A DNA stretch of 64,000 nt, taken from Escherichia coli (GTDB lineage Bacteria; Pseudomonadota; Gammaproteobacteria; Enterobacterales; Enterobacteriaceae). Position numbers and translations under genes: made by a program. This document shows positions 1 through 64,000 of this stretch, one piece after another. Each line of letters opens with the position of its first letter. Positions within the stretch are counted from its first letter, which is position 1. The notes beneath the pieces were generated by a model. That model saw only the letters and a program-made list of their open reading frames with translations, ran no database searches and was not told the DNA's origin. The stretch lies in NCBI RefSeq assembly GCF_024502345.1, contig NZ_JALDNN010000001.1. One strand, 5' to 3'.

Positions 1-62
1 CTCAGCCTGATGTTTTTCAATAAAGACATACTTCATTTCAGGCGCTTCGCGAAGTATGTCGC
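1..62 (-). mobile_element. IS3 element, internal segment (3' end of orfA onward); continues past the window edge; split by IS30
   Basis: Reverse complement of 1-62 continues the IS3 OrfA frame (..TYFAKRLK*) that is broken at 1284; GC dinucleotide at 61-62 is repeated at 1284-1285. Confidence 0.7.
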
Positions 63-1283
63 TGTAGATTCAATTGGTCAACGCAACAGTTATGTGAAAA
101 CATGGGGTTGCGGAGGTTTTTTGAATGAGACGAACATTTACAGCAGAGGAAAAAGCCTCTGTTTTTGAACTATGGAAGAACGGAACAGGCTTCAGTGAAA
201 TAGCGAATATCCTGGGTTCAAAACCCGGAACGATCTTCACTATGTTAAGGGATACTGGCGGCATAAAACCCCATGAGCGTAAGCGGGCTGTAGCTCACCT
301 GACACTGTCTGAGCGCGAGGAGATACGAGCTGGTTTGTCAGCCAAAATGAGCATTCGTGCGATAGCTACTGCGCTGAATCGCAGTCCTTCGACGATCTCA
401 CGTGAAGTTCAGCGTAATCGGGGCAGACGCTATTACAAAGCTGTTGATGCTAATAACCGAGCCAACAGAATGGCGAAAAGGCCAAAACCGTGCTTACTGG
501 ATCAAAATTTACCATTGCGAAAGCTTGTTCTGGAAAAGCTGGAGATGAAATGGTCTCCAGAGCAAATATCAGGATGGTTAAGGCGAACAAAACCACGTCA
601 AAAAACGCTGCGAATATCACCTGAGACAATTTATAAAACGCTGTACTTTCGTAGCCGTGAAGCGCTACACCACCTGAATATACAGCATCTGCGACGGTCG
701 CATAGCCTTCGCCATGGCAGGCGTCATACCCGCAAAGGCGAAAGAGGTACGATTAACATAGTGAACGGAACACCAATTCACGAACGTTCCCGAAATATCG
801 ATAACAGACGCTCTCTGGGGCATTGGGAGGGCGATTTAGTCTCAGGTACAAAAAACTCTCATATAGCCACACTTGTAGACCGAAAATCACGTTATACGAT
901 CATCCTTAGACTCAGGGGCAAAGATTCTGTCTCAGTAAATCAGGCTCTTACCGACAAATTCCTGAGTTTACCGTCAGAACTCAGAAAATCACTGACATGG
1001 GACAGAGGAATGGAACTGGCCAGACATCTAGAATTTACTGTCAGCACCGGCGTTAAAGTTTACTTCTGCGATCCTCAGAGTCCTTGGCAGCGGGGAACAA
1101 ATGAGAACACAAATGGGCTAATTCGGCAGTACTTTCCTAAAAAGACATGTCTTGCCCAATATACTCAACATGAACTAGATCTGGTTGCTGCTCAGCTAAA
1201 CAACAGACCGAGAAAGACACTGAAGTTCAAAACACCGAAAGAGATAATTGAAAGGGGTGTTGCATTGACAGATTGAATCTACA
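63..1283 (+). mobile_element. IS30, complete 1221-bp copy
   Basis: Starts TGTAGATTCAATTGGTCAACGC, ends GATTGAATCTACA (terminal inverted repeats); length 1221 bp; single 383-aa transposase ORF; flanked by 2-bp GC direct repeat. Confidence 0.9.
125..1276 (+). CDS. insI: IS30 transposase
   Basis: 383-aa ORF with N-terminal HTH and DDE transposase; matches IS30 InsI as I recall it. Confidence 0.93.
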   Translation: MRRTFTAEEKASVFELWKNGTGFSEIANILGSKPGTIFTMLRDTGGIKPHERKRAVAHLTLSEREEIRAGLSAKMSIRAIATALNRSPSTISREVQRNRGRRYYKAVDANNRANRMAKRPKPCLLDQNLPLRKLVLEKLEMKWSPEQISGWLRRTKPRQKTLRISPETIYKTLYFRSREALHHLNIQHLRRSHSLRHGRRHTRKGERGTINIVNGTPIHERSRNIDNRRSLGHWEGDLVSGTKNSHIATLVDRKSRYTIILRLRGKDSVSVNQALTDKFLSLPSELRKSLTWDRGMELARHLEFTVSTGVKVYFCDPQSPWQRGTNENTNGLIRQYFPKKTCLAQYTQHELDLVAAQLNNRPRKTLKFKTPKEIIERGVALTD

Positions 1284-1555
1284 GCGGCCTTTTGGAGGAT
1301 AGCCAGCTCTTCATCCCGTTCTGCCAGCTGGCGTTTGAGACGTGCAATCTCGGTAGACATCTCCAGTTCACGTTCAGAAGACGTCTGCTGATTTTGCTGT
1401 TTACTGCGCCAGTTGTAGAGCTGTGATTCATACAGGCTGAGTTCACGGGCTGCGGCAGTAACACCGATGCGTTCAGCAAGCTTCAGGGCTTCACTGCGAA
1501 ATTCAGGCGAATGCTGTTTACGGGGTTTTTTACTGGTTGATACTGTTTTTGTCAT
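1284..1555 (-). pseudogene. insE: IS3 OrfA (InsE-type), first ~91 codons; reading frame interrupted by IS30
   Basis: ATG at 1555; frame runs MTKTV..AILQKAA, then enters IS30 at 1283; the remaining codons resume at 62..1. Confidence 0.65.
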
Positions 1556-1620
1556 GTGAGTCACCTCTGACTGAGAGTTTACTCACTTAGCCGCGTGTCC
1601 ACTATTGCTGGGTAAGATCA
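1284..1620 (-). mobile_element. IS3 left-end segment (terminal repeat plus 5' part of orfA)
   Basis: Reverse complement of 1601-1620 is TGATCTTACCCAGCAATAG.., the IS3 terminus as I recall it; OrfA begins MTKTVSTSKKPRKQHSPEFRSEALKLAERIG. Confidence 0.75.
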
Positions 1621-2231
1621 TAGATGCTACGGATATCCATATCCAGAACTTCAGCAATCTGATATGGATTATAACCAGAAACCATATACCCCATTATGGT
1701 GAATTCCATCTGAGTTAATGTGTTACCTCTGGTAAATGATAAATAACGACCAATAAATAGTTGTCTGATCTTTTCATTGGCAACATCAAGACCATCATCA
1801 TTATATATGACAGCAGATATTGCTGAGTTGTGTTTTCGCCAGTAATTAGCTAACGATTGCATATTGCGGTCGCTGACTAAAACAATCCCCATGTCAGTAC
1901 TTGCAAGATAGTCAATCCAGTCTTTTTCAAGGAATAGACGTAAAAAACTTACTGAAAAATCGACAAAAATATATCCGCTTAATCTCGCATTGTGGTTTTT
2001 AGTTAAGATACCTTCTACCACACCACGATTAAAATATGAACTTTCTTCGGGCCACATACAAAAACACGAGTTTGCGCAGTACTGCAAACGCGGTGACTCT
2101 TCTGGCATTATTTGGCAATGCATTGAGCAACTATTGCATGTAAGACTTTTATAACGACTACAAAGCCCCATGTTAAGAACCTCCCTATCCGTATATAATT
2201 GCATAATTTCATTGGTGATTGATGATGTCAA
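1602..2231 (-). CDS. yqeH: LuxR-family (GerE-type HTH) transcriptional regulator, YqeH-like; last codons supplied by the IS3 terminus
   Basis: 209-aa ORF; C-terminal LuxR-type HTH (..GNTLTQMEFTIMGYMVSGYNPYQIAEVLDMDIRSIY); sits next to the yqeG remnant as in K-12; stop codon lies inside the IS3 end. Confidence 0.6.
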   Translation of the reverse strand: MTSSITNEIMQLYTDREVLNMGLCSRYKSLTCNSCSMHCQIMPEESPRLQYCANSCFCMWPEESSYFNRGVVEGILTKNHNARLSGYIFVDFSVSFLRLFLEKDWIDYLASTDMGIVLVSDRNMQSLANYWRKHNSAISAVIYNDDGLDVANEKIRQLFIGRYLSFTRGNTLTQMEFTIMGYMVSGYNPYQIAEVLDMDIRSIYDLTQQ

Positions 2232-2585
2232 TACACCATGATTTTGTAATTTTGCTGGGAAAAATTGCGATTAATCTGTATTTGCTATAATTCTGATTAA
2301 GACATTTTAAAATGCATTTCTCGTTATTAAATATGATTATGTTTCACTGATTTAATCTTACCTGGTTGAGGGTGGTTCAGATAACTATCTCATGGTATGA
2401 GAATATCTATATCGCAAATTGTTTTTGAATGACCAGAAGATATCTTGCGAATCTAAGTTATGCATCTTAAATGGTCTTATTTAAGATGTTCAGATCTCTT
2501 TGTGTGTTTAACTAACTGATAATACTAGGATATGATGAGAGAAGTGATAGGGCGGAATAATAACGAATGAACATTATGAAAACTG

Positions 2586-2620
2586 GAATGGTTCAAAATT
2601 GTAGCAATTTTGAACCATTC
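2586..2620 (-). terminator. Probable terminator hairpin downstream of the yqeG remnant
   Basis: Perfect 15-bp inverted repeat GAATGGTTCAAAATT / AATTTTGAACCATTC with 5-nt loop, directly after the yqeG stop, followed on the minus strand by a U-rich tract. Confidence 0.4.
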
Positions 2621-2630
2621 ACAATGGATA

Positions 2631-2865
2631 TCAGCTAAAGAACATTACCGATACGCACAGGATACCCACGATCAGCGTAATCAGATTTCCGATGGAACGC
2701 CAGGGTTTAAGCGCCGGGATCAGATACGTTGACAACGTAGGCATGATGAAAAGTATCATGGCAATGAGCGGGCCGCTGATCGCGTAAATCATCGAAATCG
2801 CGTTCGGGTTAATGCAACAAACAATGAAGGTGATCAGCGATACCAACATAATTGATAGTGCGCGG
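2631..2865 (-). pseudogene. yqeG: yqeG remnant: C-terminal ~77 codons of an HAAAP-family (SdaC/TdcC-like) transporter, truncated by IS903
   Basis: Frame ..GPLIAMILFIMPTLSTYLIPALKPWRSIGNLITLIVGILCVSVMFFS* aligns with the C-terminus of SdaC in this same window (..[51 protein letters not shown]); upstream part of the frame is IS903 sequence. Confidence 0.65.
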
Positions 2866-3922
2866 GGCTTTGTTGAATAAATCGAACTTTTGCTGAGTTG
2901 AAGGATCAGATCACGTATCTTCCCGACAACGCAGACCGTTCCGTGGCAAAGCAAAAGTTCAAAATCACCAACTGGCCCACCTACAATAAAGCCCTCATCA
3001 ACCGTGGCTCCATAACTTTCTGGCTGGATGATGAAGCTATTCAGGCCTGGTATGAGTCAGCAACACCTTCTTCACGAGGCAGACCTCAGCGCTATTCTGA
3101 CCTTGCCATCACGACTGTGCTGGTCATTAAACGCGTATTCAGGCTGACCCTGCGCGCTGCGCAGGGCTTTATTGATTCCATTTTTTCTCTGATGAACGTT
3201 CCGCTACGCTGCCCGGATTACAGCTGTGTCAGCAGGCGGGCAAAGTCGGTTAATGTCAGTTTCAAAACGCCCACCCGGGGTGAAATCGCACACCTGGTAA
3301 TTGATTCCACCGGGCTGAAGGTCTTCGGTGAAGGCGAGTGGAAAGTCAAAAAGCATGGCCAGGAACGCCGCCGTATCTGGCGTAAGCTGCATCTCGCCGT
3401 TGACAGTAAAACACATGAAATCATCTGCGCTGACCTGTCGCTGAACAACGTTACGGACTCAGAGGCCTTCCCCGGGTTAATCCGGCAAACCCACCGGAAA
3501 ATCAGGTCAGCCGCCGCCGATGGCGCTTACGATACCCGGCTATGTCACGATGAACTGCGGCGTAAGAAAATCAGCGCGCTTATCCCTCCCCGAAAAGGTG
3601 CGGGTTACTGGCCCGGTGAATATGCAGACCGTAACCGTGCAGTGGCTAATCAGCGAATGACCGGGAGTAATGCGCGGTGGAAATGGACAACAGATTACAA
3701 CCGTCGCTCGATAGCGGAAACGGCGATGTACCGGGTAAAACAGCTGTTCGGGGGTTCACTGACACTGCGTGACTACGATGGTCAGGTTGCAGAGGCTATG
3801 GCCCTGGTACGAGCGCTGAACAAAATGACGAAAGCAGGTATGCCTGAAAGCGTGCGTATTGCCTGAAAACACAACCCGCTACGGGGGAGACTTACCCGAA
3901 ATCTGATTTATTCAACAAAGCC
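2866..3922 (+). mobile_element. IS903-group (IS5 family) element, complete 1057 bp, no target-site duplication
   Basis: Left end GGCTTTGTTGAATAAATCG at 2866, inverse copy ending at 3922; exactly 1057 bp; flanks agtgcgcgg / cattcttct do not match, whereas IS903 normally makes a 9-bp duplication. Confidence 0.85.
2943..3866 (+). CDS. IS903-type DDE transposase (307 aa from a GTG start)
   Basis: ORF ..GLKVFGEGEWKVKKHGQERRRIWRKLHLAVD..DGAYDTR..SIAETAMYRVK; the track ORF begins at TTG 2898, but GTG 2943 gives 307 aa, which I recall as the IS903 transposase length. Confidence 0.8.
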   Translation: MAKQKFKITNWPTYNKALINRGSITFWLDDEAIQAWYESATPSSRGRPQRYSDLAITTVLVIKRVFRLTLRAAQGFIDSIFSLMNVPLRCPDYSCVSRRAKSVNVSFKTPTRGEIAHLVIDSTGLKVFGEGEWKVKKHGQERRRIWRKLHLAVDSKTHEIICADLSLNNVTDSEAFPGLIRQTHRKIRSAAADGAYDTRLCHDELRRKKISALIPPRKGAGYWPGEYADRNRAVANQRMTGSNARWKWTTDYNRRSIAETAMYRVKQLFGGSLTLRDYDGQVAEAMALVRALNKMTKAGMPESVRIA

Positions 3923-3940
3923 CATTCTTCTTACTTTTAT

Positions 3941-3966
3941 GACCCTGCCGCATGGCAGGGTTTTTT
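3941..3966 (+). terminator. Intrinsic terminator; probably the 3' terminator of the deleted upstream gene (kduD in K-12)
   Basis: GC stem CCCTGCC / GGCAGGG with 4-nt loop followed by TTTTTT, 20 bp after the IS903 end. Confidence 0.45.
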
Positions 3967-4135
3967 ATATCTGTAGATCATCATAATCCATATCATGGTT
4001 ATGAAATAATCCATATCAATTATCAATTAATGAACTTTATGAATTTTATCTGCTGTAAAATTAGGTGATTAATAATAATATCAATAATTCAACTTAATTT
4101 GAAAATTGGAATATCCATCACATAACGACATGTCG

Positions 4136-4170
4136 TAGCAATTTAATCCATATTTATGCTGTTTCCGACC
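4136..4170 (+). promoter_or_regulatory. araE promoter region with AraC half-site pair
   Basis: TAGCAATTTAATCCATA followed by TTTATGCTGTTTCCGAC resembles the AraC TAGCn7TCCATA motif, about 70 bp upstream of the araE start. Confidence 0.45.
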
Positions 4171-4234
4171 TGACACCTGTGTGAGTTGTTCACGTATTTT
4201 TTCACTATGTCTTACTCTCTGCTGGCAGGAAAAA

Positions 4235-5653
4235 ATGGTTACTATCAATACGGAATCTGCTTTAACGCCACGTTCTTTGCGGGATACGCGGCGTATGAAT
4301 ATGTTTGTTTCGGTAGCTGCTGCGGTCGCAGGATTGTTATTTGGTCTTGATATCGGCGTAATCGCCGGAGCGTTGCCGTTCATTACCGATCACTTTGTGC
4401 TGACCAGTCGTTTGCAGGAATGGGTGGTTAGTAGCATGATGCTCGGTGCAGCAATTGGTGCGCTGTTTAATGGTTGGCTGTCGTTCCGCCTGGGGCGTAA
4501 ATACAGCCTGATGGCGGGGGCCATCCTGTTTGTACTCGGTTCTATAGGGTCCGCTTTTGCGACCAGCGTAGAGATGTTAATCGCCGCTCGTGTGGTGCTG
4601 GGCATTGCTGTCGGGATCGCGTCTTACACCGCTCCTCTGTATCTTTCTGAAATGGCAAGTGAAAACGTTCGCGGTAAGATGATCAGTATGTACCAGTTGA
4701 TGGTCACACTCGGCATCGTGCTGGCGTTTTTATCCGATACAGCGTTCAGTTATAGCGGTAACTGGCGCGCAATGTTGGGGGTTCTTGCTTTACCAGCAGT
4801 TCTGCTGATTATTCTGGTGGTCTTCCTGCCAAATAGCCCGCGCTGGCTGGCGGAAAAGGGGCGTCATATTGAGGCGGAAGAAGTATTGCGTATGCTGCGC
4901 GATACGTCGGAAAAAGCGCGAGAAGAACTCAACGAAATTCGTGAAAGCCTGAAGTTAAAACAGGGCGGTTGGGCACTGTTTAAGATCAACCGTAACGTCC
5001 GTCGTGCTGTGTTTCTCGGTATGTTGTTGCAGGCGATGCAGCAGTTTACCGGTATGAACATCATCATGTACTACGCGCCGCGTATCTTCAAAATGGCGGG
5101 CTTTACGACCACAGAACAACAGATGATTGCGACTCTGGTCGTAGGGCTGACCTTTATGTTCGCCACCTTTATTGCGGTGTTTACGGTAGATAAAGCAGGG
5201 CGTAAACCGGCTCTGAAAATTGGTTTCAGCGTGATGGCGTTAGGCACTCTGGTGCTGGGCTATTGCCTGATGCAGTTTGATAACGGTACGGCTTCCAGTG
5301 GCTTGTCCTGGCTCTCTGTTGGCATGACGATGATGTGTATTGCCGGTTATGCGATGAGCGCCGCGCCAGTGGTGTGGATCCTGTGCTCTGAAATTCAGCC
5401 GCTGAAATGCCGCGATTTCGGTATTACCTGTTCGACCACCACGAACTGGGTGTCGAATATGATTATCGGCGCGACCTTCCTGACGCTGCTCGACAGCATT
5501 GGCGCTGCCGGTACGTTCTGGCTCTACACTGCGCTGAACATTGCGTTTGTGGGCATCACTTTCTGGCTCATTCCGGAAACCAAAAATGTCACGCTGGAAC
5601 ATATCGAACGCAAACTGATGGCAGGCGAGAAGTTGAGAAATATCGGCATCTGA
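4235..5653 (+). CDS. araE: Arabinose:H+ symporter (MFS sugar porter)
   Basis: 472 aa from ATG 4235 ([15 protein letters not shown]..); the track ORF starts earlier at GTG 4181. Confidence 0.93.
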
Positions 5654-5659
5654 TTTCAC

Positions 5660-5692
5660 GGGCCGGATGTGCTGTACATCCGGCCCTTTTTT
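5660..5692 (+). terminator. araE rho-independent terminator
   Basis: GGGCCGGATGT / ACATCCGGCCC hairpin followed by TTTTTT. Confidence 0.7.
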
Positions 5693-5781
5693 CGTTAATA
5701 GAGATCGGGCACTTGGCCGTTGAGGCGTTTGTCTCGTTCCTTATTCAGCCTTGTTGCGGTAACACACATCAGGAGAGAGGA

Positions 5782-6474
5782 ATGAAAACAATTGGTTTGC
5801 TGGGAGGAATGAGCTGGGAATCCACCATTCCTTACTATCGTTTGATAAATGAAGGCATTAAACAGCGGCTTGGTGGGCTTCACTCTGCGCAAGTGCTGCT
5901 ACATAGCGTCGATTTTCATGAAATAGAAGAGTGCCAGCGTCGCGGGGAATGGGATAAAACCGGGGACATTCTGGCTGAGGCGGCGCTTGGCTTACAGCGG
6001 GCGGGCGCAGAAGGTATTGTGTTATGTACCAATACGATGCATAAAGTGGCGGATGCCATTGAGTCACGTTGCACTCTGCCTTTCTTACACATTGCGGATG
6101 CCACCGGACGTGCAATTACCGGGGCCGGAATGACTCGTGTGGCGCTGCTGGGTACGCGTTACACCATGGAACAGGATTTTTATCGCGGGCGGCTGACGGA
6201 ACAATTTTCCATCAATTGTCTTATTCCTGAAGCGGATGAACGGGCGAAGATTAATCAGATTATTTTTGAAGAACTGTGTCTGGGGCAATTCACCGAAGCG
6301 TCACGCACTTATTATGCGCAAGTGATTGCTCGCCTGGCAGAACAGGGGGCGCAGGGTGTCATTTTTGGCTGCACAGAGATTGGTTTACTGGTGCCAGAAG
6401 AGCGCAGTGTTCTGCCTGTGTTTGATACTGCGGCGATCCATGCCGAGGATGCTGTCGCTTTTATGCTGTCGTAG
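5782..6474 (+). CDS. ygeA: Amino-acid racemase of the Asp/Glu racemase family
   Basis: 230 aa from ATG 5782 behind a GGAGAGAGG RBS; the track ORF 5407-6474 carries a spurious N-terminal extension overlapping araE. Confidence 0.85.
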
Positions 6475-7396
6475 CTGACGACAGAATAGCGTCAAGAGAA
6501 GTGACCAGTTTCGGTAATCCCGCTTGTAAATGCTCACTAAACGCCTGCACCAGCGCTGATGACGGGCGATGCAGAGGGCGGATCAGGCTGACGGTAAACG
6601 GAACCGCAATACTGAACCGCCGCACCACTAAACCGCTTGCCGCATAATCCAGTGCGGTGAGCGGGTTAACCACCGAAACACCTACCCCCGTCCGTACCAT
6701 TGCGCACACTGACGCGGCGCTGTGGGTTTCTACGATCATGCGTCGTTTAACCTGATGTTCAGTAAATAGCTGATCCAGCAACTGGCGATAGCTGTCAGTA
6801 CGGGAAAGGCTGATGTAGTTCTCACCCTGAAAATCATCCGGCGTTAATACCTTTTTTACCGCCAGCGGATGACCCGGAGGTAACACACACACTTCATCTA
6901 AAGAGAGTAATTCAGTACGTTCTGTTCCCGCAGGCGTATGGAGTGTCTCAGTGAGTCCTAAATCATGACGCTGTGCCGAGAGCCACTCTTCAAGTAGCGG
7001 TGATTCCTGGGGCACAATATTTAAGCTGACATCGGGATAACGTGCCAGAAAGGGTTGCAGGAGCTGCGGTAAAAAAGATTGCGAAAAGACCGGCAGGCAG
7101 GCAATAGACAGTTCTCCCTGGCGAAACTCGCGCAGACTTTCTGCGGCGCTGACAATGCGATCCAGTCCGTACCAGGATCGTTGCACTTCTTCAAACAGAC
7201 GCAGTCCTTGCACGGTAGGATGTAATCGTCCACGTACGCGCTCAAACAATTTCAGCCCGATCACCTTCTCAAAGCGCGCCAGTTCGCGGCTGACGGTTGG
7301 CTGTGAGGTGTGTAGCAGGTGTGCTGCCTCAGTCAGGCTTCCGGCGGTCATTACCGCATGAAAAATTTCAATATGACGTAAGTTAACGGCGGCCAT
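6461..7396 (-). CDS. lysR: LysR transcriptional activator of lysA
   Basis: 311 aa LTTR with N-terminal HTH; divergent from lysA. Confidence 0.93.
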
Positions 7397-7517
7397 TAGC
7401 GCTCTCTCGCAATCCGGTAATCCATATCATTTTTGCATAGACTCGACATAAATCGATATTTTTTATTCTTTTTATGATGTGGCGTAATCATAAAAAAGCA
7501 CTCATCTGGAGTTTGTT

Positions 7518-8780
7518 ATGCCACATTCACTGTTCAGCACCGATACCGATCTCACCGCCGAAAATCTGCTGCGTTTGCCCGCTGAATTTGGCTGCCCGGT
7601 GTGGGTCTACGATGCGCAAATTATTCGTCGGCAGATTGCAGCGCTGAAACAGTTTGATGTGGTGCGCTTTGCACAGAAAGCCTGTTCCAATATTCATATT
7701 TTGCGATTAATGCGTGAGCAGGGCGTGAAAGTGGATTCCGTCTCGTTAGGCGAAATAGAGCGTGCGTTGGCGGCGGGTTACAATCCGCAAACGCACCCCG
7801 ATGATATTGTTTTTACGGCAGATGTTATCGATCAGGCGACGCTTGAACGCGTCAGTGAATTGCAAATTCCGGTGAATGCGGGTTCTGTTGATATGCTCGA
7901 CCAACTGGGCCAGGTTTCGCCAGGGCATCGGGTATGGCTGCGCGTTAACCCGGGGTTTGGTCACGGACATAGCCAAAAAACCAATACCGGTGGCGAAAAC
8001 AGCAAGCACGGTATCTGGTACACCGATCTGCCCGCCGCACTGGACGTGATACAACGTCATCATCTGCAGCTGGTCGGCATTCACATGCACATTGGTTCTG
8101 GCGTTGATTATGCCCATCTGGAACAGGTGTGTGGTGCTATGGTACGTCAGGTCATCGAATTCGGTCAGGATTTACAGGCTATTTCTGCAGGCGGTGGGCT
8201 TTCTATTCCTTATCAACAGGGTGAAGAGGCGGTTGATACCGAGCATTATTATGGTCTGTGGAATGCCGCGCGTCAGCAAATCGCCCGCCATTTGGGCCAC
8301 CCTGTGAAACTGGAAATTGAACCGGGTCGCTTTCTGGTAGCGCAGTCTGGCGTGTTAATTACTCAGGTGCGGAGCGTCAAACAAATGGGTAGCCGCCACT
8401 TTGTGCTGGTTGATGCCGGGTTCAACGATCTGATGCGCCCGGCAATGTACGGTAGTTACCACCATATCAGTGCCCTGGCAGCTGATGGTCGTTCTCTGGA
8501 ACACGCGCCAACGGTGGAAACCGTCGTCGCCGGGCCATTATGTGAATCGGGCGATGTCTTTACCCAGCAGGAAGGGGGAAATGTTGAAACCCGCGCCTTG
8601 CCGGAAGTGAAGGCGGGTGATTATCTGGTACTGCATGATACAGGGGCATATGGCGCATCAATGTCATCCAACTACAACAGCCGTCCGCTGTTACCAGAAG
8701 TTCTGTTTGATAATGGTCAGGCGCGGTTGATTCGCCGTCGCCAGACCATCGAAGAATTACTGGCGCTGGAATTGCTTTAA
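7518..8780 (+). CDS. lysA: Diaminopimelate decarboxylase
   Basis: 420 aa; PLP-dependent fold-III decarboxylase. Confidence 0.95.
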   Translation: MPHSLFSTDTDLTAENLLRLPAEFGCPVWVYDAQIIRRQIAALKQFDVVRFAQKACSNIHILRLMREQGVKVDSVSLGEIERALAAGYNPQTHPDDIVFTADVIDQATLERVSELQIPVNAGSVDMLDQLGQVSPGHRVWLRVNPGFGHGHSQKTNTGGENSKHGIWYTDLPAALDVIQRHHLQLVGIHMHIGSGVDYAHLEQVCGAMVRQVIEFGQDLQAISAGGGLSIPYQQGEEAVDTEHYYGLWNAARQQIARHLGHPVKLEIEPGRFLVAQSGVLITQVRSVKQMGSRHFVLVDAGFNDLMRPAMYGSYHHISALAADGRSLEHAPTVETVVAGPLCESGDVFTQQEGGNVETRALPEVKAGDYLVLHDTGAYGASMSSNYNSRPLLPEVLFDNGQARLIRRRQTIEELLALELL

Positions 8781-8786
8781 CTGCGG

Positions 8787-9818
8787 TTAGTCGCTGGTTG
8801 CATGATGACTGGCCTCCAGCGACGGAGTTGACACTGAATGGCGACGTACCAGCGTCGGACTAAAGACATTAGTGATTTCCGGGAGAGGGCGATTATCCGC
8901 CAGCGCCAAAGCCAGTTCGGCAGCCTGGGTCGCCATCGTCACGATTGGGTAACGCACGGTGGTCAGGCGCGGGCGCACATAGCGTGACACCAGCACATCA
9001 TCAAAGCCAATTAACGAAATTTCGCCCGGTACATCAATACCATTATCATTGAGAACGCCCATCGCACCCGCCGCCATTGAATCGTTATAACAGGCTACCG
9101 CAGTGAAATTTCTTCCTCGTCCCAAAAGCTCGGTCATTGCCTGTTCGCCGCCGCTTTCGTCTGGTTCGCCAAATGTCACCAGCCGATCATTGGCCGGAAT
9201 ACCACTTTCAGCAAGGGCATCGTAATACCCTTGCAGACGATCTTCGGCGTCAGAAATAGAGTGGTTAGAGCACAGATAACCAATGCGGGTATGACCTTGC
9301 TGAATTAAATGACGCGTTGCCAGCCAGGCACCGTAACGATCGTCAAGAGCAATACAACGGTTTTCAAAGCCAGGCAGGATACGGTTGATCAGCACCATAC
9401 CGGGCATTTGTTTCATTAATGAGGCTAAATCGGCATCCGGGATCATTTTGGCATGGACGACCAACGCAGCACAGCGATGGCGGATCAGTTGCTCAATAGC
9501 CTGACGCTCTTTTTGTTCGTTGTGGTAACCGTTGCCAATCAATAAGAAATTACCGGTGTGATAAGCCACCTGTTCGACCGCTTTCACCATTGCACCGAAA
9601 AACGGATCGGAAACATCACCAACGACCAGACCGACCGTTTCAGTGGTCTGCTGCGCCAGCGCACGGGCGTTGGCGTTCGGGTGATAGCTAAGAGACTCCA
9701 TTGCACTATGCACAGCCAGCCGGGACGCTTCGCTGGCTTTGGGTGAATTATTAATGACGCGGGAAACGGTGGCGACTGAAACGCCTGCCAGTCGGGCTAC
9801 ATCCTTTATGGTCGCCAT
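8787..9818 (-). CDS. galR: Galactose repressor (LacI family)
   Basis: 343 aa, MATIKDVARLAGVSVATVSRVIN.. HTH. Confidence 0.95.
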   Translation of the reverse strand: MATIKDVARLAGVSVATVSRVINNSPKASEASRLAVHSAMESLSYHPNANARALAQQTTETVGLVVGDVSDPFFGAMVKAVEQVAYHTGNFLLIGNGYHNEQKERQAIEQLIRHRCAALVVHAKMIPDADLASLMKQMPGMVLINRILPGFENRCIALDDRYGAWLATRHLIQQGHTRIGYLCSNHSISDAEDRLQGYYDALAESGIPANDRLVTFGEPDESGGEQAMTELLGRGRNFTAVACYNDSMAAGAMGVLNDNGIDVPGEISLIGFDDVLVSRYVRPRLTTVRYPIVTMATQAAELALALADNRPLPEITNVFSPTLVRRHSVSTPSLEASHHATSD

Positions 9819-10031
9819 GAAAATACCTTAGTGGGTAAACGCTTACATTCTTTCAGTGTTACGGAAAACGCCCGTTGGTTCAAGGGGCGGCGTGTTTTCA
9901 TCGTGGGAATGTGAGCCAAACGCAAATAAGTAAGACAAAAAAAGAGATTGCAAACCTTTGGTTACACTTTGCGAAACGCTGTTGCGATTGACCGCTGGTG
10001 GCGTTTGGCTTCAGGTTGCTAAAGTGGTGAT

Positions 10032-10114
10032 CCCAGAGGTATTGATAGGTGAAGTCAACTTCGGGTTGAGCACATGAATTACACCAGCCTGCGCAGATGC
10101 GCAGGTTTTTTTTT
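10032..10114 (+). ncRNA. omrB: OmrB small RNA
   Basis: CCCAGAGGTATTGATAGGTGAAGTCAACTTCGGGTTGAGCACATGAATTACACCAGCCTGCGCAGATGCGCAGG followed by a T9 run. Confidence 0.9.
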
Positions 10115-10228
10115 GCCGGTCATCAAACTGTAACAGTAACCGACAATTTACACACCTCGTTGCATTTCCCTTCATTCCTTTGCGTTTTCTCGCTGGCGAA
10201 GAGTCGTCGTGCAGACCACAATCAAGAT

Positions 10229-10316
10229 CCCAGAGGTATTGATTGGTGAGATTATTCGGTACGCTCTTCGTACCCTGTCTCTTGCACCAACCTGCGCGGA
10301 TGCGCAGGTTTTTTTT
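10229..10316 (+). ncRNA. omrA: OmrA small RNA
   Basis: CCCAGAGGTATTGATTGGTGAGATTATTCGGTACGCTCTTCGTACCCTGTCTCTTGCACCAACCTGCGCGGATGCGCAGG followed by a T8 run; shares 5' and 3' ends with OmrB. Confidence 0.9.
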
Positions 10317-10382
10317 CGCACCTAATTTACTGTCGCTCGCGTTCTTTATCTCGTGTAATCTCCCTCCATTCGCTTTTACTGA

Positions 10383-13749
<3,367 letters not shown>

Positions 13750-13752
13750 TAT

Positions 13753-13778
13753 TTAACGCCGGTTTTAACCGGCGTTAA
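13753..13778. terminator. Bidirectional hairpin between convergent lplT and tas
   Basis: AACGCCGG / CCGGCGTT inverted repeat flanked by A/T runs on both sides. Confidence 0.55.
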
Positions 13779-13780
13779 TC

Positions 13781-14821
13781 TTATGGTGCCGGATAAGTAT
13801 AAACCTGATGCACCGCTTCAATTTCAGCTAATACGTCTTCGCTTAACTCCAGATGCAAACTTTCGATGTTAGTTTTCAGCTGATCCATCGTGGTTGCGCC
13901 CAGCAGAGTGCTGGCAACAAACGGTTGACGGCGTACAAACGCGAGCGCCATCTGAGCAGGGTCCAGGCCATGACGTCTGGCGATATCAACATACGCCGCG
14001 ACGGCTTTTTGCGTTTGCTCACCGCTATAGCGGGTGAACCGACTAAAGAGCGTATTACGTGCGCCAGCGGGTTTTGCACCATTGAGATATTTCCCGGTCA
14101 GCGTGCCGAAACCCAGGCACGAATAGGCCAGCAGTTCGACCCCTTCATACTGGCTGACTTCTGCCAGACCTACTTCAAAACTGCGGTTTAACAGACTGTA
14201 AGGGTTCTGAATGGTGACAATACGCGGCAGATCGTGTTTGTCCGCCAGATGCAGGTAGCGCATTACGCCAAATGCAGTTTCGTTCGACACGCCGATATAA
14301 CGAATTTTTCCCGCGCGTTGGTACTCTGCCAGTGCGTCCAGCGTATCCAGCAGCGAAACCGCAGGCGCAGAATCCGTCCAGCTATAACCGAGTTTGCCGA
14401 AGCAGTTGGTCGGGCGCTGCGGCCAGTGCACCTGATAAAGATCGAGGTAATCAGTCTGTAGGCGCTTGAGGCTGTCATGCAGCGCTTCGCGGATATTCTT
14501 CCGATCCAGCGCCTGATCCGGGCGGATGCCCTTGTCATTATTGCGCGACGGTCCGCTCACTTTGGAGGCGATAATTAACTTTTCGCGGCTGCCATGTTTC
14601 GCCAGCCAGTTGCCGACGTAGGTTTCGGTTAACCCTTGCGTTTCGGGGCGCGGAGGTACTGGGTACATTTCGGCAACGTCGATAAGGTTAATGCCCTGAG
14701 CGACGGCATAGTCGAGTTGTGCGTGGGCGTCGGCTTCGCTGTTCTGTTCACCAAACGTCATCGTGCCAAGCCCCAGCGTGCTGACTTCCAGCGAACTGTG
14801 GGGTATACGGTGATATTGCAT
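13781..14821 (-). CDS. tas: NADP(H)-dependent aldo-keto reductase
   Basis: 346 aa AKR family. Confidence 0.9.
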   Translation of the reverse strand: MQYHRIPHSSLEVSTLGLGTMTFGEQNSEADAHAQLDYAVAQGINLIDVAEMYPVPPRPETQGLTETYVGNWLAKHGSREKLIIASKVSGPSRNNDKGIRPDQALDRKNIREALHDSLKRLQTDYLDLYQVHWPQRPTNCFGKLGYSWTDSAPAVSLLDTLDALAEYQRAGKIRYIGVSNETAFGVMRYLHLADKHDLPRIVTIQNPYSLLNRSFEVGLAEVSQYEGVELLAYSCLGFGTLTGKYLNGAKPAGARNTLFSRFTRYSGEQTQKAVAAYVDIARRHGLDPAQMALAFVRRQPFVASTLLGATTMDQLKTNIESLHLELSEDVLAEIEAVHQVYTYPAP

Positions 14822-14928
14822 AGCCGTTTCCTTTTTATAATCACGACATAAGGAATATAAAAATGGCAGAGGGAAGGGAAAAGGGAAAGAGAAAAATCTT
14901 AAGGCCAGCCGGATGCTGACCTTATTTG

Positions 14929-15147
14929 TTAACGTTCAATAATTTGCGAAACATCATCACGGTTAATTTGCATCGCGTTACCTTGCTGATCGTGATAACT
15001 CACCAGCCCGGTATCATCATCAATTTCAGGTTTTCCATCGGTCAAAATCATACGGCCATCTTTGGTCGCCATGACGTAATCACTGGAACACCCGGAAACA
15101 GCAAACGCCAGTCCGACTGCAGAAATTATTACTGCCCATTTTTTCAT
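14929..15147 (-). CDS. ygdR: Small lipoprotein
   Basis: 72 aa; lipobox ..AVSGC; paralogous to ygdI in this window. Confidence 0.85.
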
Positions 15148-15284
15148 CCGGTTATCCTCATTTGGCCTACCTATGATAATAGTCTGTTTATAAACCGACG
15201 TTATATATCTTGAAAGCAGGAAAATCTTAAACTGTGAGGGTAAAAGGAGTGAGTACGCCCTCCCGCAGGAGAGCGTACGGAGTA

Positions 15285-15998
15285 TCAGAGCGGATTCTTT
15301 TTGTTGCGAATCAAGTTGAGGCTTTCAACCGCAATAGAGAAGAACATCGCGAAGTAGATGTAACCTTTCGGTACGTGGATGTCGAAACTTTCCAGAATCA
15401 GGGTAAAGCCCACCAGAATCAGGAAAGAGAGCGCCAGCATTTTTACCGAAGGATGGCGTTCGACAAAATCACCAATCGAGCGCGCGGCGAACATCATCAC
15501 GCCTACGGCAATCACCACGGCTGCCATCATAATAAACAGGTGATCTGACAGACCCACAGCCGTAATCACCGAGTCGAGGCTAAAGATAATATCCAGCAGC
15601 ATAATCTGCACGATAGCGCCGAGGAATGATGAAACGCGTGTTTTCAGCCCTTCTTCTTCACCTTCAATGGATTCGTGGATTTCCTTGCTGGCTTTCCAGA
15701 TAAGGAACAAGCCACCCAGAAGCAGAATCAAATCACGGGCAGAAATTTCCTGACTGAATATTGTAAAAAGCGGATTTGTCAGGCGCGTAACCCAGGCGAT
15801 TGATGCCAGCAGCGCCAGACGCATAACCATGGCTCCCGCCAACCCCAGACGGCGCGCATGAGCACGTTGTGCTGTGGGAAGCTTTGCCACCACCAGAGAA
15901 AGGAAAATAATATTGTCGATCCCAAGAACGATCTCCAGCAGCGTCAGCGTACCGAGCGCAAGCCAGGCGTTAGGATCGGTTATCCATGCAAATAACAT
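15285..15998 (-). CDS. ygdQ: TerC-family inner-membrane protein
   Basis: 237 aa multi-pass membrane protein. Confidence 0.85.
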
Positions 15999-16066
15999 CT
16001 AAAAAGCCCTGCCAAAAAAATGAAGCGGTAATTATATGCCCGGAAAGCGGCAGGTCAAAGCGATGG

Positions 16067-16756
16067 CTACTGGATCAGAAAATGACGGGCCAGTAGTGCA
16101 CTGGTGAAATTCTTCTTCAAATAAAAGCCGCGTGGCAGCGTCAGAATCCGTTCGCCCCGGGCACCAATGGCTTCGGTAAGCGCTTTCGCATTCGCTGCTT
16201 TCGGTCTTATCTGTAAATATTCCCCGTGACGAGCGGTGATCCGCTCAACCTGACCGAGAACAATCATATCCATTAATTCTTCCCAGTCTTCGCGTAGCTG
16301 TCGGTCTTCCTCTTCATTCGGGCTCCACAGCAACGGGGATCCTACGCGACGCTGCGCCAGCGGGATGCTGCGCTCGCCTTCAACCGGTATCCACAGTACG
16401 CGTTTGAGCTTGTGGCGCACGTGGCTGGTTTCCCAGGTCACCCCGCTATTACCCGTTAACGGGGCAACACAAACGAATGTTGTTTCCAGCGGACGACCAA
16501 GACTATCCACAGGGATAGTTTTAAGTTCCACGCCCAGAGCGGCAAAATCTTGCTCAGGTTTACTCCCTGCGCTGGCACCTAGCCAGATCTCCAGTAACAC
16601 GCCAATCCAGCCCTTATCGCGTTTTAAATTCTCTGGCGTAACCAGCCCGGCAAGTGCCGCCAGTTCTCCCAATGTATAACCAGAAAGTTGCTGTGCTTGC
16701 GCTAACAACTGTTCTTCAGTTTCGGGAGGAGAGAGCAGTGGGCGAGGTTGGGACAT
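16067..16756 (-). CDS. mutH: Methyl-directed mismatch-repair endonuclease
   Basis: 229 aa. Confidence 0.93.
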
Positions 16757-16899
16757 GTCATGATACCTTGATTAAAAAACAAACAGCAATTATGTGCCGA
16801 ATATTCGCAGTGTAACTTTTTCCACATGTGTTGTTCAATTCTCTGATTTATATTGCTTTTTAGGCTGCCGGTAATCGAGTTGCGCAACACTGCAATAGG

Positions 16900-17300
16900 T
16901 TTTCCAAATCTGGTCACTGAAAATAAACAGGATCTTACACCATGTTATCCACAGAAAGCTGGGATAACTGTGAAAAACCTCCACTACTGTTTCCATTTAC
17001 AGCCTTGACGTGCGATGAAACTCCAGTTTTTAGTGGTTCAGTGCTTAACTTAGTGGCACATTCTGTGGATAAATACGGCATTGGTTGATCTTTCGCCAAC
17101 CCGTAAATGAGAGGTGTGACCTGGGTCACGAATTACTCTTTTTCATTACTCAAATTACATGTAATGCATTGACTAATAATGAATATTTTAAAATGTCTAT
17201 ATCGGGTTTATTCAGAATGCTCCGGGTTTTCCCGTAGTAATTCCGTAGTTCTTCACAACTCTATCCACAGAAAAGGTGAATAAAAACGGCTATTCACCCC
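16900..17300. promoter_or_regulatory. Probable DARS2 (DnaA-reactivating sequence 2) DnaA-box cluster
   Basis: TTATCCACA at 16945-16953 (+) and inverted copy at 17064-17072, a further CTATCCACA near 17261; I recall DARS2 as lying in the mutH-rppH(ygdP) intergenic region; boundaries approximate. Confidence 0.5.
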
Positions 17301-17440
17301 TTCCTCTGTTTATAACTCTGCACATAACTGTGAGTTATTCAATTGTTATTAGTGTGTAATGCCCTGCAGAGAGTGGTTTACCGTCTTCCTGGAGTATGAA
17401 ACAATCATTCGTATATAAAGCTTTATTTTGAGGTAGTCCG

Positions 17441-17971
17441 GTGATTGATGACGATGGCTACCGCCCAAACGTAGGTATCGTGATTTGTAATCGCCAGGGG
17501 CAGGTAATGTGGGCCCGGCGATTTGGTCAGCACTCCTGGCAATTTCCGCAAGGCGGAATCAACCCCGGAGAATCCGCAGAGCAGGCGATGTACCGTGAAT
17601 TGTTTGAAGAAGTAGGATTAAGCCGCAAAGACGTTCGAATCCTTGCTTCAACGCGTAACTGGTTGCGCTACAAATTACCGAAACGTTTGGTGCGTTGGGA
17701 CACGAAGCCGGTTTGTATCGGCCAAAAACAAAAATGGTTTCTCTTGCAGCTGGTAAGCGGCGATGCAGAAATCAATATGCAAACCAGCAGTACACCAGAG
17801 TTTGACGGCTGGCGATGGGTAAGTTACTGGTATCCGGTCAGACAGGTGGTGTCATTTAAACGTGATGTCTACCGTAGGGTAATGAAAGAGTTCGCGAGTG
17901 TGGTGATGTCACTGCAGGAAAATACGCCAAAACCACAAAACGCATCTGCTTATCGACGTAAAAGAGGTTAA
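17441..17971 (+). CDS. rppH: RNA pyrophosphohydrolase (Nudix)
   Basis: 176 aa with Nudix box. Confidence 0.93.
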
Positions 17972-17983
17972 GTCACGCCAATT

Positions 17984-20230
17984 ATGCTCACTCGCCTGCG
18001 CGAAATAGTCGAAAAGGTAGCCAGCGCACCACGCCTGAATGAGGCGTTAAATATTCTGGTTACCGACATCTGTCTTGCGATGGATACCGAGGTCTGTTCG
18101 GTCTACCTGGCCGATCATGATCGACGTTGTTACTACCTGATGGCGACCCGGGGGCTGAAAAAACCACGCGGTCGCACTGTAACGCTCGCGTTTGATGAAG
18201 GGATCGTCGGCCTGGTTGGCAGGCTGGCGGAACCGATAAACCTTGCAGATGCGCAAAAGCACCCCAGCTTCAAATACATCCCCTCCGTAAAAGAAGAACG
18301 TTTCCGCGCGTTTTTAGGCGTACCAATTATTCAACGTCGCCAGTTGCTTGGTGTACTGGTGGTACAGCAACGAGAGTTGCGCCAGTATGACGAAAGTGAA
18401 GAATCCTTCCTGGTGACGCTTGCCACCCAGATGGCAGCTATTCTTTCTCAGTCGCAGTTGACTGCCTTGTTTGGGCAATATCGCCAGACGCGAATCCGCG
18501 CATTACCGGCAGCACCTGGTGTGGCGATTGCCGAAGGCTGGCAGGATGCCACGTTACCTTTAATGGAACAGGTGTATCAGGCATCAACGCTGGATCCGGC
18601 TCTGGAACGCGAACGACTGACCGGGGCGCTGGAAGAAGCGGCAAACGAGTTTCGCCGCTACAGCAAACGCTTTGCCGCCGGAGCACAAAAAGAAACGGCG
18701 GCTATTTTCGATCTTTACTCGCACCTACTTTCGGACACCCGGCTGCGTCGCGAATTGTTTGCCGAGGTTGATAAAGGCTCGGTGGCAGAGTGGGCGGTAA
18801 AAACGGTCATTGAAAAATTTGCCGAACAGTTTGCCGCGCTAAGCGATAACTATCTCAAAGAGCGGGCTGGCGATTTACGTGCGCTGGGTCAGCGATTGCT
18901 GTTTCATCTTGATGACGCTAATCAAGGGCCGAACGCCTGGCCGGAACGTTTCATTCTGGTGGCAGATGAACTGTCAGCGACAACTCTTGCTGAGCTGCCC
19001 CAGGATCGCTTAGTCGGTGTTGTCGTGCGAGATGGCGCAGCCAACTCCCATGCTGCGATCATGGTACGTGCGCTGGGGATCCCTACCGTGATGGGCGCGG
19101 ATATTCAGCCTTCGGTGCTGCATCGTAGGACGCTGATCGTTGATGGCTATCGCGGTGAATTGCTGGTCGATCCGGAGCCGGTACTGCTGCAAGAATATCA
19201 GCGGCTAATTAGTGAAGAGATTGAGCTTAGCCGTCTGGCGGAAGATGACGTCAATTTACCCGCGCAGTTAAAAAGCGGTGAGCGTATAAAAGTCATGCTC
19301 AATGCTGGTTTAAGCCCGGAACATGAAGAAAAACTGGGCAGCCGTATTGATGGCATCGGTCTTTATCGCACTGAAATCCCATTCATGCTGCAAAGTGGTT
19401 TCCCGTCGGAAGAAGAACAGGTGGCGCAGTATCAGGGGATGCTGCAAATGTTCAATGATAAACCCGTCACCTTGCGTACGCTGGATGTCGGAGCAGATAA
19501 GCAGCTGCCTTACATGCCGATCAGCGAAGAGAATCCATGCCTGGGTTGGCGTGGGATTCGCATTACGCTCGATCAGCCGGAGATCTTCTTGATCCAGGTG
19601 CGGGCGATGCTGCGTGCTAATGCCGCTACGGGCAACCTGAATATTCTGTTGCCGATGGTCACAAGCCTCGATGAAGTTGATGAAGCACGCCGCCTGATTG
19701 AACGTGCCGGACGTGAAGTCGAGGAGATGATCGGTTACGAAATTCCCAAACCACGTATCGGCATCATGCTGGAAGTGCCGTCAATGGTATTTATGCTGCC
19801 GCATCTGGCAAAGCGGGTCGATTTCATCTCTGTTGGCACCAACGATCTGACTCAATACATTCTGGCCGTTGATCGCAACAATACCCGGGTGGCGAACATT
19901 TATGACAGTCTTCATCCTGCAATGTTACGAGCTCTGGCGATGATCGCCCGGGAAGCGGAAATACATGGTATCGATCTCCGTTTGTGCGGTGAAATGGCGG
20001 GCGATCCCATGTGCGTGGCAATCCTCATTGGGCTTGGGTATCGCCATCTGTCTATGAACGGACGTTCTGTAGCGCGGGTAAAATACCTGCTGCGGCGCAT
20101 TGATTTTGCCGAAGCAGAAAATCTTGCGCAGCGTAGTCTGGAAGCGCAACTGGCGACCGAAGTTCGCCATCAGGTTGCAGCCTTTATGGAGCGTCGCGGC
20201 ATGGGCGGGCTGATTCGCGGAGGGTTATAG
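17984..20230 (+). CDS. ptsP: Nitrogen-PTS enzyme I (EI-Ntr) with GAF domain
   Basis: 748 aa. Confidence 0.93.
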   Translation: MLTRLREIVEKVASAPRLNEALNILVTDICLAMDTEVCSVYLADHDRRCYYLMATRGLKKPRGRTVTLAFDEGIVGLVGRLAEPINLADAQKHPSFKYIPSVKEERFRAFLGVPIIQRRQLLGVLVVQQRELRQYDESEESFLVTLATQMAAILSQSQLTALFGQYRQTRIRALPAAPGVAIAEGWQDATLPLMEQVYQASTLDPALERERLTGALEEAANEFRRYSKRFAAGAQKETAAIFDLYSHLLSDTRLRRELFAEVDKGSVAEWAVKTVIEKFAEQFAALSDNYLKERAGDLRALGQRLLFHLDDANQGPNAWPERFILVADELSATTLAELPQDRLVGVVVRDGAANSHAAIMVRALGIPTVMGADIQPSVLHRRTLIVDGYRGELLVDPEPVLLQEYQRLISEEIELSRLAEDDVNLPAQLKSGERIKVMLNAGLSPEHEEKLGSRIDGIGLYRTEIPFMLQSGFPSEEEQVAQYQGMLQMFNDKPVTLRTLDVGADKQLPYMPISEENPCLGWRGIRITLDQPEIFLIQVRAMLRANAATGNLNILLPMVTSLDEVDEARRLIERAGREVEEMIGYEIPKPRIGIMLEVPSMVFMLPHLAKRVDFISVGTNDLTQYILAVDRNNTRVANIYDSLHPAMLRALAMIAREAEIHGIDLRLCGEMAGDPMCVAILIGLGYRHLSMNGRSVARVKYLLRRIDFAEAENLAQRSLEAQLATEVRHQVAAFMERRGMGGLIRGGL

Positions 20231-20380
20231 CGCGGATCATATACATATCTTTTAACGGTATTCGGCAACTAGCCAGGTCCCCTTGTGCTATTATTCGCAC
20301 CTTTGGAGCGCCTGAAACCTGCGGCGCGCATTTCAATCGCTGTTCTCTTTCAGCGAAATAACAAGAACTTGTGGTGACAG

Positions 20381-21256
20381 ATGACCAGTAGCTATCTGCA
20401 TTTTCCGGAGTTTGATCCGGTCATTTTCTCAATAGGACCCGTGGCGCTTCACTGGTACGGCCTGATGTATCTGGTGGGTTTCATTTTTGCAATGTGGCTG
20501 GCAACACGACGGGCGAATCGTCCGGGCAGCGGCTGGACCAAAAATGAAGTTGAAAACTTACTCTATGCGGGCTTCCTCGGCGTCTTCCTCGGGGGACGTA
20601 TTGGTTATGTTCTGTTCTACAATTTCCCGCAGTTTATGGCCGATCCGCTGTATCTGTTCCGTGTCTGGGACGGCGGCATGTCTTTCCACGGCGGCCTGAT
20701 TGGCGTTATCGTGGTGATGATTATCTTTGCCCGCCGTACTAAACGTTCCTTCTTCCAGGTTTCTGATTTTATCGCACCACTCATTCCGTTTGGTCTTGGT
20801 GCCGGGCGTCTGGGCAACTTTATTAACGGTGAATTGTGGGGCCGCGTTGACCCGAACTTCCCGTTTGCCATGCTGTTCCCAGGCTCCCGTACAGAAGATA
20901 TTTTGCTGCTGCAAACCAACCCGCAGTGGCAATCCATTTTCGACACTTACGGTGTGCTGCCGCGCCACCCATCACAGCTTTACGAGCTGCTGCTGGAAGG
21001 TGTGGTGCTGTTTATTATTCTCAACCTGTATATTCGTAAACCGCGCCCAATGGGAGCTGTCTCTGGCTTGTTCCTGATTGGCTACGGCGCGTTTCGCATC
21101 ATTGTTGAGTTTTTCCGCCAGCCCGACGCGCAGTTTACCGGTGCCTGGGTGCAGTACATCAGCATGGGGCAAATTCTTTCCATCCCGATGATTGTCGCGG
21201 GTGTGATCATGATGGTCTGGGCATATCGTCGCAGCCCACAGCAACACGTTTCCTGA
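20381..21256 (+). CDS. lgt: Prolipoprotein diacylglyceryl transferase
   Basis: 291 aa membrane protein. Confidence 0.93.
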
Positions 21257-21262
21257 GGAACC

Positions 21263-22057
21263 ATGAAACAGTATTTAGAACTGATGCAAAAAGTGCTCGA
21301 CGAAGGCACACAGAAAAACGACCGTACCGGAACCGGAACGCTTTCCATTTTTGGTCATCAGATGCGTTTTAACCTGCAGGATGGATTCCCGCTGGTGACA
21401 ACTAAACGTTGCCACCTGCGTTCCATCATCCATGAACTGCTGTGGTTTCTGCAGGGCGACACTAACATTGCTTATCTACACGAAAACAATGTCACCATCT
21501 GGGACGAATGGGCCGATGAAAACGGCGACCTCGGGCCAGTGTATGGTAAACAGTGGCGCGCCTGGCCAACGCCGGATGGTCGTCATATTGACCAGATCAC
21601 TACGGTACTGAACCAGCTGAAAAACGACCCGGATTCGCGCCGCATTATTGTTTCAGCGTGGAACGTAGGCGAACTGGATAAAATGGCGCTGGCACCGTGC
21701 CATGCGTTCTTCCAGTTCTATGTGGCAGACGGCAAACTCTCTTGCCAGCTTTATCAGCGCTCCTGTGACGTTTTCCTCGGCCTGCCGTTTAACATTGCCA
21801 GCTACGCGTTACTGGTGCATATGATGGCGCAGCAGTGTGATCTGGAAGTGGGCGATTTTGTCTGGACGGGGGGCGACACGCACCTGTACAGCAATCATAT
21901 GGATCAAACTCATCTGCAATTAAGCCGCGAACCGCGTCCGCTGCCGAAGTTGATTATCAAACGTAAACCCGAATCCATCTTCGACTACCGTTTCGAAGAC
22001 TTTGAGATTGAAGGCTACGATCCACATCCGGGCATTAAAGCGCCGGTGGCTATCTAA
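21263..22057 (+). CDS. thyA: Thymidylate synthase
   Basis: 264 aa; ..CHAFFQFYV.. active-site region. Confidence 0.95.
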
Positions 22058-22077
22058 TTACGAAACATCCTGCCAGA

Positions 22078-22106
22078 GCCGACGCCAGTGTGCGTCGGTT
22101 TTTTTT
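22078..22106 (+). terminator. thyA rho-independent terminator
   Basis: CCGACGC / GCGTCGG hairpin followed by T8. Confidence 0.7.
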
Positions 22107-22241
22107 ACCCTCCGTTAAATTCTTCGAGACGCCTTCCCGAAATTTTGCAACGTCCTGCAACGGCGTAAATAGTCCGGAAGATGCGCCGAAGAAATAGAAA
22201 CTGGCCCTCGTCTTTTTTTCTCCTCGCTCCATACTGCCGGC

Positions 22242-22712
22242 ATGAAAACACAACGTGGTTATACGCTGATTGAAACGCTGGTCGCGATGCTGATTTTGGT
22301 CATGCTAAGCGCAAGTGGACTCTATGGCTGGCAATACTGGCAGCAGTCGCAACGGCTATGGCAAACCGCCAGCCAGGCGCGGGACTATTTGCTCTATTTA
22401 CGTGAAGATGCCAACTGGCATAACCGCGACCACAGTATCAGCGTTATCAGGGAGGGGACGTTATGGTGCCTTGTGAGTTCCGCTGCTGGGGCCAATACCT
22501 GTCATGGCAGTTCACCATTGGTCTTTGTGCCACGCTGGCCCGAAGTCGAAATGAGCGACCTGACACCTTCGCTTGCTTTCTTTGGCCTGCGCAATACCGC
22601 ATGGGCCGGGCATATTCGCTTCAAAAACTCAACGGGCGAGTGGTGGCTGGTGGTTTCGCCGTGGGGAAGACTCCGGCTTTGTCAGCAAGGAGAAACAGAA
22701 GGATGCCTGTAA
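22242..22712 (+). CDS. ppdA: Prepilin-peptidase-dependent pseudopilin A
   Basis: 156 aa; N-terminal type IV prepilin motif ([11 protein letters not shown]). Confidence 0.85.
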
Positions 22713-23266
22713 AAGAGCAAGGTTTTTCTCTGCTGGAAGTGTTGATTGCTATGGCGATCAGTAGCGTATTGTTGCTGGGGGCTGCACGCTTTCTGCCTGC
22801 GTTACAGCGTGAAAGTTTAACGAGCACCCGTAAGCTGGCGCTGGAAGATGAAATCTGGCTGCGGGTATTTACCGTCGCGAAGCATCTCCAGAGGGCGGGT
22901 TATTGTCATGGCAGCTGTACCGGCGAAGGGCTGGAAATTGTCGGACAGGGTGACTGTATCATTGTGCAGTGGGATGCGAACAGTAACGGTATCTGGGATC
23001 GCGAACCGGTAAAAGAGTCTGACCAGATTGGATTTCGTCTGAAGGAGCATGTGCTGGAAACGCTACGCGGTGCGACATCCTGTGAAGGTAAGGGCTGGGA
23101 TAAAGTCACTAATCCGGATGCCATCATTATCGACACTTTTCAGGTCGTACGTCAGGATGTCAGCGGCTTCTCGCCGGTGTTGACGGTTAATATGCGTGCT
23201 GCCAGTAAGTCTGAACCGCAAACCGTGGTGGATGCCAGCTATAGCGTGACAGGATTCAACCTGTGA
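22703..23266 (+). CDS. ppdB: Prepilin-peptidase-dependent pseudopilin B
   Basis: 187 aa from ATG 22703 ([17 protein letters not shown]); the track ORF 22463 start is a spurious extension. Confidence 0.85.
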
Positions 23267-23670
23267 ACCGCGAAAAAGGTGTTTCGTCACTGGCTCTGGT
23301 CCTGATGCTGCTGGTTTTGGGTAGCTTGCTATTGCAAGGAATGAGTCAGCAGGATCGCAGTTTTGCCTCTCGCGTGAGCATGGAAAGTCAGTCATTGCGC
23401 CGCCAGGCCATCGTTCAGTCGGCGCTGGCGTGGGGAAAAATGCACTCCTGGCAGACGCAGCCAGCAGTTCAGTGCTCGCAGTACGCTGGAACCGATGCCC
23501 AGGTTTGTTTGCGTTTACTGGCAGATAATGAAGCCTTATTGATTGCCGGTTATGAAGGCGTTTCGTTGTGGCGAACAGGCGAAGTCATTGATGGAAAAAT
23601 TGTTTTTTCGCCACGCGGCTGGAGCGATTTTTGTCCGCTGAAAGAGGGGGCATTATGTCAGCTTCCCTGA
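23263..23670 (+). CDS. ygdB: Pseudopilin-operon protein (DUF2509)
   Basis: 135 aa; start overlaps the ppdB stop. Confidence 0.8.
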
Positions 23671-23978
23671 AGAATCAACAAGGCTTTAGCCTGCCGGAGG
23701 TAATGGTTGCGATGGTGCTGATGGTGATGATTGTCACTGCGTTATCGGGTATCCAGCGAACATTAATGAACAGTCTCGCCAGCAGAAACCAGTACCAACA
23801 GCTCTGGCGGCATGGTTGGCAGCAAACGCAACTGCGCGCGATTTCGCCACCTGCCAACTGGCAGGTCAACCGAATGCAGACATCGCAGGCGGGATGTGTC
23901 AGCATCAGCGTTACGCTAGTTTCACCCGGGGGCAGAGAAGGCGAGATGACCCGCCTGCATTGCCCGAATCGTCAGTAG
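23655..23978 (+). CDS. ppdC: Prepilin-peptidase-dependent pseudopilin C
   Basis: 107 aa from ATG 23655 ([20 protein letters not shown]). Confidence 0.85.
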
Positions 23979-23990
23979 TCAGGAGCCGCT

Positions 23991-26900
23991 ATGTTAAGGG
24001 TCTACCATTCCAATCGTCTGGACGTGCTGGAAGCGTTGATGGAGTTTATTGTCGAACGCGAACGGCTGGACGATCCTTTCGAACCAGAGATGATTCTGGT
24101 GCAAAGTACCGGTATGGCGCAGTGGCTGCAAATGACCCTGTCGCAAAAGTTTGGTATTGCGGCAAACATTGATTTTCCGCTGCCAGCGAGCTTTATCTGG
24201 GATATGTTCGTCCGGGTGTTACCGGAAATCCCCAAAGAGAGCGCCTTTAACAAACAGAGCATGAGCTGGAAACTGATGACTCTGCTGCCGCAATTGCTGG
24301 AGCGCGAAGACTTTACCCTGTTGCGGCATTATCTGACTGACGATAGCGACAAGCGAAAACTGTTCCAGCTTTCCTCAAAAGCGGCGGACCTGTTTGACCA
24401 GTATCTGGTCTATCGTCCGGACTGGCTGGCACAGTGGGAAACAGGACATTTGGTTGAAGGGCTGGGAGAAGCACAGGCCTGGCAAGCCCCGTTGTGGAAG
24501 GCGCTGGTGGAATATACCCATCAACTCGGGCAACCGCGCTGGCACCGCGCCAATCTCTATCAGCGCTTTATCGAAACGCTGGAGTCCGCGACGACCTGCC
24601 CGCCGGGGTTACCTTCGCGCGTCTTTATATGCGGTATTTCCGCGTTACCGCCTGTTTATCTCCAGGCGCTACAGGCGCTGGGTAAACATATTGAAATCCA
24701 TCTCCTGTTTACCAACCCCTGCCGTTATTACTGGGGCGATATTAAAGATCCTGCTTATCTGGCGAAACTGCTGACTCGTCAGCGTCGACACAGTTTTGAA
24801 GATCGCGAATTGCCGCTATTTCGCGATAGCGAAAATGCCGGACAGCTCTTTAACAGCGATGGTGAACAGGATGTCGGCAACCCGCTGCTGGCCTCATGGG
24901 GGAAGCTTGGGCGCGACTACATTTATCTCCTTTCTGACCTGGAGAGCAGCCAGGAGCTGGACGCTTTTGTCGATGTGACGCCAGATAACCTGCTGCATAA
25001 CATTCAGTCTGACATTCTGGAACTGGAAAACCGCGCCGTTGCGGGTGTGAACATCGAAGAGTTTTCCCGTAGCGATAACAAACGCCCGCTTGATCCACTG
25101 GATAGCAGTATCACATTCCACGTTTGCCATAGCCCGCAGCGTGAAGTTGAAGTTTTACACGATCGCTTGCTGGCGATGCTGGAGGAAGACCCGACACTTA
25201 CTCCGCGCGACATCATCGTGATGGTGGCTGATATCGACAGCTACAGTCCGTTTATTCAGGCAGTGTTTGGTAGCGCACCTGCGGATCGTTACCTGCCTTA
25301 CGCCATTTCCGACCGTCGTGCGCGGCAGTCACATCCGGTACTGGAAGCGTTTATCAGCCTGTTATCACTGCCTGACAGTCGCTTTGTGTCAGAGGATGTG
25401 CTGGCGCTGCTGGATGTGCCGGTGCTGGCGGCGCGGTTTGACATCACCGAAGAAGGGCTGCGTTATTTACGCCAGTGGGTCAACGAGTCCGGCATTCGTT
25501 GGGGGATAGATGACGACAACGTTCGCGAGCTGGAACTCCCCGCTACCGGTCAACACACCTGGCGGTTTGGCCTGACGCGCATGTTGCTGGGTTACGCGAT
25601 GGAGAGCGCGCAGGGCGAGTGGCAATCGGTTCTACCTTATGATGAATCGAGCGGCTTAATTGCAGAACTGGTGGGGCATCTGGCTTCCCTGCTAATGCAG
25701 CTAAACATCTGGCGTCGCGGGCTGGCACAGGAGCGTCCGCTAGAAGAGTGGTTGCCGGTTTGTCGCGATATGCTCAACGCCTTCTTCCTGCCGGATGCGG
25801 AAACCGAAGCGGCGATGACGCTGATCGAACAACAATGGCAGGCGATTATCGCCGAAGGTTTAGGTGCGCAGTATGGCGACGCGGTGCCGCTGTCACTATT
25901 GCGTGATGAACTGGCACAGCGTCTGGATCAAGAACGTATCAGCCAGCGTTTTCTCGCCGGACCGGTTAACATTTGTACTCTGATGCCAATGCGTTCAATT
26001 CCGTTCAAAGTGGTTTGCCTGCTGGGAATGAACGACGGCGTTTATCCACGTCAGCTTGCGCCATTGGGCTTTGACCTGATGAGCCAGAAACCGAAGCGTG
26101 GCGACCGTAGCCGTCGCGATGACGACCGCTACCTGTTCCTGGAAGCGTTAATTTCCGCGCAGCAAAAACTCTATATCAGCTATATCGGGCGTTCCATTCA
26201 GGATAACAGTGAACGTTTCCCGTCGGTACTGGTGCAGGAACTGATCGACTACATCGGGCAAAGTCATTATCTACCGGGCGATGAAGCGCTCAACTGTGAT
26301 GAAAGCGAGGCAAGGGTAAAAGCGCATCTTACTTGCCTCCATACCCGGATGCCGTTTGATCCGCAAAACTACCAGCCAGGCGAACGACAAAGCTATGCTC
26401 GTGAATGGCTACCTGCGGCCAGCCAGGCTGGTAAAGCACATTCTGAATTTGTTCAGCCGCTGCCGTTTACCTTACCGGAAACCGTGCCGCTGGAAACGCT
26501 ACAACGATTCTGGGCACATCCGGTGCGGGCGTTCTTCCAGATGCGTTTGCAGGTGAACTTCCGTACTGAAGACAGCGAAATCCCAGACACCGAGCCATTT
26601 ATTCTGGAAGGGCTTAGCCGTTATCAAATCAATCAGCAGTTATTGAATGCACTGGTTGAGCAGGATGATGCCGAACGCTTGTTCCGCCGCTTCCGGGCGG
26701 CAGGGGATTTACCGTATGGCGCTTTTGGTGAAATTTTCTGGGAAACACAGTGCCAGGAGATGCAGCAGCTTGCCGACAGAGTCATTGCCTGTCGCCAGCC
26801 TGGGCAGAGTATGGAAATTGATCTCGCCTGCAACGGTGTGCAGATAACTGGCTGGTTGCCGCAGGTGCAGCCGGATGGCCTGTTGCGCTGGCGTCCCTCT

Positions 26901-27359
26901 TTATTAAGTGTGGCGCAGGGAATGCAACTTTGGCTGGAACACCTTGTCTACTGTGCCAGCGGTGGTAATGGTGAAAGTCGCCTTTTTCTACGCAAAGACG
27001 GCGAGTGGCGTTTTCCGCCGCTTGCAGCCGAACAGGCTTTGCATTACCTCTCACAACTGATTGAGGGGTATCGTGAAGGGATGTCCGCGCCATTGCTGGT
27101 GTTACCTGAAAGTGGCGGCGCGTGGCTAAAAACCTGTTATGACGCGCAAAACGATGCCATGCTGGATGACGATTCCACGTTGCAAAAAGCCCGTACGAAA
27201 TTCCTTCAGGCTTACGAAGGCAACATGATGGTGCGTGGCGAAGGTGATGATATCTGGTATCAAAGGCTCTGGCGGCAATTAACACCAGAGACAATGGAGG
27301 CCATCGTTGAACAGTCGCAACGTTTCCTGTTACCGCTGTTTCGCTTTAATCAGTCATGA
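23991..27359 (+). CDS. recC: Exodeoxyribonuclease V gamma subunit
   Basis: 1122 aa. Confidence 0.95.
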   Translation: MLRVYHSNRLDVLEALMEFIVERERLDDPFEPEMILVQSTGMAQWLQMTLSQKFGIAANIDFPLPASFIWDMFVRVLPEIPKESAFNKQSMSWKLMTLLPQLLEREDFTLLRHYLTDDSDKRKLFQLSSKAADLFDQYLVYRPDWLAQWETGHLVEGLGEAQAWQAPLWKALVEYTHQLGQPRWHRANLYQRFIETLESATTCPPGLPSRVFICGISALPPVYLQALQALGKHIEIHLLFTNPCRYYWGDIKDPAYLAKLLTRQRRHSFEDRELPLFRDSENAGQLFNSDGEQDVGNPLLASWGKLGRDYIYLLSDLESSQELDAFVDVTPDNLLHNIQSDILELENRAVAGVNIEEFSRSDNKRPLDPLDSSITFHVCHSPQREVEVLHDRLLAMLEEDPTLTPRDIIVMVADIDSYSPFIQAVFGSAPADRYLPYAISDRRARQSHPVLEAFISLLSLPDSRFVSEDVLALLDVPVLAARFDITEEGLRYLRQWVNESGIRWGIDDDNVRELELPATGQHTWRFGLTRMLLGYAMESAQGEWQSVLPYDESSGLIAELVGHLASLLMQLNIWRRGLAQERPLEEWLPVCRDMLNAFFLPDAETEAAMTLIEQQWQAIIAEGLGAQYGDAVPLSLLRDELAQRLDQERISQRFLAGPVNICTLMPMRSIPFKVVCLLGMNDGVYPRQLAPLGFDLMSQKPKRGDRSRRDDDRYLFLEALISAQQKLYISYIGRSIQDNSERFPSVLVQELIDYIGQSHYLPGDEALNCDESEARVKAHLTCLHTRMPFDPQNYQPGERQSYAREWLPAASQAGKAHSEFVQPLPFTLPETVPLETLQRFWAHPVRAFFQMRLQVNFRTEDSEIPDTEPFILEGLSRYQINQQLLNALVEQDDAERLFRRFRAAGDLPYGAFGEIFWETQCQEMQQLADRVIACRQPGQSMEIDLACNGVQITGWLPQVQPDGLLRWRPSLLSVAQGMQLWLEHLVYCASGGNGESRLFLRKDGEWRFPPLAAEQALHYLSQLIEGYREGMSAPLLVLPESGGAWLKTCYDAQNDAMLDDDSTLQKARTKFLQAYEGNMMVRGEGDDIWYQRLWRQLTPETMEAIVEQSQRFLLPLFRFNQS

Positions 27360-27534
27360 GTGCTGTATAAAAATTGCGCAATCTATCCGCTTACTTTATG
27401 ATGCGCACCAGTCACGGACTGATGGTTATATAAACATAGGCTGACTCGTGCAGCACAAGATTAAATTCTGGCAGATGATTTGCGTTAACGTGTTGAATCT
27501 GGACAGAAAATTAAGTTGATTATGAGGTCCGTGA

Positions 27535-30423
27535 ATGCCCCGCAGCACCTGGTTCAAAGCATTATTGTTGTTAGTTGCCCTTTGGGCACCCTTAAGTCAG
27601 GCAGAAACGGGATGGCAGCCGATTCAGGAAACCATCCGTAAAAGTGATAAAGATAACCGCCAGTATCAGGCTATACGTCTGGATAACGGTATGGTGGTCT
27701 TGCTGGTTTCTGATCCGCAGGCAGTTAAATCGCTCTCGGCGCTGGTGGTGCCCGTTGGGTCGCTGGAAGATCCCGAGGCGTACCAGGGGCTGGCACATTA
27801 CCTTGAACATATGAGTCTGATGGGGTCGAAAAAGTACCCGCAGGCTGACAGTCTGGCCGAATATCTCAAAATGCACGGCGGTAGTCACAATGCCAGCACT
27901 GCGCCGTATCGCACGGCTTTCTATCTGGAAGTTGAGAACGACGCCTTGCCTGGTGCGGTAGACCGCCTGGCTGATGCTATTGCAGAACCCTTGCTCGACA
28001 AGAAATACGCCGAACGTGAGCGTAATGCAGTGAACGCTGAATTAACCATGGCGCGTACGCGTGACGGGATGCGCATGGCACAGGTCAGCGCAGAAACCAT
28101 TAACCCGGCACACCCCGGTTCAAAGTTTTCTGGTGGTAACCTCGAAACTTTAAGCGACAAACCTGGTAATCCGGTGCAGCAGGCGCTGAAAGATTTCCAC
28201 GAGAAGTACTATTCCGCCAATCTGATGAAGGCGGTTATTTACAGCAATAAACCGCTGCCGGAGTTGGCAAAAATGGCGGCGGACACCTTTGGTCGCGTGC
28301 CGAACAAAGAGAGCAAAAAACCGGAAATCACCGTGCCGGTAGTCACCGACGCGCAAAAGGGCATTATCATTCATTACGTCCCGGCGCTGCCGCGTAAAGT
28401 GTTGCGCGTAGAGTTTCGTATTGATAACAACTCGGCGAAATTCCGTAGCAAAACCGATGAATTGATTACCTATCTGATTGGTAATCGCAGCCCAGGTACA
28501 CTTTCCGACTGGCTGCAAAAGCAGGGATTAGTTGAGGGCATTAGCGCCAACTCCGATCCTATCGTCAACGGCAACAGCGGCGTATTAGCGATCTCTGCGT
28601 CTTTAACCGATAAAGGTCTGGCGAATCGCGATCAGGTTGTGGCGGCTATTTTTAGCTACCTCAATTTGTTACGTGAAAAAGGGATCGATAAACAATACTT
28701 CGATGAACTGGCGAATGTGCTGGATATCGACTTCCGTTATCCGTCAATCACCCGTGATATGGATTACGTCGAATGGCTGGCAGATACCATGATTCGCGTT
28801 CCTGTTGAGCATACGCTGGATGCAGTCAATATTGCCGATCGGTACGATGCTAAAGCAGTAAAGGAACGTCTGGCGATGATGACGCCGCAGAATGCGCGTA
28901 TCTGGTATATCAGCCCGAAAGAGCCGCACAACAAAACGGCTTACTTTGTCGATGCGCCGTATCAGGTCGATAAAATCAGCGCACAAACTTTCGCCGACTG
29001 GCAGAAAAAAGCCGCCGACATTGCGCTCTCTTTGCCAGAGCTTAACCCTTATATTCCTGACGATTTCTCGCTGATTAAGTCAGAGAAGAAATACGACCAT
29101 CCAGAGCTGATTGTTGATGAGTCGAATCTGCGCGTGGTGTATGCGCCAAGCCGTTATTTTTCCAGCGAACCCAAAGCTGATGTCAGCCTGATTTTGCGTA
29201 ATCCGAAAGCCATGGACAGCGCCAGCAATCAGGTGATGTTTGCGCTCAATGATTATCTCGCAGGGCTGGCGCTTGATCAGTTAAGCAACCAGGCGTCGGT
29301 TGGTGGCATAAGTTTTTCCACCAACGCTAACAACGGCCTTATGGTTAATGCTAATGGTTACACCCAGCGTCTGCCGCAGCTGTTCCAGGCATTGCTCGAG
29401 GGCTACTTTAACTATACCGCTACGGAAGATCAGCTTGAGCAGGCGAAGTCCTGGTATAACCAGATGATGGATTCCGCAGAAAAGGGTAAAGCGTTTGAGC
29501 AGGCGATTATGCCCGCGCAGATGCTCTCGCAAGTGCCGTACTTCTCGCGAGATGAACGGCGTAAAATTTTGCCCTCCATTACGTTGAAAGAGGTGCTGGC
29601 TTATCGCGACGCCTTAAAATCAGGGGCTCGACCAGAGTTTATGGTTATCGGCAACATGACCGAGGCCCAGGCAACAACGCTGGCACGCGATGTGCAAAAA
29701 CAGTTGGGCGCTGATGGTTCAGAGTGGTGTCGAAACAAAGATGTAGTGGTCGATAAAAAACAATCCGTCATCTTTGAAAAAGCTGGTAACAGCACCGACT
29801 CCGCACTGGCAGCGGTATTTGTACCGACTGGCTACGATGAATACACCAGCTCAGCCTATAGCTCTCTGTTGGGGCAGATCGTACAGCCGTGGTTCTACAA
29901 TCAGTTGCGTACTGAAGAACAATTGGGCTATGCCGTGTTTGCATTTCCAATGAGCGTGGGGCGTCAGTGGGGCATGGGCTTCCTTTTGCAAAGCAATGAT
30001 AAACAGCCTTCCTTCTTGTGGGAGCGTTACAAGGCGTTTTTCCCAACCGCAGAGGCAAAATTGCGGGCGATGAAGCCAGAAGAGTTTGCGCAAATCCAGC
30101 AGGCGGTAATTACCCAGATGCTGCAGGCACCGCAAACGCTCGGCGAAGAAGCATCGAAGTTAAGTAAAGATTTCGATCGCGGCAATATGCGCTTCGATTC
30201 GCGTGATAAAATCGTGGCCCAGATAAAACTGCTGACGCCGCAAAAACTTGCTGATTTCTTCCATCAGGCGGTGGTCGAGCCGCAAGGCATGGCTATTCTG
30301 TCGCAGATTTCCGGCAGCCAGAACGGGAAAGCCGAATATGTGCATCCTGAAGGCTGGAAAGTGTGGGAGAACGTCAGCGCGTTGCAGCAAACAATGCCCC
30401 TGATGAGTGAAAAGAATGAGTGA
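27535..30423 (+). CDS. ptrA: Protease III (pitrilysin), periplasmic M16 zinc peptidase
   Basis: 962 aa; signal peptide; HYLEH zinc motif. Confidence 0.95.
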   Translation: MPRSTWFKALLLLVALWAPLSQAETGWQPIQETIRKSDKDNRQYQAIRLDNGMVVLLVSDPQAVKSLSALVVPVGSLEDPEAYQGLAHYLEHMSLMGSKKYPQADSLAEYLKMHGGSHNASTAPYRTAFYLEVENDALPGAVDRLADAIAEPLLDKKYAERERNAVNAELTMARTRDGMRMAQVSAETINPAHPGSKFSGGNLETLSDKPGNPVQQALKDFHEKYYSANLMKAVIYSNKPLPELAKMAADTFGRVPNKESKKPEITVPVVTDAQKGIIIHYVPALPRKVLRVEFRIDNNSAKFRSKTDELITYLIGNRSPGTLSDWLQKQGLVEGISANSDPIVNGNSGVLAISASLTDKGLANRDQVVAAIFSYLNLLREKGIDKQYFDELANVLDIDFRYPSITRDMDYVEWLADTMIRVPVEHTLDAVNIADRYDAKAVKERLAMMTPQNARIWYISPKEPHNKTAYFVDAPYQVDKISAQTFADWQKKAADIALSLPELNPYIPDDFSLIKSEKKYDHPELIVDESNLRVVYAPSRYFSSEPKADVSLILRNPKAMDSASNQVMFALNDYLAGLALDQLSNQASVGGISFSTNANNGLMVNANGYTQRLPQLFQALLEGYFNYTATEDQLEQAKSWYNQMMDSAEKGKAFEQAIMPAQMLSQVPYFSRDERRKILPSITLKEVLAYRDALKSGARPEFMVIGNMTEAQATTLARDVQKQLGADGSEWCRNKDVVVDKKQSVIFEKAGNSTDSALAAVFVPTGYDEYTSSAYSSLLGQIVQPWFYNQLRTEEQLGYAVFAFPMSVGRQWGMGFLLQSNDKQPSFLWERYKAFFPTAEAKLRAMKPEEFAQIQQAVITQMLQAPQTLGEEASKLSKDFDRGNMRFDSRDKIVAQIKLLTPQKLADFFHQAVVEPQGMAILSQISGSQNGKAEYVHPEGWKVWENVSALQQTMPLMSEKNE

Positions 30424-33400
30424 TGTCGCCGAGACACTAGATCCTTTGCGCTTGCCCTTACAGGGCGAGCGCCTGATTGAAGCCTCTGCCGGCACAGGCA
30501 AAACCTTTACGATTGCAGCGCTCTATTTGCGCCTGTTACTTGGACTAGGCGGTTCCGCCGCCTTTCCCCGCCCGCTGACCGTTGAAGAACTGCTGGTGGT
30601 CACCTTTACCGAGGCTGCCACGGCAGAATTGCGCGGTCGTATCCGTAGCAATATCCACGAGTTGCGCATCGCCTGTCTGCGTGAAACCACCGACAATCCA
30701 CTGTACGAACGCCTGCTGGAAGAGATCGACGATAAAGCGCAAGCCGCGCAGTGGTTGTTGTTAGCCGAACGGCAGATGGACGAAGCGGCAGTCTTTACTA
30801 TTCACGGCTTTTGCCAGCGCATGCTCAACCTGAATGCCTTTGAATCCGGCATGCTGTTTGAGCAGCAGCTGATTGAAGATGAGTCTCTGCTACGCTACCA
30901 GGCCTGCGCCGATTTCTGGCGTCGCCACTGCTACCCGCTGCCGCGTGAAATAGCCCAGGTCGTCTTTGAAACCTGGGAAGGGCCGCAGGCGTTGCTGCGC
31001 GATATTAATCGTTATCTGCAAGGCGAAGCGCCGGTTATCAAAGCACCGCCGCCCGATGATGAAACGCTGGCTTCCCGCCACGCGCAAATTGTGGCGCGTA
31101 TTGATACGGTAAAACAGCAGTGGCGCGACGCAGTGGGTGAACTGGATGCGCTGATCGAATCTTCTGGTATTGATCGACGCAAGTTTAACCGTAGCAATCA
31201 GGCTAAATGGATCGACAAGATCAGCGCCTGGGCAGAAGAAGAGACCAACAGTTATCAGTTGCCAGAGTCGCTGGAAAAATTCTCCCAGCGTTTCTTAGAA
31301 GATCGCACGAAAGCCGGGGGGGAAACCCCGCGACATCCACTGTTTGAGGCGATCGATCAACTGCTTGCAGAACCATTGTCGATCCGCGATCTGGTGATCA
31401 CCCGCGCATTGGCTGAGATCCGCGAAACAGTAGCGCGTGAAAAACGCCGCCGTGGCGAATTGGGTTTTGATGACATGTTAAGTCGGCTCGATTCCGCGCT
31501 GCGTAGCGAAAGCGGTGAGGTGTTGGCAGCGGCGATCCGTACGCGATTCCCGGTGGCAATGATCGATGAATTTCAGGATACCGACCCCCAGCAGTACCGA
31601 ATTTTTCGCCGTATCTGGCACCATCAGCCGGAAACCGCATTGTTGCTGATTGGCGACCCGAAGCAGGCCATATATGCATTCCGGGGTGCGGATATCTTCA
31701 CTTATATGAAGGCGCGTAGCGAAGTTCACGCCCACTACACTTTAGACACCAACTGGCGTTCCGCACCAGGAATGGTGAACAGCGTGAATAAGCTTTTCAG
31801 CCAGACTGATGACGCGTTCATGTTTCGCGAAATACCGTTTATTCCAGTGAAATCAGCCGGGAAAAATCAGGCGTTACGTTTTGTATTTAAAGGTGAAACG
31901 CAGCCTGCGATGAAAATGTGGCTGATGGAAGGCGAAAGCTGCGGCGTTGGCGATTATCAAAGTACCATGGCGCAGGTATGTGCTGCGCAAATCCGCGACT
32001 GGCTACAAGCCGGACAGCGGGGCGAAGCGTTGCTGATGAACGGCGACGACGCGCGTCCGGTGCGTGCTTCGGACATCAGTGTGCTGGTGCGCAGCCGCCA
32101 GGAGGCCGCCCAGGTGCGCGATGCCTTAACGTTGCTGGAAATCCCTTCCGTTTACCTTTCGAACCGCGACAGTGTTTTTGAAACTCTGGAAGCGCAGGAA
32201 ATGCTTTGGTTGTTGCAGGCGGTGATGACGCCCGAACGTGAGAACACCCTGCGCAGTGCGCTGGCAACGTCAATGATGGGGCTGAATGCGCTGGATATTG
32301 AAACGCTGAACAATGACGAACATGCGTGGGATGCGGTAGTTGAAGAGTTCGATGGTTATCGGCAAATCTGGCGCAAACGTGGCGTTATGCCGATGCTGCG
32401 GGCGCTGATGTCGGCGCGTAACATTGCAGAAAACTTGCTGGCAACGGCAGGCGGTGAGCGGCGTCTTACCGATATCTTGCATATCAGCGAACTGCTTCAA
32501 GAAGCCGGAACGCAGCTGGAAAGTGAACATGCGCTGGTACGCTGGTTATCGCAACATATCCTCGAGCCAGACAGTAATGCCTCCAGCCAACAAATGCGCC
32601 TCGAAAGTGATAAACATCTGGTGCAGATTGTCACGATCCATAAATCAAAAGGGCTGGAATATCCGCTTGTCTGGTTGCCATTTATTACCAATTTCCGCGT
32701 CCAGGATCAGGCGTTTTATCACGATCGCCACTCGTTTGAGGCTGTTCTGGATCTTAACGCTGCGCCAGAAAGTGTCGATCTCGCGGAGGCCGAACGTCTG
32801 GCGGAAGATCTGCGTTTGCTTTACGTGGCGCTGACGCGTTCGGTTTGGCATTGCAGTCTCGGCGTTGCACCGCTGGTGCGCCGTCGTGGCGATAAAAAAG
32901 GTGACACCGACGTCCACCAAAGTGCGCTCGGGCGTTTGCTGCAAAAAGGGGAACCGCAAGATGCGGCAGGGCTTCGCACCTGTATTGAAGCGTTATGCGA
33001 TGATGATATTGCCTGGCAAACGGCACAAACTGGTGATAACCAGCCCTGGCAGGTTAATGATGTTTTAACTGCAGAACTGAATGCGAGGACGCTACAACGA
33101 TTGCCCGGCGATAACTGGCGTGTCACCAGCTACTCCGGTTTGCAGCAGCGTGGTCACGGTATCGCTCAGGATCTGATGCCACGGCTGGATGTTGATGCCG
33201 CAGGCGTGGTCAGCGTCGTTGAAGAACCGACGTTAACACCGCATCAGTTCCCGCGCGGTGCGTCACCGGGGACATTCTTGCACAGTTTGTTTGAAGACCT
33301 CGATTTTACCCAGCCGGTTGACCCGAACTGGGTGCGGGAAAAACTGGAACTCGGCGGCTTTGAATCGCAGTGGGAACCGGTATTGACCGAGTGGATCACG

Positions 33401-33958
33401 GCTGTCCTCCAGGCACCTCTCAATGAAACCGGCGTAAGCCTGAGTCAACTTTCCGCCCGCAATAAACAGGTGGAGATGGAGTTTTATCTGCCGATTAGTG
33501 AACCGCTTATCGCCAGTCAGCTTGATACGTTAATCCGCCAGTTTGACCCGCTATCCGCTGGCTGCCCGCCGCTGGAGTTCATGCAGGTACGCGGCATGTT
33601 AAAAGGCTTTATCGACCTGGTGTTCCGCCACGAAGGGCGTTATTACCTGCTCGACTATAAATCCAACTGGTTGGGTGAAGACAGTTCGGCTTACACCCAA
33701 CAGGCTATGGCAGCGGCAATGCAGGCACACCGCTATGATCTGCAATATCAGCTTTATACCCTGGCGCTGCACCGTTATCTGCGCCATCGCATTGCTGATT
33801 ACGACTATGAGCGCCACTTTGGCGGCGTTATTTATCTGTTCCTGCGTGGTGTTGATAAAGAACATCCGCAACAAGGGATTTACACAACCCGCCCCAACGC
33901 CGGGTTGATTGACCTGATGGATGAGATGTTTGCCGGTATGACTCTGGAGGAGGCGTAA
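30416..33958 (+). CDS. recB: Exodeoxyribonuclease V beta subunit (helicase-nuclease)
   Basis: 1180 aa from ATG 30416 ([11 protein letters not shown]..); Walker A GTGKT; overlaps the ptrA stop. Confidence 0.95.
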
Positions 33959-35784
33959 TGAAATTGCAAAAGCAATTACTGGAAGCTGTGGAGCACAAAC
34001 AGCTACGCCCGCTGGACGTGCAGTTTGCCCTGACCGTGGCGGGAGATGAACATCCTGCCGTCACCCTCGCGGCGGCACTGTTAAGTCATGATGCCGGAGA
34101 GGGACACGTTTGTTTGCCGCTTTCACGACTGGAAAATAATGAGGAGTCGCATCCGCTGTTGGCGACCTGTGTCAGTGAAATCGGTGAGCTACAAAATTGG
34201 GAAGAATGCTTGCTGGCTTCACAAGCGGTCAGCCGGGGAGATGAACCCACGCCGATGATCCTCTGTGGCGATCGTCTTTATTTGAATCGCATGTGGTGTA
34301 ACGAGCGGACGGTAGCGCGCTTCTTCAATGAGGTGAATCATGCCATCGAGGTGGATGAAGCCTTGTTGGCGCAAACCCTGGATAAACTCTTTCCGACTGG
34401 TGATGAAATTAACTGGCAAAAAGTGGCGGCAGCAGTGGCGCTGACGCGGCGGATCTCGGTGATTTCCGGCGGCCCTGGCACCGGTAAAACGACCACCGTA
34501 GCGAAGTTGCTGGCAGCGTTAATTCAAATGGCCGACGGCGAACGCTGCCGTATCCGTCTGGCTGCACCAACGGGTAAAGCTGCCGCGCGCTTAACCGAAT
34601 CTCTCGGCAAGGCTTTGCGACAGTTACCGCTGACCGATGAACAAAAGAAACGCATTCCGGAAGATGCCAGTACTTTGCACCGATTGCTGGGTGCGCAGCC
34701 GGGTAGCCAGCGTTTACGTCATCATGCCGGTAACCCGCTGCATCTTGATGTGCTGGTGGTAGATGAAGCGTCAATGATCGATCTGCCTATGATGTCGAGA
34801 CTGATCGACGCCTTGCCCGATCATGCGCGAGTGATCTTTCTCGGCGATCGTGATCAACTGGCCTCGGTTGAGGCTGGGGCTGTGCTGGGCGATATCTGCG
34901 CTTATGCCAATGCCGGCTTTACCGCCGAGCGTGCCGGGCAGCTAAGCCGCCTGACGGGAACTCACGTTCCGGCAGGAACTGGCACAGAAGCGGCATCTTT
35001 GCGCGACAGTCTCTGCCTGCTGCAAAAAAGCTATCGTTTCGGCAGCGATTCTGGCATTGGTCAGTTAGCTTCGGCGATCAACCGTGGTGACAAAACGGCA
35101 GTGAAAACCGTTTTTCAGCAGGATTTTACTGATATTGAAAAACGGCTTTTACAGAGCGGCGAAGATTATATTGCGATGCTTGAGGAAGCTCTTGCGGGTT
35201 ATGGACGTTATCTGGATCTGCTGCAAGCGCGTGCCGAGCCGGATTTAATCATTCAGGCGTTCAATGAGTACCAACTTTTGTGCGCCCTGCGGGAAGGGCC
35301 GTTTGGCGTGGCTGGACTGAATGAGCGAATTGAGCAGTTTATGCAACAGAAGCGCAAAATTCATCGTCATCCGCACTCTCGTTGGTACGAAGGCCGACCG
35401 GTGATGATTGCCCGTAATGACAGCGCGCTTGGGTTGTTTAATGGCGATATCGGTATTGCGCTGGATCGCGGGCAGGGGACGCGCGTTTGGTTTGCGATGC
35501 CGGACGGCAATATTAAGTCTGTGCAACCGAGCCGCCTGCCAGAGCACGAAACGACGTGGGCGATGACGGTACATAAATCGCAGGGATCGGAGTTCGACCA
35601 TGCGGCGTTGATTTTACCGAGCCAACGCACGCCGGTAGTAACGCGAGAGCTGGTTTACACCGCAGTGACCCGCGCGCGTCGCCGTCTGTCGCTGTATGCC
35701 GATGAGCGTATATTAAGTGCGGCAATCGCCACTCGTACTGAGCGGCGCAGTGGTCTGGCGGCGTTGTTTAGTTCGCGGGAATAA
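33958..35784 (+). CDS. recD: Exodeoxyribonuclease V alpha subunit
   Basis: 608 aa; Walker [10 protein letters not shown]; ATG overlaps the recB stop (TAATG). Confidence 0.95.
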
Positions 35785-35792
35785 ACGTAATT

Positions 35793-35833
35793 GCCGGATG
35801 CGACGTACGAGTGTTACGCATGTCGCATCCGGC
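35793..35833. repeat. REP-type palindrome / bidirectional terminator between convergent recD and argA
   Basis: GCCGGATGCGAC..GTCGCATCCGGC near-perfect hairpin. Confidence 0.7.
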
Positions 35834-35845
35834 GATTTTCGTCGC

Positions 35846-37177
35846 TTACCCCAAATCCGCCATCAACACTTTGGATTTACGCTGGTAGTTGTACAACTGC
35901 TTTTTGCTCTCGGGCAGTAAATCAATATCCACTGGGGTAAATCCACGTTCCTGGAACCAGTGAATACTGCGCGTGGTCAGCACAAACAATTTGCTTAAGC
36001 CGCTCTGCTTCGCCTGAGCGGCAATGCGTTCCAGCAGAACCTCGCCCCGTGATGAGCTGCGGTAATCCGGGTGAACTGCCACACAGGCCATTTCCCCAAT
36101 CTTCTCTTCCGGGAACGGATAGAGCGCGGCGCAGGCAATAGTCGTGTTATCGCGCTGAATAATGGTGAATTTGTCGATTTCCATCTCCAGCTGCTCGCGA
36201 GAACGGCGCACCAGAATACCTTGCTGCTCCAGCGGGCGAATCAACTCCAGAATACCGCCAATATCGTTGATTGTTGCGCGACGAATCTGCTCGGCGCTTT
36301 CCATCACAATCTGCGTACCGATACCGTCGCGTGAGAACAACTCTTGCAACAGCGCGCCATCTTCCTGATAACTGATTAAATGACAGCGACGCACGCCGCT
36401 GCGGCAGGCTTTCACTGCGCCACGCAAAAAGCGCACCGTACCGGAGTTGTAATCGCCTTTCTCTTCCTGGGCTTCTACCCGTGCTTGCGCTTCGTTAGGG
36501 AAAAGTTCGGAGACAATATCACCGTCGTCATTAGTGACGCCTTGGGAAGAGCAAAAACCAATCATCTTTTCAGCTTTCAGTTTGATGGCCAGTTGAGTAG
36601 CAATCTCTTCCGAGGTCAGATTAAAGCTCTCGCCAGTGACTGAAACAGCGACCGGCCCCATTAGCACTATTGCACCGCTGTCCAGTTGACGATGGATCGC
36701 GTCTTCATCAATCCGCCGGATACGCCCGCTATGGCAGTAATCCACGCCGTCATCGACGCCCAGCGGCTGGGCGATAATAAAATTGCCACTGACGACGTTG
36801 ATATGCGCGCCCTGTAGCGGCGTGTTATTGAGACTCATCGACAGGCGAGCAGTAATATCCAGTTGCAATGTTCCCGCAGCCTGCTTCACCAGTTCCAGTG
36901 TTTTGGCGTCGGTCACACGTATATTCTTGTGATACAGCGGTTCGTGGTGATGCGCAGCCAGATTTGCGTCGATCTGCGGACGTGCGCCATAGACCACCAC
37001 CAGACGGATGCCGAGGCTGTGCAATAACCCGATATCATTAACGATACTGGAGAAATTCTCATGCTCAATGGCTTCACCGCCGAGCATGATGACAAACGTT
37101 TTTCCCCGGTGGGTATTGATATAGGGAACCGAATGGCGGAATCCCTCGACCAACTCGGTTTTACGTTCCTTTACCAC
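35846..37177 (-). CDS. argA: N-acetylglutamate synthase
   Basis: 443 aa from GTG 37177 ([27 protein letters not shown]..); the track ORF is extended 22 codons upstream. Confidence 0.93.
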
Positions 37178-37187
37178 GGCACACCTC

Positions 37188-37235
37188 TTTGCATGATTAT
37201 TCGAAATTAGTGTATTTTTATTCTGTTTTTTCGCA
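37188..37235 (-). promoter_or_regulatory. Probable ArgR operator (tandem ARG boxes) at the argA promoter
   Basis: AT-rich GAATAA-containing palindromic motifs (..CAGAATAAAAATACACTAATTTCGAATAATCATGC..) just upstream of the argA start; coordinates approximate. Confidence 0.35.
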
Positions 37236-37408
37236 GGGTGCAAGTGTAAATTTTATGCGAGAGCGACTTTTTTATCAGTAATGCCGTGAATATAAAAAGA
37301 ATGTTTACCGTTTATTAGATGACAGATTATGCGTCTTTCGCTAAAGTTTCCGGTCAAATTAGTCGTTTACTTGTTACACAGCTTAGATTTCTTTTGCTCG
37401 GGAGAGGC

Positions 37409-38662
37409 ATGTCAGGATCCAACACTGCAATCAGCCGTCGTCGTTTACTGCAAGGCGCGGGTGCCATGTGGCTATTGAGCGTAAGTCAGGTCAGTCTGGC
37501 TGCGGTCAGCCAGGTCGTGGCGGTGCGCGTCTGGCCTGCGTCCAGCTACACCCGTGTGACGGTAGAATCAAATCGTCAGCTGAAATATAAGCAGTTCGCG
37601 TTGAGTAACCCTGAACGCGTGGTGGTGGATATCGAAGATGTAAACCTGAACTCGGTACTCAAGGGGATGGCGGCACAAATTCGTGCAGACGACCCGTTCA
37701 TCAAGTCGGCGCGCGTCGGGCAATTTGACCCGCAAACCGTACGGATGGTTTTTGAGTTAAAGCAAAATGTAAAACCGCAGATGTTTGCCCTCGCGCCGGT
37801 CGCCGGGTTTAAAGAACGTCTGGTGATGGACCTTTATCCGGCCAATGCTCAGGACATGCAGGACCCATTGCGGGCGCTGCTGGAAGATTACAATAAAGGC
37901 GACCTCGAAAAGCAGGTGTCGCCTGCGCAGAGTGGCCCACAGCCAGGCAAGGCCGGGCGCGATCGTCCGATTGTCATTATGCTCGACCCTGGCCACGGCG
38001 GCGAAGACTCCGGCGCGGTGGGGAAATACAAAACGCGCGAAAAAGACGTGGTATTGCAAATAGCTCGCCGTCTGCGCTCTCTGATCGAGAAAGAGGGCAA
38101 TATGAAGGTTTACATGACGCGTAATGAAGACATCTTCATTCCGTTGCAAGTGCGCGTAGCAAAAGCACAGAAACAGCGTGCTGACCTGTTTGTCTCTATC
38201 CATGCCGACGCCTTTACCAGTCGTCAGCCGAGCGGTTCCTCGGTGTTTGCGCTCTCAACCAAAGGTGCAACCAGTACTGCGGCAAAATATCTGGCACAAA
38301 CCCAGAACGCCTCGGACTTGATTGGTGGCGTGAGCAAAAGCGGTGACCGCTATGTCGACCACACCATGTTCGATATGGTGCAGTCGCTGACCATTGCCGA
38401 CAGCCTGAAGTTTGGTAAAGCGGTACTGAATAAGCTCGGTAAAATCAACAAGCTGCATAAAAATCAAGTTGAACAGGCCGGGTTTGCCGTACTAAAGGCA
38501 CCAGATATTCCCTCCATTCTGGTCGAAACGGCGTTTATCAGTAACGTTGAGGAAGAGCGTAAACTGAAAACGGCGACCTTCCAGCAGGAAGTTGCGGAGT
38601 CTATTCTTGCAGGGATTAAAGCGTATTTTGCCGATCGGGCGACGCTGGCGAGAAGGGGATGA
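37409..38662 (+). CDS. amiC: N-acetylmuramoyl-L-alanine amidase, Tat-exported
   Basis: 417 aa from ATG 37409; twin-arginine signal [11 protein letters not shown]. Confidence 0.93.
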
Positions 38663-38663
38663 T

Positions 38664-38689
38664 AAAAAGGCGCTGAATGGCGCTTTTTT
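38664..38689 (+). terminator. amiC terminator
   Basis: AAAAGGCGC / GCGCTTTTTT hairpin immediately after the stop. Confidence 0.6.
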
Positions 38690-38735
38690 ATAGGAGACCA
38701 GAAACAAAAAAACACCCGTTAGGGTGTTCAATAAT

Positions 38736-38812
<77 letters not shown>

Positions 38813-38844
38813 TCACCGTACTGCTTTATTTCATTAAATTTGAT

Positions 38845-38921
<77 letters not shown>

Positions 38922-38954
38922 TCACCGTACTGCTTTACTTCATCAAATTTTAAT

Positions 38955-39031
<77 letters not shown>

Positions 39032-39239
39032 TCCGTGGATGCGCACTATACTCCGCTCGCGTTTTCATGCAACCTTTTTTTTACCCCGATCACGGATTTA
39101 GCATGATTTTGAACAAAAACAAACCACTAAAGCCTATTTTTTGTGCAAAATTTGCGTCAGGGAGAGGCTGCTCATTTCATTAAACGCGGCGGTTTGTTAT
39201 CTTCGTTGCGCCTTATTTTTTAACCTGAAGAAGAGAACA

Positions 39240-40337
39240 ATGAAAGGACGTTGGGTAAAGTACCTTCTTATGGGCACGGTTGTGGCAATGCTTGCCGCCT
39301 GCTCTTCCAAACCAACCGATCGCGGACAGCAATATAAAGACGGGAAATTTACCCAGCCTTTCTCTCTGGTGAACCAGCCAGATGCCGTTGGCGCGCCGAT
39401 TAACGCCGGTGATTTTGCCGAGCAAATTAACCATATCCGTAATTCGTCACCGCGTCTGTATGGCAACCAGAGTAATGTTTATAACGCGGTGCAAGAGTGG
39501 CTGCGCGCAGGCGGTGATACCCGCAATATGCGCCAGTTCGGCATTGATGCCTGGCAGATGGAAGGTGCCGACAACTATGGTAACGTGCAGTTTACAGGCT
39601 ATTACACGCCGGTAATTCAGGCGCGCCATACCCGCCATGGCGAGTTCCAGTATCCTATTTACCGTATGCCGCCAAAACGTGGTCGTCTGCCGTCTCGTGC
39701 GGAGATCTACGCGGGGGCATTGGGCGATAAATACATCCTCGCTTACAGCAACTCTCTGATGGATAACTTCATTATGGATGTGCAGGGTAGTGGGTATATC
39801 GACTTTGGTGATGGCAGTCCGCTTAACTTTTTCAGCTATGCAGGGAAAAACGGTCATGCCTATCGCAGCATTGGTAAGGTGCTGATCGACCGTGGCGAAG
39901 TGAAAAAAGAAGATATGTCGATGCAGGCGATTCGTCATTGGGGCGAAACACACAGTGAAGCCGAGGTTCGCGAGCTGCTGGAACAGAACCCGTCTTTCGT
40001 CTTCTTTAAACCGCAATCTTTTGCACCGGTGAAAGGGGCAAGTGCGGTGCCGCTGGTTGGCCGTGCTTCTGTTGCCTCCGATCGTTCAATTATTCCGCCA
40101 GGTACTACCTTGCTGGCAGAAGTGCCGCTGCTGGATAATAACGGCAAATTTAACGGTCAGTACGAATTGCGTCTGATGGTGGCGTTGGATGTCGGGGGCG
40201 CAATCAAAGGCCAACACTTCGATATCTATCAAGGGATCGGGCCGGAAGCCGGACACCGCGCAGGTTGGTACAACCACTATGGACGTGTCTGGGTGCTGAA
40301 AACCGCCCCGGGCGCAGGTAACGTCTTTAGCGGCTGA
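39240..40337 (+). CDS. mltA: Membrane-bound lytic murein transglycosylase A
   Basis: 365 aa from ATG 39240; lipobox LAACSS. Confidence 0.93.
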   Translation: MKGRWVKYLLMGTVVAMLAACSSKPTDRGQQYKDGKFTQPFSLVNQPDAVGAPINAGDFAEQINHIRNSSPRLYGNQSNVYNAVQEWLRAGGDTRNMRQFGIDAWQMEGADNYGNVQFTGYYTPVIQARHTRHGEFQYPIYRMPPKRGRLPSRAEIYAGALGDKYILAYSNSLMDNFIMDVQGSGYIDFGDGSPLNFFSYAGKNGHAYRSIGKVLIDRGEVKKEDMSMQAIRHWGETHSEAEVRELLEQNPSFVFFKPQSFAPVKGASAVPLVGRASVASDRSIIPPGTTLLAEVPLLDNNGKFNGQYELRLMVALDVGGAIKGQHFDIYQGIGPEAGHRAGWYNHYGRVWVLKTAPGAGNVFSG

Positions 40338-40339
40338 TG

Positions 40340-40570
40340 TGATATTCTGTATGCCGTTTTTACGGATATGACAGGGTGAGGGGTAACCTCACATCCTGAT
40401 TATTGACTAAGTGCGCGTTGTTCATGCCGGATGCGGCGTGAACGCCTTATCCGGCCCACAAATCATGCAAATCCAAAATATTGCAGGAGTTATGTAGGCC
40501 TGATAAGCGTAGCGCATCAGGCATTTATGCGTTTAGGGTGAGGGAAAACCTCACCCTTTTTAATTCTGAG
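40340..40570. repeat. BIME / REP cluster between mltA and tcdA
   Basis: Several imperfect palindromic units (GCCGGATGCGGCGTGAACGCCTTATCCGGCC; AGGCCTGATAAGCGTAGCGCATCAGGC; GGGTGAGGG..CCTCACCC). Confidence 0.75.
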
Positions 40571-40575
40571 GTGCT

Positions 40576-41382
40576 ATGTCTGTGGTAATTAGTGATGCAT
40601 GGCGTCAGCGTTTTGGTGGCACAGCGCGTCTGTATGGTGAAAAAGCGTTGCAACTGTTTGCTGACGCGCATATTTGTGTGGTTGGTATCGGTGGTGTCGG
40701 TTCCTGGGCGGCGGAAGCGCTGGCGCGCACGGGGATTGGCGCAATCACGCTTATCGATATGGATGATGTGTGCGTCACCAATACCAATCGGCAAATTCAT
40801 GCCCTGCGCGATAACGTTGGGCTGGCAAAAGCGGAAGTCATGGCGGAACGTATTCGCCAGATTAACCCGGAGTGCCGTGTAACGGTGGTGGATGATTTCG
40901 TGACGCCGGATAACGTAGCGCAGCATATGAGCGTGGGTTATTCGTACGTGATTGATGCCATTGATAGTGTACGGCCCAAAGCGGCGCTGATTGCTTATTG
41001 TCGGCGCAATAAAATCCCGCTGGTCACGACCGGTGGCGCGGGTGGGCAGATTGACCCAACGCAGATTCAGGTTACCGATCTGGCGAAAACGATTCAGGAC
41101 CCGCTGGCGGCGAAGTTGCGCGAGCGCCTGAAAAGCGATTTTGGCGTAGTGAAAAACAGTAAAGGTAAGCTCGGCGTGGATTGCGTGTTTTCTACTGAAG
41201 CGCTGGTGTACCCGCAGTCAGACGGTACGGTGTGTGCGATGAAAGCCACGGCAGAAGGGCCGAAGCGGATGGATTGTGCATCTGGATTTGGCGCGGCAAC
41301 GATGGTGACCGCCACCTTTGGGTTTGTTGCGGTTTCTCATGCGCTGAAGAAGATGATGGCGAAAGCGGCGCGTCAGGGTTAA
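40576..41382 (+). CDS. tcdA: tRNA threonylcarbamoyladenosine dehydratase (ThiF/MoeB-type E1-like)
   Basis: 268 aa; GIGGVGS nucleotide-binding motif. Confidence 0.9.
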   Translation: MSVVISDAWRQRFGGTARLYGEKALQLFADAHICVVGIGGVGSWAAEALARTGIGAITLIDMDDVCVTNTNRQIHALRDNVGLAKAEVMAERIRQINPECRVTVVDDFVTPDNVAQHMSVGYSYVIDAIDSVRPKAALIAYCRRNKIPLVTTGGAGGQIDPTQIQVTDLAKTIQDPLAAKLRERLKSDFGVVKNSKGKLGVDCVFSTEALVYPQSDGTVCAMKATAEGPKRMDCASGFGAATMVTATFGFVAVSHALKKMMAKAARQG

Positions 41383-41387
41383 ACAAT

Positions 41388-41424
41388 CAGGTCGGATGCG
41401 ACGCGAACGTCTTATCCGACCTGG
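41388..41424. repeat. REP element
   Basis: CAGGTCGGATGCGACGCGAACGTCTTATCCGACCTGG palindrome. Confidence 0.7.
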
Positions 41425-41432
41425 TTCTGTGC

Positions 41433-41876
41433 TTAAACCTGCTTCGCCGCAGCGATAATTGCCTCGCTTAACGCATTCAACCCCTGGCTGCGTGAGGCGC
41501 TAAGCTGCCCACGCAATCCCAGCTCATCAAACAATGCCAGCGGCGACTGTGCCTGTAATTCGGCGGCGGTTTTCCCCTCAACGGCAGTCAACAACACCGC
41601 CAACAGGCCGCGCACAATGCGCCCTTCGCTGTCGCCAAAGAAGTGCATTTTACCGTTTTCAGCCACGGTATATCCCAGCCAGACGCGGTTTTCGCATCCG
41701 GCAATCTCTTTAGCCTGCGCTTTTAACTCGTCTGGCAAAGCCGGAAGCTGTTTCCCCAGCATGATCAACTGGCGATATTTATCTTCCCATTGCGTCAACG
41801 GTGCGAAGGTATTGCGTAACGTTTCTGCGGTTACGGTTGTGCCGAACGGATGTCCGGCGAATTGCGGGTTTGTCAT
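41433..41876 (-). CDS. csdE: Sulfur acceptor protein for CsdA (SufE-like)
   Basis: 147 aa. Confidence 0.9.
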
Positions 41877-43081
41877 TAATCCACCAATAATTCCAGCGCA
41901 CGGTCAACGGCATTCACCAGCGCATCCACATCACTCTTTGTATTATATGGCGCAAAAGAGGCGCGCAGTGTGCCGGTTACGCCTAATTCTGCCAGTAGCG
42001 GCTGAGCGCAATGTTGCCCGGCCCGCAAGGCAATACCGTACTCCGCCAGTAGCGTCACCATATCGCTGTGATGAACGCCAGCAAAATCAAAGGCCAGCAG
42101 GCTGGAATCCTGGCAGCGGAATGAACGAAAGCCTGGACGTTTCGCCAGCGCATCTTCCGCCAGCGTTGCTAAGCTATGGCTCCAGTTTTCGGCCTGGTTG
42201 ATATCGTAATCTGCCAGCCATTCCAGCGCCGCGCTTAATCCTATGACACCAGCCACATTTGGCGTTCCTGCTTCCAGTTTCCACGGCGCAGATTGAGTCG
42301 TGAAGCCGTCAAAACTCACTTCGTGAATCATTTTGCCGCCACCCAGCCAGGGCGACATCGCTTCCAGCAGTTCTGATTTGCCATACAGCACGCCGATACC
42401 CGTCGGGCCATACAGTTTGTGACCAGAGAAAGCATAGAAATCGATATCCAGTTGCTGAACATCCGCGGGGAAATGCACCGCCCCCTGAGCACCATCAACC
42501 ATCACCACCATCCCTGCTGAATGAGCAAAGGTAATCGCTCGCGCCAGATCCGGGCAACCGCCAGTAACGTTCGACATCTGACTCAACGCCAGAATCCGAC
42601 TACGGGGAGTAATCAGTTCTGGCAACAAATCGACATCCGGCAGTCGCTGCGCATTAAGCGGCAATTTCACCACTTTGGCTCCAGTTTGTTGGGCGACCAT
42701 CAGCCAGGGGACGAGGTTGGCGTGGTGTTCTGCCACGCTGACAATAATCTCATCGCCCGGTTGCAGACGCGGACGCGCATAGCATTGTGCCACCATGTTG
42801 ATGGATTCAGTGGTGCCGCGCGTCCAGACGATAGTTTTATCATCCGGTGCATTCAGTAATTGCGCCACTTTCTCTCGTGCAGCTTCATAACGCGCGGTCA
42901 GGCGTTGGGCTTCGGCAAACTGGCTGCGATGGACGTTTCCGGCGCTCAGGCTGTAAAACTGTCGAGTGGCTTCAACCACGGCTTCAGGTTTAAGCGCGGT
43001 CGCGGCGCTGTCGAGATAGACGCCCGCATCCTGTAGTGCGGGAAACTGGGCGCGAAACTGCGCGGGATTAAAAACGTTCAT
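41876..43081 (-). CDS. csdA: Cysteine sulfinate desulfinase / cysteine desulfurase
   Basis: 401 aa from ATG 43081 ([16 protein letters not shown]..); PLP class V aminotransferase. Confidence 0.93.
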
Positions 43082-43272
43082 GGTACTCCTCGGCTTGATG
43101 CACCGATCGTGACGCAAAATTCACTTTGATACAAGGAGAGTGCTAACCATCAGAATTATCTGGATATCCTGGCGAAGCCGCGTCAGTAACATATGCTGAA
43201 TAGTGTTAGGCGTTAATTTTAGCCTGTTAATCAATACTATTAAGATTTATTAATCGCTTTAAGGAGAAGATG

Positions 43273-43500
43273 ATGAAAAAGACTGCCGCAATTATTTCTG
43301 CCTGTATGCTGACTTTTGCCCTGAGCGCCTGTTCCGGTTCGAACTATGTGATGCACACCAATGACGGACGTACCATCGTCTCTGACGGCAAACCACAGAC
43401 TGATAACGATACCGGTATGATTTCGTATAAAGACGCTAATGGCAACAAACAGCAGATCAACCGTACCGACGTGAAAGAGATGGTCGAACTGGATCAGTAA
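43273..43500 (+). CDS. ygdI: Small lipoprotein (paralog of YgdR)
   Basis: 75 aa; lipobox LSACSG. Confidence 0.85.
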
Positions 43501-43516
43501 TTCGCGATCGCAAGGT

Positions 43517-43722
43517 AAAAAAAAGCACCGCAATTAGGCGGTGCTACATTAATCACTATGGACAGACAGGGTAAATGTACAGGAAGTGAAAAAAGGTAGC
43601 TTTGCTACCATGGTCTGAATCGCAGACCAATTGCAAACACAACAACACAACATCACAACCGTAAGCCAAAAGTTCACCAGAACACGCATTCCGATAAAAC
43701 TTTTCGTTCCGGCTCAGGAAGT
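43517..43722 (-). ncRNA. gcvB: GcvB small RNA
   Basis: Reverse complement begins ACTTCCTGAGCCGGAACGAAAAGTTTTATCGG, contains the G/U-rich region GTTGTGATGTTGTGTTGTTGTGTTTGC, ends in a terminator hairpin plus T8; divergent from gcvA. Confidence 0.9.
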
Positions 43723-43850
43723 GCCGCCACTATAGGTATTTGCTGGTAGAAGCTCAACGGACAATTTATAATGGCTCAGATTAAAAAAACTAATAGGTTA
43801 CACAGTGTAATCTAATTGTTAAATTCATTTAACATCAAAGTTTAAAAGCC

Positions 43851-44768
43851 ATGTCTAAACGATTACCACCGCTAAATGCCTTACGAGTTTTTGATGCCGC
43901 AGCACGCCATTTAAGTTTCACTCGCGCAGCAGAAGAGCTTTTTGTGACCCAGGCCGCAGTAAGTCATCAAATCAAGTCTCTTGAGGATTTTTTGGGGCTA
44001 AAACTGTTCCGCCGCCGTAATCGTTCACTCCTGCTGACCGAGGAAGGGCAAAGCTATTTCCTCGATATCAAAGAGATATTTTCGCAATTAACCGAAGCGA
44101 CGCGTAAACTCCAGGCCCGTAGCGCCAAGGGGGCGTTGACGGTCAGTTTACTCCCCAGTTTCGCCATTCATTGGTTGGTTCCGCGACTTTCCAGCTTTAA
44201 TTCAGCTTATCCGGGAATTGACGTTCGAATCCAGGCGGTTGATCGTCAGGAAGATAAACTGGCGGATGATGTTGATGTGGCAATTTTTTATGGCCGGGGC
44301 AACTGGCCGGGGCTACGGGTGGAAAAACTGTACGCCGAATATTTATTGCCGGTGTGTTCGCCGCTACTGCTGACTGGCGAAAAACCCTTGAAGACCCCGG
44401 AAGATCTGGCTAAACATACGCTATTACATGATGCGTCACGCCGTGACTGGCAGACATATACCCGACAGTTGGGGTTAAATCATATCAACGTTCAGCAAGG
44501 GCCAATTTTTAGCCATAGCGCCATGGTGCTGCAAGCGGCTATCCACGGGCAGGGAGTGGCGCTGGCAAATAACGTGATGGCGCAATCTGAAATTGAAGCC
44601 GGACGTCTTGTTTGCCCGTTTAATGATGTTCTGGTCAGTAAAAACGCTTTTTATCTGGTTTGTCATGACAGCCAGGCAGAACTGGGTAAAATAGCCGCCT
44701 TTCGCCAATGGATCCTGGCGAAAGCCGCTGCTGAACAAGAAAAATTCCGCTTTCGTTATGAACAATAA
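43851..44768 (+). CDS. gcvA: Glycine cleavage system LysR-type regulator
   Basis: 305 aa. Confidence 0.93.
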   Translation: MSKRLPPLNALRVFDAAARHLSFTRAAEELFVTQAAVSHQIKSLEDFLGLKLFRRRNRSLLLTEEGQSYFLDIKEIFSQLTEATRKLQARSAKGALTVSLLPSFAIHWLVPRLSSFNSAYPGIDVRIQAVDRQEDKLADDVDVAIFYGRGNWPGLRVEKLYAEYLLPVCSPLLLTGEKPLKTPEDLAKHTLLHDASRRDWQTYTRQLGLNHINVQQGPIFSHSAMVLQAAIHGQGVALANNVMAQSEIEAGRLVCPFNDVLVSKNAFYLVCHDSQAELGKIAAFRQWILAKAAAEQEKFRFRYEQ

Positions 44769-44786
44769 TTTACGTAGGGTACGACC

Positions 44787-45182
44787 ATGACCAGCCGTTT
44801 TATGCTGATTTTCGCCGCCATTAGCGGCTTCATTTTTGTGGCACTGGGCGCTTTTGGTGCGCATGTGTTAAGTAAAACCATGGGGGCCGTTGAGATGGGC
44901 TGGATCCAAACCGGTCTCGAATACCAGGCGTTTCATACGCTGGCGATCTTAGGTCTGGCGGTGGCAATGCAGCGTCGCATCAGTATCTGGTTTTACTGGA
45001 GTAGCGTTTTCCTCGCGTTAGGCACGGTGCTATTCAGCGGCAGCCTTTATTGCCTGGCACTGTCCCATCTGCGTTTGTGGGCGTTTGTCACTCCGGTTGG
45101 CGGCGTGAGCTTCCTTGCGGGCTGGGCGTTAATGTTAGTTGGTGCTATCCGTTTAAAGCGCAAGGGCGTAAGTCATGAATAA
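44787..45182 (+). CDS. ygdD: DUF423 inner-membrane protein
   Basis: 131 aa, hydrophobic. Confidence 0.85.
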
Positions 45183-46275
45183 GATTGTATTGCTGTGCCG
45201 TCCGGGCTTTGAAAAAGAGTGCGCCGCAGAAATTACCGATAAAGCCGGCCAGCGGGAAATTTTCGGTTTTGCCCGCGTGAAAGAGAATGCGGGTTATGTC
45301 ATTTATGAATGTTATCAACCTGATGATGGCGATAAGTTAATCCGTGAGCTGCCGTTCAGTTCATTAATTTTTGCCCGCCAGTGGTTTGTGGTGGGGGAAC
45401 TCTTGCAGCATTTGCCGCCAGAAGATCGTATTACCCCCATTGTCGACATGTTGCAGGGCGTAGTAGAGAAGGGCGGTGAACTGCGTGTTGAAGTTGCCGA
45501 TACCAACGAAAGCAAAGAGTTGCTGAAATTCTGCCGTAAATTTACTGTTCCGCTACGCGCTGCCTTGCGCGATGCGGGGGTGCTGGCGAACTATGAAACG
45601 CCGAAGCGTCCGGTTGTGCATGTATTCTTTATTGCACCAGGCTGCTGCTATACCGGTTACTCATACAGCAACAATAATTCGCCGTTCTATATGGGCATTC
45701 CGCGCCTGAAATTTCCGGCAGATGCGCCGAGTCGTTCCACGCTCAAACTGGAAGAGGCATTTCATGTGTTTATTCCTGCGGATGAGTGGGATGAACGCCT
45801 GGCGAACGGGATGTGGGCGGTGGATTTGGGCGCTTGCCCAGGCGGCTGGACCTACCAACTGGTGAAGCGCAACATGTGGGTTTATTCCGTCGACAACGGC
45901 CCGATGGCGCAAAGTCTGATGGATACCGGGCAGGTGACGTGGCTACGGGAAGACGGGTTCAAATTCCGTCCGACACGCAGCAATATCTCCTGGATGGTAT
46001 GCGATATGGTTGAAAAACCGGCGAAAGTTGCGGCATTGATGGCGCAGTGGCTGGTTAATGGCTGGTGTCGTGAAACCATTTTCAACCTCAAACTGCCGAT
46101 GAAAAAACGCTACGAAGAAGTGTCACACAATCTGGCGTATATTCAGGCACAGCTTGATGAACATGGCATAAATGCTCAGATTCAGGCGCGGCAGTTGTAT
46201 CACGATCGCGAAGAAGTGACGGTGCACGTCCGCCGCATCTGGGCTGCGGTGGGGGGGCGTCGCGACGAGCGATAA
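45175..46275 (+). CDS. rlmM: 23S rRNA C2498 2'-O-methyltransferase
   Basis: 366 aa; start overlaps the ygdD stop. Confidence 0.9.
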
Positions 46276-46318
46276 CAGGCAAGGCCGGGGCGTCGTTTCC
46301 GGCCTGCTACCCTTTCCG

Positions 46319-47050
46319 TCAGGCTGTTACCAAAGAAGTTGCAACCTGGCGTTCATCAGAAATAATGTGCGTTACCTCATCCAGATGCCCGATGCGGGCT
46401 TCCCCTGAACGATTAAATTTACTTTTATCAATCAATAACAACGATTGCGCGGCGCGTTTTAATAGCATTGATTTGTAATCAGCGTTGATAGCATTGGAGT
46501 CCCACAGTGCGCCGCTGCTATCGATCCCTTCACAAGAAAAAATAAACAGATCGATTTCCAGCGATTTAAGTTGGGAAATCAGCGAGGGATTGACGTAACA
46601 GCCATATTTGCGCTCAAGTGTGCCGCCGGAACTGATCAGTTGAATGCGTTCGCGTTTACCGAGTTCATGGCAAATCGGATGGCTATTGGTGAAGACCTGA
46701 ATGTTGATGTCAGGCAACTGGCGTGCCAGATACCAGCAGGTTGAACTGGCGTCTAAGGCTATCACCATCCCTTCTTCAATCCACGCGAGCGCCTCGCGCG
46801 CGATATCTGCTTTATGCGCATAATGGCTTTTCAGCCGGATGTGAAAGGGATCGCCACTGTCTTGATTTTGACGGTGGATATATTTAGCGCGTCCATGATT
46901 GCGCAGAATTTTACCCTGCGTCTGTAATTCATTGAGATCGCGACGAATGGTTTCTTTACTGACCTTTAGCTGTTCAGAGAGAGCTTCCGTGGTCAGGCTG
47001 GTATGGTTCAGCAGCAGGTCGACTATCGCTTGCTGGCGTGCCGCTTTCAT
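46319..47050 (-). CDS. fucR: L-fucose operon activator (DeoR family)
   Basis: 243 aa from the MKAARQQAIVDLL start; the track ORF begins 3 codons earlier. Confidence 0.9.
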   Translation of the reverse strand: MKAARQQAIVDLLLNHTSLTTEALSEQLKVSKETIRRDLNELQTQGKILRNHGRAKYIHRQNQDSGDPFHIRLKSHYAHKADIAREALAWIEEGMVIALDASSTCWYLARQLPDINIQVFTNSHPICHELGKRERIQLISSGGTLERKYGCYVNPSLISQLKSLEIDLFIFSCEGIDSSGALWDSNAINADYKSMLLKRAAQSLLLIDKSKFNRSGEARIGHLDEVTHIISDERQVATSLVTA

Positions 47051-47107
47051 ATTTTTCACCCCATCATTCGATAACCGCCCGCGTCATGCGGGCGTACCGG
47101 TATGAGA

Positions 47108-47530
47108 TTACGGTGTTACCCCTTTTTTTAAAAGAATATTCCCGTACTTCGCTCGTTCGCCTGTGATAACGATCGCAAAGGCTTTTTGCGCCCGTTCATA
47201 AAACGCAAAACGATTGATGCGGATGATGTCAGGACACGGGACTTGTAGTGAAAGCGCATTACGGTAACGTCGTTCTACTTCAGGATCGAGAGTGTCACCT
47301 TCTACCGCTGCCATCATCACCAGCGGCGGTGCATAACTGTCCAGCTCAAATAACGGGATAATCGCCTGGAGCAAGTCGCTCACCAACAGGCCATCAGCGC
47401 GGATCACCTGCGGTCCCATCGAATGGGCGGGAAAGTGAGCATCGGAAAAAATAATTTCATCTCCATGTCCCATCTCTGCCAGCACTTTCAATAGTTCGGG
47501 AGAAATTAACGGCGAAATTGTTTTCAGCAT
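47108..47530 (-). CDS. fucU: L-fucose mutarotase
   Basis: 140 aa. Confidence 0.93.
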
Positions 47531-47531
47531 T

Positions 47532-48950
47532 TCACACTTCCTCTATAAATTCAGGTTCAGTTTGCGGGTAGAAATAACGGTACTGATAATGAATCTGTGC
47601 ACGGGCTTCTTCCGGGCTGTTAAATTCCCCTACGCCATACCAACCGAACAGCGCAGCTCCTGCGACGGTCGTTTCGGCATCGTCGAGAACTTTTACCGGA
47701 ATATCAAGCATATTGGCTTTAATCTGATTCCACAATGTGTTGCGACTTCCTCCACCGACTAACAATAATTTAGAGGCTTTAAAGTGCCCGATTTTTTCCA
47801 GCATCTGTAGATTGCGCTGTAATTGCGCAGTTAACCCTTCCAGCGCCGCGCGATAGAAATGCCCCCGCGTGGTATTAAGCGTCACTCCTTGCCAGCCAGC
47901 GTTCTGACACGACAATAAATCACACTGCATTTTCACGCCATCCGCGCCAGGCGCGATCAGACGAGCCTCTTCAATCAACATTTGCCAAGGTGTTTCAGCC
48001 GTCCAGAACAGTTTTCTCACCCATTCCAGCACGCCGGATGCCAGCCATTGCATACCTGGGTTATACAACCCTGCCTGGCTATCCAGTTCGCAGGTGGAAC
48101 CGGCGTACTGACTTAACAGCGAAGTATCAACCTGGGCGCTACGGACCATTAAAATTTCCCATGTACCGGAAGAGAGCACGGGTTCATTTTGGTCGGCACC
48201 AGCGCCAAAAAGGGCGAACTGGGTATCGTGACCTGCGGAAATCACCGGTATGCCAACGGGTAAGCCGAGCATTGCTGCGGCGCTGTTCTGTAGCGTACCA
48301 ATCTGTTCACCCGCTTCCACCAGACGAGGGAAGAGTCGGCGTGGAATACCGGTGGCTTGTAAAATTTGCGGACTGAAATCGCGTTGCTGGATATCCAGCA
48401 TCTGGCTGGTTCCGGCCATCGTGATATCAGTAGTGAATTCGCCGGTTAAACGGTGGTTAATCAGCGACGAAATAAAGAGCCAGGCGTGCGCGCGTTCCAG
48501 CAGTTGTGGATGATTTTCTTTCAACCACACCAACTTATATAACGTATTGAAACTAAAGGCTCCGACGCCAGAAATAGCCTGCAACCGCTGTGCGGAGATC
48601 AACTGTTCAATATTGTCCATAACCGCTGCTGTTCGCGGACATTTCCAGCTAATGATCGGATAGAGCAGATTACCTTGCTTATCTACCAGAGCGCCATCCA
48701 CACCAAAGGTGGTGACGGCGATACCGCGGATGTGGCATTCAGTCAGTTCACTATTGATTTGCCGACAGCAATCAGCAAAGCGTTGCAAAATGGCGTCTAA
48801 AGACCACTGGTGCCAGGTGTTGTTTTCCATCGCGATATCGCTGGCATTAGGCGTTGAGGCGCGGGCAACAATTTTTCCCTGCCGATTAACCGCGATGGCC
48901 CTGACATTGGTCGCGCCACAGTCGAGTACCAGGATAACTTCTTGTTTCAT
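47532..48950 (-). CDS. fucK: L-fuculokinase
   Basis: 472 aa FGGY kinase. Confidence 0.93.
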
Positions 48951-48959
48951 AATCGCTCC

Positions 48960-49055
48960 TGCAATATAGCCGGATAATATTGCTTATCCGGCTAACCACT
49001 CTTGCTTGTTCAGGCCCGGTAGCCGGAGCGACCGGGCATCACATCAGGGAGTAAT
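48960..49055. repeat. REP-like palindromes between fucK and fucI
   Basis: AGCCGGATAA..TTATCCGGCT and GGCCCGGTAGCCGGAGCGACCGGGC inverted repeats. Confidence 0.45.
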
Positions 49056-49058
49056 GTA

Positions 49059-50834
49059 TTAACGCTTGTACAACGGCCCGTAGTTCTGGCAAGCGCGGTA
49101 ATCCTGGCCTTCAATATCCATGCCGTGCGCAGCCCAGGCAGAAGGACGATACACTTTGGTCTCTTCAACGTTGTGCATACATACCGGGATACGCAGCATG
49201 GAGGCGAGAGTGATAAAGTCTGCGCCAACGTGGCCGATGGTCAGAACCCCATGGTTAGCGCCCCAGTTCGCCATTACCGAGTACACATCCGTAAACGGCC
49301 CTTTACCGGTGAGGCGCGGTGCAAACCAGGTGGTTGGCCAGGTTGAGTTGGTGCGTTTGTTGAGGATGTCATGCACATCCTTCGGCAATTCCACGCTCCA
49401 GCCTTCCGCGATTTGCAGTACCGGTCCCAGGCCTTTGATGATGTTGACACGAGTCATGGTGAACGGGACGCCGCCTTCGGTAAGGAAGCGGGAAGAGTAA
49501 CCGCCGCCACGGAAGTATTCGTGGATCGCCGGGCACCATTCGGTAGCGGCGAGGCAAGCGTCAGCCTCTTGCTGAGAGATTTCCCAGTGTGGCTTCATCG
49601 TCGGGTTACCTTCGCTGTCGCGTTGTTTACAGGAACCGTCCAGCGCAGCAGAACCTGAGTTGATCAAATGGATGATGCCGTGTTCTGCCAGTCCATCGAG
49701 TTTATGCCCCGTTACACGCTCAATTGCTTCTGGTGACCAGTAGGTACGCACATCGGCAAATACCTGAGCGGTGCCGGTGAGCTGGTGACCCATTAGCATT
49801 GCCACGCCGTTAAGACTGTCGTTTTCAGTCGCCACGACAAAGGGTTCGCGCACGCCATTCCAGTCAAATGAACTGTTAAGGAGCGCTTCGGCGGTGTCGC
49901 CATTGGGATATTGATCGGTCCAGTGGCGTTGTCCCTGGAAGCCCGCAGCGATGGCGTTGTAGCCAAGTGATTCTTCCACGCGACCAATATCGGCCAGTTT
50001 GCTGTTGCCTTGCATCATGTCGCGGATACACATCGCCATCAGTAAACTTTCGCGCAGAACTGCGCGGCTTTGCTCGGCATTGCGTTGATACTGTTTGTTA
50101 TTTTCATCTTCGCCATAGCGGAAGTTTTTATCAGCCCAGGCCAGCGCCATTTCCAGTTCGGCTTCGTCGTAAATCTTCTGATCGATACGGCGACGCAGTT
50201 CGGTCATATCCACCGCCTGGACTTTCATTCCCAGCCAGGATTCAAAGAAGTTGTGATCAACAATAGAACCGGCGATACCCATCGAAACGCCGCCCAGCGA
50301 CAGATAGCTTTTACCTTTCATGCTGGCGACGGCCAAACCGGCGCGGGCAAAGCGCAGCAGTTTTTCTTCAACATCGGCAGGAATCGATGTGTCATCGGCA
50401 TCCTGAACGTCATGACCGTAAATGGAGAATGCCGGGATGCCTTTCTGGCTGTGAGCTGCCAGAGCCGCTGCCAGGTAAACAGCGCCGGGACGTTCAGTGC
50501 CGTTAAAGCCCCAAATGGCTTTCGGGCGGGTTGGATCCATGTCGATGGTTTCACTGCCATAGCACCAGCAAGGCGTTACCGTAATGGTGAGGCCTACATT
50601 CTGGCTGCTGAATTTTTCTTCGCAAGCAGCGGCTTCAGCCATACCCGCGATACAGGTATCGGAAATGACACACTCGACGGCAGCTCCGCAGGCATGGCGC
50701 AGTTTCTCGGTCAGCAGTGCGGCCGTAGCTTTCGCCATATTCATTGTTTGTTCTTCAAGCGACTCACGAACACCCATGCGACGACCGTCAATAACCGGGC
50801 GGATACCAATTTTCGGTAAGCTGATTTTTTTCAT
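49059..50834 (-). CDS. fucI: L-fucose isomerase
   Basis: 591 aa. Confidence 0.95.
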
Positions 50835-50866
50835 TACAGATTCCTCACTTTATTCGGAAAATATGT

Positions 50867-52183
50867 TCAGTTAGTTGCCGTTTGAGAACGGAAACGGGCA
50901 AAGATAAAGATGACCGCGAAGCAGAGTGCGGGGATCAGTTCAGCAGTGGGGATGTTGCCCGCCGCGTCACTGACAAAACCCATGACCGGAGTGACAATAC
51001 CGCCGCCAATGATGGTCATAACGATGAAGGACGAACCGTATTTGGTGTCCTGGCCGAGATTCTTAATGCCCAGCGAGAAGATTGTTGGGTACTGAATCGA
51101 CATAAAGGCGCTGCATAAAGTCAGGGCTATTAAGCCCACATGACCGCCAGCGAAGGCTGAGATCAGGCACAGTGCCATAGCGATTAATGCGTAGGCGGCC
51201 AGGACTTTGTGTGGTGCGAAGCGACTGATGAGCCTGGTACCGGTGAAACGACCAATAAAGAAGCACACCATGGTTCCGGTTAAATAGTTAGCGGCAAAGC
51301 CTGCAGTCATACCTGGAATTTCTTCTACAGCGTAGCGAATCAAATAGCTCCAGCAGGCCGTTTGTGCGCCAACGTAGCAGAATTGCGCTAATACTGCCCA
51401 GCGCCAGTGGCGAATACGCGCCAGGCGAGAAAGCGATGCGGAGAACGATCCTTGTTTGGCGTCACTGTGATTATCACTCTGCAATGCCGGGAATTTCGTC
51501 AGCATGATCAGCAGGGCGACCAGTAACACGATAGCCACGATGATCATATAAGGTGTCTGTACCGATAATACCAGGCTGTGTTTATACGCACTCAATTGCT
51601 CTGGAGACATTTTATCGAGAACGTCTTGCGATTGATGTGGCACGTTAGACAAAATAAGACTTTGCCCAAAGACAACCGCGATAATTGCGCCAAATGAGTT
51701 AAATGTTTGCGCAAGATTTAAGCGGAAGTGACCACTGCTTTCCGGCCCTAATACCGTAACAAAAGGGTTTGCGGCAGTTTCCAGACAACCTAATCCGGCT
51801 GCAATAATAAATAGGCCAACTAAAAATAAGGTGTAGTTCATTATTTCTGCCGCGGGCCAGAATAATGCAGCACCCAAGGCATATAAAAATAACCCGGTAA
51901 TAATCCCTGCTTTATAACTGAGTTTTTTCATCAATATCCCAGCAGGAATTGGGATAATGAAATAACCAAAGTAAAAGGCCGATTGGATCAGGCCAGCCTG
52001 GAAATTTGTCAGCGTAAAAGCCTGCTGGAATTGAGGTAATAAAATGTCGTTAAGGTTATTGGCTACCGCCCAAAGAAAAAACAGTGAGCACAGCAGCGCG
52101 AATGGAATAATGTAACTTCTGCTTTGCCCTGCATCTTTATCTACCGCACGGTAACTCTGCGTTTGTATTGATGTGTTTCCCAT
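50867..52183 (-). CDS. fucP: L-fucose:H+ symporter (MFS)
   Basis: 438 aa. Confidence 0.93.
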   Translation of the reverse strand: MGNTSIQTQSYRAVDKDAGQSRSYIIPFALLCSLFFLWAVANNLNDILLPQFQQAFTLTNFQAGLIQSAFYFGYFIIPIPAGILMKKLSYKAGIITGLFLYALGAALFWPAAEIMNYTLFLVGLFIIAAGLGCLETAANPFVTVLGPESSGHFRLNLAQTFNSFGAIIAVVFGQSLILSNVPHQSQDVLDKMSPEQLSAYKHSLVLSVQTPYMIIVAIVLLVALLIMLTKFPALQSDNHSDAKQGSFSASLSRLARIRHWRWAVLAQFCYVGAQTACWSYLIRYAVEEIPGMTAGFAANYLTGTMVCFFIGRFTGTRLISRFAPHKVLAAYALIAMALCLISAFAGGHVGLIALTLCSAFMSIQYPTIFSLGIKNLGQDTKYGSSFIVMTIIGGGIVTPVMGFVSDAAGNIPTAELIPALCFAVIFIFARFRSQTATN

Positions 52184-52729
52184 AGCATCCTCTTAGGTTC
52201 AGAAGCTTAAGCACGTAATCGGTTATGTTTTCAAAAGTGCAAAACCAGCGAGTTCGGGCTTCATATCAGTGAATATTTGCCTGTCTGAAATGAACTCATG
52301 GATTCATTTTCAAATAAAAAACGCTCTGTAATATGACGGCGGTCACACTTATTAGCTGGAAGGTGACTTTATGTGACTACCATCACTTTAATAATCGAAA
52401 TTTCATGCCCGTTTCAGAAAATAAATCATAAAAAACACAAACCAGATGACCGTATTAATTGTTTATGCCGAAAACGGGCATTCCTGGCTTAGGTGAATAG
52501 AAAAATGACCGTTTTGATAAATATTTTTAAGAGCGGTCATTTTTAATGGGGTTATAAAAAGAGAACTTGCAGTTATTTGCTGTGATTAGTTGAGCCAGGT
52601 CACAAAATATAAGCTTGTGAATTTCTTTCTTGTTAATCAGGAAGAAGATGGTGGGTAATTAAACGGCTAATTCAATAGTGTGAAAGGAACAACATTATTG
52701 CCCTGTTTTGAATCAGAGAGAGGTAGCTA
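52184..52729. promoter_or_regulatory. Divergent fucPIKUR / fucAO control region
   Basis: 546-bp AT-rich intergenic region between divergent operons; individual FucR/CRP sites not resolved. Confidence 0.5.
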
Positions 52730-53377
52730 ATGGAACGAAATAAACTTGCTCGTCAGATTATTGACACTTGCCTGGAAATGACCCGCCTGGGACTGAACCA
52801 GGGGACAGCGGGGAACGTCAGTGTACGTTATCAGGATGGGATGCTGATTACGCCTACAGGCATTCCATATGAAAAACTGACGGAGTCGCATATTGTCTTT
52901 ATTGATGGCAACGGTAAACATGAGGAAGGAAAGCTCCCCTCAAGCGAATGGCGTTTCCATATGGCGGCCTATCAAAGCAGACCGGATGCCAACGCGGTTG
53001 TTCACAATCATGCCGTTCATTGCACAGCAGTTTCCATTCTTAACCGACCGATCCCCGCTATTCACTACATGATTGCGGCGGCAGGTGGTAATTCTATTCC
53101 TTGCGCGCCTTATGCGACCTTTGGAACACGCGAACTTTCTGAACATGTTGCGCTGGCTCTCAAAAATCGTAAGGCAACTTTGTTACAACATCATGGGCTT
53201 ATCGCTTGTGAGGTGAATCTGGAAAAAGCGTTATGGTTGGCGCATGAAGTTGAAGTGCTGGCGCAACTTTACCTGACGACCCTGGCGATTACGGACCCGG
53301 TGCCAGTGCTGAGCGATGAAGAGATTGCCGTAGTGCTGGAGAAATTCAAAACCTATGGGTTACGGATTGAAGAGTAA
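52730..53377 (+). CDS. fucA: L-fuculose-1-phosphate aldolase
   Basis: 215 aa class II aldolase. Confidence 0.93.
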   Translation: MERNKLARQIIDTCLEMTRLGLNQGTAGNVSVRYQDGMLITPTGIPYEKLTESHIVFIDGNGKHEEGKLPSSEWRFHMAAYQSRPDANAVVHNHAVHCTAVSILNRPIPAIHYMIAAAGGNSIPCAPYATFGTRELSEHVALALKNRKATLLQHHGLIACEVNLEKALWLAHEVEVLAQLYLTTLAITDPVPVLSDEEIAVVLEKFKTYGLRIEE

Positions 53378-53404
53378 TTTCGTAAAGCAACAAGGAGAAG
53401 GATG

Positions 53405-54553
53405 ATGGCTAACAGAATGATTCTGAACGAAACGGCATGGTTTGGTCGGGGTGCTGTTGGGGCTTTAACCGATGAGGTGAAACGCCGTGGTTATCAGAAG
53501 GCGCTGATCGTCACCGATAAAACGCTGGTGCAATGCGGCGTGGTGGCGAAAGTGACCGATAAGATGGATGCTGCAGGGCTGGTATGGGCGATTTACGACG
53601 GCGTAGTGCCCAACCCAACAATTACTGTCGTCAAAGAAGGGCTCGGTGTATTCCAGAATAGCGGCGCGGATTACCTGATCGCTATTGGTGGTGGTTCTCC
53701 ACAGGATACTTGTAAAGCGATTGGCATAATCAGCAACAACCCGGAGTTTGCCGATGTGCGTAGCCTGGAAGGGCTTTCCCCGACCAATAAACCCAGTGTA
53801 CCGATTCTGGCAATTCCTACCACAGCAGGTACTGCGGCAGAAGTGACCATTAACTACGTGATCACTGACGAAGAGAAACGGCGCAAGTTTGTTTGCGTTG
53901 ATCCGCATGATATCCCGCAGGTGGCGTTTATTGACGCTGACATGATGGATGGTATGCCTCCAGCGCTGAAAGCTGCGACGGGTGTCGATGCGCTCACTCA
54001 TGCTATTGAGGGGTATATTACCCGTGGCGCGTGGGCGCTAACCGATGCACTGCACATTAAAGCGATTGAAATCATTGCTGGGGCGCTGCGAGGATCGGTT
54101 GCTGGTGATAAGGATGCCGGAGAAGAAATGGCGCTCGGGCAGTATGTTGCGGGTATGGGCTTCTCGAATGTTGGGTTAGGGTTGGTGCATGGTATGGCGC
54201 ATCCACTGGGCGCGTTTTACAACACTCCACACGGTGTTGCGAACGCCATCCTGTTACCGCATGTCATGCGCTATAACGCTGACTTTACCGGTGAGAAGTA
54301 CCGCGATATCGCGCGCGTTATGGGCGTGAAAGTGGAAGGTATGAGCCTGGAAGAGGCGCGTAATGCCGCTGTTGAAGCGGTGTTTGCTCTCAACCGTGAT
54401 GTCGGTATTCCGCCACATTTGCGTGATGTTGGTGTACGCAAGGAAGACATTCCGGCACTGGCGCAGGCGGCACTGGATGATGTTTGTACCGGTGGCAACC
54501 CGCGTGAAGCAACGCTTGAGGATATTGTAGAGCTTTATCATACCGCCTGGTAA
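53405..54553 (+). CDS. fucO: L-1,2-propanediol oxidoreductase (lactaldehyde reductase)
   Basis: 382 aa from MANRMILNE; iron-containing alcohol dehydrogenase family. Confidence 0.93.
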   Translation: MANRMILNETAWFGRGAVGALTDEVKRRGYQKALIVTDKTLVQCGVVAKVTDKMDAAGLVWAIYDGVVPNPTITVVKEGLGVFQNSGADYLIAIGGGSPQDTCKAIGIISNNPEFADVRSLEGLSPTNKPSVPILAIPTTAGTAAEVTINYVITDEEKRRKFVCVDPHDIPQVAFIDADMMDGMPPALKAATGVDALTHAIEGYITRGAWALTDALHIKAIEIIAGALRGSVAGDKDAGEEMALGQYVAGMGFSNVGLGLVHGMAHPLGAFYNTPHGVANAILLPHVMRYNADFTGEKYRDIARVMGVKVEGMSLEEARNAAVEAVFALNRDVGIPPHLRDVGVRKEDIPALAQAALDDVCTGGNPREATLEDIVELYHTAW

Positions 54554-54571
54554 ATGCGCTGATGTGATAAT

Positions 54572-54601
54572 GCCGGATACGACGTTTGCGGCGTATCCGG
54601 C
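54572..54601. repeat. REP element between convergent fucO and xni
   Basis: GCCGGATACGACGTTTGCGGCGTATCCGGC palindrome. Confidence 0.7.
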
Positions 54602-54607
54602 TCGCCG

Positions 54608-55474
<867 letters not shown>

Positions 55475-56842
55475 TTAATCGCAGGCAACGATCTTCATTG
55501 CCAGGCCGCCGCGAGAGGTTTCGCGGTACTTGGCGTTCATATCTTTACCTGTTTCGTACATGGTTTCGATAACTTTATCGAGGCAGACGCGCGGCTCGCT
55601 GGTACGGCGCAGCGCCATACGTGCGGCGTTCACCGCTTTTACTGCCGCAATGGCGTTACGCTCGATGCATGGCACCTGTACCTGTCCGGCGACCGGGTCA
55701 CACGTCAGACCGAGGTTGTGCTCCATGGCGATTTCCGCCGCGATGCACACCTGCGCCGGGCTTGCACCTAACAGTTCTGCCAGACCAGCCGCCGCCATTG
55801 AGCACGCCACACCAACTTCACCCTGGCAACCCACTTCGGCACCAGAAATCGACGCGTTCATCTTATAAAGAGAACCAATGGCGCTGGCTACCAGCAGGTA
55901 ACGAGCCAGTGAGTTAGCGTTCACTTCGCGGATAAACTTATCGTAGTACGCCAGCACTGCCGGGATAATCCCGCACGCACCGTTAGTCGGCGCAGTCACC
56001 ACGCGACCGCCAGCAGCGTTCTCTTCGTTCACTGCCAGTGCAAACATGTTGATCCAGTCAACAACCGCCATCGGGTCAGTGGTGGTTTTATCCTGGCTGA
56101 CCAGCATCCGGCGTAGTGCCGCAGCACGGCGTGGAACACGCAGTTTGCCAGGTAACACACCTTCGGTGGAAATACCGCGCTCAATACCGCCACGCATCAC
56201 TTCCCAGACGTTCGCCAGGTGCTGTTCCAGCTCTTCTTTGCTGTGCAGCGCCAGCTCGTTTTTCATCATCAGGCCAGAGAGTGACAGCCCGGTTTCCTGA
56301 CAATGTTTTTGCAGATCGGCTGCTGAACTGTACGGATAAGGAACTTCAACCGGTGCGCTATCCTGCTGGCCAAAATGCTCTTCATCAACGATAAAGCCAC
56401 CGCCAATAGAGTAGTAAGTCTGACTGTAAACGACTTTATCACCCGCCAGCGCGGTAATGCGCATACCGTTTTCATGCAGAGAAAGGTTGTCGGCATGGAA
56501 GTTCATGCACTGATCAACCGGGAACTCCACTTCATGCTGACCGTTTGCCAGCATCAGGCGACCATGAGTATTCACATCCTGAATAAAACCGGGGATGGAA
56601 TCGATATCCACGGTATCCGGCAGGTTACCCGCCAGGCCCATAATAATGGCGATATCAGTGTGGTGGCCTTTACCAGTCAGAGAGAGCGAGCCGTACACGT
56701 CAACCACCACGCGGGTCACGTCTTTAAGCAGGTTACGGGCAATCAGATCGTCGGTAAATTGTTTACCCGCTTTCATTGGTCCAACGGTATGAGAACTGGA
56801 AGGGCCAATGCCGATTTTGAAAATATCGAATACGCTAATCAT
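55475..56842 (-). CDS. sdaB: L-serine dehydratase 2
   Basis: 455 aa. Confidence 0.93.
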   Translation of the reverse strand: MISVFDIFKIGIGPSSSHTVGPMKAGKQFTDDLIARNLLKDVTRVVVDVYGSLSLTGKGHHTDIAIIMGLAGNLPDTVDIDSIPGFIQDVNTHGRLMLANGQHEVEFPVDQCMNFHADNLSLHENGMRITALAGDKVVYSQTYYSIGGGFIVDEEHFGQQDSAPVEVPYPYSSAADLQKHCQETGLSLSGLMMKNELALHSKEELEQHLANVWEVMRGGIERGISTEGVLPGKLRVPRRAAALRRMLVSQDKTTTDPMAVVDWINMFALAVNEENAAGGRVVTAPTNGACGIIPAVLAYYDKFIREVNANSLARYLLVASAIGSLYKMNASISGAEVGCQGEVGVACSMAAAGLAELLGASPAQVCIAAEIAMEHNLGLTCDPVAGQVQVPCIERNAIAAVKAVNAARMALRRTSEPRVCLDKVIETMYETGKDMNAKYRETSRGGLAMKIVACD

Positions 56843-56899
56843 AGGAAATACATCGCGTTAAAACGGAGGAAGCGCCGCCCGAAAGCGGCGCGAAAGGAC

Positions 56900-58189
56900 T
56901 TAGCTGAACAGAGAGTAGAAGATTGCAGAGATTGCAATCAGACCCATCACGACAACGAATACGTTGCTGATGTGACCGCTGTACTTACGCATTGCCGGTA
57001 CTTTCTGAATTGCGTACATCGGCATCAGGAACAGGATCATCGCGATGATTGGGCCGCCCAGGGTTTCAATCATACCCAGGATGCTCGGGTTCAGGGTGGC
57101 AACAATCCAGGTCGTTACCAGCATGAACAGCGCAGTGATACGGTTCAGCTTGTTGATTTCAATAGACTTACCTTTACCACGCAGAGATTTAATCACCATA
57201 CCGTTGAAGCCTTCACGTGCGCCCAGGTAGTGGCCGAGGAAGGATTTGGTGATAGCGATAATCGCGATAATCGGAGCCATCCACGCGATGATCGGCGCGT
57301 TAAAGTGGTTAGCCAGGTAAGACAGAATCGAGATGTTCTGCTCTTTAGCCGCAGCCAGGTCTGCCGGAGTCAGGCTCAGTACGCAGCTGAATACGAAGAA
57401 CATTACGGTCAGCACCATCATGATGTGTGCGAATGCCAGGATCTTCGAGCATTTCTGTTCTGCCATATCGCCGTACTCTTCACGCTTCGCAACGGCGAAA
57501 GAAGAGATGATCGGAGAGTGGTTGAACGAGAACACCATTACCGGAATTGCCAGCCACAGGGTCATCCACAGACCGTTTCCGGTTGCAGATGCAGTGTCCA
57601 GAGACAGCGTTTCCAGTGCTGCGCCGTTCCACTGCGGGATCAGGTACAGAGCCAGCAGCATCAGTACGCCAACAAACGGGAATACCAGAATACTCATCGC
57701 TTTAACGATCATCTGTTCACCAAAGCGAACGATGGTCATCATACCCACGATCAGGATCAGCGACAGAATCGCACGCGGCGGTGGCGTCATACCCAGCTGG
57801 TGAGACATGAAGCTTTCAACTGTATTGGTGATTGCCACGCTATAAACCAGCAGGATCGGGTAGATAGCGAAGAAGTAGAGCAGGGTAATCAGTTTACCTG
57901 CGCCAATACCAAAGTGTTCTTCTACAACCTCGGTGATGTCTTCGCCCGGGTTTTTACCAGACAGTACGAAGCGAGTCAGGCCGCGGTGAGCAAAAAACGT
58001 CATCGGGAACGCAAGGATAGCCATGATGATCAGCGGGATCATACCGCCAACACCGGCGTTGATTGGCAGGAACAGCACGCCCGCGCCGATTGCCGTGCCG
58101 TAAAGGCCCAGCATCCACATGGTGTCTGTCTTGCGCCAGGCACTACGAGAGTCTTTCGACGCAATCGTGCTGGTTTGAGTCGTTTCCAT
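56900..58189 (-). CDS. sdaC: Serine:H+ symporter (HAAAP family)
   Basis: 429 aa. Confidence 0.93.
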
Positions 58190-58745
58190 CTATTTCTCCT
58201 GGAGGAATGCAAATAATTCAGCTTTTAGCCAGTTCAGCCCGGGAAGGTGCCTGACCGTAAAAATGAAATCTGTCTATCGGCGATGGCTTAATCATTTACC
58301 GCCGTAATAATTTGAGGGCGGAAAGATACACACAAGTTATGTATCTATCAGTGATCTTGATCCCAAATACAATAATCTACTTGGAAGATAGATTATCCCA
58401 ACGCTTTACTCTGTAAATCAAAAGTAAAAGAGAATTTAAGGGCAATATTTGCCCATTAAACGACATCTGACTTCTTCCTGGGCGCGCAATATATGTAGGT
58501 TGAACTGAAAAAATCAATACTTTTAGTTAATCATGGCGATAATTTCTTTTTCATAGCGATAAAATACGGTTTATGAAAATAGGGAAACGTTTCCGTTGCA
58601 ACATAAATTGTATGACATATTAACTGTGATGATGTTTATCATCTGAGGATGGTGAGAAACATTCATATAACAAATGAAAAAAAATGATGAGTAAGTGACC
58701 AAAAACGAGAAAACCCGGCAACAAACGTCACCGGGGGAGGGGAGA

Positions 58746-60110
58746 TTACGTGCAGATTTCGTAGCAAGGGATGTAGGCTGAGCCTGGCAACTTCATACGA
58801 TGCTGGGCAACAAAACCCTGTAGCAGGTCGTCCATACGACGCATAATCTCTTTATCGCCGTTGATTTTGTAAGGACCAAACTCTTCAATGGCGCGAATAC
58901 CGACTTCTTTTACGTTACCCGCCACAATACCGGAGAACGCACGGCGCAGGTCGGCAGCCAGCACTTCAACAGGTTGATCCGGGTAAAGCTTCAGATTAGC
59001 CATATTCTCGTGAGACGGCTCAAACGGCATTTGCAAATCTGGTGCAATGCGCATTGACCAGTTAAAGCTGTAAGCGTCACCGGTGTCGCGGCGATTTTCT
59101 TTCACCAGCGGCATCGATTTTTTCATCTGACGAGCGACTTCAGCGGCGTCATCAATGATGATGCGGTAATGGCGGCGCGCGTTTTCACCCAGCGTATGCA
59201 CGACAAACTCGTCCAGTACGCGGAAGTAGTCGGCGCTCTCTTTCGGGCCGGTGAGGATCAATGGTAAAACCTGATCTTTGTTGGCCGGGTTCATTAAAAT
59301 TCCCAGCAAATACAGCAACTCTTCTGCCGTACCCACACCGCCAGGGAAGATAATGATACCGTGAGCGATACGGACAAACGCTTCCAGACGTTTTTCGATA
59401 TCTGGCATGATGATCAATTCGTTGACCAGCGGGTTAGGCGGTTCAGCGGCGATAATCGACGGCTCTGTCATACCAATAAAACGACTGTCTTTGTAACGCT
59501 GCTGCGCGTGTCCGACCGCAGCACCTTTCATCGGCGCTTCCATCGCTCCCGGACCACAGCCGGTGCAGATATTCAGCTCACGCAGGCCCAGCTGGTTTCC
59601 GACGCGACGGGCATACAAATACTCATTTTCGTTAATTGAGTGACCGCCCCAGCAGACCACCATATTTGGCGCTTCACCCACATGCAGCGCGCGAGCGTTA
59701 CGCAAGATGGAAAAGACCAGGTTAGTGATGTGTACGGAGTTGTCGAGATTCAGGTTGGGAAAACGAACGATGTTATGGATTTGCCCGTAAACGAAGAGAA
59801 TGTCTCGCAGAACCGCGAACAAGTTGGCCTGCAAAGCGCGAATAATTCGCCCATCGACAAAAGCCTCTTCCGGGGGATTAATCAGTTCCAGCTTTACGCC
59901 GCGTTCACGGCGCAGGACGTTAATATCGAAATTTTCAAAACGAGACAGCAATTCTTTGCTGTTATCGGTCAAACTACCGGAGTTCAGTACGGCAAGTGAA
60001 CAGTTGCGAAACAGTTGATAGAGGTCGCTGCTGGCGGTGCGTTTAAGCATATCCACTTCCAGCTGCGACAACATATCCATGGAGCCAAGCGGGCTAATAT
60101 GTGTAATCAA
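58746..60110 (-). CDS. ppnN: Pyrimidine/purine nucleotide 5'-monophosphate nucleosidase (LOG family)
   Basis: 454 aa. Confidence 0.9.
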
Positions 60111-60221
60111 GAAAAACTCCTTATGGGACGAATATCGTCATTCCCTTTGATTACAATAGCCCTGCCTGATGACCTTTCACAACCTTCTGCGTGAATCCAG
60201 CACGCAAAATTGAGAAAAAAT

Positions 60222-61070
60222 TTATTGCCGAACCAGTCTTGTGGTCGATGGGACAAAATCGCTATTACTGCGCCACGGGTTAATGTCCAGACCGCCACGA
60301 CGGGTATAACGTGCGTAAACGCTCAATTTTTCTGGCTGGCAGAAGCGTAACAGGTCATTAAAGATGCGTTCCACGCACTGTTCGTGGAACTCGTTGTGAT
60401 GACGGAATGAGACCAGGTAACGCAGCAGTTTTTCTCTGTCAATTTGGCGTCCACGATACTGAATTTGGATCGAACCCCAATCTGGTTGATGGGTGATCAG
60501 GCAGTTTGATTTCAGCAGGTGGCTGACAAGCGTCTCTTCCACTACTTTTTCACCACAGGTGGCATTCTCCAGATAGTCAGTAGTGAATTCATAGTTATCG
60601 ATAGTGATATCCTGGTCATCAATGCAAGTGCCATTAAAATGACCTATCGGCTGGCCTTCCAGTTCATCAAGACGATATAACGCCACGCTAACCTTACCCT
60701 GGGCGCAAGTGCTTAAGTCGCGCTCCAGCGTCTGGCGCACCTCATCCCAGTTATTAAAACGCGTCTGGTTAAAACTGTTGAGATAGAGCTTAAAACTCTT
60801 CGACTCAATCAGATTTGCGCTGGTGTAATCAAGTTCAACGTGACCGACGGCAACCTGCGGCAAACCTTTCGCATTCAGCCAGGAAAGTTCATACAGCGTC
60901 CAGATATCCGTACCGTGAAAAGGCAGGTTATCCGCTTTCAGACCCAGCGGGTCGCGATTCAGGCTGCGTGGAACGCCTTGCAGTAGGCTGGCGTCATAGG
61001 TATCCCGGTAATCGGTTGATTTTCCAAGAGTCAGGCCCGCAAGTGCCTGATGGTTTGCATAAGAAGACAT
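60222..61070 (-). CDS. queF: NADPH-dependent 7-cyano-7-deazaguanine reductase
   Basis: 282 aa. Confidence 0.93.
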
Positions 61071-61137
61071 GTTTCACCGTCATAAACCAGATAAACTAAA
61101 CGACAAGTGTATCTGGTTTAAGTGAAGAGAGAAATTA

Positions 61138-61683
61138 GTGGACGATTTGACCGCACAAGCCCTGAAAGATTTTACTGCACGCTACTGCGATGCGTGGCAT
61201 GAAGAGCATAAAAGCTGGCCGTTAAGTGAGGAACTGTACGGTGTTCCTTCACCGTGCATTATTTCAACTACCGAAGATGCCGTATACTGGCAACCCCAGC
61301 CGTTTACCGGGGAACAAAATGTAAACGCGGTTGAACGCGCTTTTGATATTGTGATACAACCCACAATTCATACCTTTTATACGACTCAGTTTGCCGGGGA
61401 TATGCACGCGCAGTTTGGCGATATCAAACTGACATTGCTGCAAACCTGGAGTGAAGACGACTTCCGTCGGGTGCAGGAAAATCTGATTGGTCATCTGGTG
61501 ACTCAGAAAAGGCTAAAACTGCCGCCCACGCTATTTATCGCGACGCTGGAAGAAGAGTTAGAGGTCATCTCGGTGTGTAATCTCTCCGGTGAAGTGTGCA
61601 AAGAGACGCTGGGAACACGTAAACGGACGCATTTAGCCTCAAATCTTGCGGAATTCCTTAATCAACTTAAGCCTCTTCTGTAA
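61138..61683 (+). CDS. syd: SecY-interacting protein
   Basis: 181 aa. Confidence 0.9.
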
Positions 61684-61893
61684 TCCAAATACCCCATCTG
61701 GTTGTGAGAGATCTCTTACAGACTCTGTAGGAGATCGCCAGGAAATAAGCGAATACTTAAAAAGATAAGAATCGTTATTTTCATTTAAAATCAAAATGTT
61801 GATTGTTAATTCTTAACTTTCATATGAAATTTTCCTTAAGGCATTGTCTGTAAGCGCCTTGTAAGACTTCGCGAAAAAGACGATTCTATCTTC

Positions 61894-62259
61894 GTCGACA
61901 GGGAGTCAGACAACGAAGTGAACATCAGGATGATGACACTTCTGCAGGACACACCAGGATGGTGTTTCAGGGAAAGGCTTCTGGATGAAGCGAAGAGGAT
62001 GACGCAGGACGCGTTAAAGGACACCTCCAGGATGGAGAATGAGAACCGGTCAGGATGATTCGGTGGGTCAGGAAGGCCAGGGACACTTCAGGATGAAGTA
62101 TCACATCGGGGTGGTGTGAGCAGGAAGCAATAGTTCAGGATGAACGATTGGCCGCAAGGCCAGAGGAAAAGTTGTCAAGGATGAGCAGGGAGCAACAAAA
62201 GTAGCTGGAATGCTGCGAAACGAACCGGGAGCGCTGTGAATACAGTGCTCCCTTTTTTT
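61894..62259 (+). ncRNA. csrB: CsrB regulatory RNA (CsrA-sequestering)
   Basis: Begins GTCGACAGGGAGTCAGACAACGAAGTGAACATCAGGATGATG; about 18 GGA-containing motifs (CAGGATG, AGGATG, AGGAAG, AGGGA); ends in GC hairpin plus T7. Confidence 0.9.
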
Positions 62260-62304
62260 ATTCCTGCTATCCTTCGCGGCAGTTTTTCTTATTGAGGTTG
62301 CTTT

Positions 62305-62634
62305 ATGACCACTCATGACCGCGTTCGTCTCCAGTTGCAGGCGCTTGAAGCGTTACTGCGTGAACATCAGCACTGGCGAAACGATGAACCCCAGCCGCAT
62401 CAATTTAATAGTACCCAACCGTTCTTTATGGACACCATGGAACCACTGGAGTGGTTGCAGTGGGTGCTGATCCCGCGAATGCACGATTTGTTAAATAACA
62501 ACCAGCCGTTACCGGGCGCTTTTGCTGTTGCACCCTATTATGAAATGGCGCTGGCGACGGACCATCCGCAACGCGCGCTTATTCTGGCTGAGTTGGAAAA
62601 ACTGGATGCTCTTTTTGCGGATGATGCGAGCTAA
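62305..62634 (+). CDS. yqcC: DUF446 protein
   Basis: 109 aa. Confidence 0.85.
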   Translation: MTTHDRVRLQLQALEALLREHQHWRNDEPQPHQFNSTQPFFMDTMEPLEWLQWVLIPRMHDLLNNNQPLPGAFAVAPYYEMALATDHPQRALILAELEKLDALFADDAS

Positions 62635-63416
62635 TGCTGGAAATACTCTATCAGGATGAATGGCTGGTTGCGGTAAATAAACCCTCCGGCTGGCTGGTTC
62701 ACCGTAGCTGGCTGGATCGCGACGAGAAAGTAGTGGTCATGCAAACCGTGCGTGACCAGATAGGACAGCATGTTTTTACTGCTCATCGTCTGGACCGACC
62801 CACTTCTGGTGTGTTGTTGATGGGATTATCCAGCGAGGCCGGACGGCTGCTGGCACAACAGTTTGAACAGCACCAAATCCAGAAACGTTACCATGCGATT
62901 GTGCGCGGCTGGTTGATGGAAGAAGCGGTGCTGGATTATCCACTGGTGGAAGAACTGGACAAAATCGCTGATAAATTTGCCCGCGAAGATAAAGGCCCGC
63001 AGCCAGCAGTGACGCATTATCGCGGTCTGGCGACCGTAGAAATGCCGGTAGCGACCGGACGTTACCCGACCACGCGCTACGGCCTGGTGGAACTGGAGCC
63101 GAAAACCGGACGCAAACATCAGCTTCGCCGACATCTTGCCCATTTGCGTCATCCGATTATTGGCGATAGCAAACATGGCGATTTACGCCAGAATCGCAGC
63201 GGTGCTGAGCATTTTGGCCTCCAGCGGTTAATGCTACATGCCAGTCAGTTGTCATTGACTCATCCTTTTACTGGCGAGCCGCTGACTATTCACGCGGGCC
63301 TGGACGACACCTGGATGCAGGCGTTATCACAATTTGGCTGGCGCGGTCTGCTTCCTGAAAATGAAAGGGTTGAGTTCAGTGCGCCATCGGGTCAGGATGG
63401 AGAGATAAGTTCCTAA
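62634..63416 (+). CDS. truC: tRNA pseudouridine(65) synthase
   Basis: 260 aa RluA-family pseudouridine synthase; ATG overlaps the yqcC stop. Confidence 0.9.
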
Positions 63417-63433
63417 TCCAGGGAGAAAACGGT

Positions 63434-63883
63434 ATGGCGGAAATTGGTATTTTTGTCGGCACCATGTACGGAAATTCGCTGTTAGTGGCGGAAGAAGCAG
63501 AAGCAATTCTGACCGCACAGGGCCACAAAGCAACGGTATTTGAAGATCCTGAATTAAGCGACTGGCTGCCTTATCAGGATAAGTATGTTCTGGTGGTTAC
63601 GTCCACGACCGGGCAGGGCGACCTTCCTGATAGCATTGTGCCGCTCTTTCAGGGAATCAAAGATAGTCTGGGCTTCCAGCCGAATCTGCGTTATGGCGTG
63701 ATTGCGCTCGGCGACAGCAGTTATGTAAATTTCTGCAATGGCGGCAAACAGTTCGATGCCTTGTTGCAGGAACAGAGCGCTCAGCGGGTTGGCGAAATGC
63801 TGTTGATTGACGCCAGTGAGAACCCGGAACCGGAAACGGAATCAAATCCGTGGGTCGAACAGTGGGGCACGCTGTTGTCCTGA
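63434..63883 (+). CDS. yqcA: Flavodoxin-like FMN-binding protein
   Basis: 149 aa. Confidence 0.88.
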
Positions 63884-64000
63884 TATGTCAGCGAGCGGTA
63901 AATGTCGTTTTAGCGGTGCTGAATCGAATCTTTTCAGGCAAATGCCAGTAAAAACTGCTTCATAGCGCGGATTTTTACTGGCGTTTGCCTGGAGTCAAGC

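Follow-up and report, generated by a model that had tools for sequence, protein, structure and literature searches.

The left end of the window, the 64,000-nucleotide stretch of Escherichia coli DNA that was analyzed, was most probably shaped by three successive insertion sequence (IS) events (probability about 0.88): a deletion associated with IS3, the insertion of IS30 into the resident IS3, and a deletion associated with IS903B. The identities of the elements, their junctions, the target duplication, their distribution among sequenced genomes and the recurrence of the IS30 site were observed directly, and the coordinates are listed in Table 1.

Table 1. Features at the left end of the window, with the IS30 loci found at equivalent sites in other sequences.
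Feature	Position	Strand	Basis
IS3 internal fragment, nt 397-336; end of orfA (TYFAKRLK, stop) and start of orfB	1-62	-	0 mismatches versus intact IS3 of E. coli C; blastn to locus L003, 5665-5726
GC target duplication (2 bp, made by IS30), left copy	61-62		Sequence inspection
IS30, complete, 1221 bp	63-1283	+	Length and ends; 2 nt differences versus K-12 IS30A
IS30 left inverted repeat	63-88	+	23/26 positions equal to the reverse complement of 1258-1283
IS30 transposase gene, 383 aa and stop, apparently intact	125-1276	+	HTH_38 1.6e-23, rve 4.1e-14
Truncated IS3 orfA', 119 aa: 91 native residues, then IS30-derived VDSICQ...SVV, stop	1196-1555	-	HTH_Tnp_1 4.1e-10
IS30 right inverted repeat	1258-1283	+	Pairs with left repeat at 23/26 positions
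GC target duplication, right copy (IS3 nt 337-336)	1284-1285		Sequence inspection
IS3 left end, nt 337-1, including terminal inverted repeat, tip at 1620	1284-1620	-	Alignment to intact IS3
IS3 A-AAA-G motif, nt 328-332, where the -1 frame opens	1289-1293	-	Three-frame translation of intact IS3
Chimeric yqeH' ORF, 189 aa and stop	1602-2171	-	Alignment to K-12 yqeH; equals WP_001389254.1
IS903B-like element, 1057 bp, replacing 4,348 bp of E. coli C	2866-3922 (flanks 2865, 3923)	+	blastn comparison
IS30 at IS3-family frameshift motifs (other sequences)	L008 (K-12 270206-272190); L007, L014-L017, L027, L029, L039, L045, L047

Positions 1-62 and 1284-1620 of the window correspond to nt 397-1 of IS3, read on the minus strand, with 0 mismatches over 397 nt when aligned to the complete element of E. 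coli C (1258 bp). The two halves are contiguous in IS3 coordinates (window 1620 to 1284 corresponds to nt 1-337, window 62 to 1 to nt 336-397), and the IS3 tip, TGATCTTACC, terminates at 1620. IS3 is visible in the window as far as nt 397, and its remainder continues leftward beyond the window. The near-identity, the terminal repeat beginning with TGATC, and an orfA with a -1 motif and an overlapping orfB, both frames being parted by IS30, place the element in the IS3 group. The first-pass annotation had assigned 1284-1620 to IS3 with its terminus at 1620 and had named a failed match of this segment as the result that would count against it; the alignment to the E. coli C element upholds the assignment. 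Translation on both sides of IS30 likewise bears out the split of orfA described there, into ...AILQKAA and TYFAKRLK followed by a stop.

The A-AAA-G motif at IS3 nt 328-332 is taken here to be the IS3 frameshift site at which OrfAB is made; Sekine and colleagues are said to have described, in 1994, IS3 frameshifting at an A-AAA-G motif. In a three-frame translation of the intact E. coli C IS3, the -1 frame was open from about nt 308, and a search of the same element for a frameshift-stimulating RNA family gave no Rfam match at E ≤ 1. The entry point of IS30 is IS3 nt 336/337, 3 nt downstream of the motif. With 1.2 kb now separating the slippery site from orfB, this IS3 copy cannot make OrfAB, and the earlier statement that IS3 is inactivated stands, orfA itself being cut by IS30. 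An intact right end could still allow the disrupted IS3 to be mobilized in trans.

The interrupting element has the characters of the IS30 family, namely a size of ~1221 bp, 26-bp imperfect repeats and a single 383-aa ORF with helix-turn-helix and DDE domains. Its transposase is identical to the common RefSeq protein WP_001254932.1 and differs by 1 residue from K-12 InsI1. The limits of IS30, its 2-bp GC duplication and its intactness had all been claimed from the sequence at first reading and were confirmed, the last by the HTH_38 and rve matches of the ORF and the pairing of the repeats. Judged from its intact ORF and ends, the element is potentially active. A 383-aa ORF at 53402-54553 was considered as a second IS30 copy and rejected; it is unrelated to the IS30 transposase, and the equal length is a coincidence.

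The native part of yqeH occupies 1621-2171 and comprises codons 1-183 and 2 nt of codon 184, beginning with MGLCS... at window 2171, as in the K-12 protein. Positions 1602-1620 are IS3 sequence and supply the third base of Y184, followed by DLTQQ and a stop. Alignment to K-12 YqeH (210 aa) placed the yqeH/IS3 junction in codon 184/210, with the 26 C-terminal native residues (AYKQRIEKRMGGKINELFIRSHSVQH) lost and 5 IS3-encoded residues in their place. The first-pass annotation had correctly traced the stop codon and final ~5 residues to IS3, but the IS3 end does not lie inside the last codons of the gene as it proposed, and the change is not confined to the C-terminal end, since in comparison with K-12 the truncation falls in the helix-turn-helix. 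The 209-aa program-made ORF begins at a TTG upstream of the K-12 start, and the 20 spurious residues gained in this way give it a K-12-like length by accident.

The ETT2-locus regulator YqeH is of the LuxR/GerE type, and an APEC yqeH deletion has motility and biofilm phenotypes (PMC9014576). K-12 YqeH scored 23.7 bits against Pfam GerE (residues 151-195), relative to a cut-off of 23.5 bits, and the window protein scored 14.1 bits (residues 151-177). A full-length 210-aa YqeH with a C-terminal GerE helix-turn-helix was not found in the window. The recognition helix, placed at approximately residues 180-193 by helix-turn-helix alignment and from weak PDB sequence matches only (sigma-factor and EvgA helix-turn-helix), is cut after five residues in YqeH'. 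The N-terminal domain (EcpR_N) is intact, and the ORF was conserved in every carrier examined. Because most of the recognition helix and all downstream parts of the LuxR/GerE domain are missing, YqeH' is probably unable to bind DNA and its function is probably lost.

The fusion of IS3 with yqeH is shared with many other strains. An 80-nt probe matched the IRL/yqeH' junction at 100% identity in 199 of 5,426 complete E. coli genomes, among them those of strain C, BLR(DE3) and further B derivatives, and the ygeQ'/IRR junction was found in 190 of the 5,426, which were essentially the same set. In two RefSeq loci, those of USDA-ARS-USMARC-49610 and E. coli C, yqeH' is separated from a truncated ygeQ by an intact IS3 of 1258 bp, and beyond ygeQ' in both are tRNA-Gly, actS and xdhA. 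The exact 189-aa protein, WP_001389254.1, occurred in 10,794 blocks of public assemblies; ten further assemblies shown with this protein had the order yqeG-yqeH'-IS3-actS, with extra IS insertions in two. The allele of E. coli C and the B/BL21 derivatives (WP_001389254.1) has the IS3/yqeH junction, the 189-aa chimera and a first 397 nt of IS3 identical to the window. In that allele IS3 is intact, with a programmed-frameshift transposase annotated, whereas in the window IS3 is disrupted by IS30 and yqeG is largely deleted by IS903B. A separate observation was made in an NCTC strain (LR134315.1, locus L060, 6644-9040), where a second IS3-family element, whose product has 392 aa, separates yqeH' from the resident IS3, giving a further nested-IS variant of the locus.

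In K-12, what remains of the ETT2 type III secretion island, genes yqeI through ygeP, occupies the interval from yqeH codon 184 to mid-ygeQ; the intact island measures 29.9 kb (PMC11068852). In related genomes the resident IS3 is flanked by TTC on one side and TAG on the other, with no 3-bp duplication, as would be expected had IS3 mediated the deletion, whether by adjacent deletion or by two IS3 copies recombining. From these comparisons, the IS3/yqeH' fusion is an old, widespread and already catalogued allele, and in the loci examined it forms one edge of an IS3-associated ETT2 deletion. Two ETT2 reviews (PMC11068852, PMC3032704) mention attrition but not the IS3/yqeH junction. For the window strain, the ETT2-deletion allele is read from the yqeH'/IRL side, the ygeQ' side lying outside the window. 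If the deletion is shared, the sequence to the left of the window is expected to contain 861 bp of IS3, then ...GGATGGAGTTC of ygeQ', tRNA-Gly and actS.

Two other features are particular to this strain. The 4,348 bp replaced by the IS903B-like element comprise the 5' 995 bp of yqeG, together with yqeF, kduI and kduD, and araE follows directly after. The yqeG'-IS903B junction was absent from all 5,426 complete E. coli genomes, and none of them combined IS3::IS30 with yqeH'. The comparison of IS copy positions with sequenced genomes, which the first reading of the sequence had recommended for placing the strain, succeeded for yqeH'/IS3 (the 199 genomes above) but not for the IS3::IS30-yqeH' combination. 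Across window 3923-24000 (araE to ptsP), none of the 5,426 complete genomes was more than 99.7% identical to the backbone, so the lineage of the window strain is absent from that set; it may be a Shigella or an E. coli lineage not yet sampled. The IS30 and IS903B events are strain-specific markers.

The position of IS30 in IS3 is not unique to the window. About 30 other records carried IS30 at the identical IS3 dinucleotide in the same orientation, near rspA, near ymdE, and on STEC and other plasmids. The nests of ECONIH4 (rspA), STEC313 (ymdE) and pOkiPb01697_1 (saa) have the same IS3 dinucleotide, orientation and GC duplication as the window. Identity between other IS3::IS30 nests and window 1-1620 was 99.8-99.9%; their IS3 copies are at different loci, and none is the yqeH'/ygeQ' copy. 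A synthetic probe for IS30 in the opposite orientation at the same dinucleotide, with the same GC duplication, gave one perfect case, in strain 1368KP, and the opposite orientation marks this as an independent insertion event.

A comparable nest is found in K-12, where IS911A is interrupted by IS30A (insN interrupted by insI1, CP4-6 prophage, NC_000913.3 270206-272190) and IS30 lies in an IS3-family orfA at a homologous codon position. The IS911 site of K-12 IS30A (AAAAAAGGCT-AC-CGCG) and the IS3 site (CCAAAAGGCC-GC-GACA) are homologous positions. In both cases the slippery A-AAA-(A)AG ends 3 nt before the insertion, with a duplication of AC in K-12 and GC in the window, and in both an intact IS30 has inactivated its host IS. 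The nests differ in that the K-12 host is IS911 with IS30 parallel to orfA, whereas the window host is IS3 with IS30 opposite to orfA. They also differ in frequency: the K-12-type IS911::IS30 junction was present in 1,778 of the 5,426 complete E. coli genomes, as compared to ~30 records for the IS3 version.

Half-sites were collected from the flanks of 39 IMG/VR loci and of E. coli loci, a sample that is small, prophage-biased and rich in homologous IS3-family sites. The 23 distinct half-sites gave the consensus AAAAA-S-G-C-N-[NN]. The full consensus, AAAAA-S-G-C-N-[NN]-N-G-S-TTTTT, is a 24-bp palindrome with a layout of 11+2+11 that includes the 2-bp duplication. Most of the half-sites are the frameshift motif of IS3, IS911 or at least three other IS3-family relatives, and they were seen in both orientations. 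The IS3 half-site AAAAGGCC consists of the A-AAA-G motif and the next bases, and is an excellent match to the IS30 hot spot. A weight matrix was made from only 11 half-sites outside IS3-family elements, chosen against circularity, and by this matrix the IS3 site ranked 7th among the 62,753 positions of the window with IS30 excised (4th by best half-site). Of the two halves of the IS3 site, only one matches the IS30 target consensus strongly.

According to PMC9333248 and PMC12445084, the hot spots of IS30 come close to a palindrome and follow a symmetric consensus of 24 bp, and insertion there makes 2-bp duplications; these two papers credit the consensus to Olasz et al. 1998. The natural hot spots (lambda LHS, 24-bp consensus) share the 2-bp duplication, the near-palindrome and the 11+2+11 layout with the sites collected here, and the resemblance of lambda LHS (coordinates of PMC9333248) to the collected consensus is loose and was given no weight as evidence. 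An exact-match search for the IS30 right end in 100,044 species-representative genomes returned one locus, at 69-99 of the Collinsella MAG contig JAIJJM010000048.1 (L011). That match is perhaps contamination or mis-binning, and it shows the sparseness of that scan.

Judged by its recurrence and target match, the IS30 position in IS3 is a recurrent hot spot and not an arbitrary nesting. A wider generalization is put forward tentatively, as a possibility that we think doubtful: the preferred 24-bp target of IS30 might coincide with the programmed -1 frameshift signal (A-AAA-(A)AG and GC), which IS3-family elements must conserve, and IS30 might systematically home to and inactivate IS3-family elements. 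No paper stating this generalization was found in the literature searched, and Olasz et al. 1998 may already list such sites. The coincidence of the IS30 target with the IS3-family frameshift signal is the mildly novel thread of the analysis.

Some nested copies have rearranged flanks. Four IS30 copies (L007 1320-2540, L014, L016 and L047) lack a target duplication, and each lies between halves that come from two different IS3-family elements. This points to recombination, or rearrangement mediated by IS30, involving IS30 copies that were nested in different host ISs. On plasmid pOkiPb01697_1, beyond the IS3 IRL at ~5621, the left end of IS3::IS30 abuts ...GCGACATACTT, which is IS3 nt ~337-347. 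This arrangement suggests either an IS3-in-IS3 insertion or a rearrangement close to the same region.

Three other explanations were weighed against the reading of three successive events. The yqeH junction could have arisen by a simple IS3 insertion in the last yqeH codons, changing ~5 residues and leaving the gene essentially whole, and both the five IS3-encoded residues that end the ORF and the closeness of 209 aa to the 210 aa of K-12 YqeH would fit. We consider this very improbable. The apparent length depends on the 20 spurious residues from the upstream TTG, 26 residues are missing beyond the junction, which the K-12 alignment puts at codon 184, and in every related genome examined the other end of IS3 abuts ygeQ' without a target duplication. 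No precursor with a simple IS3 insertion in yqeH and a CTA duplication was found among the 5,426 complete genomes; the sole match with at least 80% coverage consisted of two pieces joined across 566 bp.

For the IS30 insertion, the alternative is that homologous recombination or gene conversion copied the IS30-bearing segment in from another IS3::IS30 located on a chromosome or a plasmid. The IS3 arms offer 336 bp and about 920 bp of homology for such an exchange, identical nests in the same orientation exist at several loci and on plasmids (~30 records), and the hybrid IS30 copies lacking duplications (L007, L014, L047) show that nests do recombine. This route is nevertheless unlikely, since the hot spot accounts for the recurrence without extra steps, the opposite-orientation case at the same dinucleotide proves independent hits, and the window IS30 has 2 nt differences from the ECONIH4 IS3::IS30 copy. 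That the nesting is an assembly artefact of collapsed or mis-joined IS repeats is scarcely credible; IS elements are a classic source of misassembly and the window begins inside a repeat, but the two junctions are precise and show a perfect 2-bp duplication, the parts of IS3 on either side join up in its coordinates, and the same nest occurs in ~30 independently finished genomes.

We infer the order of the three events, and the arrival of IS30 by direct transposition, as follows. The ETT2 segment from yqeH codon 184 to mid-ygeQ would have been lost in an ancestor that this strain has in common with E. coli B, C and ~3.5% of sequenced E. coli, leaving a single IS3 whose left end supplied yqeH with five codons and a stop. 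IS30 would later have entered the resident IS3 at nt 336/337, creating the GC duplication. IS30 transposes by copy-out-paste-in, making staggered cuts 2 bp apart, and it favours a 24-bp near-palindromic hot spot. This insertion would have cut orfA and parted the slippery site from orfB, with loss of the IS3 OrfAB transposase. Next door, an IS903B-associated deletion would have taken yqeG'-yqeF-kduI-kduD.

Overall the region is an ordinary, textbook IS stack, and all of its events are known kinds of IS behaviour. The yqeH gene here is to be annotated as a truncated pseudogene or a remnant of the ETT2 deletion allele, and not as a near-intact regulator. The yqeH'-IS3-ygeQ' junction is a handy lineage marker for ~3.5% of complete E. 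coli, including B and C. Repeated IS30 hits at IS3-family frameshift sites could account for many of the "nested IS" annotations, and for some of the rearrangements mediated by IS elements. If the targeting of frameshift signals were true, it would amount to a built-in "safe haven" for IS30 or to an element-against-element interaction, and it would seed recombination between unrelated IS3-family copies.

Follow-up and report, generated by a model that had tools for sequence, protein, structure and literature searches.

Probable pseudogenization of yqeH by IS3 at the left edge of a decayed ETT2 island in Escherichia coli

The yqeH locus of this E. coli contig raises the question of whether a LuxR-type regulatory gene that runs into an IS3 end still encodes a working regulator, and of what the AT-rich DNA upstream of it represents. 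In the window, which is the whole 64-kb stretch of DNA analyzed, yqeH, the gene with which the ETT2 type III secretion island begins, is very probably a pseudogene, with IS3 abutting codon 184. The features of the locus are collected in Table 1.

Table 1. Features of the yqeH locus, with coordinates in the window; L001, L003 and L004 are annotated E. coli records used for comparison.
Feature	Coordinates	Strand	Basis
IS3 continuation, approximately positions 336-397 of the element, past IS30	1-62	minus	100% match to L001 7346-7407
IS30, 1221 bp, within IS3	63-1283	plus	terminal sequences; flanking IS3 matches overlap by 2 bp
Left end of IS3, positions 1-337 of the element	1284-1620	minus	100% identity to annotated IS3 in L001, L003 and L004
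yqeH' probable pseudogene ORF, 189 codons and stop	1602-2171	minus	protein comparison, junction alignment
Surviving left 836 bp of ETT2: 5' part of yqeH and 285 bp upstream	1621-2456	minus	comparison with an ETT2-less strain, GC content
Probable yqeH promoter and leader	2172-2231	minus	consensus scan, 10/12 matches
Perfect 10-bp inverted repeat, CATCTTAAAT-N6-ATTTAAGATG	2463-2472 / 2479-2488		in core DNA, island edge 6 bp away
Likely intrinsic terminator of yqeG	2586-2620	minus	fold, shuffles, covariation
yqeG 3' remnant (amino-acid permease), last 77 codons and stop	2631-2865	minus	match to L001 5766-6000
IS903-like element, IS5 family, 1057 bp	2866-3922	plus	match boundaries, terminal repeats

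An open reading frame is present in the minus strand between 1602 and 2231. Alignment with intact and truncated alleles placed the last base homologous to intact yqeH at 1621, and in nearly all of the intact-yqeH matches listed, megablast coverage did not go beyond query base 1010 (1621 in the window). The left inverted repeat of IS3 (TGATCTTACCCAGCAATAGTGGACAC) lies at 1620-1595, and where the window is aligned to intact and truncated alleles, its junction reads ...AGCATCTA followed directly by TGATCTTACCC; therefore, YqeH' stops where IS3 starts, and the earlier note was right that its helix-turn-helix (HTH) ends there. Native codons 1-184 correspond to 2171-1620, with the third base of codon 184 provided by IS3 (TAC to TAT, Tyr unchanged), and the IS3 inverted repeat encodes the last five codons and the stop (DLTQQ and TAG, 1619-1602). 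The product has 189 amino acid residues, 184 native and DLTQQ, and is identical to WP_001389254.1 (REL606 and USMARC-49610). In its intact form, as in K-12, YqeH is 210 residues long, and the window copy lacks residues 185-210. The 26 residues by which K-12 YqeH (L005) and other intact alleles extend beyond the break are AYKQRIEKRMGGKINELFIRSHSVQH, which disposes of the alternative that the K-12 protein ends at the same residue without an IS.

The reading frame reported earlier as a 209-residue protein is real, but that length is an artefact of starting at the first TTG after a stop. This TTG, at 2231, constitutes the first three bases of a predicted -35 hexamer, TTGACA (2231-2226), which is followed by a 17-nt spacer and a -10 hexamer, AATTAT (2208-2203), with an upstream TG. 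The annotated start is the ATG at 2171, with a Shine-Dalgarno sequence (GGGAGG, 2185-2180) 8 nt upstream. The predicted promoter is conserved in K-12, O157 and O128, and the segment from the -35 hexamer to the ATG is the probable promoter and leader of yqeH.

In the LuxR/GerE domain, the HTH is made of helices 2 and 3, the latter being the recognition helix, and helix 4 has a packing or dimerizing role. The AF2 model of intact YqeH, which is moderate overall (mean pLDDT 62.9, alignment of 14 sequences), shows C-terminal helices at residues 154-164, 169-175, 180-194 (pLDDT 87-91) and 197-205. Since the native sequence ends at residue 184, 10 of the 15 recognition-helix residues, including the family-invariant AYKQRIEK, and the whole of helix 4 are removed by the cut; YAYKQRIEK (residues 184-192) does not vary among 14 homologues with identities as low as 49%. 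With the AF2 helices as a guide, the window product lacks the four-helix LuxR-type bundle. The proposal that the final helix is shortened thus holds in that the HTH is cut, but it is the third helix that is cut, while the fourth is gone entirely. Alignment to the GerE/LuxR HTH profile (Pfam PF00196, 57 positions), which had been suggested as a check, confirmed the truncation: the window product gave 14.1 bits over profile positions 2-28 and intact YqeH 22.6 bits over positions 2-45, so that the gathering score of 23.5 bits is missed by the former and just missed by the latter.

As even intact YqeH lies below the GerE threshold, its family assignment consists of several weak lines in agreement. 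A YqeH profile search aligned residues 147-202 to the DNA-binding domain of EvgA and also reached FixJ and ComA, and the best Foldseek matches of the AF2 model were DesR, VpsT, RcsB, EvgA and FixJ; a search of PDB with the intact YqeH sequence itself gave no match at E <= 0.01. The best NCBIfam match of intact YqeH was EcpR (NF047921), with 74.4 bits over residues 31-202, and the truncated product scored 62.6 bits. The equivalog cut-off of this model, 300 bits, is reached by neither, and a score so far under it (74 vs 300 bits) makes YqeH a paralogue rather than EcpR itself. Pfam EcpR_N (PF27348; a precomputed annotation, the model not being reported by the local Pfam copy) matches the exact 189-aa product as well as the intact homologues, and this domain is retained in full. 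YqeH is, with high probability, an EcpR/MatA-like regulator with a LuxR-type HTH. EcpR/MatA, a regulator of the LuxR family that controls the mat/ecp fimbrial operon and represses flhDC, shares EcpR_N, and YqeH matches nearly the whole profile; however, YqeH carries an extra Cys-rich N-terminal segment of about 30 residues, and the window copy, unlike EcpR/MatA, has no complete HTH. The Cys cluster of this segment (C12-x2-C15-x3-C19 ... C32-x3-C36) is conserved and uncharacterized; the wider curiosity of the locus is limited to it, and it is a property of the intact YqeH family.

Residues 1-184 of intact YqeH (K-12 b2846-type and APEC40) are 99-100% identical to those of the window copy and the promoter region is the same, but in the intact proteins neither the recognition helix nor helix 4 is incomplete. 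YqeH of avian pathogenic E. coli affects motility, biofilm formation and virulence (PMC9014576), and control of motility has been linked to MatA (bioRxiv 10.64898/2025.12.14.694247) as well as to YqeH (PMC9014576). The yqeH' product would retain the N-terminal EcpR_N, helices 1 and 2 of the DNA-binding domain and five of the 15 recognition-helix residues, to which IS3 would add five more. Such a protein should not bind DNA specifically and is best regarded as a non-functional transcription factor; the doubt previously expressed about the function of the regulator was correct and can be put more strongly, given the cut recognition helix and the loss of helix 4.

It is extremely improbable that the truncated protein still works as a DNA-binding regulator, with a last helix that is only slightly short. 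Its reading frame is open and preceded by a Shine-Dalgarno sequence and a good promoter-like site, nothing is missing from the N-terminal domain or from HTH helices 1 and 2, and the allele is widespread; however, the cut after residue 5 of the 15 in the recognition helix, the loss of the invariant AYKQRIEK and of the fourth helix, and the fall of the GerE match to 14.1 bits with only positions 2-28 aligned all argue against DNA binding. Furthermore, the neighboring ETT2 genes are gone in the junction-sharing genomes, and PGAP labels the product a 'hypothetical protein' or, in strain LR-25, a frameshifted pseudogene. A DNA-independent activity, by which truncated YqeH would titrate or heterodimerize with EcpR/MatA or RcsB as a dominant-negative protein or anti-activator, is also very improbable. 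The complete EcpR_N, the Cys motif C12/C15/C19/C32/C36 conserved across homologues, the similarity of the paralogue EcpR over residues 31-202 and the very common occurrence of the exact 189-aa product are in its favor; against these, the sequence identity of the carriers is what recent common descent would give, the carrier LR-25 already has a further frameshift, and the locus is probably H-NS-silenced, judging from K-12. As a narrower form of this activity, the yqeH' frame, which thousands of assemblies contain, might give a modulator that acts independently of DNA, with the intact EcpR_N and the Cys cluster sensing metal or redox state, and that interferes with EcpR/MatA. We consider this very improbable; if it were true, the motility-adhesion switch of B-type and C-type E. 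coli could be affected. The annotation we regard as correct is an IS3-truncated yqeH pseudogene, and neither a 209-aa regulator nor a 'hypothetical protein'.

The identical IS3/yqeH junction, over 100 bases, was found in 199 of 5,426 complete E. coli genomes, among them those of REL606 and BL21(DE3) (E. coli B) and of strain C, and the exact 189-aa protein is recorded in 10,794 collection blocks. Such a wide spread of the product is expected from clonal descent, and an activity retained by the N-terminal domain is still compatible with it. In E. coli B (REL606, BL21(DE3)) and C, yqeH' shows the same junction and the same 189-aa product beside IS3 and ygeQ', and the AT-rich upstream spacer of USMARC-49610 is 100% identical to that of the window. 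As about 200 other complete genomes share this allele with E. coli B and BL21, it is an ordinary one. An IS3-truncated yqeH in a decayed ETT2 is already known, and beyond annotation the truncated gene matters little; its junction with IS3 can be used as a lineage marker.

The IS3 of L001 is 1258 bp long and annotated with a programmed frameshift; the window parts are 100% identical to it, the TGATC... terminal repeat, orfA/orfB and the frameshift being the marks of an IS3 member, and the left end in the window holds the start of an insE-type orfA (MTKTVSTSKKPRK...). The window starts inside IS3, with positions 1-397 of the element visible and its far end and far flank off-window; for this reason, the ETT2 deletion of the source genome is deduced from the junction-sharing genomes. 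In the annotated records L001 and L004, the far flank is a ygeQ fragment adjoining tRNA-Gly (glyU), in L003 it consists of unnamed ORFs followed by tRNA-Gly, and further junction-carrying contigs show the same short gap to actS. The IS3 of L001 is flanked by CTA and GAA, without a 3-bp target duplication, which fits an IS-associated deletion, and 26.06 kb are missing relative to O157. Since IS3 lies beside ygeQ' in every related genome examined, it stands at the site of an IS-associated deletion that took about 26 kb, almost all of ETT2, and this island has almost certainly been lost in the genome of the window too, like in E. coli B and C.

It is highly unlikely that IS3 is instead a simple insertion in the source genome, with the yqeH 3' end and ETT2 continuing beyond the window start. 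The far side of IS3 lies outside the window, and the combination of IS30 in IS3 and an IS903-like element in yqeG is matched by no complete genome of the collection, so the history of the source genome is partly its own. However, the junction is base for base the one coupled to ygeQ'-glyU or to the actS gap in every carrier inspected, the IS3 of L001 has no target duplication, an independent insertion at the identical base is unlikely, and the yqeH 3' end is found nowhere else within the 64-kb window. An IS-associated loss of ETT2 also agrees with the passages on this island in Ren et al. 2004 (via PMC3032704) and in a review (PMC11068852), which describe it as a low-GC island at glyU, widely degraded by deletions, frameshifts and IS, and of which all laboratory strains keep only remnants. 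With respect to this published attrition, only the extra IS30 and IS903-like events of the window differ.

The carriers of the E. coli B/C type have an uninterrupted IS3 and retain yqeG, yqeF and kduI, and USMARC-49610 and LR-25 also kduD; in the window, by contrast, IS3 is split by IS30, and kduD-kduI-yqeF and the 5' part of yqeG are deleted. The IS30 has its transposase ORF at 125-1276 and a target duplication, GC, at 61-62 and 1284-1285, and its junction with IS3 recurs in the annotation of many E. coli records. On the other side, homology to yqeG extends as far as 2865, where it is cut by the second element, which we take to be IS903-like, as annotated in matching records. This element has 18-bp terminal inverted repeats (GGCTTTGTTGAATAAATC) and a transposase ORF at 2898-3866; a 9-bp target duplication is absent around it (AGTGCGCGG vs CATTCTTCT), and it meets the araE side 2 bp past the kduD stop. 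The deletion at this element amounts to 4347 bp, comprising kduD-kduI-yqeF and the 5' three quarters of yqeG. The ORF at 4181-5653 was considered as a possible galP, with an inversion suspected, but BLAST against L001 identified it as araE in its normal place, and the rearrangement is therefore a plain 4.3-kb deletion. The yqeG/IS903-like junction as a single piece had no match among complete E. coli genomes or GTDB representative genomes, look-ups of the fused or truncated yqeG' ORF returned nothing or unrelated frameshift alleles, and the best complete genome matches the window backbone with no more than 99.6% identity. In this genome, decay has gone further, by the entry of IS30 into IS3 and by an IS903-like element that removed kduD, kduI, yqeF and most of yqeG; a 1245-bp stub (1621-2865) remains stranded, with an insertion sequence on either side. 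The stub is a tidy case of stepwise IS-driven decay beside a probably silenced island, by IS3, then IS30 inside it, and an IS903-like element opposite.

The region upstream of the ORF is AT-rich, as first noticed: the spacer between yqeH' and yqeG (2172-2630, 459 bp) has 30.9% GC and yqeH' 37.4%, vs 51.1% for the window, and the lowest-GC 500-bp bins of the whole 64 kb fall in this spacer. These 459 bp are the ordinary yqeG-yqeH spacer. Comparison with the ETT2-less strain AR13438, in which the sequence at about 2457 is joined directly to the glyU side, placed the island edge at about 2457/2456, and 1621-2456, with 37% GC in its coding part and about 30% upstream, is the left end of ETT2, a low-GC block between yqeG and glyU that is missing in some strains; in O157, ETT2 has 27.5 kb and 35.8% GC vs 51% in its flank. 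The spacer comprises core DNA with the likely yqeG terminator hairpin and a 10-bp repeat, the ETT2 edge, and the probable promoter and ribosome-binding site of yqeH. The description of the region as horizontally acquired DNA at an ETT2 remnant is therefore borne out for 1621-2456, the left edge of the island, but not for its two inverted repeats, both of which lie in core DNA; inverted repeats in themselves are not evidence of horizontal transfer.

Both the spacer and yqeH' have the AT-richness of H-NS-silenced DNA. A K-12 yqeG-ygeI fragment has been used as chromosomal-hairpin (CHIN) forming DNA with purified H-NS (PMC12460168), a yqeH/yqeI promoter island is associated with H-NS (PMC3661553), and H-NS at the K-12 version of the locus is also covered by a review (PMC11068852). 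By its composition, the spacer is a likely H-NS target, as in K-12; H-NS may bind the stub in this strain, and the yqeH' locus is probably silenced by it. With up to 2 mismatches allowed, the high-affinity motif published for H-NS (TCGATAAATT) is not found in 1621-2630, against 1.4 matches per kb in the window as a whole, so that the case for H-NS in this DNA is one of composition. A search of window positions 1-4300 against Rfam (E <= 1) gave three sub-threshold chance matches, with no known sRNA or cis-element in the spacer.

The shorter of the two inverted repeats is present and perfect, its coordinates being 2463-2488, one base off those given before (2464-2489). A perfect inverted repeat of at least 10 bp (loop of 3-20) occurred in 48 of 2000 dinucleotide-preserving shuffles (2.4%). 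Its arms are invariant in ETT2-positive strains, and one arm is mutated in the ETT2-less strain. It was considered as a mark of the integration site; however, no clear direct repeat is common to the junctions at either end of the island, and its position near the edge is therefore left as an unexplained coincidence. The longer repeat, previously described as a 15-bp stem, is indeed perfect, but the stem has 16 bp (2586-2601 / 2605-2620) and belongs to core DNA rather than to the island. The hairpin has a 3-nt loop and five G-C pairs, begins 10 nt past the yqeG stop codon (UGA, 2633-2631) and is followed by the tail CAGUUUUCAU. A 16-bp stem was reached in none of 2000 shuffles, and the RNA fold has -24.6 kcal/mol (z = -6.3). 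A stable stem-loop near a stop codon and a U-tract, though a short one, are the features of a Rho-independent terminator, and the hairpin probably serves yqeG, a core gene, as its terminator. The ETT2-less strain has conserved it, and its outer pair covaries between A-U, G-U and G-C across strains.

Nearly 4,000 complete E. coli genomes have a yqeG-yqeH region to which the DNA of the open frame on the minus strand is 97.5-100% identical and, among the matches listed, the match ended at query base 1010, equivalent to window base 1621, in nearly all records with an intact yqeH. When two truncated alleles and the intact one of the O128 strain 90-9281 were aligned with the window, the break fell between ...AGC ATC TA and TGATCTTACCCAGCAATAGTGGACAC. 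The IS3 left inverted repeat lies to the right of the break, therefore IS3 supplies the DLTQQ encoded by the final five codons as well as the TAG stop (1604-1602). The IS3 sequence of the window matches the 1258-bp IS3 annotated in strain USMARC-49610 with 100% identity. The protein thus stops where IS3 begins, as the earlier note had proposed, although the length of 209 aa given there was counted from a TTG, the first to follow a stop codon. This TTG, at 2231, constitutes the first three bases of the TTGACA -35 box of a predicted promoter, in which 17 nt separate this box from an AATTAT -10 box extended by TG (10/12 consensus matches). In every annotated genome yqeH starts at ATG 2171, with GGGAGG 8 nt upstream, and the product has 189 aa: 184 native residues and five IS-encoded. 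It is identical to RefSeq WP_001389254.1, named "hypothetical protein". Intact alleles, that of K-12 among them, encode 210 aa and run on as ...SIY-AYKQRIEKRMGGKINELFIRSHSVQH; an ending of the K-12 protein at the same residue, which the earlier note had considered, was checked and does not occur.

Features of the window at the yqeH/IS3 junction and its surroundings
Feature	Window position	Length	Remarks
IS3	1-62 and 1284-1620		Interrupted by IS30 at position 336/337
IS30	63-1283	1221 bp	Inside IS3; 2-bp duplication GC
IS3 left inverted repeat	1620-1595
Open frame, minus strand	1602-2231
Stub (yqeH', upstream spacer and yqeG remnant)	1621-2865	1245 bp	Remains between two insertion sequences
Cys cluster	2171-2055		yqeH codons 1-38
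Spacer, island DNA	2172-2456		AR13438 comparison
Spacer, core DNA	2457-2630		AR13438 comparison
10-bp perfect inverted repeat	2463-2488
Long hairpin	2586-2601 / 2605-2620		Perfect 16-bp stem, 3-nt loop
IS903-like element	2866-3922	1057 bp	Cuts yqeG
Tandem repeat	38732-39033		109-bp unit, 2.8 copies, 97% identity

Profile alignment to Pfam GerE, the LuxR-type HTH DNA-binding domain (57 positions, cut-off 23.5 bits), covered positions 2-45 in intact YqeH (22.6 bits) and only 2-28 in the window product (14.1 bits). In a profile built from 14 homologues, the DNA-binding domains of EvgA, FixJ and ComA align to YqeH residues 147-202. The AlphaFold2 model of intact YqeH (mean pLDDT 62.9, and 87-91 over residues 171-190) has the domain's four helices at residues 154-164, 169-175, 180-194 and 197-205, and its best Foldseek matches were the NarL/FixJ-type regulators DesR, VpsT, RcsB, EvgA and FixJ. 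The break after residue 184 leaves the third (recognition) helix with five of its 15 residues and removes the fourth entirely; the lost stretch includes AYKQRIEK, and homologues with as little as 49% identity show no variation at residues 184-192. The domain is truncated, as the earlier note had noticed, but with these losses the damage is much greater than the shortened final helix it described. Given how LuxR/GerE domains are known to be built, specific DNA binding would be expected to be lost in the window product.

The best curated match of YqeH was EcpR (MatA), with 74.4 bits over residues 31-202; YqeH is a paralogue of this regulator, because the score is far under the equivalog cut-off of 300 bits. 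MatA/EcpR is described as a member of the LuxR family that switches on the mat/ecp fimbrial operon and acts as a repressor of flhDC (bioRxiv 10.64898/2025.12.14.694247), and deletion of the intact yqeH of an avian pathogenic strain reduced its motility, biofilm formation and virulence (PMC9014576). Intact and truncated YqeH proteins both carry the Pfam domain EcpR_N (PF27348) as a precomputed hit. An alignment of YqeH homologues also shows an N-terminal Cys cluster conserved across the family (C12-x2-C15-x3-C19 ... C32-x3-C36-x-C38) and still present in homologues of only 49-58% identity; C12, C15 and C19 precede the start of the EcpR profile match, and residues 1-41 were modeled with low confidence (pLDDT <50). 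The cluster may be a metal or redox site, and we know of no previous description of it. That the retained EcpR_N domain and the Cys cluster keep a residual DNA-independent activity is very improbable. In strain LR-25, PGAP marks the truncated-allele stub (5460-6028 of its record, 99.4% identity to the window) as additionally frameshifted, which suggests continuing decay, not maintenance.

The identical 100-base junction was found in 199 of the 5,426 complete E. coli genomes, including REL606, BL21(DE3) and its derivatives, and strain C, and the assembly collection has records of the exact 189-aa product in 10,794 blocks. Beyond IS3, the annotated carriers USMARC-49610 and REL606 show a ygeQ fragment with tRNA-Gly and actS after it, LR-25 shows unnamed ORFs and then tRNA-Gly, and further carrier contigs have an equally short gap to actS. 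In comparison with O157, 26.06 kb are absent between the two IS3 breakpoints. No 3-bp target duplication was found at the IS3 flanks of USMARC-49610, since they differ (CTA and GAA). This IS3-bounded loss is familiar attrition of ETT2, the type III secretion island located between yqeG and tRNA-Gly (glyU), of which yqeH is the first gene; PMC3032704, citing Ren et al. 2004, states that laboratory strains all retain ETT2 only as remnants. As the window begins inside IS3, we infer the deletion in its own genome from the shared junction, and the missing 3' end of yqeH was found nowhere else in the 64 kb. yqeH' is a pseudogene made by the IS3-bounded ETT2 deletion and a well-known kind of object, the very same allele being carried by E. 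coli B, C and many others. The observation of the earlier note was real and its interpretation essentially right.

The region upstream is AT-rich, as had been noted: the GC content is 30.9% in 2172-2630, 37.4% in the native part of yqeH and 51.1% in the whole window, whose lowest-GC bins fall in yqeH' and its upstream region. These 459 bp are the ordinary yqeG-yqeH spacer, conserved across E. coli. In the ETT2-less strain AR13438, the glyU side comes 174 shared bases after yqeG, which places the left edge of ETT2 (27.5 kb and 35.8% GC in O157) at about 2457/2456 and divides the spacer into a core and an island part. H-NS silencing, also proposed in the earlier note, is a reasonable but indirect reading in view of published results on the K-12 locus: a yqeH/yqeI promoter island is listed as H-NS associated (PMC3661553), and a yqeG-ygeI fragment, chosen as DNA "known to form CHINs (chromosomal hairpins) in vivo", assembled CHIN structures with purified H-NS (PMC12460168). 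A motif scan of the stub gave no near match to the published high-affinity H-NS motif.

Both inverted repeats of the spacer are perfect, but the longer stem, reported as 15 bp, has 16 bp, and the shorter repeat lies one base away from the reported 2464-2489. The long hairpin begins 10 nt past the yqeG stop and is followed by CAGUUUUCAU; its predicted fold has -24.6 kcal/mol (z = -6.3), its stem was matched in none of 2000 shuffles, and its outer pair is A-U, G-U or G-C depending on the strain. Located in core DNA, it is most simply read as the yqeG terminator rather than as a sign of foreign DNA. The 10-bp repeat is less unusual (matched or exceeded in 2.4% of shuffles) and lies on the core side, 6 bp from the island edge. 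The two ETT2 junctions were compared without finding a direct repeat, so that a link to island integration is unsupported and the inverted repeat stands as an unexplained short palindrome. One of its arms is mutated in an ETT2-less strain.

At the yqeG end of the stub, the last 77 codons of yqeG abut one end of the IS903-like element, and at its other end the araE side resumes 2 bp beyond the kduD stop; therefore 4347 bp are missing, made up of kduD, kduI, yqeF and the first 995 bp of yqeG. No 9-bp target duplication is present at its flanks. Its junction with yqeG was absent from the 5,426 complete E. coli genomes and the GTDB representative genomes, and the exact arrangement of the window was found in none of either set. 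Many unrelated chromosomes and plasmids of E. coli have the identical IS30/IS3 junction, which suggests that IS3 contains a hot spot for IS30 or that an IS3::IS30 composite is spreading. Far from the stub, the consensus of the tandem repeat at 38732-39033 reads as the reverse complement of a tRNA gene; it looks like an ordinary tandem tRNA gene cluster, which we take to be metZWV.

Follow-up and report, generated by a model that had tools for sequence, protein, structure and literature searches.

Insertion sequences (IS) that lack a target-site duplication usually owe its absence to an adjacent deletion or else to recombination between IS copies (PMC11708052). In the first of these routes, intramolecular replicative transposition 'in cis' turns the DNA lying between an IS and its target into a circle that is discarded, so that a single IS without abutting duplications remains (PMC4471558). 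Adjacent deletions in cis are known for IS1, IS26 and IS903; IS903B has been proposed to have deleted 15 kb of the K. pneumoniae KPNIH1 chromosome (PMC4471558), and IS903 adjacent deletions are common, need both IS ends and are tied to the replicative (cointegrate) pathway (PMC11708052). In the long-term evolution experiment, which provides further examples with IS150, 14 of 14 IS-associated deletions without duplication had a prior resident IS at that position (PMC11708052). A 62-kb deletion in E. coli C, associated with an IS5 element of the IS903 sub-group, has in turn been proposed to stem from capture of the IS at a double-strand break (PMC11708052).

The locus analyzed here lies in a 64,000-nucleotide stretch of E. 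coli (NCBI RefSeq assembly GCF_024502345.1, contig NZ_JALDNN010000001.1), hereafter the window. It shares with the known adjacent deletions an intact IS at the junction, a deletion that starts exactly at the IS end, one old and one new flank, and no duplication. It differs from them in that the insertion known at the same site comes from other genetic backgrounds only, and that the replicative step is one that we infer. With the E. coli C deletion the window has in common the central role of an IS of the same sub-group and the absence of a target duplication, but in E. coli C the new IS copy arose with the deletion within one overnight culture, whereas the left junction in the window points to a resident copy. 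The element itself agrees with IS903 and IS903B, the IS of Tn903, in its length of 1057 bp, its perfect 18-bp GGCTTTGTTGAATAAATC repeats and its single DDE transposase, and differs from these elements in general only in that this copy is not framed by a 9-bp target duplication, an absence that the deletion accounts for and that is not intrinsic to the element. Unlike a Tn903-like composite, in which inverted IS903 copies surround a passenger, the window contains one IS903 copy and lacks a passenger segment. Both the element and the mechanism are thus already known: IS903B and a textbook IS-mediated deletion, with no new kind of system.

The initial annotation had described an IS903-type element of 1057 bp with intact 18-bp terminal repeats at 2866-3922, and this description holds, the terminal inverted repeats matching at 18 of 18 positions and the element proving to be IS903B. 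Its boundaries were fixed by alignment to 14 other copies (Table 1). Over its full length it shows 99.2% identity to the annotated 'IS5-like element IS903B' of E. coli NH-21, and it is identical at the nucleotide level (100%) to six further copies (L035, L037, L041-L044). The exact transposase sequence occurs in 6,407 blocks of the protein collection index, under the annotation IS903B family transposase, and the precomputed domain hits on this exact protein, PF13737 and PF01609, are those of a DDE transposase. If counted from an internal GTG, the transposase would by our reading be 307 aa long. The element in the window is an intact, presumably active IS903B. The missing duplication is a trace of its insertion history and does not weaken the identification.

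Table 1. Features at and around the IS903B junction (window coordinates).
Feature	Coordinates	Strand	Basis
Chimeric ORF, 107 aa, beginning at a TTG within the left end of IS903 and continuing into the yqeG remnant	2631..2954	-	
yqeG 3' remnant, 235 nt: last 77 codons, stop and 1 nt of a split codon	2631..2865	-	Alignment to NH-21 and YJ6; translation
AGTGCGCGG, 9-bp left flank of IS903B, inside yqeG	2857..2865	.	Identical 9 bp beside the IS903 right end of L057 and L058, contigs from other strains
IS903B, complete, 1057 bp (IS5 family, IS903 group)	2866..3922	+	99.2-100% full-length identity to annotated IS903B copies
Left inverted repeat (IRL), GGCTTTGTTGAATAAATC	2866..2883	+	Direct sequence reading; inverted-repeat pairing
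IS903B transposase ORF, uninterrupted, 322 aa from TTG	2898..3866	+	
Right inverted repeat (IRR), exact reverse complement of IRL	3905..3922	-	Sequence reading; inverted-repeat pairing
CATTCTTCT, 9-bp right flank of IS903B, starting 2 bp past the kduD stop	3923..3931	.	Reference reads ...GCGCGTTAATT followed directly by CATTCTTCT
kduD-araE intergenic region, 312 of 314 bp kept, including the araE promoter region	3923..4234	+	Colinear with NH-21, YJ6 and L049
kduD intrinsic terminator hairpin, then a T-run	3941..3962	+	Terminator scan; RNA fold
araE (arabinose:H+ symporter), intact, 472 aa, ATG at 4235	4235..5653	+	Annotated araE in references

All reference loci fetched have, read in the orientation of the window, the gene order yqeI(-), yqeH(-), yqeG(-), yqeF(+), kduI(+), kduD(+), araE(+), ygeA(+), lysR(-) and lysA(+). 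The gene content and order that had been given for the K-12 interval are therefore correct; the size of about 4.5 kb calls for a small correction, since the DNA missing from the window amounts to exactly 4,347 bp (L001 10494-14840; YJ6, L045, 10339-14685). This interval comprises 995 nt of the 5' part of yqeG, the whole of yqeF, kduI and kduD, and two further bases. Window positions 1621-2865 align from yqeH' to the 3' end of yqeG at 99.6% identity with NH-21 and 99.9% with YJ6, and all that remains of yqeG to the left of the IS (2631-2865) is the last 77 codons and the stop, as estimated from the first reading of the sequence. We take the product of yqeG to be a HAAAP/SdaC-like amino-acid permease. 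At this left breakpoint the reference reads ...GATAGTGCGCGG up to the break and TTAAATGCAC beyond it. The reference alignment resumes at window position 3923, directly after IRR, and both flanks are colinear with their orientation unchanged. Around the right breakpoint, the reference sequence has ...CTGGCGCGTTAATT before the break and CATTCTTCTTAC after it, where TAA is the kduD stop codon and the break lies 2 bp beyond. No sequence of kduD, kduI or yqeF was found elsewhere in the 64-kb window, nor was a second IS903 copy found within it.

To the right of the IS, the terminator hairpin followed by the araE promoter that had been noted there were both recovered: the kduD hairpin begins 18 nt past the IS end and has a 9-bp stem with a folding energy of -16.9 kcal/mol (z = -4.6), and the araE region is retained. 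The exact AraE protein, found in 20,903 blocks of the collection index, is a very common allele. Colinearity with E. coli YJ6 extends over window positions 3923 to 64000, where the two sequences share 99.0% identity; a 383-aa ORF at 53402-54553, first taken as a second IS30, is fucO, and the window is colinear with YJ6 there. The junction also creates a chimeric ORF between IS903 and the yqeG remnant (Table 1). Neither its 107-aa form nor its 87-aa contig-edge version is on record as a called gene, and it is probably non-functional.

The two 9-bp sequences that abut the element, AGTGCGCGG on the left and CATTCTTCT on the right, differ, as had been noticed at the outset; by manual count they agree at 2 of 9 positions, and a search for a 9-bp direct repeat around the IS903B of the window found none. 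As a control, the flanks of 14 other IS903-family copies in fetched loci were inspected, and 11 of them show perfect 9-bp duplications. The absent duplication is hence an exception, and it signals a later rearrangement. The three control copies without 9-bp repeats lie in IS-rich or otherwise unclear contexts. In uninterrupted yqeG, AGTGCGCGG is present once at the insertion position. The copy of AGTGCGCGG in the window would thus represent the surviving left copy of the original 9-bp target duplication generated upon insertion into yqeG, and CATTCTTCT would be the 9-bp target of the strand transfer that formed the deletion.

The distribution of this junction was assessed among complete E. coli RefSeq genomes. 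The whole region, flanks and IS included, was found in 0 of 5,426 genomes. With the IS removed from the query, both flanks are present in 5,423 genomes and adjacent to each other in 0 of the 5,426, and in none of these complete genomes are the genes absent from the locus, be it with or without an IS. Exact matches to the deletion junction were likewise found neither in GTDB representative genomes nor in JGI metagenome contigs. Exact-protein look-ups with AraE, the truncated YqeH, the 72-aa YqeG C-terminus and the IS903 transposase, aimed at a relative carrying the junction, returned only very common alleles at the canonical locus. Among contigs with the exact Aas allele of the window, a near-identical relative (L049; 4 mismatches in 18.6 kb, 99.97% identity) retains yqeF-kduI-kduD and an undisturbed right-breakpoint sequence. 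Taken together, the absence of the junction from all 5,426 genomes and the retention of the genes in this relative indicate that the deletion is derived, and it appears to be limited to one strain or clone.

An insertion of IS903 into yqeG without any deletion would be the expected precursor of such a junction, and was searched for with a predicted 344-aa chimera composed of the N-terminal part of YqeG and its read-through into IRR, ending in ...NKSDFG. The exact chimera is on record in four short-read contigs. Two of these, L057 (ERR13116779) and L058 (SRR524810), run through lysR-ygeA-araE-kduD-kduI-yqeF-yqeG5'-...TTAACCGCGCACT and break off 30 nt inside the right end of IS903. Their IS903 occupies the same yqeG base in the same orientation as that of the window, with AGTGCGCGG adjoining IRR, and their yqeF, kduI and kduD are intact. 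The contigs end at the IS, where an assembly is expected to break at a repeat. Compared with this allele, the window lacks 4,356 bp, beginning precisely at the outer end of IRR, a pattern characteristic of an IS-adjacent deletion. In the araE region, 33-46 substitutions in 2,646 bp (1.2-1.7%) separate the precursor contigs from the window, and they are therefore not its clone; that the lineage of the window once carried the same allele is what we infer from them. L057 and L058 differ from each other at 46 positions in 7 kb. Their identity over 1.4 kb beside the IS was considered as proof of common descent and rejected, since this stretch is almost invariant among many strains. No IS903 end at this yqeG site was found in the 5,426 complete genomes.

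These observations are best accommodated by a two-step history, to which we assign a probability of roughly 0.6, in which IS903B inserted into yqeG and then generated an adjacent deletion by intramolecular replicative transposition. In the first step, IS903B would have entered yqeG near codon 332 and duplicated the 9-bp target AGTGCGCGG, giving in the lineage of the window the allele that is seen in other strains. In the second, the resident IS903B would have transposed replicatively 'in cis' into CATTCTTCT, 4.35 kb to its right, resolving the chromosome into two circles with one IS copy each. The circle bearing the right-hand AGTGCGCGG, the 5' part of yqeG, yqeF, kduI and kduD (4,356 bp) would have had no replication origin and would have been lost, and the chromosome would have retained one intact IS with its old left junction unchanged and its right end on a new flank. 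The combination of an old left flank with a new right flank leaves no matching 9-bp repeat. The precursor-type allele seen in other strains would set the order of events and favors an adjacent deletion, which on grounds of parsimony is one event away from that allele, compared to two for recombination between two IS copies. The initial annotation had proposed that either of these two processes removed the 5' part of yqeG together with yqeF, kduI and kduD, and the mapping of both breakpoints where it placed them supports this proposal.

Recombination between two copies would have involved a second IS903B in direct orientation at CATTCTTCT, just downstream of kduD, with RecA-dependent exchange between the two 1,057-bp copies excising 4.35 kb and one IS. 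The product would be the same sequence as that of an adjacent deletion, one intact IS bordered on each side by DNA from a different parental insertion, and recombination between IS copies is a frequent cause of absent duplications (PMC11708052). IS903-family elements cluster in this neighborhood in other strains, and insertions near the 3' end of kduD do occur. An ENA contig of 4,480 bp (L062) carries a 4,376-bp yqeG'-yqeF-kduI-kduD segment bounded by IS903 left ends on both sides, with a second IS903 joint that follows ...CATTCTTCTTACTTTTATGA and is 11 nt to the right of the right breakpoint in the window. The two IS903 copies of this contig are nevertheless inverted relative to each other, with IRL facing the segment on both sides, and recombination between them would yield an inversion and not a deletion; the arrangement in the contig could have arisen by a duplicative inversion, which is what the intramolecular reaction yields 'in trans', or by two insertions independent of each other. 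Neither the 5,426 complete genomes nor the JGI metagenome contigs yielded an IS903 at CATTCTTCT, a negative result that weighs little because the yqeG::IS903 allele is likewise absent from complete genomes. It needs two extra events where an adjacent deletion needs one, and we regard recombination between two copies as a serious but less probable origin of the junction.

A chimera of the opposite orientation (...NKSNFC) at the same yqeG position was identified in at least 6 contigs, and the contigs with insertions at the yqeG site are mutually divergent, with 24-80 SNPs over 4.4-7 kb. As both orientations are seen, the site has been hit at least twice independently, and a shared site is no proof of shared ancestry; the yqeG site behaves as a recurrent IS903 target. 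A target consensus for IS903 was reportedly described by Hu and Derbyshire in 1998. Inspection by eye of 12 IS903 insertion contexts revealed no obvious target consensus. A broader interpretation holds that IS903 prefers two targets here, AGTGCGCGG in yqeG and an AT-rich stretch directly 3' of kduD, and that in natural E. coli it repeatedly brackets, inverts, deletes or mobilises yqeG'-yqeF-kduI-kduD as a nascent Tn903-like composite transposon. It draws on the use of one yqeG position in both orientations and in several divergent backgrounds, on the bounding of the block by IS903 ends on both sides in L062, where it lies between inverted ends much as a passenger does in a Tn903-like composite, and on the location of two independent IS903 joints within 11 bp downstream of kduD. 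We consider this interpretation improbable.

Returning to the junction in the window, an adjacent deletion from a resident IS903B can also be set against a single event combining insertion and deletion, for instance the capture of IS903 at a double-strand break with no prior resident copy. Cases of this type without target duplication have been reported (PMC11708052), and no precursor was recovered from the lineage of the window itself. The left junction, however, matches to the base an independent, ordinary IS903 insertion site with a AGTGCGCGG duplication, an unlikely coincidence for a random break, which makes a single event highly unlikely. An assembly artefact, in which two IS903 copies flanking the 4.35-kb segment were collapsed and the segment dropped, appears barely plausible. 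Repeat collapse is a known failure mode, and L062 shows that the segment can have IS903 ends on both sides; the window, on the other hand, is unbroken through multi-copy IS3, IS30 and IS903 and colinear with YJ6 over 60 kb, a continuity typical of assemblies that are finished or built from long reads, in which 1-kb repeats at a distance of 4 kb are resolved, whereas short-read assemblies break at these IS (L057-L063). That the window could represent the ancestral state, with other E. coli having gained yqeF-kduI-kduD, is refuted by a yqeG cut mid-codon at the IS and a retained kduD terminator orphaned from its gene; both flanks occur in 5,423 of 5,426 genomes and are next to each other in none.

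The deletion costs the organism four genes, yqeG by truncation and yqeF, kduI and kduD entirely, all of which are dispensable and non-essential. In the reference annotations, YqeF is an acetyl-CoA acetyltransferase (thiolase) and YqeG an amino-acid permease; under osmotic stress, KduI and KduD help to convert galacturonate and glucuronate (PMC3578941). With terminator, promoter region and araE all intact, the deletion should leave arabinose transport via AraE unchanged. The practical meaning of the locus is limited, and it opens no new biological question. That IS903 has repeatedly used one site in yqeG, as well as the kduD 3' region, is its only mildly new aspect. The locus is a clean natural example of an IS without target duplication that marks a deletion, and the precursor allele can be recovered from public short-read data, which makes it a useful case for teaching and annotation. 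It may also point to an insertion hot spot for IS903: if the two sites do prove to be preferred targets, the window would be one outcome of a recurrent process acting on a block that carries hexuronate and thiolase genes.

At least 10 short-read contigs, drawn from divergent strains, have an IS903 end joined to the same base of yqeG, equivalent to window 2865/2866. This joint was found in both orientations, with the right inverted repeat (IRR) abutting yqeG in L057 and L058, two contigs that carry IS903 in yqeG, and the left inverted repeat (IRL) in contigs L059-L063. By sequence comparison, these joints indicate that the yqeG site is a recurrent target of IS903 and has received two or more independent insertions. 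An IS903 end at that yqeG base was found in none of the 5,426 complete E. coli genomes searched.

In one of these contigs (L062), IS903 left ends flank a 4,376-bp yqeG'-yqeF-kduI-kduD segment at both sides, the second joint falling beside the foot of the kduD terminator, at a point equivalent to window 3942/3943. Such an arrangement could correspond either to a duplicative inversion or to a Tn903-like composite whose IS903 copies are inverted. As a separate observation, the yqeG-yqeF-kduI-kduD gene block has been struck independently by a further IS, which interrupts kduD in locus L015 and which, from a reading of its ORFs, looks IS150-like.

Coordinates of insertion elements and associated features in the window and in loci or contigs from other strains
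Feature	Sequence	Position	Strand	Details
IS3 copy, partial	window	start to 1620		window begins within IS3; IS3 end adjoins truncated yqeH at 1620/1621
IS30, complete	window	63-1283		1221 bp; splits IS3 copy
Predicted 107-aa ORF	window	2631-2954	-	TTG start inside IS903 left end; continues into yqeG remnant
IS903-family element	L001	8001-9057
IS903-family element	L002	8001-9057
IS903-family element	L003	7067-8123
IS903-family element	L004	7195-8250
IS903-family element	L039	5969-7025
Different IS, interrupting kduD	L015	3515-5129		GCA_001559615.2, CP014268.2; two ORFs, 173 and 283 aa
4.5-kb contig	L062	1-4480		ENA ERZ1745006 NODE_8515

The reading frame spanning the IS903 left end in the window is a putative chimeric membrane-peptide ORF, for which there is no called gene on record. 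From araE to truC (3923-64000), an interval that includes recBCD, the fuc operon and sdaCB, the window is colinear with the reference E. coli strain YJ6 and contains no further IS. Identity differs among relatives: it is 99.0% overall with YJ6, rising to 99.6% across the first 24 kb, and 99.97% with contig L049 across 18.6 kb.

At the start of the window, the IS30 is bordered by a 2-bp duplication, GC (61-62 and 1284-1285). Window and locus L016 share the IS3-yqeH' junction at 100% identity, and the 189-aa YqeH' that results from it appears in 10,794 index blocks of the protein collection, which indicates that the junction is both common and old. In loci that carry this junction, the gene directly after IS3 is the one that bears the annotation actS in other loci examined, and the ETT2-side genes (yqeI to ygeH) are missing.

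Within the yqeI-yqeH-yqeG neighbourhood, IS903-family elements sit at five distinct sites in unrelated complete genomes, each insertion presenting a perfect 9-bp duplication and one of the five elements sharing just 88% identity with IS903B. The yqeI-yqeH-yqeG region appears to collect IS903 insertions.

Follow-up and report, generated by a model that had tools for sequence, protein, structure and literature searches.

The IS903B element upstream of araE very probably marks a strain-specific, IS-bounded deletion of 4.3 kb without a target-site duplication, rather than a simple insertion. Comparing the window, that is, the whole 64-kb stretch of DNA analysed here, with K-12 by BLAST, we found that 4,347 bp of core chromosome are absent, corresponding to K-12 2982495-2986841. 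The left IS end meets K-12 2986842, the right end meets K-12 2982494, and the endpoints are identical when USMARC-49610 is taken as the reference. Lost with it are 2 nt of spacer, the whole of kduD, kduI and yqeF, and 995 nt (81%) from the 5' end of the 1,230-nt yqeG; no copy of the segment lies elsewhere in the 64-kb window. An earlier note on this DNA had described the upstream neighbourhood of araE as replaced by the right end of an IS903; this is correct, but the change amounts to more than an insertion, as 4,347 bp with kduD, kduI, yqeF and most of yqeG were deleted. What the DNA shows directly is the structure of the locus with its endpoints, the lack of a duplication and the preservation of the araE cis elements; the features are collected in Table 1.

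Table 1. Features of the IS903B-araE locus, in window coordinates.
Feature	Position	Strand	Description
yqeG 3' remnant	2631-2865	-	Last 235 of 1,230 nt including the stop codon; truncated by the left IS end; collinear with K-12
Complete IS903B (IS5 family, IS903 group)	2866-3922	+	1,057 bp; transposase reads the same way as araE
IS903B transposase ORF	2898-3866	+	322 aa, uninterrupted; sole ORF of the element
Native kduD-araE intergenic region without the first 2 nt	3923-4234	+	312 of 314 nt; from alignment with K-12
Intrinsic terminator (native kduD), predicted	3941-3968	+	Stem 3941-3962: 9-bp, G+C-rich, with a 4-nt loop; then T6
Two perfect 13-nt direct repeats ATAATCCATATCA	3983-3995, 4006-4018	+	23 nt spacing; each contains TCCATA (AraC half-site core)
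CRP-like site TGGAATATCCATCACA	4107-4122	+	Read from the sequence; consensus TGTGA-N6-TCACA; sequence match only
AraC I1-like and I2-like half-sites	4136-4152, 4157-4173	+	Direct repeats abutting the -35 region
araE, arabinose:H+ symporter	4235-5653	+	Intact, 472 aa; ATG at 4235-4237

Identity of the element

The 18-bp terminal inverted repeat GGCTTTGTTGAATAAATC is perfect and stands at 2866-2883 (+) and 3905-3922 (-). A mismatch-tolerant scan of the 64-kb window found just these two sites, against a chance expectation of 0.04, and a repeat finder paired the same two arms. Since both ends are mapped exactly, the element extends from 2866 to 3922, and its 1,057 bp equal the length of four reference copies of IS903B. 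The transposase matched the Pfam families DDE_Tnp_1_5 (3.4e-40) and DDE_Tnp_1 (6.6e-33) and the NCBIfam equivalog NF033579 (IS5 family transposase) with 357 bits at a cut-off of 140, and it differs from WP_000654804.1 by one amino acid. At the DNA level, the element is 98.7-99.7% identical in nucleotides, over its full length, to RefSeq copies annotated as 'IS5-like element IS903B', and it shows 14 mismatches in 1,057 nt to the IS903B copy of AHM9C68I. Judged on its length, inverted repeats, DDE transposase ORF and nucleotide identity, the element is assigned to the isoform IS903B, and it is the only IS903B copy in the 64-kb window. A mechanically called ORF of 107 aa (2631-2954, -) has a TTG start within the left IS end and runs out into the yqeG remnant; no sign of its expression was found.

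Flanks and endpoints of the deletion

IS903 insertion generates 9-bp target-site duplications. No such duplication flanks the element at 2866-3922, where the left flank reads AGTGCGCGG and the right flank CATTCTTCT; of four other 1,057-bp IS903B copies used as a control (L002, L003, L008 and L009), all four carry perfect 9-bp duplications. The missing duplication indicates that the present context did not arise by a simple insertion, and it leaves the identity of the element as IS903B unaffected. The right flank CATTCTTCTTACTTTTATG (3923-3941) resembles those of two duplication-bearing IS903B insertions, GATTCTTTTTTATTTCATG and CATAGTTATTAATTTTATT (positions 1600-1618 in both L008 and L009), a likeness that was picked among more than 10,000 IS places and is thus likely to carry a selection bias. 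The shared character of these three independent IS903B flanks probably reflects a target preference of IS903B for T-rich DNA, and the likeness to simple insertions fits a target chosen by the transposase.

DNA that is contiguous in K-12, USMARC-49610, YJ6 and ETEC6 is missing from the exact end of an intact IS, with no duplication, which is the structure expected of an adjacent deletion. Between the two endpoints there is no significant microhomology; the candidate likeness GCGCG(G)TTAA was dropped, as 1,402 of 2,000 shuffles scored as well.

On either side of the element the chromosome follows K-12. BLAST delineated collinear blocks at 1621-2865 (yqeH and the 3' end of yqeG), 3923-12418 (araE onward) and 19418-64000, K-12 2967000-2974000, opposite window positions 12418-19418, lying outside the K-12 comparison. 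Downstream of the element, araE-ygeA-lysR-lysA-galR are collinear with K-12, and upstream of it the yqeG remnant is 100% identical to USMARC-49610 and 99.9% identical to YJ6. Just past the stop codon of yqeG, at 2586-2620, perfect 16-bp inverted arms enclose a 3-nt loop; this structure, which received a terminator-like score on the - strand, probably represents the terminator of yqeG. Farther along the window, BLAST picked up self-similar pieces at 38732-39033, where three tandem initiator tRNA-Met genes (metZ, metW and metV) lie in an ordinary arrangement collinear with K-12.

The left end of the window holds three different ISs within 4 kb. Among them is a complete IS30 of 1,221 bp (63-1283) with a 2-bp target duplication, whose 383-aa transposase (125-1276) matched NF033563 with 276 bits. 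This IS30 is nested in an IS3 copy, and in USMARC-49610 that IS3 sits between truncated ygeQ and truncated yqeH, which is an ETT2 deletion junction.

Ancestral state and occurrence of the junctions

The lost segment is present, at a level of at least 80%, in 5,412 of 5,426 complete E. coli genomes (99.7%). In YJ6 and ETEC6, the closest relatives, both flanks agree with the window at 99.9% identity and yqeG-yqeF-kduI-kduD-araE is intact, which makes the ancestral state clear. The same two genomes rule out that the IS marks the boundary of a recombination mosaic, a notion raised by the unequal match to USMARC-49610 (100% on the left flank, 98.7% on the right), because both sides agree with YJ6 and ETEC6 at 99.9%.

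Queries spanning the junctions found neither IS junction among the 5,426 complete E. coli genomes, and the exact junction strings of this strain, TTGATAGTGCGCGGGGCTTTGTTGAATAAA and TTATTCAACAAAGCCCATTCTTCTTACTTT, had 0 matches in genome and metagenome contig collections. Several matches were rejected on inspection. The top matches seemingly placed IS903B beside yqeG, and really were insertions in yqeH and in the yqeI-yqeH spacer, with two pieces joined by BLAST; the lone match to the left junction at '100% coverage' (H66) spanned 558 bp for a 200-bp query and hence represents a different site. Nor did these searches of the 5,426 genomes and the contig collections reveal a precursor with the IS at one junction, which may reflect sampling. 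Both junctions are unique strings and possible lineage markers. What is new here is only the instance, namely the two junctions and the loss of four near-universal genes, while IS903B, the kduD terminator and the AraC/CRP-dependent araE promoter are known already and the type of event is textbook.

The araE control region

In K-12, kduD (2982497-2983258) and araE (2980764-2982182) are read in the same direction and lie 314 nt apart. In the window, the native sequence resumes at the third nucleotide past the kduD TAA, K-12 reading ...CGT TAA TT up to the break and CATTCTTC... beyond it. The distance of 313 bp between the IS903 end and araE given by the earlier note agrees with our coordinates as a positional offset, counted from the last IS base at 3922 to the ATG at 4235, with a spacer of 312 nt. 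Its view that the native control region appears intact was also borne out: 3923-4234 aligned without indels to six E. coli genomes, with six SNPs relative to K-12 and one relative to YJ6 and ETEC6, and the region occurs at a query coverage of at least 80% in 5,403 of the 5,426 complete E. coli genomes. The one private SNP, at 4068, belongs to the AT-rich tract and precedes the CRP-like site; this strain has A there, and K-12, USMARC-49610, YJ6, ETEC6, AHM9C68I and NH-21 have G. None of the CRP, AraC or promoter elements that we recognise includes this position. At 100% identity, 3923-4300 had no match among the complete genomes.

The first native element past the IS is a hairpin at 3941-3962, which by its position is the kduD terminator and is predicted to terminate transcription. 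A terminator scan found it, its sequence is identical in K-12, and its RNA is predicted to fold at -16.9 kcal/mol (z = -4.63), a stability reached by 0 of 200 shuffles. The retained terminator that had been placed at 3941-3966 is thus this stem with its T6, situated 19 nt past the IS end and between the co-directional transposase gene and araE. The AT-rich tract noted upstream of the promoter is equally real, with 75.7% A+T at 3967-4135 compared with 48.9% for the whole window. The two ATAATCCATATCA repeats are native to this tract and present in K-12, where one SNP in the second copy leaves TCCATA intact. Counting I1, TCCATA occurs three times on one strand of the 312 nt, against about 0.15 expected, and the repeats might be extra AraC half-sites 120-150 bp upstream of I1.

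We presume the positions of the araE start and of the CRP and AraC sites from consensus matching and background knowledge; likewise, we take 4107-4122 to be the CRP site from the known consensus and the known CRP dependence of araE. AraC-like half-sites had been suspected near 4136-4170, and we located them at 4136-4152 and 4157-4173: over 4136-4173, 26 of 38 positions agree with araBAD I1-I2, and both cores, TAGC and TCCATA, are preserved. The araBAD sequence used for this comparison is background knowledge, and the synthetic version listed in PMC2893085 is one base shorter. Position 4136 is polymorphic, with T here and in YJ6 and ETEC6 and C in K-12. In the araBAD geometry, I2 overlaps the -35 region, and because of this geometry we place a putative araE -10 element near 4194-4199 and the transcription start near 4206-4208.

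A published araE promoter reporter was built with primers in the 3' end of kduD and in araE codons ~5-12 (PMC2893085). The site of its 5' primer, in kduD, is missing from the window, that of its 3' primer lies at 4248, and by our own reading of the positions ~30 nt at the 5' end of the reporter fragment are lost here. A full-text literature search on the architecture of the araE promoter returned nothing directly usable, and no Rfam family reached threshold within 2400-4600, where one sub-threshold chance match fell inside the IS.

Expected expression of araE

AraE itself is identical to the YJ6 protein, differs from that of K-12 by a single substitution (V472I) and matched TIGR00879 (sugar porter) with 497 bits. 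Every control element that we recognise upstream of araE is kept, from the kduD terminator through the AT-rich tract, CRP-like site and AraC I1/I2 half-sites to the -10 region and leader. As one co-directional upstream gene has been exchanged for another in front of the same terminator, AraC/CRP-controlled expression of araE is predicted to be unchanged. The IS903 transposase gene is described in published work as weakly expressed, and read-through from it would hit the terminator 19 nt outside IS903B. A promoter scan across the right IS end (3850-4000) found no promoter-like site on the + strand, and in the literature we found no outward promoter described for enterobacterial IS903 or IS903B. 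At the left IS end there is no co-directional gene, because the yqeG and yqeH remnants lie on the opposite strand. Slight effects on araE might come from the SNP at 4068 or from the end of read-through out of kduD, and a meaningful change in its expression appears very improbable. The earlier note was right to caution that araE expression cannot be judged from sequence.

The loss of genes is the practical content of the event, with little consequence for araE: the strain has lost kduD, kduI, yqeF and yqeG, which predicts the absence of KduI/KduD activity.

Proposed history and alternative explanations

The locus most likely arose by a two-step adjacent deletion, in which the order of events and the transposition mechanism are inferred. 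IS903B would first have entered the locus at what is now the left or the right junction, and intramolecular, cointegrate-type transposition into a nearby chromosomal site (an 'adjacent deletion') would then have removed the DNA between, an outcome in which the IS would lie between unrelated sequences without a 9-bp duplication. Adjacent deletions by IS903 are common and depend on both IS ends; the route proposed for them is cointegrate-type, replicative intramolecular transposition, and IS-associated deletions characteristically lack target-site duplications (PMC11708052). The two-step history is undocumented, as the searches above yielded no precursor with a simple insertion at the left or the right junction. 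By sequence alone, adjacent deletion, recombination between two copies and a one-step event are indistinguishable.

RecA-dependent recombination between two direct IS903B copies, one in yqeG and one just past the kduD stop, is a possible though doubtful source of the same structure; it would leave one hybrid copy and remove 4.3 kb. The product expected is the one observed (one intact IS, exact IS ends and no shared 9-bp duplication), IS903B inserts repeatedly nearby in other strains (in yqeH and the yqeI-yqeH spacer), and recombination between ISs is a frequent cause of missing duplications (PMC11708052). Such a course needs two independent insertions of the same orientation within 4.3 kb, however, and neither single insertion was found in the 5,426 complete genomes or the other collections searched, while the 64-kb window holds only one IS903B. 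An origin in one step, with IS903B captured into a double-strand break or transposed along with the deletion and no earlier insertion, strikes us as improbable. It would agree with the finding of a precursor junction nowhere in the collections searched, and it has a parallel in E. coli C, where an element of the IS5 family (IS903 sub-group) marked the middle of a duplication-free 62-kb deletion that arose in one overnight culture and for which the authors propose insertion into strand breaks (PMC11708052). The same authors concede that insertion followed by rapid adjacent deletion explains their case; the failed precursor search is weak evidence because few close relatives of the strain are in the collection; and the resemblance of the right flank CATTCTTCTTACTTTTATG to those of two duplication-bearing insertions fits a transposase-chosen target. 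The slightest chance attaches to an assembly artefact, in which two IS903B copies flanking kduD-yqeG were collapsed or contigs were mis-scaffolded over the repeat. A repeat collapse would give the same structure, neither junction is supported by other sequences searched and almost every E. coli has the missing segment, but a collapse still needs two otherwise unseen IS903B insertions, assemblers usually break at 1-kb repeats instead of dropping 4.3 kb of unique DNA, and the remaining window is cleanly collinear with K-12.

A different question is whether the IS alters araE expression through an outward or hybrid promoter, transposase read-through, or local DNA structure or silencing, which we regard as highly unlikely. 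IS5 changes expression at bgl, fucAO and flhDC, and the IS end in our strain is ~285 bp upstream of the inferred araE start, which falls in the distance range reported for IS5 activation. Moreover, the transposase gene is co-directional with araE, and ISs are able to activate neighbouring genes (PMC9208149). Against such an effect stand the lack of a + strand promoter-like site at 3850-4000, the strong terminator just past the IS end, the presence of all native cis elements, the lack of an outward IS903 or IS903B promoter in the literature found, and an ancestral state in which a co-directional gene already preceded the same terminator. We also give a low probability to the proposition that a natural isolate here displays one-step IS903B 'insertion with deletion' by break capture, or that the IS together with the SNP at 4068 measurably changes basal or induced araE expression.

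Comparison with known systems

Relative to kduD-araE of K-12 (b2842-b2841), the locus keeps 312 of 314 intergenic nucleotides with the same terminator, CRP-like site, AraC I1/I2-like sites and leader, but it has lost kduD, kduI and yqeF together with most of yqeG, and a transposase gene has become the co-directional neighbour upstream of araE. An IS5-family element that precedes a catabolite-controlled promoter by a few hundred bp recalls the activation by IS5 of bglGFB, fucAO, flhDC and glpFK. That activation depends on IS5-specific internal sequences and the de-silencing of cryptic or H-NS-repressed promoters, whereas araE is not cryptic. IS903B is not known to activate genes in this way, and the analysis turned up no evidence in favour of such an effect here.

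As regards the deletion, the case is similar to the IS-Del mutations of the Lenski long-term experiment (IS150) and to the E. coli C deletion in that an IS is central to a duplication-free deletion for which the same candidate mechanisms come into consideration (PMC11708052). Those deletions were seen arising in real time and reach up to 62 kb, whereas the present one measures 4.3 kb and is known from sequence. A close correspondence is with the adjacent deletions of IS903, with which it shares two intact IS ends, a deletion starting from the exact IS end, the lack of a 9-bp duplication and lost DNA contiguous with the element (PMC11708052). Unlike the classical examples, which were selected in the laboratory on plasmids, this deletion lies on the chromosome of a natural E. 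coli lineage and its precursor insertion was not found; it adds one more natural case in which a deletion bordered by an IS903-type element shows no target-site duplication.

Follow-up and report, generated by a model that had tools for sequence, protein, structure and literature searches.

The paralogous small RNA genes omrB and omrA form an intact tandem pair between galR and aas in an Escherichia coli genome

The two short, similar sequences that lie one after the other between galR and aas in the 64-kb window (the whole stretch of E. coli DNA analysed here, 64,000 nucleotides in length) are the small RNA (sRNA) genes omrB and omrA. In an exact-sequence comparison with the K-12 reference (NC_000913.3), window positions 10032-10113 (+) were found to be base-for-base equal to K-12 omrB (b4445, 82 nt) and positions 10229-10316 (+) base-for-base equal to K-12 omrA (b4444, 88 nt); judged by this identity, which is 100% for both copies, the pair is omrB and omrA themselves and not merely like them. 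We regard it as practically certain that the region contains two independently transcribed, paralogous sRNA genes which descend from an ancient tandem duplication of gene and promoter together. No substantial counter-evidence emerged, and all defining features accessible to in silico analysis were present. The pair is already known, is intact here and is nearly universal in E. coli, so that the locus itself is ordinary and without novelty. Identity to the characterised genes, RNA structure, covariation, conservation, promoter hallmarks and seed complementarity were all established in the present analysis; control by OmpR, sigmaS and RstA, dependence on Hfq and RNase E, and the regulation of targets are drawn from the literature.

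Both genes lie on the aas strand, omrB upstream and omrA downstream, within the spacer between the two flanking protein-coding genes, a layout equal to that of K-12. The divergent upstream neighbour is galR (8787-9818, -), which encodes a LacI-family repressor and was recognised by its open reading frame (ORF), its Pfam LacI and Peripla_BP domains and the K-12 annotation. The downstream neighbour is aas (10404-12563, +), which encodes an acyltransferase/acyl-ACP synthetase (ORF; Pfam Acyltransferase and AMP-binding domains; K-12 and PGAP annotation). An initial annotation of the window had placed two sRNAs, OmrB and then OmrA, at 10032-10316 between galR and aas, and its coordinates, identities, gene order and location all proved exact. 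It had also given lengths of 83 and 88 nt: the 88 nt of omrA hold, while omrB is annotated as 82 nt in K-12 and is longer by one T in the window, where the gene with this additional tail T spans 10032-10114 (+). The figure of 83 nt arises because the omrB tail has 9 T in the window (10106-10114) and 8 T in K-12.

Compared with K-12 omrA (formerly rygA/sraE) and omrB (formerly rygB), which define the relevant known system (RF00079), the window is alike in sequence, order, spacing, neighbours, -10 elements and terminators. Only three single-base differences from K-12 are present in the 585-bp galR-aas spacer of the window, namely C/T at 9888, one T more in the tail of omrB, and A/T at 10127, which is -102 relative to omrA. 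The seed regions, the stems and helices and the -10 hexamers are all untouched by these differences, and many other E. coli chromosomes carry exactly the spacer allele of the window (100% identity). The 9-U tail of omrB or the A variant at -102 of the omrA promoter (PomrA) may alter expression slightly.

The initial annotation had proposed an Rfam search as a check. The entire 64-kb window was scanned at the gathering threshold, which for RF00079 (OmrA-B) is 40 bits, and both copies were matched: omrB at 10032-10113 with 86.1 bits (E 2.3e-15) and omrA at 10229-10316 with 96.6 bits (E 6.4e-18), each over model positions 1-87 of 87 and untruncated. When up to 3 mismatches were allowed, the 5' motif CCCAGAGGTATTGATNGGTGA was present in the 64-kb window at 10032 and 10229 (+) only, and 0 matches were obtained in 100 shuffles. 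We considered whether the repeats might be generic intergenic elements, i.e. REP-like palindromes or terminators of galR and aas, and not RNA genes. Each copy indeed ends in a GC-rich palindrome followed by a T-run, which alone is a common intergenic feature. However, such elements would not account for a motif confined to two places in 64 kb, for a covariance-model match that spans the full length and reaches beyond the hairpin, or for a 20-nt 5' end that is invariant across the order; moreover, galR and aas need no terminator here because galR is transcribed away from the spacer and aas lies downstream. The probability of this explanation is negligible, and it is refuted by the full-length Rfam match together with the identity to characterised genes.

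The genes omrB and omrA share their two ends and differ in their centres, as the initial annotation had described; pairwise alignment bears this out, nt 16 of the common 5' end excepted. Both copies start with CCCAGAGGTATTGAT(A/T)GGTGA, a stretch of 21 nt of which 20 are common and nt 16 (A/T) is the single difference, and both end with CACCA(G/A)CCTGCGC(A/G)GATGCGCAGG followed by a T-run of 9 T in omrB and 8 T in omrA. Over the whole alignment, 66 of 92 columns are identical, with near-identical ends and unrelated centres. The 5' target-pairing (seed) regions were assigned to 10032-10052 (+) in OmrB and 10229-10249 (+) in OmrA, the two differing at nt 16 only, on the basis of conservation in homologues, predicted duplexes and published work (PMC2588501). 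At the other end, the intrinsic terminators extend over 10086-10114 (+) in omrB (9-bp stem, 4-nt loop, 9 T) and 10289-10316 (+) in omrA (9-bp stem, 4-nt loop, 8 T). A terminator scan called them at 10086-10107 and 10289-10310, respectively, and the covariation described below concerns the same element. Neither terminator is disrupted, and the earlier statement that both copies are intact stands.

The two RNAs fold more stably than their shuffled counterparts, with z-scores of -2.9 and -2.7. The architecture of RF00079 comprises a closing helix formed by GGUG...CACC, a hairpin in the centre and, with its U-tail, a Rho-independent terminator; it is visible both in the minimum free energy (MFE) folds of the two RNAs and in the structure line of the Rfam match. 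The conserved 5' end, CCCAGAGGUAUUGAU.GGUGA, opens both copies at the first base and stays single-stranded in the consensus structures. When the two RNAs of the window are folded individually, OmrA leaves its 5' 15 nt fully unpaired, and OmrB leaves them so only in part. The central hairpin is visible in single-sequence folds, differs between the paralogues and could not be aligned by MAFFT. RNAalifold, run on a mixed OmrA/OmrB alignment, recovered the GGUG/CACC helix and the terminator and did not recover the central hairpin.

Conservation outside E. coli was assessed in a sample collected with the exact 5' motif pattern, one genome per species, which gave at least 120 stretches. All but one of the matches listed are titled as Enterobacterales genera or Proteobacteria MAGs. 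Of the loci listed, 59 have two copies according to nhmmer and 61 have one, some of these 61 single-copy loci being truncated at the locus ends, and aas and/or galR adjoins in 108 of 120. In a set of 141 distinct Enterobacterales homologues, the 5' end shows invariance or near-invariance at 19 of its 20 leading positions; nt 1-15 (with one sequence departing at nt 8), the GGTG and the CACC are invariant, and the centre varies freely. Pairing of the terminator holds in 100% of cells of the same alignment, with 4 compensatory pairs (54 cells), against 0 compensatory changes in controls with slid partners. The GGUG/CACC helix is uninformative for covariation because it is invariant.

Two observations were made on the loci of this sample. 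Firstly, the one match with a title outside the groups named above, 'Martelella alba' (strain BGMRC 2031; L098), contains an Omr gene of Serratia/Rahnella type, flanked by genes like galR and aas, and its alphaproteobacterial genus label therefore looks inconsistent with its content. Secondly, in Pantoea/Erwinia a distance of about 2 kb, and not of about 200 bp, separates the pair of Omr copies (L011, L024, L032, L038, L056, L060, L069, L084 and L112). The upstream copy is short in these genera (72-81 nt) and is devoid of the GC-rich central hairpin. In the Pantoea stewartii locus (L011, 2747-4879), a gene for a 579-aa PBP3/FtsI-like transpeptidase (Pfam PBP_dimer and Transpeptidase) lies between the Omr copies.

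The comparison with other species also bears on whether the region encodes a small protein, in addition to or instead of the RNAs. Mechanically called ORFs do overlap it, one of 50 aa at 10097-10249 (+) and one of 54 aa at 10011-10175 (-). Against this, the candidate ORFs cross a terminator and promoter DNA, conservation of the spacer between the copies in other species is limited to short promoter blocks, and the spacer length varies in a way that breaks the frame, and neither annotation (K-12, PGAP) nor publications offer peptide support. A small protein is thus very improbable here, and the overlapping ORFs were rejected as candidates in view of the terminator and promoter overlap and of a frame that is not preserved.

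Within E. coli, the genes omrB and omrA are nearly always found: of 5426 complete genomes, 5412 have omrB and 5416 have omrA at 80% or more of the gene's length (about 99.8%). An alternative reading would take the repeats as decayed, non-functional relics (pseudo-sRNAs), or one copy as disabled in the present strain. Natural loss does exist, since about 10-14 of the 5426 complete genomes are without a full-length copy; an 8-bp deletion collapses the palindrome of the omrB terminator in E. coli O157:H7 str. SS17, and a review reports omrB as missing in S. boydii (PMC12692685). Yet both copies in the window are 100% identical to functional K-12 genes, and their promoter hallmarks and terminators are intact. 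We therefore give the relic reading hardly any credence. In SS17 (NZ_CP008805.1; L126, locus about 1558-1570), the omrB terminator is changed from CCTGCGCAGATGCGCAGG to CCTGCGCAGG, which may be a true lesion of the terminator or else an error of assembly at the hairpin, and which illustrates a disrupted copy. Elsewhere in the E. coli collection, a single omr place is plasmid-borne, and two places occur in at least one genome.

We then turn to the promoters of omrB and omrA. Binding of OmpR at both genes has been seen by ChIP (PMC3945435). The same work describes OmpR as having no strong consensus, and for this reason an 'OmpR box' is unprovable by pattern matching alone; a search of PMC5175337 for an OmpR footprint or consensus yielded nothing of use. 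OmpR sites were assessed by phylogenetic footprinting of 44 two-copy loci combined with published mutational data. Upstream of omrB, the footprint delineates a conserved block, CAAACCTTTGGTTACACTTTGCG...GCTGTTGCGATTG (9951-9992, +), which holds the OmpR/RstA box B2 (PMC13425233) and in which the window equals K-12. Inside this block, TTACA (9962-66), TTTGC (9968-72) and TGTTGCGATT (9980-89) are invariant or nearly so in the 44 loci. Positions T-75 (9957) and A-68 (9964) of the omrB promoter (PomrB) are both present in the window, inside CAAACCTTTGGTTACAC; the double substitution T-75C/A-68G is reported to lower activation of PomrB by pOmpR from 81-fold to 3.3-fold and to abolish activation by pRstAB (PMC13425233).

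Upstream of omrA, the same footprint yields the conserved blocks CTGTAACAG, TTACACACCTCGTTGCATT and TTGCGTTT (10128-10187, +), and ACAC-N6-GTTGCA belongs to this conserved sequence. In a pairwise alignment, ACAC-N6-GTTGCA of PomrA is matched with AAAC-N6-GTTACA of PomrB, as is expected if the promoter was duplicated together with the gene. The sequence of both upstream regions is consistent with EnvZ-OmpR-dependent transcription from each gene's own promoter.

The -10 hexamers distinguish the two genes. For omrB it is TAAAGT (10020-10025, +; +1 = 10032), with -12T and of sigma70 type; for omrA it is CACAAT (10217-10222, +; +1 = 10229), in which -12C is a sigmaS specificity determinant. Both were read directly off the sequence, and they agree with a review in which -12C versus -12T is given as the basis of sigmaS dependence in omrA and independence in omrB (PMC12692685). 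A scan of 9800-10420 with the sigma70 consensus returned 0 promoters, an outcome that is expected and uninformative because both promoters are activator-dependent with a poor -35. Among the 44 two-copy loci, the -10 of the upstream copy (omrB position) begins with T in 42. For the downstream copy (omrA position), the first base of the -10 is C or G in all two-copy loci of Enterobacteriaceae type that were sampled, and it is T in Serratia, Rouxiella, Hafnia and Edwardsiella. The mildly new point here is comparative only: within the sample, a non-T start of the downstream -10 occurs in Enterobacteriaceae-type loci alone. The wiring of OmrA to sigmaS might have arisen after the duplication and in Enterobacteriaceae only, a scenario that we advance tentatively and consider rather doubtful; if true, it would make this wiring a datable sub-functionalisation of an sRNA pair.

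Published work on OmrA and OmrB describes transcription activated by OmpR, followed by Hfq- and RNase E-dependent repression through the conserved 5' end, with pairing near the translation start of ompT, cirA, ompR and others; repression of ompR constitutes a feedback loop on EnvZ-OmpR (PMC2588501; PMC5175337; PMC12692685). The initial annotation had characterised the pair as Hfq-dependent, OmpR-regulated repressors of outer-membrane protein mRNAs, and this agrees with the same three sources and would fit the sequence of the window. Duplexes with the leaders of K-12 targets were predicted for nt 1-33 of OmrA and of OmrB as encoded in the window, and shuffled sRNAs served as control. Omr nt 1-9 are predicted to pair with ompT at +12 to +20 (ACUUCUGGG), with ompR at -16 to -9 (CCUUUGGG) and with cirA at -18 to -8 (UACCUCAUGG), and all three positions agree with the published sites (PMC2588501). 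Duplex energies are better than those of shuffled sRNAs for ompT and ompR; for cirA, the energy is not better than that obtained with shuffled seeds (90 and 67 of 300). A terminator hairpin with a tail of at least 8 U, together with this seed complementarity, is consistent with an Hfq-dependent, trans-acting sRNA. In the present strain, sequence identity would imply expression, Hfq binding and regulation as in K-12.

The following mechanism is proposed for the pair. Each of the two sRNA genes ends in an intrinsic terminator of its own and is served by a separate, activator-dependent promoter, and when EnvZ-OmpR is active, OmpR bound upstream would switch on both promoters. For omrA, the -12C would add a dependence on sigmaS; omrB would additionally be able to respond to RstA. 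The resulting RNAs, of about 82 and 88 nt, would bind Hfq, and their unstructured, near-invariant 5' end would pair with short complementary stretches near the translation starts of targets, among which ompT, cirA, fecA, fepA, ompR-envZ, csgD, flhDC and btuB are known. Pairing would lead to a translation block and RNase E-dependent decay, and in the case of ompR, repression would close a negative feedback loop. OmrA and OmrB tie the EnvZ-OmpR envelope-stress system to genes for outer-membrane proteins, iron uptake, motility, biofilm and, more recently, carbon metabolism.

Paralogous Hfq-dependent sRNAs with a common seed and different regulation are also found in Qrr1-4 of Vibrio and PrrF1/PrrF2 of Pseudomonas. 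These groups may be likened to the Omr pair: their paralogues, adjacent or several in number, retain the seed and the terminator and diverge in the promoters or centres. In sequence, regulators and target sets they are unrelated to it, and the likeness is one of analogy only.

The significance of the locus is one of correct annotation only, and no new question is opened by it. In all 62 PGAP-annotated E. coli genomes among the matches listed, the omrA and omrB positions carry no annotation, and among the genomes listed the two names appear only in the K-12 MG1655 reference record. Flagging the pair is useful bookkeeping because PGAP leaves both genes unannotated. Further RNA genes were noted elsewhere in the window. 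CsrB is present at full length at 61903-62262 (+; Rfam RF00018, 380 bits), as is GcvB at 43517-43722 (-; RF00022, 199 bits), and a short match to the ES036 (CssrF) sRNA was found at 40459-40501 (+; RF02751, 46.5 bits, gathering score 37.6). At 38736-39031 (-) there is a tandem of three tRNA-Met (CAT) genes at intervals of about 110 bp, a trio that fits the metZ-metW-metV initiator tRNA cluster.

Follow-up and report, generated by a model that had tools for sequence, protein, structure and literature searches.

The intergenic region between mutH and rppH in Escherichia coli raises a simple question: what are the two perfect DnaA boxes that it holds, TTATCCACA occurring exactly twice in the 64-kb stretch of DNA that was analysed (hereafter the window), at 16945-16953 on the plus strand and, inverted, at 17064-17072? 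The region is bounded by mutH (16067-16756, minus strand; an ORF of 229 aa, 99.6% identical to MutH of strain MG1655) and by rppH, also called nudH or ygdP (17441-17971, plus strand; 176 aa, 99.4% identical to RppH of MG1655), and the gap between them therefore extends over 684 bp, from 16757 to 17440. Further out lie ygdQ (15285-15998, minus strand) near mutH and ptsP (17984-20230, plus strand) near rppH. Compared with the RefSeq table of MG1655, the gene order of E. coli K-12 is retained, on the opposite strand in the window. The gap aligns with MG1655 without indels, at about 99% identity with 9 differences, and this alignment provides the conversion used throughout (NC_000913.3 position = 2986418 - window coordinate). 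A search of 5,426 complete E. coli genomes recovered the intergenic region in 5,424, with an identity of at least 95% and a top match of 99.7%.

An earlier note, made from the letters of the sequence, had described this interval as consistent with DARS2 (DnaA-reactivating sequence 2), a site between mutH and ygdP. Published primers and oligonucleotides, the geometry of the core and the identity with MG1655 all support this reading, and the interval is almost certainly the DARS2 of E. coli. The position agrees as well, both for the flanking genes and for the literature, which sites DARS2 upstream of mutH (Frimodt-Moller 2015; also the DnaA ChIP-seq paper). Since this gap is the well-studied DARS2, the finding is correct but already known: DARS2 is a textbook element here and not a novelty.

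A search of the whole window confirmed the two perfect boxes, as well as a third box that had been noticed near 17261 and proved to be CTATCCACA at 17261-17269. Could such boxes have gathered by accident in AT-rich intergenic DNA? Shuffled sequences contain 0.33 copies of the perfect box on average, and two copies somewhere in the window were reached by 5 of 100 shuffles, which gives this explanation some room. However, the 684 bp hold both of these copies and also four of the seven matches of the window to the relaxed consensus TTWTNCACA (at 16818, 16945, 16969 and 17064), whereas shuffles, with an average of 5.29 matches in 64 kb, lead to an expectation of about 0.06 in an interval of this size; by our own arithmetic, the Poisson probability of at least four matches in the gap is about 4e-7. 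Furthermore, the positions of the boxes are constant to about 3 bp over four Enterobacterales families, and DnaA occupies them in vivo according to ChIP-seq published for MG1655. The clustering of relaxed matches, the occupancy and the positional conservation together refute the chance cluster, whose probability can be regarded as negligible.

The original paper on the discovery of DARS is reportedly that of Fujimitsu 2009. The attribution made here is drawn from later papers, from the same and from other laboratories. Published primers and oligonucleotides from the supplements of Kasho 2014 and Miyoshi 2021 and from the methods of Frimodt-Moller 2015 were mapped to the window by script, and all 33 that were tested map once each with at most one mismatch. 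They delimit the full-length element, its core, a critical 21-mer, the IHF sites IBS1-2, the Fis sites FBS1 to FBS6 and the DnaA boxes IV to VI. The published full-length fragment, amplified by primers MutH-2/MutH-4, is exactly 455 bp long and covers 16852-17306, thus entirely inside the interval; it corresponds to NC_000913.3 2969112-2969566 and reads on the opposite strand in the window. The minimal DARS2 of the deltaRight construct (pOA67) extends from 17074, where primer MutH-11 maps (17074-17094), to 17306 and contains the core, box IV, IBS1-2, FBS1 and FBS2-3. The deltaRight construct is still active according to the literature, and loss of the next 21 bp abolished activity. Besides, a box-like 9-mer on the minus strand, TTATAAACA (17307-15), lies 1 bp outside the published fragment; it is conserved at offset +44 to +46 and is a perfect box in Arsenophonus.

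The core is the 35-bp segment 17249-17283, removed in the published deltaCore/deltaDARS2 alleles and flanked by primers MutH-14/MutH-15 and also by the MutH-9/MutH-10 arms. It comprises three DnaA boxes, each with one mismatch: box III (TTCTTCACA, 17249-17257, plus strand), box II (CTATCCACA, 17261-17269, plus strand), placed head-to-tail with box III across a 3-bp gap, and box I (TTATTCACC on the minus strand, 17275-17283), which faces box II head-to-head at a distance of 5 bp. The same arrangement defines a DARS core in a review and in a primary paper, with box I opposed to boxes II and III and gaps of 5 bp and 3 bp. PMC6868365 explicitly puts 5 bp between box I and box II, the single mismatch of DARS2 box II is reported in the literature (this paper included), and gTTCTTCACAactCTATCCACAg is the DARS2 double box of the DnaA ChIP-seq paper. 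The window contains a single copy of the signature TATCCACA-N6-GTGNATAA, and 100 shuffles produced none.

The spacing and orientation expected of a DARS core are thus present, and it is the imperfect core boxes that provide them rather than the perfect pair. By the mapping, the first of the boxes noticed is box VI, the second is box V and the third is core box II. The opposed pair of the core is II/I, and the opposed boxes initially pointed out, VI and V, are accessory ones that lie 110 bp from each other. For this reason the two perfect boxes were rejected as the head-to-head pair of DARS.

A core of identical architecture is found in DARS1, located in the bioD-uvrB intergenic region: box III is separated by 3 bp from box II, and box II by 5 bp from an inverted box I. 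In the MG1655 sequence that carries it (L002), the DARS1 core boxes lie at 508-516 (plus), 522-530 (minus) and 534-542 (minus), with the orientation pattern and gaps of DARS2, and both elements share the signature TATCCACAG-N5-GTGnATAA. They also differ in several respects. Box II of DARS1 is a perfect consensus, whereas each core box of DARS2 has one mismatch. DARS1 is 101 bp long, is independent of IHF and Fis and is weaker in vivo than DARS2; it possesses neither the IBS or FBS regions nor boxes IV to VI, all present in DARS2.

The accessory sites of DARS2 could be located with the same primers. Box IV (TTATTCAGA, one mismatch, plus strand) lies at 17208-17216, the subDnaAboxIV primers Ksh-30/Ksh-31 flanking 17207-17216. 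The IHF sites, IBS1 (17162-74, plus) and IBS2 (17178-90, minus), form a block (17162-17190) that is moved in the published traIBS primers. Each 13-mer has one mismatch to TAANNNNTTGATW, and they are 3 bp apart, as in the literature. The block is centred at about 17176, some 88 bp from the core and some 88 bp from FBS2-3, and the literature indeed describes the IHF sites as about equidistant between core and Fis sites. The non-essential Fis site FBS1 (17123-17138; subFBS1 primers Ksh-3/Ksh-4) includes a perfect match to GNNYANNNNNTRNNC at 17124-38. The critical 21-mer (17073-17093; delta21 primers MutH-24/MutH-25), with the essential Fis sites FBS2-3, is identical to that of MG1655, where it is essential in vitro and in vivo; the published FBS2-3 substitution spans 17080-17097 (primers Ksh-20/Ksh-21).

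Box V (perfect TTATCCACA, 17064-17072, minus strand; subDnaAboxV primers Ksh-32/Ksh-33) is the second of the boxes noticed at the outset and is enclosed by FBS4-5 (17055-17076). The published FBS2-5 oligonucleotide (Miyoshi 2021) is identical to 17051-17102. Around box V and in the same orientation, three low-affinity boxes are distributed over 17052-17093, namely V-a (~17052-60), V-b (~17074-82) and V-c (~17085-93), positions that are approximate since they were deduced by hand from the bases altered in the published subV-a, subV-b and subV-c oligonucleotides. Box VI (perfect TTATCCACA, 16945-16953, plus strand; subDnaAboxVI primers Ksh-34/Ksh-35), the first of the boxes noticed, is preceded by a weak box, TCTTACACC (16933-41), with a gap of 3 bp. 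A further Fis site, the non-essential FBS6 (subFBS6 primers Ksh-9/Ksh-10), lies at 16882-16897 and differs from MG1655 at 16896-97.

Two other features accompany box VI. Its surroundings (TCTTACACC, 3 bp, TTATCCACA, 6 bp, inverted TTATCC) were considered as a second core and rejected as such, because the gap is 6 bp and not 5 and because the inverted element is conserved only in its TTATCC half. A match to the relaxed consensus, TTTTTCACA (16969-16977, minus strand), for which no published name was found, also occurs in E. albertii, Citrobacter and Providencia and is absent from the other genera examined.

The DARS2 of MG1655 (Kasho 2014; Miyoshi 2021; Kasho 2025) occupies the same locus between mutH and rppH and is identical to that of the window at 447 of 455 bases, including the core, the 9-mers of boxes IV, V and VI, the IHF 13-mers, the Fis 21-mer and all the spacings. 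The 8 differing positions are 16865, 16896-97, 17016, 17151, 17175, 17207 and 17294, and all of them spare the 9-mer DnaA boxes, the IHF 13-mers and the Fis 21-mer. The non-essential FBS6 has two of these substitutions (16896-97); 17175 belongs to the 3 bp that separate IBS1 from IBS2, 17207 is just 5' of box IV and 17294 is left of the core; the remaining three are in spacers. Judged by its sequence, the element is an allele of that of MG1655 and not a variant kind. What can be observed in this strain is the identity of the sequence and the intact geometry of the sites, and the function is presumed from this identity.

The mechanism described hereafter comes from published work on MG1655, whose element is nearly identical, and would apply to this strain by virtue of that near-identity. 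In MG1655, DARS2 promotes the IHF- and Fis-dependent release of ADP from ADP-DnaA, and the allele of the window presumably does the same. ADP-DnaA would bind the three imperfect core boxes. The protomers bound to box II (17261-69) and box I (17275-83) would then make a head-to-head AAA+ contact (Gln208) over the 5-bp gap, leading to the expulsion of ADP, while the protomer on box III (17249-57) would stabilise the oligomer in a head-to-tail manner. The nucleotide-free DnaA would dissociate and subsequently rebind ATP. The core alone is expected to be weak: the bend introduced by IHF at IBS1-2 (17162-90), about 88 bp away, would switch it on by apposing Fis bound to FBS2-3 (17073-97), about 88 bp beyond, to the core complex. 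Binding of IHF would be stabilised by negative supercoiling. When ATP-DnaA is abundant, it would nucleate on the perfect box V (17064-72), spread over V-a, V-b and V-c and displace Fis, a negative feedback that would turn DARS2 off. Boxes IV and VI would also bind DnaA, each being probably dispensable as in the plasmid assays.

In the published work, activity depends in vitro and in vivo on both IHF at IBS1-2 and Fis at FBS2-3, and the placement of these sites is important. Deletion of DARS2 makes initiation delayed and asynchronous, and it lowers fitness (Frimodt-Moller 2015). In MG1655, not in the strain considered here, DnaA ChIP-seq gives peaks at 2969124, 2969306 and 2969501, equivalent to about 17294, 17112 and 16917 in the window, which map to the core, box V and box VI clusters respectively; the third has a coverage of 213 and is assigned to the double box tCTTACACCAtgTTATCCACAg. 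It should be added that the ChIP-seq paper states NC_000913.2 while its coordinates fit the.3 numbering.

The ChIP-seq coverages could be read in another manner, the cluster being mainly a passive sink that titrates DnaA, as datA is in the titration model. The perfect boxes give the strongest signals of the locus (199 and 213, versus 78 at the core), and a 2025 study argues for titration of DnaA on chromosomal boxes, including those of DARS and datA. A sink of this type is nevertheless very unlikely to be what the locus mainly is, given that extra copies of DARS2 stimulate initiation instead of delaying it, that activity requires IHF, Fis and the low-affinity core, and that single substitution of box IV, V or VI in plasmid-borne DARS2 did not abolish its initiation-stimulating activity. 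datA does resemble DARS2: it too is a group of DnaA boxes on the chromosome that includes an IHF site, and timed binding of IHF to it sets the nucleotide state of DnaA. However, it drives the opposite reaction, the hydrolysis of DnaA-bound ATP, acts on ATP-DnaA and does not need Fis. The DnaA-oligomerisation region of oriC likewise combines DnaA boxes of graded affinity with IHF and Fis sites, and its cooperative binding of ATP-DnaA, nucleated at a high-affinity box, recalls box V with V-a, V-b and V-c. In oriC, the boxes are head-to-tail and an adjacent AT-rich element is unwound, whereas DARS2 lacks a duplex-unwinding element and its boxes I and II are head-to-head.

Yet another role was considered, in which boxes V and VI and the match at 16818-26 would mainly be DnaA operators controlling mutH, rppH or ygdT and not parts of a recharging device. 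A promoter scan returned one sigma-70-like match, for mutH (16816-16789), the count of such matches being not above that of shuffles, and TTTTCCACA (16818-26) abuts the -35 of this sole match. Furthermore, DnaA is a transcription factor at other double boxes, and DARS1 also lies within a promoter region, that of uvrB. Against this, deletion of the 35-bp core, with these boxes retained, abolishes the effect of DARS2 on ATP-DnaA and initiation, and DnaA-dependent expression of mutH or rppH was not found in the literature. Regulation of this kind is compatible with DARS2 function, at most as a second role, and is unlikely to be the main one. Recharging of DnaA by DARS2 stays the preferred reading of the cluster.

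The core is not restricted to Escherichia. When CACA-N4-TATCCACA-N6-GTGNATAA was scanned in one genome per species, at least 120 matches were obtained, and those listed are spread across gamma- and beta-proteobacteria. Enterobacterial matches were sorted into two groups by tblastn with MutH, RppH, PtsP, UvrB and BioD. Among the matches listed, the DARS2-like group, adjoining mutH/rppH, includes Yersinia, Citrobacter, two Enterobacter, Photorhabdus, Providencia, Arsenophonus, Acerihabitans, Superficieibacter, E. albertii and Enterovibrio, and the second, DARS1-like group adjoins uvrB or bioD. Genomes of Legionella contain the core trio 5 to 8 times in perfect form among the matches listed.

Flanking DNA was sufficient in nine orthologues, and these have a perfect box VI at -313 to -316 from box II and a perfect box V at -194 to -198. 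A match to the IHF consensus with at most one mismatch was present near the expected offset in only some of these nine, and conservation of the IHF sites is therefore less supported than that of the DnaA boxes. An alignment of 10 Enterobacterales sequences reveals invariant islands between freely varying DNA. These islands are 16925-54 (AACAGGATCTTACACC-nn-TTATCCACAG, which contains GATC), 16962-67 (GGATAA), 16986-17009 (ACTG...AT..ACAG..TTGAC), box V (CTGTGGATAA) and the core.

Part of this conserved DNA is covered by an annotated gene. The only ORFs of the interval were at first said to be two short ones on the minus strand, 16702-16917 (71 aa) and 16935-17129 (64 aa). Both exist, but the plus strand also carries ygdT (16942-17088, 48 aa), an ORF annotated by RefSeq in E. 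coli genomes, whose start is 3 bp ahead of box VI and whose end is just past box V. A genuine protein-coding ygdT, of which the conservation and the placement of the boxes would be by-products, could be argued from this annotation, from the intact ORF of E. albertii and from the fact that the sole MG1655 difference inside the ORF (17016) is synonymous (GAT vs GAC). However, outside Escherichia the start is lost or the frame interrupted in all eight sequences: a stop precedes codon 41 in seven of them, and in the eighth, that of Yersinia, TAT replaces the ATG. Conservation shows no codon periodicity and is confined to discrete DNA blocks (box VI, GGATAA, CTG-N10-CAG, TTGAC and box V) that are separated by variable DNA; the apparently conserved 'residues' coincide with these embedded motifs, which stay invariant. 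No NCBIfam model matches YgdT.

The coding explanation was thus rejected, the ORF being not conserved outside Escherichia and the conservation residing in DNA blocks, and a real ygdT gene has a very low probability. From these comparisons, ygdT is probably not a conserved coding gene and is doubtful as a gene, and on the evidence of the alignment the conservation within it is explained by function at the DNA level. Although RefSeq annotates ygdT, the non-coding label first given to the interval agrees with this comparative analysis. The remark that DARS2 is often left unannotated likewise agrees with the RefSeq feature table of MG1655, where the mutH-rppH stretch contains no DARS2 feature. Other kinds of elements were sought in the surrounding DNA. 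An Rfam scan of 15900-18100 with a permissive threshold gave no credible RNA family, its sole match being a nematode snoRNA (E = 0.63) inside mutH. A terminator scan returned two terminator-like hairpins, a count not above that of shuffles, one of which is the palindrome of FBS1.

The invariant blocks also extend into the right half of DARS2 (16852-17073). This half is dispensable in plasmid over-initiation assays and has nevertheless held blocks that are invariant in Enterobacterales, and it may therefore not be inert, a possibility that we put forward tentatively and regard as more doubtful than not. One of these blocks includes a candidate operator, TACTGTTTCCATTTACAGCC (16985-17004), a LexA-like palindrome of the form CTG-N10-CAG that matches, by our count, 14 of the 20 positions of the LexA consensus TACTGTATATATATACAGTA; its ACTG, AT and ACAG are invariant in the 10 Enterobacterales sequences. 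A LexA operator is expected to be a CTGT-N8-ACAG palindrome around an AT-rich centre. The block was scored with an approximate matrix built from 24 operators, the sole one verified being that of uvrB, in L002. With this approximate matrix, the block ranks second among about 64,000 positions, with a score of 12.5 compared with 13.2 for the weakest training site, and in the nine orthologues this same offset holds the highest-scoring LexA-like site of the entire region (7.3 to 18.2). By itself, the LexA core pattern turns up in 19% of shuffles and is not beyond chance in the window, and the evidence therefore consists of conservation only.

The candidate lies 228 bp from the ATG of mutH and 276 bp from core box II. 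A study of the SOS response in Salmonella attributes to mutH one SOS box at 228 bp from the ATG, with a heterology index of 12.99 and no follow-up, and reports a 3.58-fold induction of mutH by nalidixic acid. Apart from this Salmonella table, the literature searches found LexA linked neither to DARS2 nor to mutH of E. coli. No sigma-70-like promoter match overlaps the block and none could be assigned by eye; the block lies about 200 bp upstream of the sole promoter-like match of mutH, which argues against simple repression.

A CRP-like palindrome (17115-30, TGTGA-N6-TCACg) that is not beyond chance within the window overlaps FBS1. E. albertii has a perfect TGTGA-N6-TCACA here, and three other Enterobacteriaceae retain the palindrome with one mismatch and different spacers.

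The element of the window departs nowhere from the published DARS2 and therefore raises no new question by itself. The alike placement of boxes V and VI over deep divergence, together with the LexA-like and CRP-like blocks and the outlying 9-mer, is of modest value, and the comparative results indicate parts of the locus that published mutagenesis left unprobed. It should be emphasized that DARS2 is the main device regenerating ATP-DnaA before each round of E. coli replication. Labelling it in a genome scan is thus useful, as RefSeq carries no DARS2 and instead places the doubtful 48-aa ygdT across it. If LexA binds its candidate site, DARS2/mutH would resemble DARS1/uvrB: in both cases the regulatory DNA of a repair gene would contain a DnaA-recharging site, and SOS signalling could influence the expression of mutH or the activity of DARS2.

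DARS2, the DnaA-reactivating site of the mutH-rppH gap, has probably given rise to an annotation artefact: the RefSeq gene ygdT, a plus-strand ORF of 48 aa at 16942-17088. This ORF starts 3 bp ahead of the accessory DnaA box VI (16945-16953) and ends just beyond accessory box V (17064-17072). The ORF is broken or devoid of an ATG in all eight non-Escherichia sequences compared, and the DNA motifs that it contains are invariant across these same sequences.

The longest invariant block at the locus, 16921-16968, is the neighbourhood of box VI. This block reads AACAGGATCTTACACC-nn-TTATCCACAG, includes a GATC at 16931-16934 and is followed, 8 bp further, by an invariant GGATAA. Around box VI, a weak box is followed after 3 bp by the perfect box and, 6 bp later, by an inverted TTATCC half-site. 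This layout loosely resembles that of the DARS2 core, although the inverted element retains only half a box.

Between boxes VI and V lies a LexA-operator-like palindrome, TACTGTTTCCATTTACAGCC (CTG-N10-CAG, 16985-17004), whose arms are unchanged across 10 Enterobacterales sequences; the TTGAC that directly follows (17005-17009) is likewise invariant. This palindrome is located 228 bp from the mutH ATG, exactly the distance listed in a table of a Salmonella study for an unvalidated mutH SOS box (228 bp, heterology index of 12.99). No connection between LexA and DARS2 was found in the literature searched. Another palindrome, TGTGAcctgggTCACg (17115-17130), resembles the CRP consensus and overlaps the non-essential Fis site FBS1. 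Its E. albertii counterpart is a perfect TGTGA-N6-TCACA, and versions with one mismatch and differing spacers are found in Citrobacter and two Enterobacter. In the window alone, such palindromes are within chance (five matches with at most one mismatch versus 1.8 expected).

DnaA-box-like 9-mers also occur beyond the published 455-bp DARS2 fragment. One of them, TTATAAACA (17307-17315, minus strand, one mismatch), lies 1 bp beyond the left end of this fragment and is kept in nine other sequences, at an offset of +44 to +46 from box II of the core; its Arsenophonus counterpart is a perfect TTATCCACA. The other, TTTTCCACA (16818-16826, plus strand), lies outside DARS2 and matches exactly the relaxed DnaA consensus. 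It adjoins the -35 element (GTTACA, 16816-16811) of the sole sigma-70-like promoter match upstream of mutH and is conserved only in E. albertii and Citrobacter.

Scanning genome contigs for a 19-base DARS-core signature gave at least 120 matches (L003-L122). Those listed come from gamma- and beta-proteobacteria, among them Pseudomonas, Xanthomonas, Vibrio, Shewanella, Nitrosomonas, Bordetella and Ralstonia, in addition to a few from Acetobacteraceae and two contigs of Firmicutes, and many genomes have two listed matches apiece; only enterobacterial matches were sorted into DARS1-like and DARS2-like. The genome of Legionella rowbothamii (L034-L037) has five perfect DARS-core-like trios and that of L. 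nagasakiensis (L110-L116) has eight. The Legionella trios are laid out as CACA, 3 bp, TTATCCACA, 5 bp, TGTGGATAA; the copies L110, L112, L114 and L116 share a flank of about 60 bp, and the flanks of other copies are unrelated.

Within E. coli, no allele identical to 16757-17440 was present among the matches listed from 5,426 complete genomes, where the closest reached 99.7%, and only 1,204 genomes show at least 99% identity. The K-12 reference MG1655 differs from the window at 9 positions over this interval. Two of them, 16896-16897, fall in FBS6, a non-essential Fis site of DARS2, and read CG in MG1655. Since both the window and E. albertii carry TA there, this sequence comparison suggests that the MG1655 CG may be the derived state.

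Follow-up and report, generated by a model that had tools for sequence, protein, structure and literature searches.

BIME-1 elements consist of one Y and one Z1 REP joined by a long conserved L linker that often holds an IHF site, and they occur as single copies of about 140 bp (PMC3333891, PMC1187871). Their presence or absence from strain to strain was reported in 1997, as related in PMC1187871. The stem-loops of REPs can attenuate transcription and lend stability to mRNA upstream of them, and IHF binds the linker (PMC1187871, PMC2817692, PMC3184786). In the related REPINs, which are REP doublets associated with RAYT/TnpA-REP, two inverted REPs and their spacer form the unit of gain and loss and single REPs are decaying remnants; long perfect palindromes arise by loss of the doublet centre (PMC3337134). 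The only transposase linked to REPs belongs to a family that works through single-stranded intermediates and creates no direct target repeats (PMC3333891), and we found no demonstration of in vivo transposition by a REP-associated transposase in the accessible literature. Bacterial MITEs are a third point of reference; REPs are said in a review to lack their signatures (PMC3184786).

We analysed a 64,000-nucleotide stretch of Escherichia coli DNA, referred to as the window, in which no RAYT gene was found. The original prediction described the spacer between mltA and tcdA as a BIME/REP cluster with at least three REP-like palindromes, and listed isolated REP-type hairpins at further gene ends. 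Every palindrome that it named lies where it was placed. The spacer is 238 bp long, separates two genes on the plus strand and holds four palindromes, only two of which are REPs. The BIME assignment can thereby be sharpened to one single-copy BIME-1, and the remaining two palindromes are better described as a duplicated terminator hairpin than as members of a cluster of three or more REPs (Table 1). Very probably an old BIME-1 insertion at the mltA-tcdA terminator hairpin, with the hairpin duplicated, was later lost precisely in about half of E. coli.

Table 1. Features of the mltA-tcdA locus and isolated hairpins elsewhere in the window.
Feature	Position	Strand	Sequence	Basis and remarks
mltA CDS	39240..40337	+		ORF ending at 40337; named mltA in matching E. 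coli records
Left hairpin copy	40373..40395	+	AGGGTGAGG-GGTAA-CCTCAC-ATC	No T run; last 3 nt diverged; -14.7 kcal/mol
Left end motif of BIME-1	40396..40424	+	CTGATTATTGACTAAGTGCGCGTTGTTCA	Complete; family consensus cagATTGcTgACAAaGTGCgCtTTGTTca (33 loci)
Y-type REP	40425..40459	-	TGCCGGATGCGGCGTGAACGCCTTATCCGGCCCAC	40425-40456 matches Y consensus at 32/32, E=9e-14; strand by the convention of reading GTAG first
L linker, 34 nt	40460..40493	+	IHF-like site ATCCAAAATATTG	Rfam hit and linker consensus
Z1-type REP	40494..40523	+	GTAGGCCTGATAAGCGTAGCGCATCAGGCA	30/30 Z1 consensus, E=1e-12; GTAG intact
Right end motif of BIME-1, shortened	40524..40534	+	TTTATGCGTTT	Alignment with the fepA-entD copy
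Right hairpin copy and T run	40535..40561	+	AGGGTGAGG-GAAAA-CCTCACCCT, then TTTT	Terminator scan; 9 pairs and T run
tcdA CDS	40576..41382	+		ORF; annotation in matching records
Y-like REP derivative, tcdA/csdE (convergent)	41388..41424	+		41391-41420 matches Y at 23/26, E=0.005; -27.7 kcal/mol, internal mismatch
Perfect 18-bp palindrome, recD/argA	35793..35833	.	GCCGGATGCGAC / GTCGCATCCGGC	Two REP 'tail' arms; -34.2 kcal/mol
Short REP-foot hairpin, fucK/fucI	48969..48992	.	GCCGGATAA-TATTG-CTTATCCGGC	Both arms of 'head' type
REP-derived hairpin, fucO/xni	54572..54601	.		Fold -22.2 kcal/mol

The start of mltA was set at 39240 because the K-12 gene is 1098 nt long. REP classes in the spacer were assigned by blastn-short against Y, Z1 and Z2 consensus strings, which we take to represent the three classes. 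The two REPs are inverse, with their GTAG/CTAC heads pointing inward, and both units carry the stem mismatch (GATGCG opposite CTTATC). Over the segment 40398-40534 (137 nt), identity with the fepA-entD BIME-1 is 88.5%; the fepA-entD spacer was also the best match in those of 5,426 complete E. coli genomes that lack the local copy when the inner 155 bp were searched. From this comparison the repeated unit measures about 137 bp, of which about 27-29 nt lie left of the Y REP and 11 nt lie right of the Z1 REP. K-12 has the same element in the same place at 99% identity; in the K-12 record that we used, genes but no repeats are annotated in this region. The block 40340-40570 holds one single-copy canonical BIME-1 (RIP/RIB) made of Y, L linker and inverted Z1, which agrees with the BIME-1 of E. 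coli in the inverse Y/Z1 layout, the orientation of the heads to an L linker with an IHF-type site and the extragenic position at a gene 3' end. The mltA-tcdA BIME-1 is an ordinary, known element at a place known from K-12.

The window copy is slightly decayed. Its Y unit reads GTGG in place of GTAG (CCCAC on the plus strand), while K-12, O157:H7, E. albertii and others have CCTAC there and hence an intact GTAG. The IHF-like site ATCCAAAATATTG differs at two positions from WATCAANNNNTTR, compared with one mismatch in the family consensus ATTCAATATATTG and in 27/33 other BIME-1 copies by sequence scan. The right end motif is missing the terminal GTCATCAGTCTC, the last 12 nt of the family consensus aTTTTGCGTTTGtCAtCAgtctc, and the identical shortening is found in E. 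albertii and in divergent Escherichia genomes. The linker also matches the Rfam family RF02751 ES036 (CssrF), annotated as an sRNA, at 40459-40501 with 46.5 bits (gathering score 37.6). As the same model matches the linkers of 10/10 other BIME-1 loci tested above the gathering score, we rejected a real sRNA gene at this locus: the ES036 'sRNA' family is the BIME-1 linker and marks the repeat, not a gene.

The outer palindromes, 40373-40395 and 40535-40557, show no likeness to Y, Z1 or Z2. They contain direct repeats, AGGGTGAGGGGTAACCTCAC (40373-40392) and AGGGTGAGGGAAAACCTCAC (40535-40554), which lie 162 bp apart, and the hairpin motif is confined to these two sites in the window (4 matches counting both strands versus 0.24 expected). 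In the divergent Escherichia genome L008 the two hairpin copies are 20/20 identical. The right copy folds with -17.6 kcal/mol (z = -4.6), and its T run ends 14 nt before the tcdA ATG. It has the predicted form of an intrinsic terminator, a GC-rich stem-loop followed by a T run, and is the only one of the two copies with a completed stem and a T run. The duplication spans the whole 23-nt stem-loop if the three diverged end bases of the left copy are counted. A reading of these bases, ATC, as filler between hairpin and element was rejected since no filler occurs at other loci, and it is also disfavoured by the left copies of genome E69 and of Kosakonia, which differ at the same three positions. 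More likely, ATC is the diverged end of a 23-nt duplication. Neither outer palindrome is a REP; together they represent the terminator hairpin of this locus in duplicate.

The element is polymorphic in E. coli. In 5,375 genomes, a 1.5-kb query spanning the mltA-tcdA locus is covered over 80% or more of its length. The whole spacer, i.e. the filled allele, is present in 2754/5426 complete genomes, and nearly all others have a locus that is shorter by exactly 162 bp and contains one hairpin, GGGTGAGGGGTAACCTCACCCTTTTT. In the short allele (...GACAGGGTGAGGGGTAACCTCACCCTTTTTAATTCTGAGGTGCTATG), the ribosome-binding site of tcdA follows immediately on this one hairpin and its T run. The filled allele therefore equals the empty allele plus BIME-1 and a second hairpin copy, the left copy being the one missing from empty sites. 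Both alleles occur together with the same MltA and TcdA protein variants (WP_000678646.1 with WP_000117728.1).

Half of E. coli manages without the element while encoding identical flanking proteins, which speaks against an important role, and we regard the element today as mostly passenger DNA in the mltA 3' and tcdA 5' region. That hairpin, BIME-1 and hairpin were selected as a regulatory unit, for instance an IHF-binding tandem terminator or a leader attenuator adjusting tcdA expression, is an unlikely alternative despite several suggestive features. The terminator adjoins the tcdA ribosome-binding site in all genera, the motif TGTGnTAnnCT, a possible extended -10 element, is conserved behind the stop codon of mltA, and the whole spacer is predicted to fold as RNA far better than shuffled controls (-94.4 kcal/mol, z = -5.9). 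Members of the BIME-1 family bind IHF, as cited in PMC3333891 and PMC2817692. Against such a role, the element is decayed in the GTAG head, at two positions of the IHF core and at its right end, and a scan of the spacer found no sigma-70-type promoter. With no T run behind the left hairpin, mltA transcripts should read through this hairpin and both REP stem-loops and end at the second hairpin. Going by other members of the family, the stem-loops may shield the RNA upstream of them against 3' exonucleases, and IHF may bind at the linker of this locus.

In order to polarise the polymorphism, we compared this locus across 80 species-representative genomes, a set without E. fergusonii and some further species of Escherichia. 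The site is filled in E. albertii and in two genomes labelled E. coli with 7-8% divergent flanks (SCPM-O-B-8794 and E69). These three outgroups share the right junction TTTATGCGTTT|AGGGTGAGGGATAACCTCACCC and the shortened right end. One GGGTGAGG...CCTCACCC hairpin with T run and no BIME is found in Citrobacter amalonaticus S646, Phytobacter massiliensis, Salmonella enterica subsp. diarizonae, Lelliottia, Leclercia and an Enterobacter. Since the hairpin is single in several other genera and the Escherichia outgroups are filled, one hairpin is the ancestral state and BIME-1 was inserted before E. coli and E. albertii diverged, so that the empty sites within E. coli are secondary. Kosakonia sp. 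S29 has a related structure at this locus, namely, in order, a hairpin copy, CAGATTTTTGACAAAG, different REPs, TTGTCAGCAATATCA and a hairpin. Accordingly, the event may go back far beyond the origin of Escherichia, or one site may have received two insertions.

The empty sites comprise at least four haplotypes. One combines the loop GGTAA, elsewhere confined to left copies in filled E. coli alleles, with an intact 3' arm followed by the T run. A second is identical to the right copy of an ESDR8-type filled allele, including its one-base-shorter T-run region, and two further haplotypes match right copies of the K-12 type or the ancestral type. Such variety is expected of products of crossovers at different points in the repeat. 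A neighbour-joining tree from 1,263 flanking positions mixes filled with empty alleles; the tree is weakly resolved, is supported by few differences and covers a recombining region. Several independent precise deletions within E. coli are likely, a grade we do not raise because of that weak resolution and recombination. A single deletion spread by recombination is less likely, the distinct empty-site haplotypes arguing against it. The reverse polarity, with the empty site ancestral in E. coli and the filled allele a recent insertion or recombination import that is still spreading, would fit the single hairpin of more distant genera, the free recombination of E. coli and the known presence and absence of BIME-1 among isolates (PMC1187871). 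We consider it improbable, as all three sampled Escherichia outgroups are filled with the same junctions and the same shortened right end, and as the empty classes carry the left-copy loop variant or right-copy variants that mark crossover products and not ancestry.

A further alternative reads the whole spacer as a REP cluster of at least three units, a BIME-2 or atypical BIME in which all palindromes belong to the REP family. Four GC-rich palindromes within 230 bp, two of them genuine REPs, give this reading its appeal. It is nevertheless very improbable, and refuted as far as the outer hairpins go: the outer palindromes match none of Y, Z1 and Z2, are arranged as direct and not alternating repeats, occur only here in the window and correspond to the conserved single terminator hairpin of genera without a BIME at the locus, and the linker is of the long L type and not one of the S, s, l or r linkers of BIME-2. 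We also rejected GGGTGAGG-N5-CCTCAC as a novel dispersed repeat, given its two copies in the window and single conserved copy in other genera; the hairpins at other BIME-1 sites, which all differ, rule out this reading as well.

To see how other BIME-1 loci are flanked, metagenome contigs were scanned with a Y-L-Z1 pattern. The pattern, built from the Y and Z1 consensus strings, has at least 120 exact matches in these contigs; 111 usable instances among the matches listed represent 33 distinct loci. The consensus of the 33 loci has cagATTGcTgACAAaGTGCgCtTTGTTca as left end, aTTTTGCGTTTGtCAtCAgtctc as right end and AAAAtCgTGCAAATTCAATATATTGCAg as linker. The ends are imperfect inverted repeats that agree at 11/15 positions (CAGATTGCTGACAAA on the left; GAGACTGATGACAAA on the right, as reverse complement). 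In 11/33 loci both element ends are bordered, within 5 nt, by a direct repeat of 16-30 nt, and the count rises to 13 when mltA-tcdA and a second allele of one locus are added. Control pairings of mismatched loci gave 2/1056, both from two alleles of one locus. Nearly all of the flanking repeats fold as hairpins, with the repeat running approximately from foot to foot, for example AAACGCCGGAGCAATCCGGCGTT (twice) and ACGGGTGGCGTTGCCACCCG / ACGGGTGGTGTTACCACCCG. The repeats are specific to their locus and their length is not fixed but follows the hairpin. A stable hairpin (dG <= -8) lies against at least one end in 27/33 loci compared with 20% for windows 58-90 nt off, and the enrichment of hairpins at BIME-1 ends is significant (Mann-Whitney p = 6e-7).

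Empty sites with one hairpin were confirmed at three loci, namely mltA-tcdA, pitA-uspB and ysgA-metE. Between pitA and uspB, 1,940 genomes are filled and the rest are without 173 bp and retain one hairpin, AAAACGAGCGGGTCAGTTTACTGGCCCGCTTTTTTT. Between ysgA and metE the filled site comes from a contig of a non-coli Escherichia; most E. coli are without 171 bp and have one hairpin, and none of the E. coli genomes matches the query over its whole length. That BIME-1 carries the flanking hairpins itself as its own terminators, which would explain why they adjoin the element at 27/33 loci, is hardly credible, since their sequences vary by locus, repeats match within a locus in 11/33 cases and across loci in only 2/1056 (the alleles of one locus), and one hairpin copy stays behind in empty sites.

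These data point to a duplicated target. In the proposed course of events, BIME-1 would have inserted right at the intrinsic terminator hairpin of the mltA-tcdA spacer, and this hairpin would have been duplicated, with a copy lacking the T run left on the mltA side and a working hairpin with T run on the tcdA side. Recombination or replication slippage between the 20-23-nt hairpin copies would later have removed the element precisely, several times independently. We think it very likely that the duplicated hairpins act as substrates for precise deletion, and the duplication also offers a simple mechanism for precise excision. The insertion step is less certain. Integration by staggered cuts of palindrome length at the feet of the terminator stem-loop, followed by fill-in, is to us the reading with the fewest assumptions, about as plausible as not. 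Cutting of both strands at a cruciform junction would give a hairpin duplication because the two feet are adjacent there. Only tentatively do we extend this to BIME-1s in general, which might integrate at the base of terminator hairpins and duplicate the whole stem-loop, the length of 16-30 nt being set by the target structure and not by an enzyme. If this were true, the duplicated hairpins would provide homology for frequent precise loss and would explain BIME-1s as the most strain-variable REP structures; the Kosakonia locus, with the same end motifs and its own REPs, would then be a recurrent target site or a case in which the outer frame outlives the REPs.

The footprint sets BIME-1 apart from the described systems to which it is otherwise similar. 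REPINs share the gain and loss of two inverted REPs with their spacer, but IS200/IS605-type transposition leaves no direct repeats (PMC3333891), whereas hairpin-sized repeats of 16-30 nt flank the element here, at mltA-tcdA and at 11-13 of the 33 loci. Because the RAYT family makes no target duplications, the hairpin-duplicating step has no known enzyme; either another activity is responsible or the mechanism is unlike the IS608 model. With bacterial MITEs, BIME-1 shares small size, absence of coding sequence, multiple copies, imperfect inverted ends (11/15) and flanking direct repeats. The difference is that the repeat is variable (16-30 nt) and tracks the target hairpin, while DDE transposases duplicate 2-14 bp. 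We know of no parent IS with BIME-1 ends. Compared with the BIME-1 literature, the differing aspect is the placement between duplicated target hairpins: it goes unmentioned in the accessible papers, and we found no description of a BIME-1 between duplicated terminator hairpins in the accessible literature, the early primary BIME papers lying outside our search. That the footprint is both undescribed and mechanistically meaningful seems on balance doubtful to us. In any case, at least a third of BIME-1 sites show it, and it gives a concrete, testable insertion signature.

The isolated hairpins of the original prediction (Table 1) are REP-type by descent, as judged from longer alleles and REP feet, and not by consensus; all four fold strongly. 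Searches with the REP consensus strings matched the Y and Z1 units of the BIME-1 and, among the isolated hairpins, 41391-41420; the outer two palindromes of the spacer and the three other isolated hairpins match no class. Those three, 35793-35833, 48969-48992 and 54572-54601, share only the foot heptamers with REPs. They are perfect or near-perfect palindromes, so that the stem mismatch is missing in 3/4 isolated hairpins, and GTAG is present in 0/4. Binding by TnpA-REP requires the stem mismatch, and GTAG is conserved 5' of the palindrome foot (PMC3333891). We therefore read the isolated hairpins as probable REP fossils that now resemble bidirectional terminators and not as active family members. 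The hairpin between tcdA and csdE has kept the GATGCG/CTTATC asymmetry, its feet have changed compensatorily (GTCGG/CCGAC) and CCAG replaces GTAG; it is fixed, with no length variants, in 5425 genomes.

Two of the hairpins have longer alleles. At recD/argA the locus is 20 bp longer in 4 of 24 evenly spaced rows of the ranking of matches (approximately 13-17% of genomes), and the matching 90-95% identity band holds 732/5425 genomes. In the long allele of one genome, the extra 20 bp restore a Z2-like REP, TGCCTGATGCGACGCATGTGGGTCTTATCATGCCTAT, next to the distal arm; the window allele is accordingly a REP doublet without its centre. At fucO/xni, 4/16 evenly spaced rows, or roughly one genome in four, have a locus that is 50 bp longer. 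The extra 50 bp of strain LF82 comprise a REP, the L-like linker GTGCATGAAATTCAATGTGTTGATAA and the distal arm; the hairpin in the window is the remnant of a decayed BIME-1-like doublet that suffered a deletion between ATCCGGC(A) repeats. Both hairpins fit the picture of REPIN decay (PMC3337134), and several 'terminator' hairpins at convergent gene ends are fossils of REP doublets. The fucK/fucI hairpin showed no length polymorphism in 5421 genomes.

Finally, palindromes with REP-type feet (GYCKGAT...ATCMGRC) are far more frequent in the window than first-order Markov resampling predicts (7 versus 0.12 expected). The seven are the two REPs of the BIME-1, the four isolated hairpins and a palindrome at 5662-5684 that the original prediction had not listed.

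The linker L of BIME-1 was matched by the Rfam family RF02751, described as the ES036/CssrF 'sRNA', in all 11 copies tested, that of the window included. Because every BIME-1 L linker tested matches, RF02751 hits are a marker of a dispersed repeat and not of a specific sRNA gene. In predicted folds, the left end motif (GTTCATGCCG) can form base pairs with the middle of the Y REP (CGGCGTGAAC), and Y can pair with Z1 over the linker through the inner arms of the two REPs. At predicted minimum energy these two pairings supplant the two separate REP hairpins.

We found a related arrangement in the mltA-tcdA spacer outside Escherichia. Kosakonia sp. S29 carries, in this order, a decayed hairpin copy, CAGATTTTTGACAAAG, Kosakonia-type REPs, TTGTCAGCAATATCA and an intact hairpin; the observation also takes in Phytobacter diazotrophicus (L018). 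The end motifs are those of BIME-1 and the hairpin is duplicated, but the internal REPs differ. The Kosakonia structure is either a very old insertion or the outcome of independent hits on the same target. In the Enterobacteriaceae bacterium UBA5654 the spacer extends to 639 bp and is built from a unit of roughly 120 bp repeated in tandem about five times; the unit contains the final mltA codons (GGTAACGTGTTTAGCGGCTGA) and a CCCTCTCCC...GGGAGAGGG palindrome. Here the gene end and the hairpin that belongs to it have been duplicated repeatedly.

Immediately 3' of the mltA stop codon lies a TGTGnTAnnCT motif, TGTGATATTCT in the window. It is conserved at the same position in many enterobacterial genera (mltA-tcdA loci L011-L046), also where the downstream hairpin sequence differs. 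The motif may serve tcdA as an extended -10 promoter; a two-hexamer promoter scan found none. If it is the tcdA promoter, the terminator hairpin, plus the entire BIME-1 in filled alleles, would lie inside the tcdA leader.

Positions of features in the window and in comparison loci
Feature	Locus	Position	Strand	Remark
Palindrome with REP-type feet	window	5662-5684		GCCGGATGTGCTGTACATCCGGC then CTTTTTT
Tandem tRNA genes (three)	window	38734-39061	minus	metZ, metW, metV in K-12
TGTGnTAnnCT motif	window	40338-40350
Pairing of left end motif with Y REP centre	window	40420-40445
RF02751 match on L linker	window	40459-40501
RF02751 match on L linker	L094, L095, L103, L104, L108, L110, L118, L119, L120, L135			other BIME-1 loci
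Second palindrome, fucK-fucI spacer	window	49014-49037		GCCCGGTAGCCGGAGCGACCGGGC
BIME-1-like arrangement, mltA-tcdA	L027 (Kosakonia sp. S29)	1770-2000
Tandem-copy spacer, mltA-tcdA	L034 (UBA5654)	about 1340-1980

Two further palindromes are found in the window. The first, absent from the original prediction, has REP-type feet, is followed by CTTTTTT and looks like a terminator. The feet of the second, in the fucK-fucI spacer, are closer to the GCCCGGTAAGCG...CCGGG palindromes of Phytobacter and Kosakonia spacers than to E. coli REPs. Searched in stretches of 1.5-22 kb within positions 1-42000, the window reached a best identity to complete E. coli genomes of no more than 98.9-99.3%, although over the 301-bp spacer region it matches some of them at 100% identity. 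Its source may be Shigella or a lineage that has not been sampled. Positions 1-12000 matched 8,601 records, of which 5,925 places are on plasmids, and aligned to chromosomes in three pieces with 87-88% coverage. IS-like multi-copy segments are therefore present in this part, which bears out the earlier claim of IS elements in the window. The tandem tRNA genes are the sole long direct repeat within the window.
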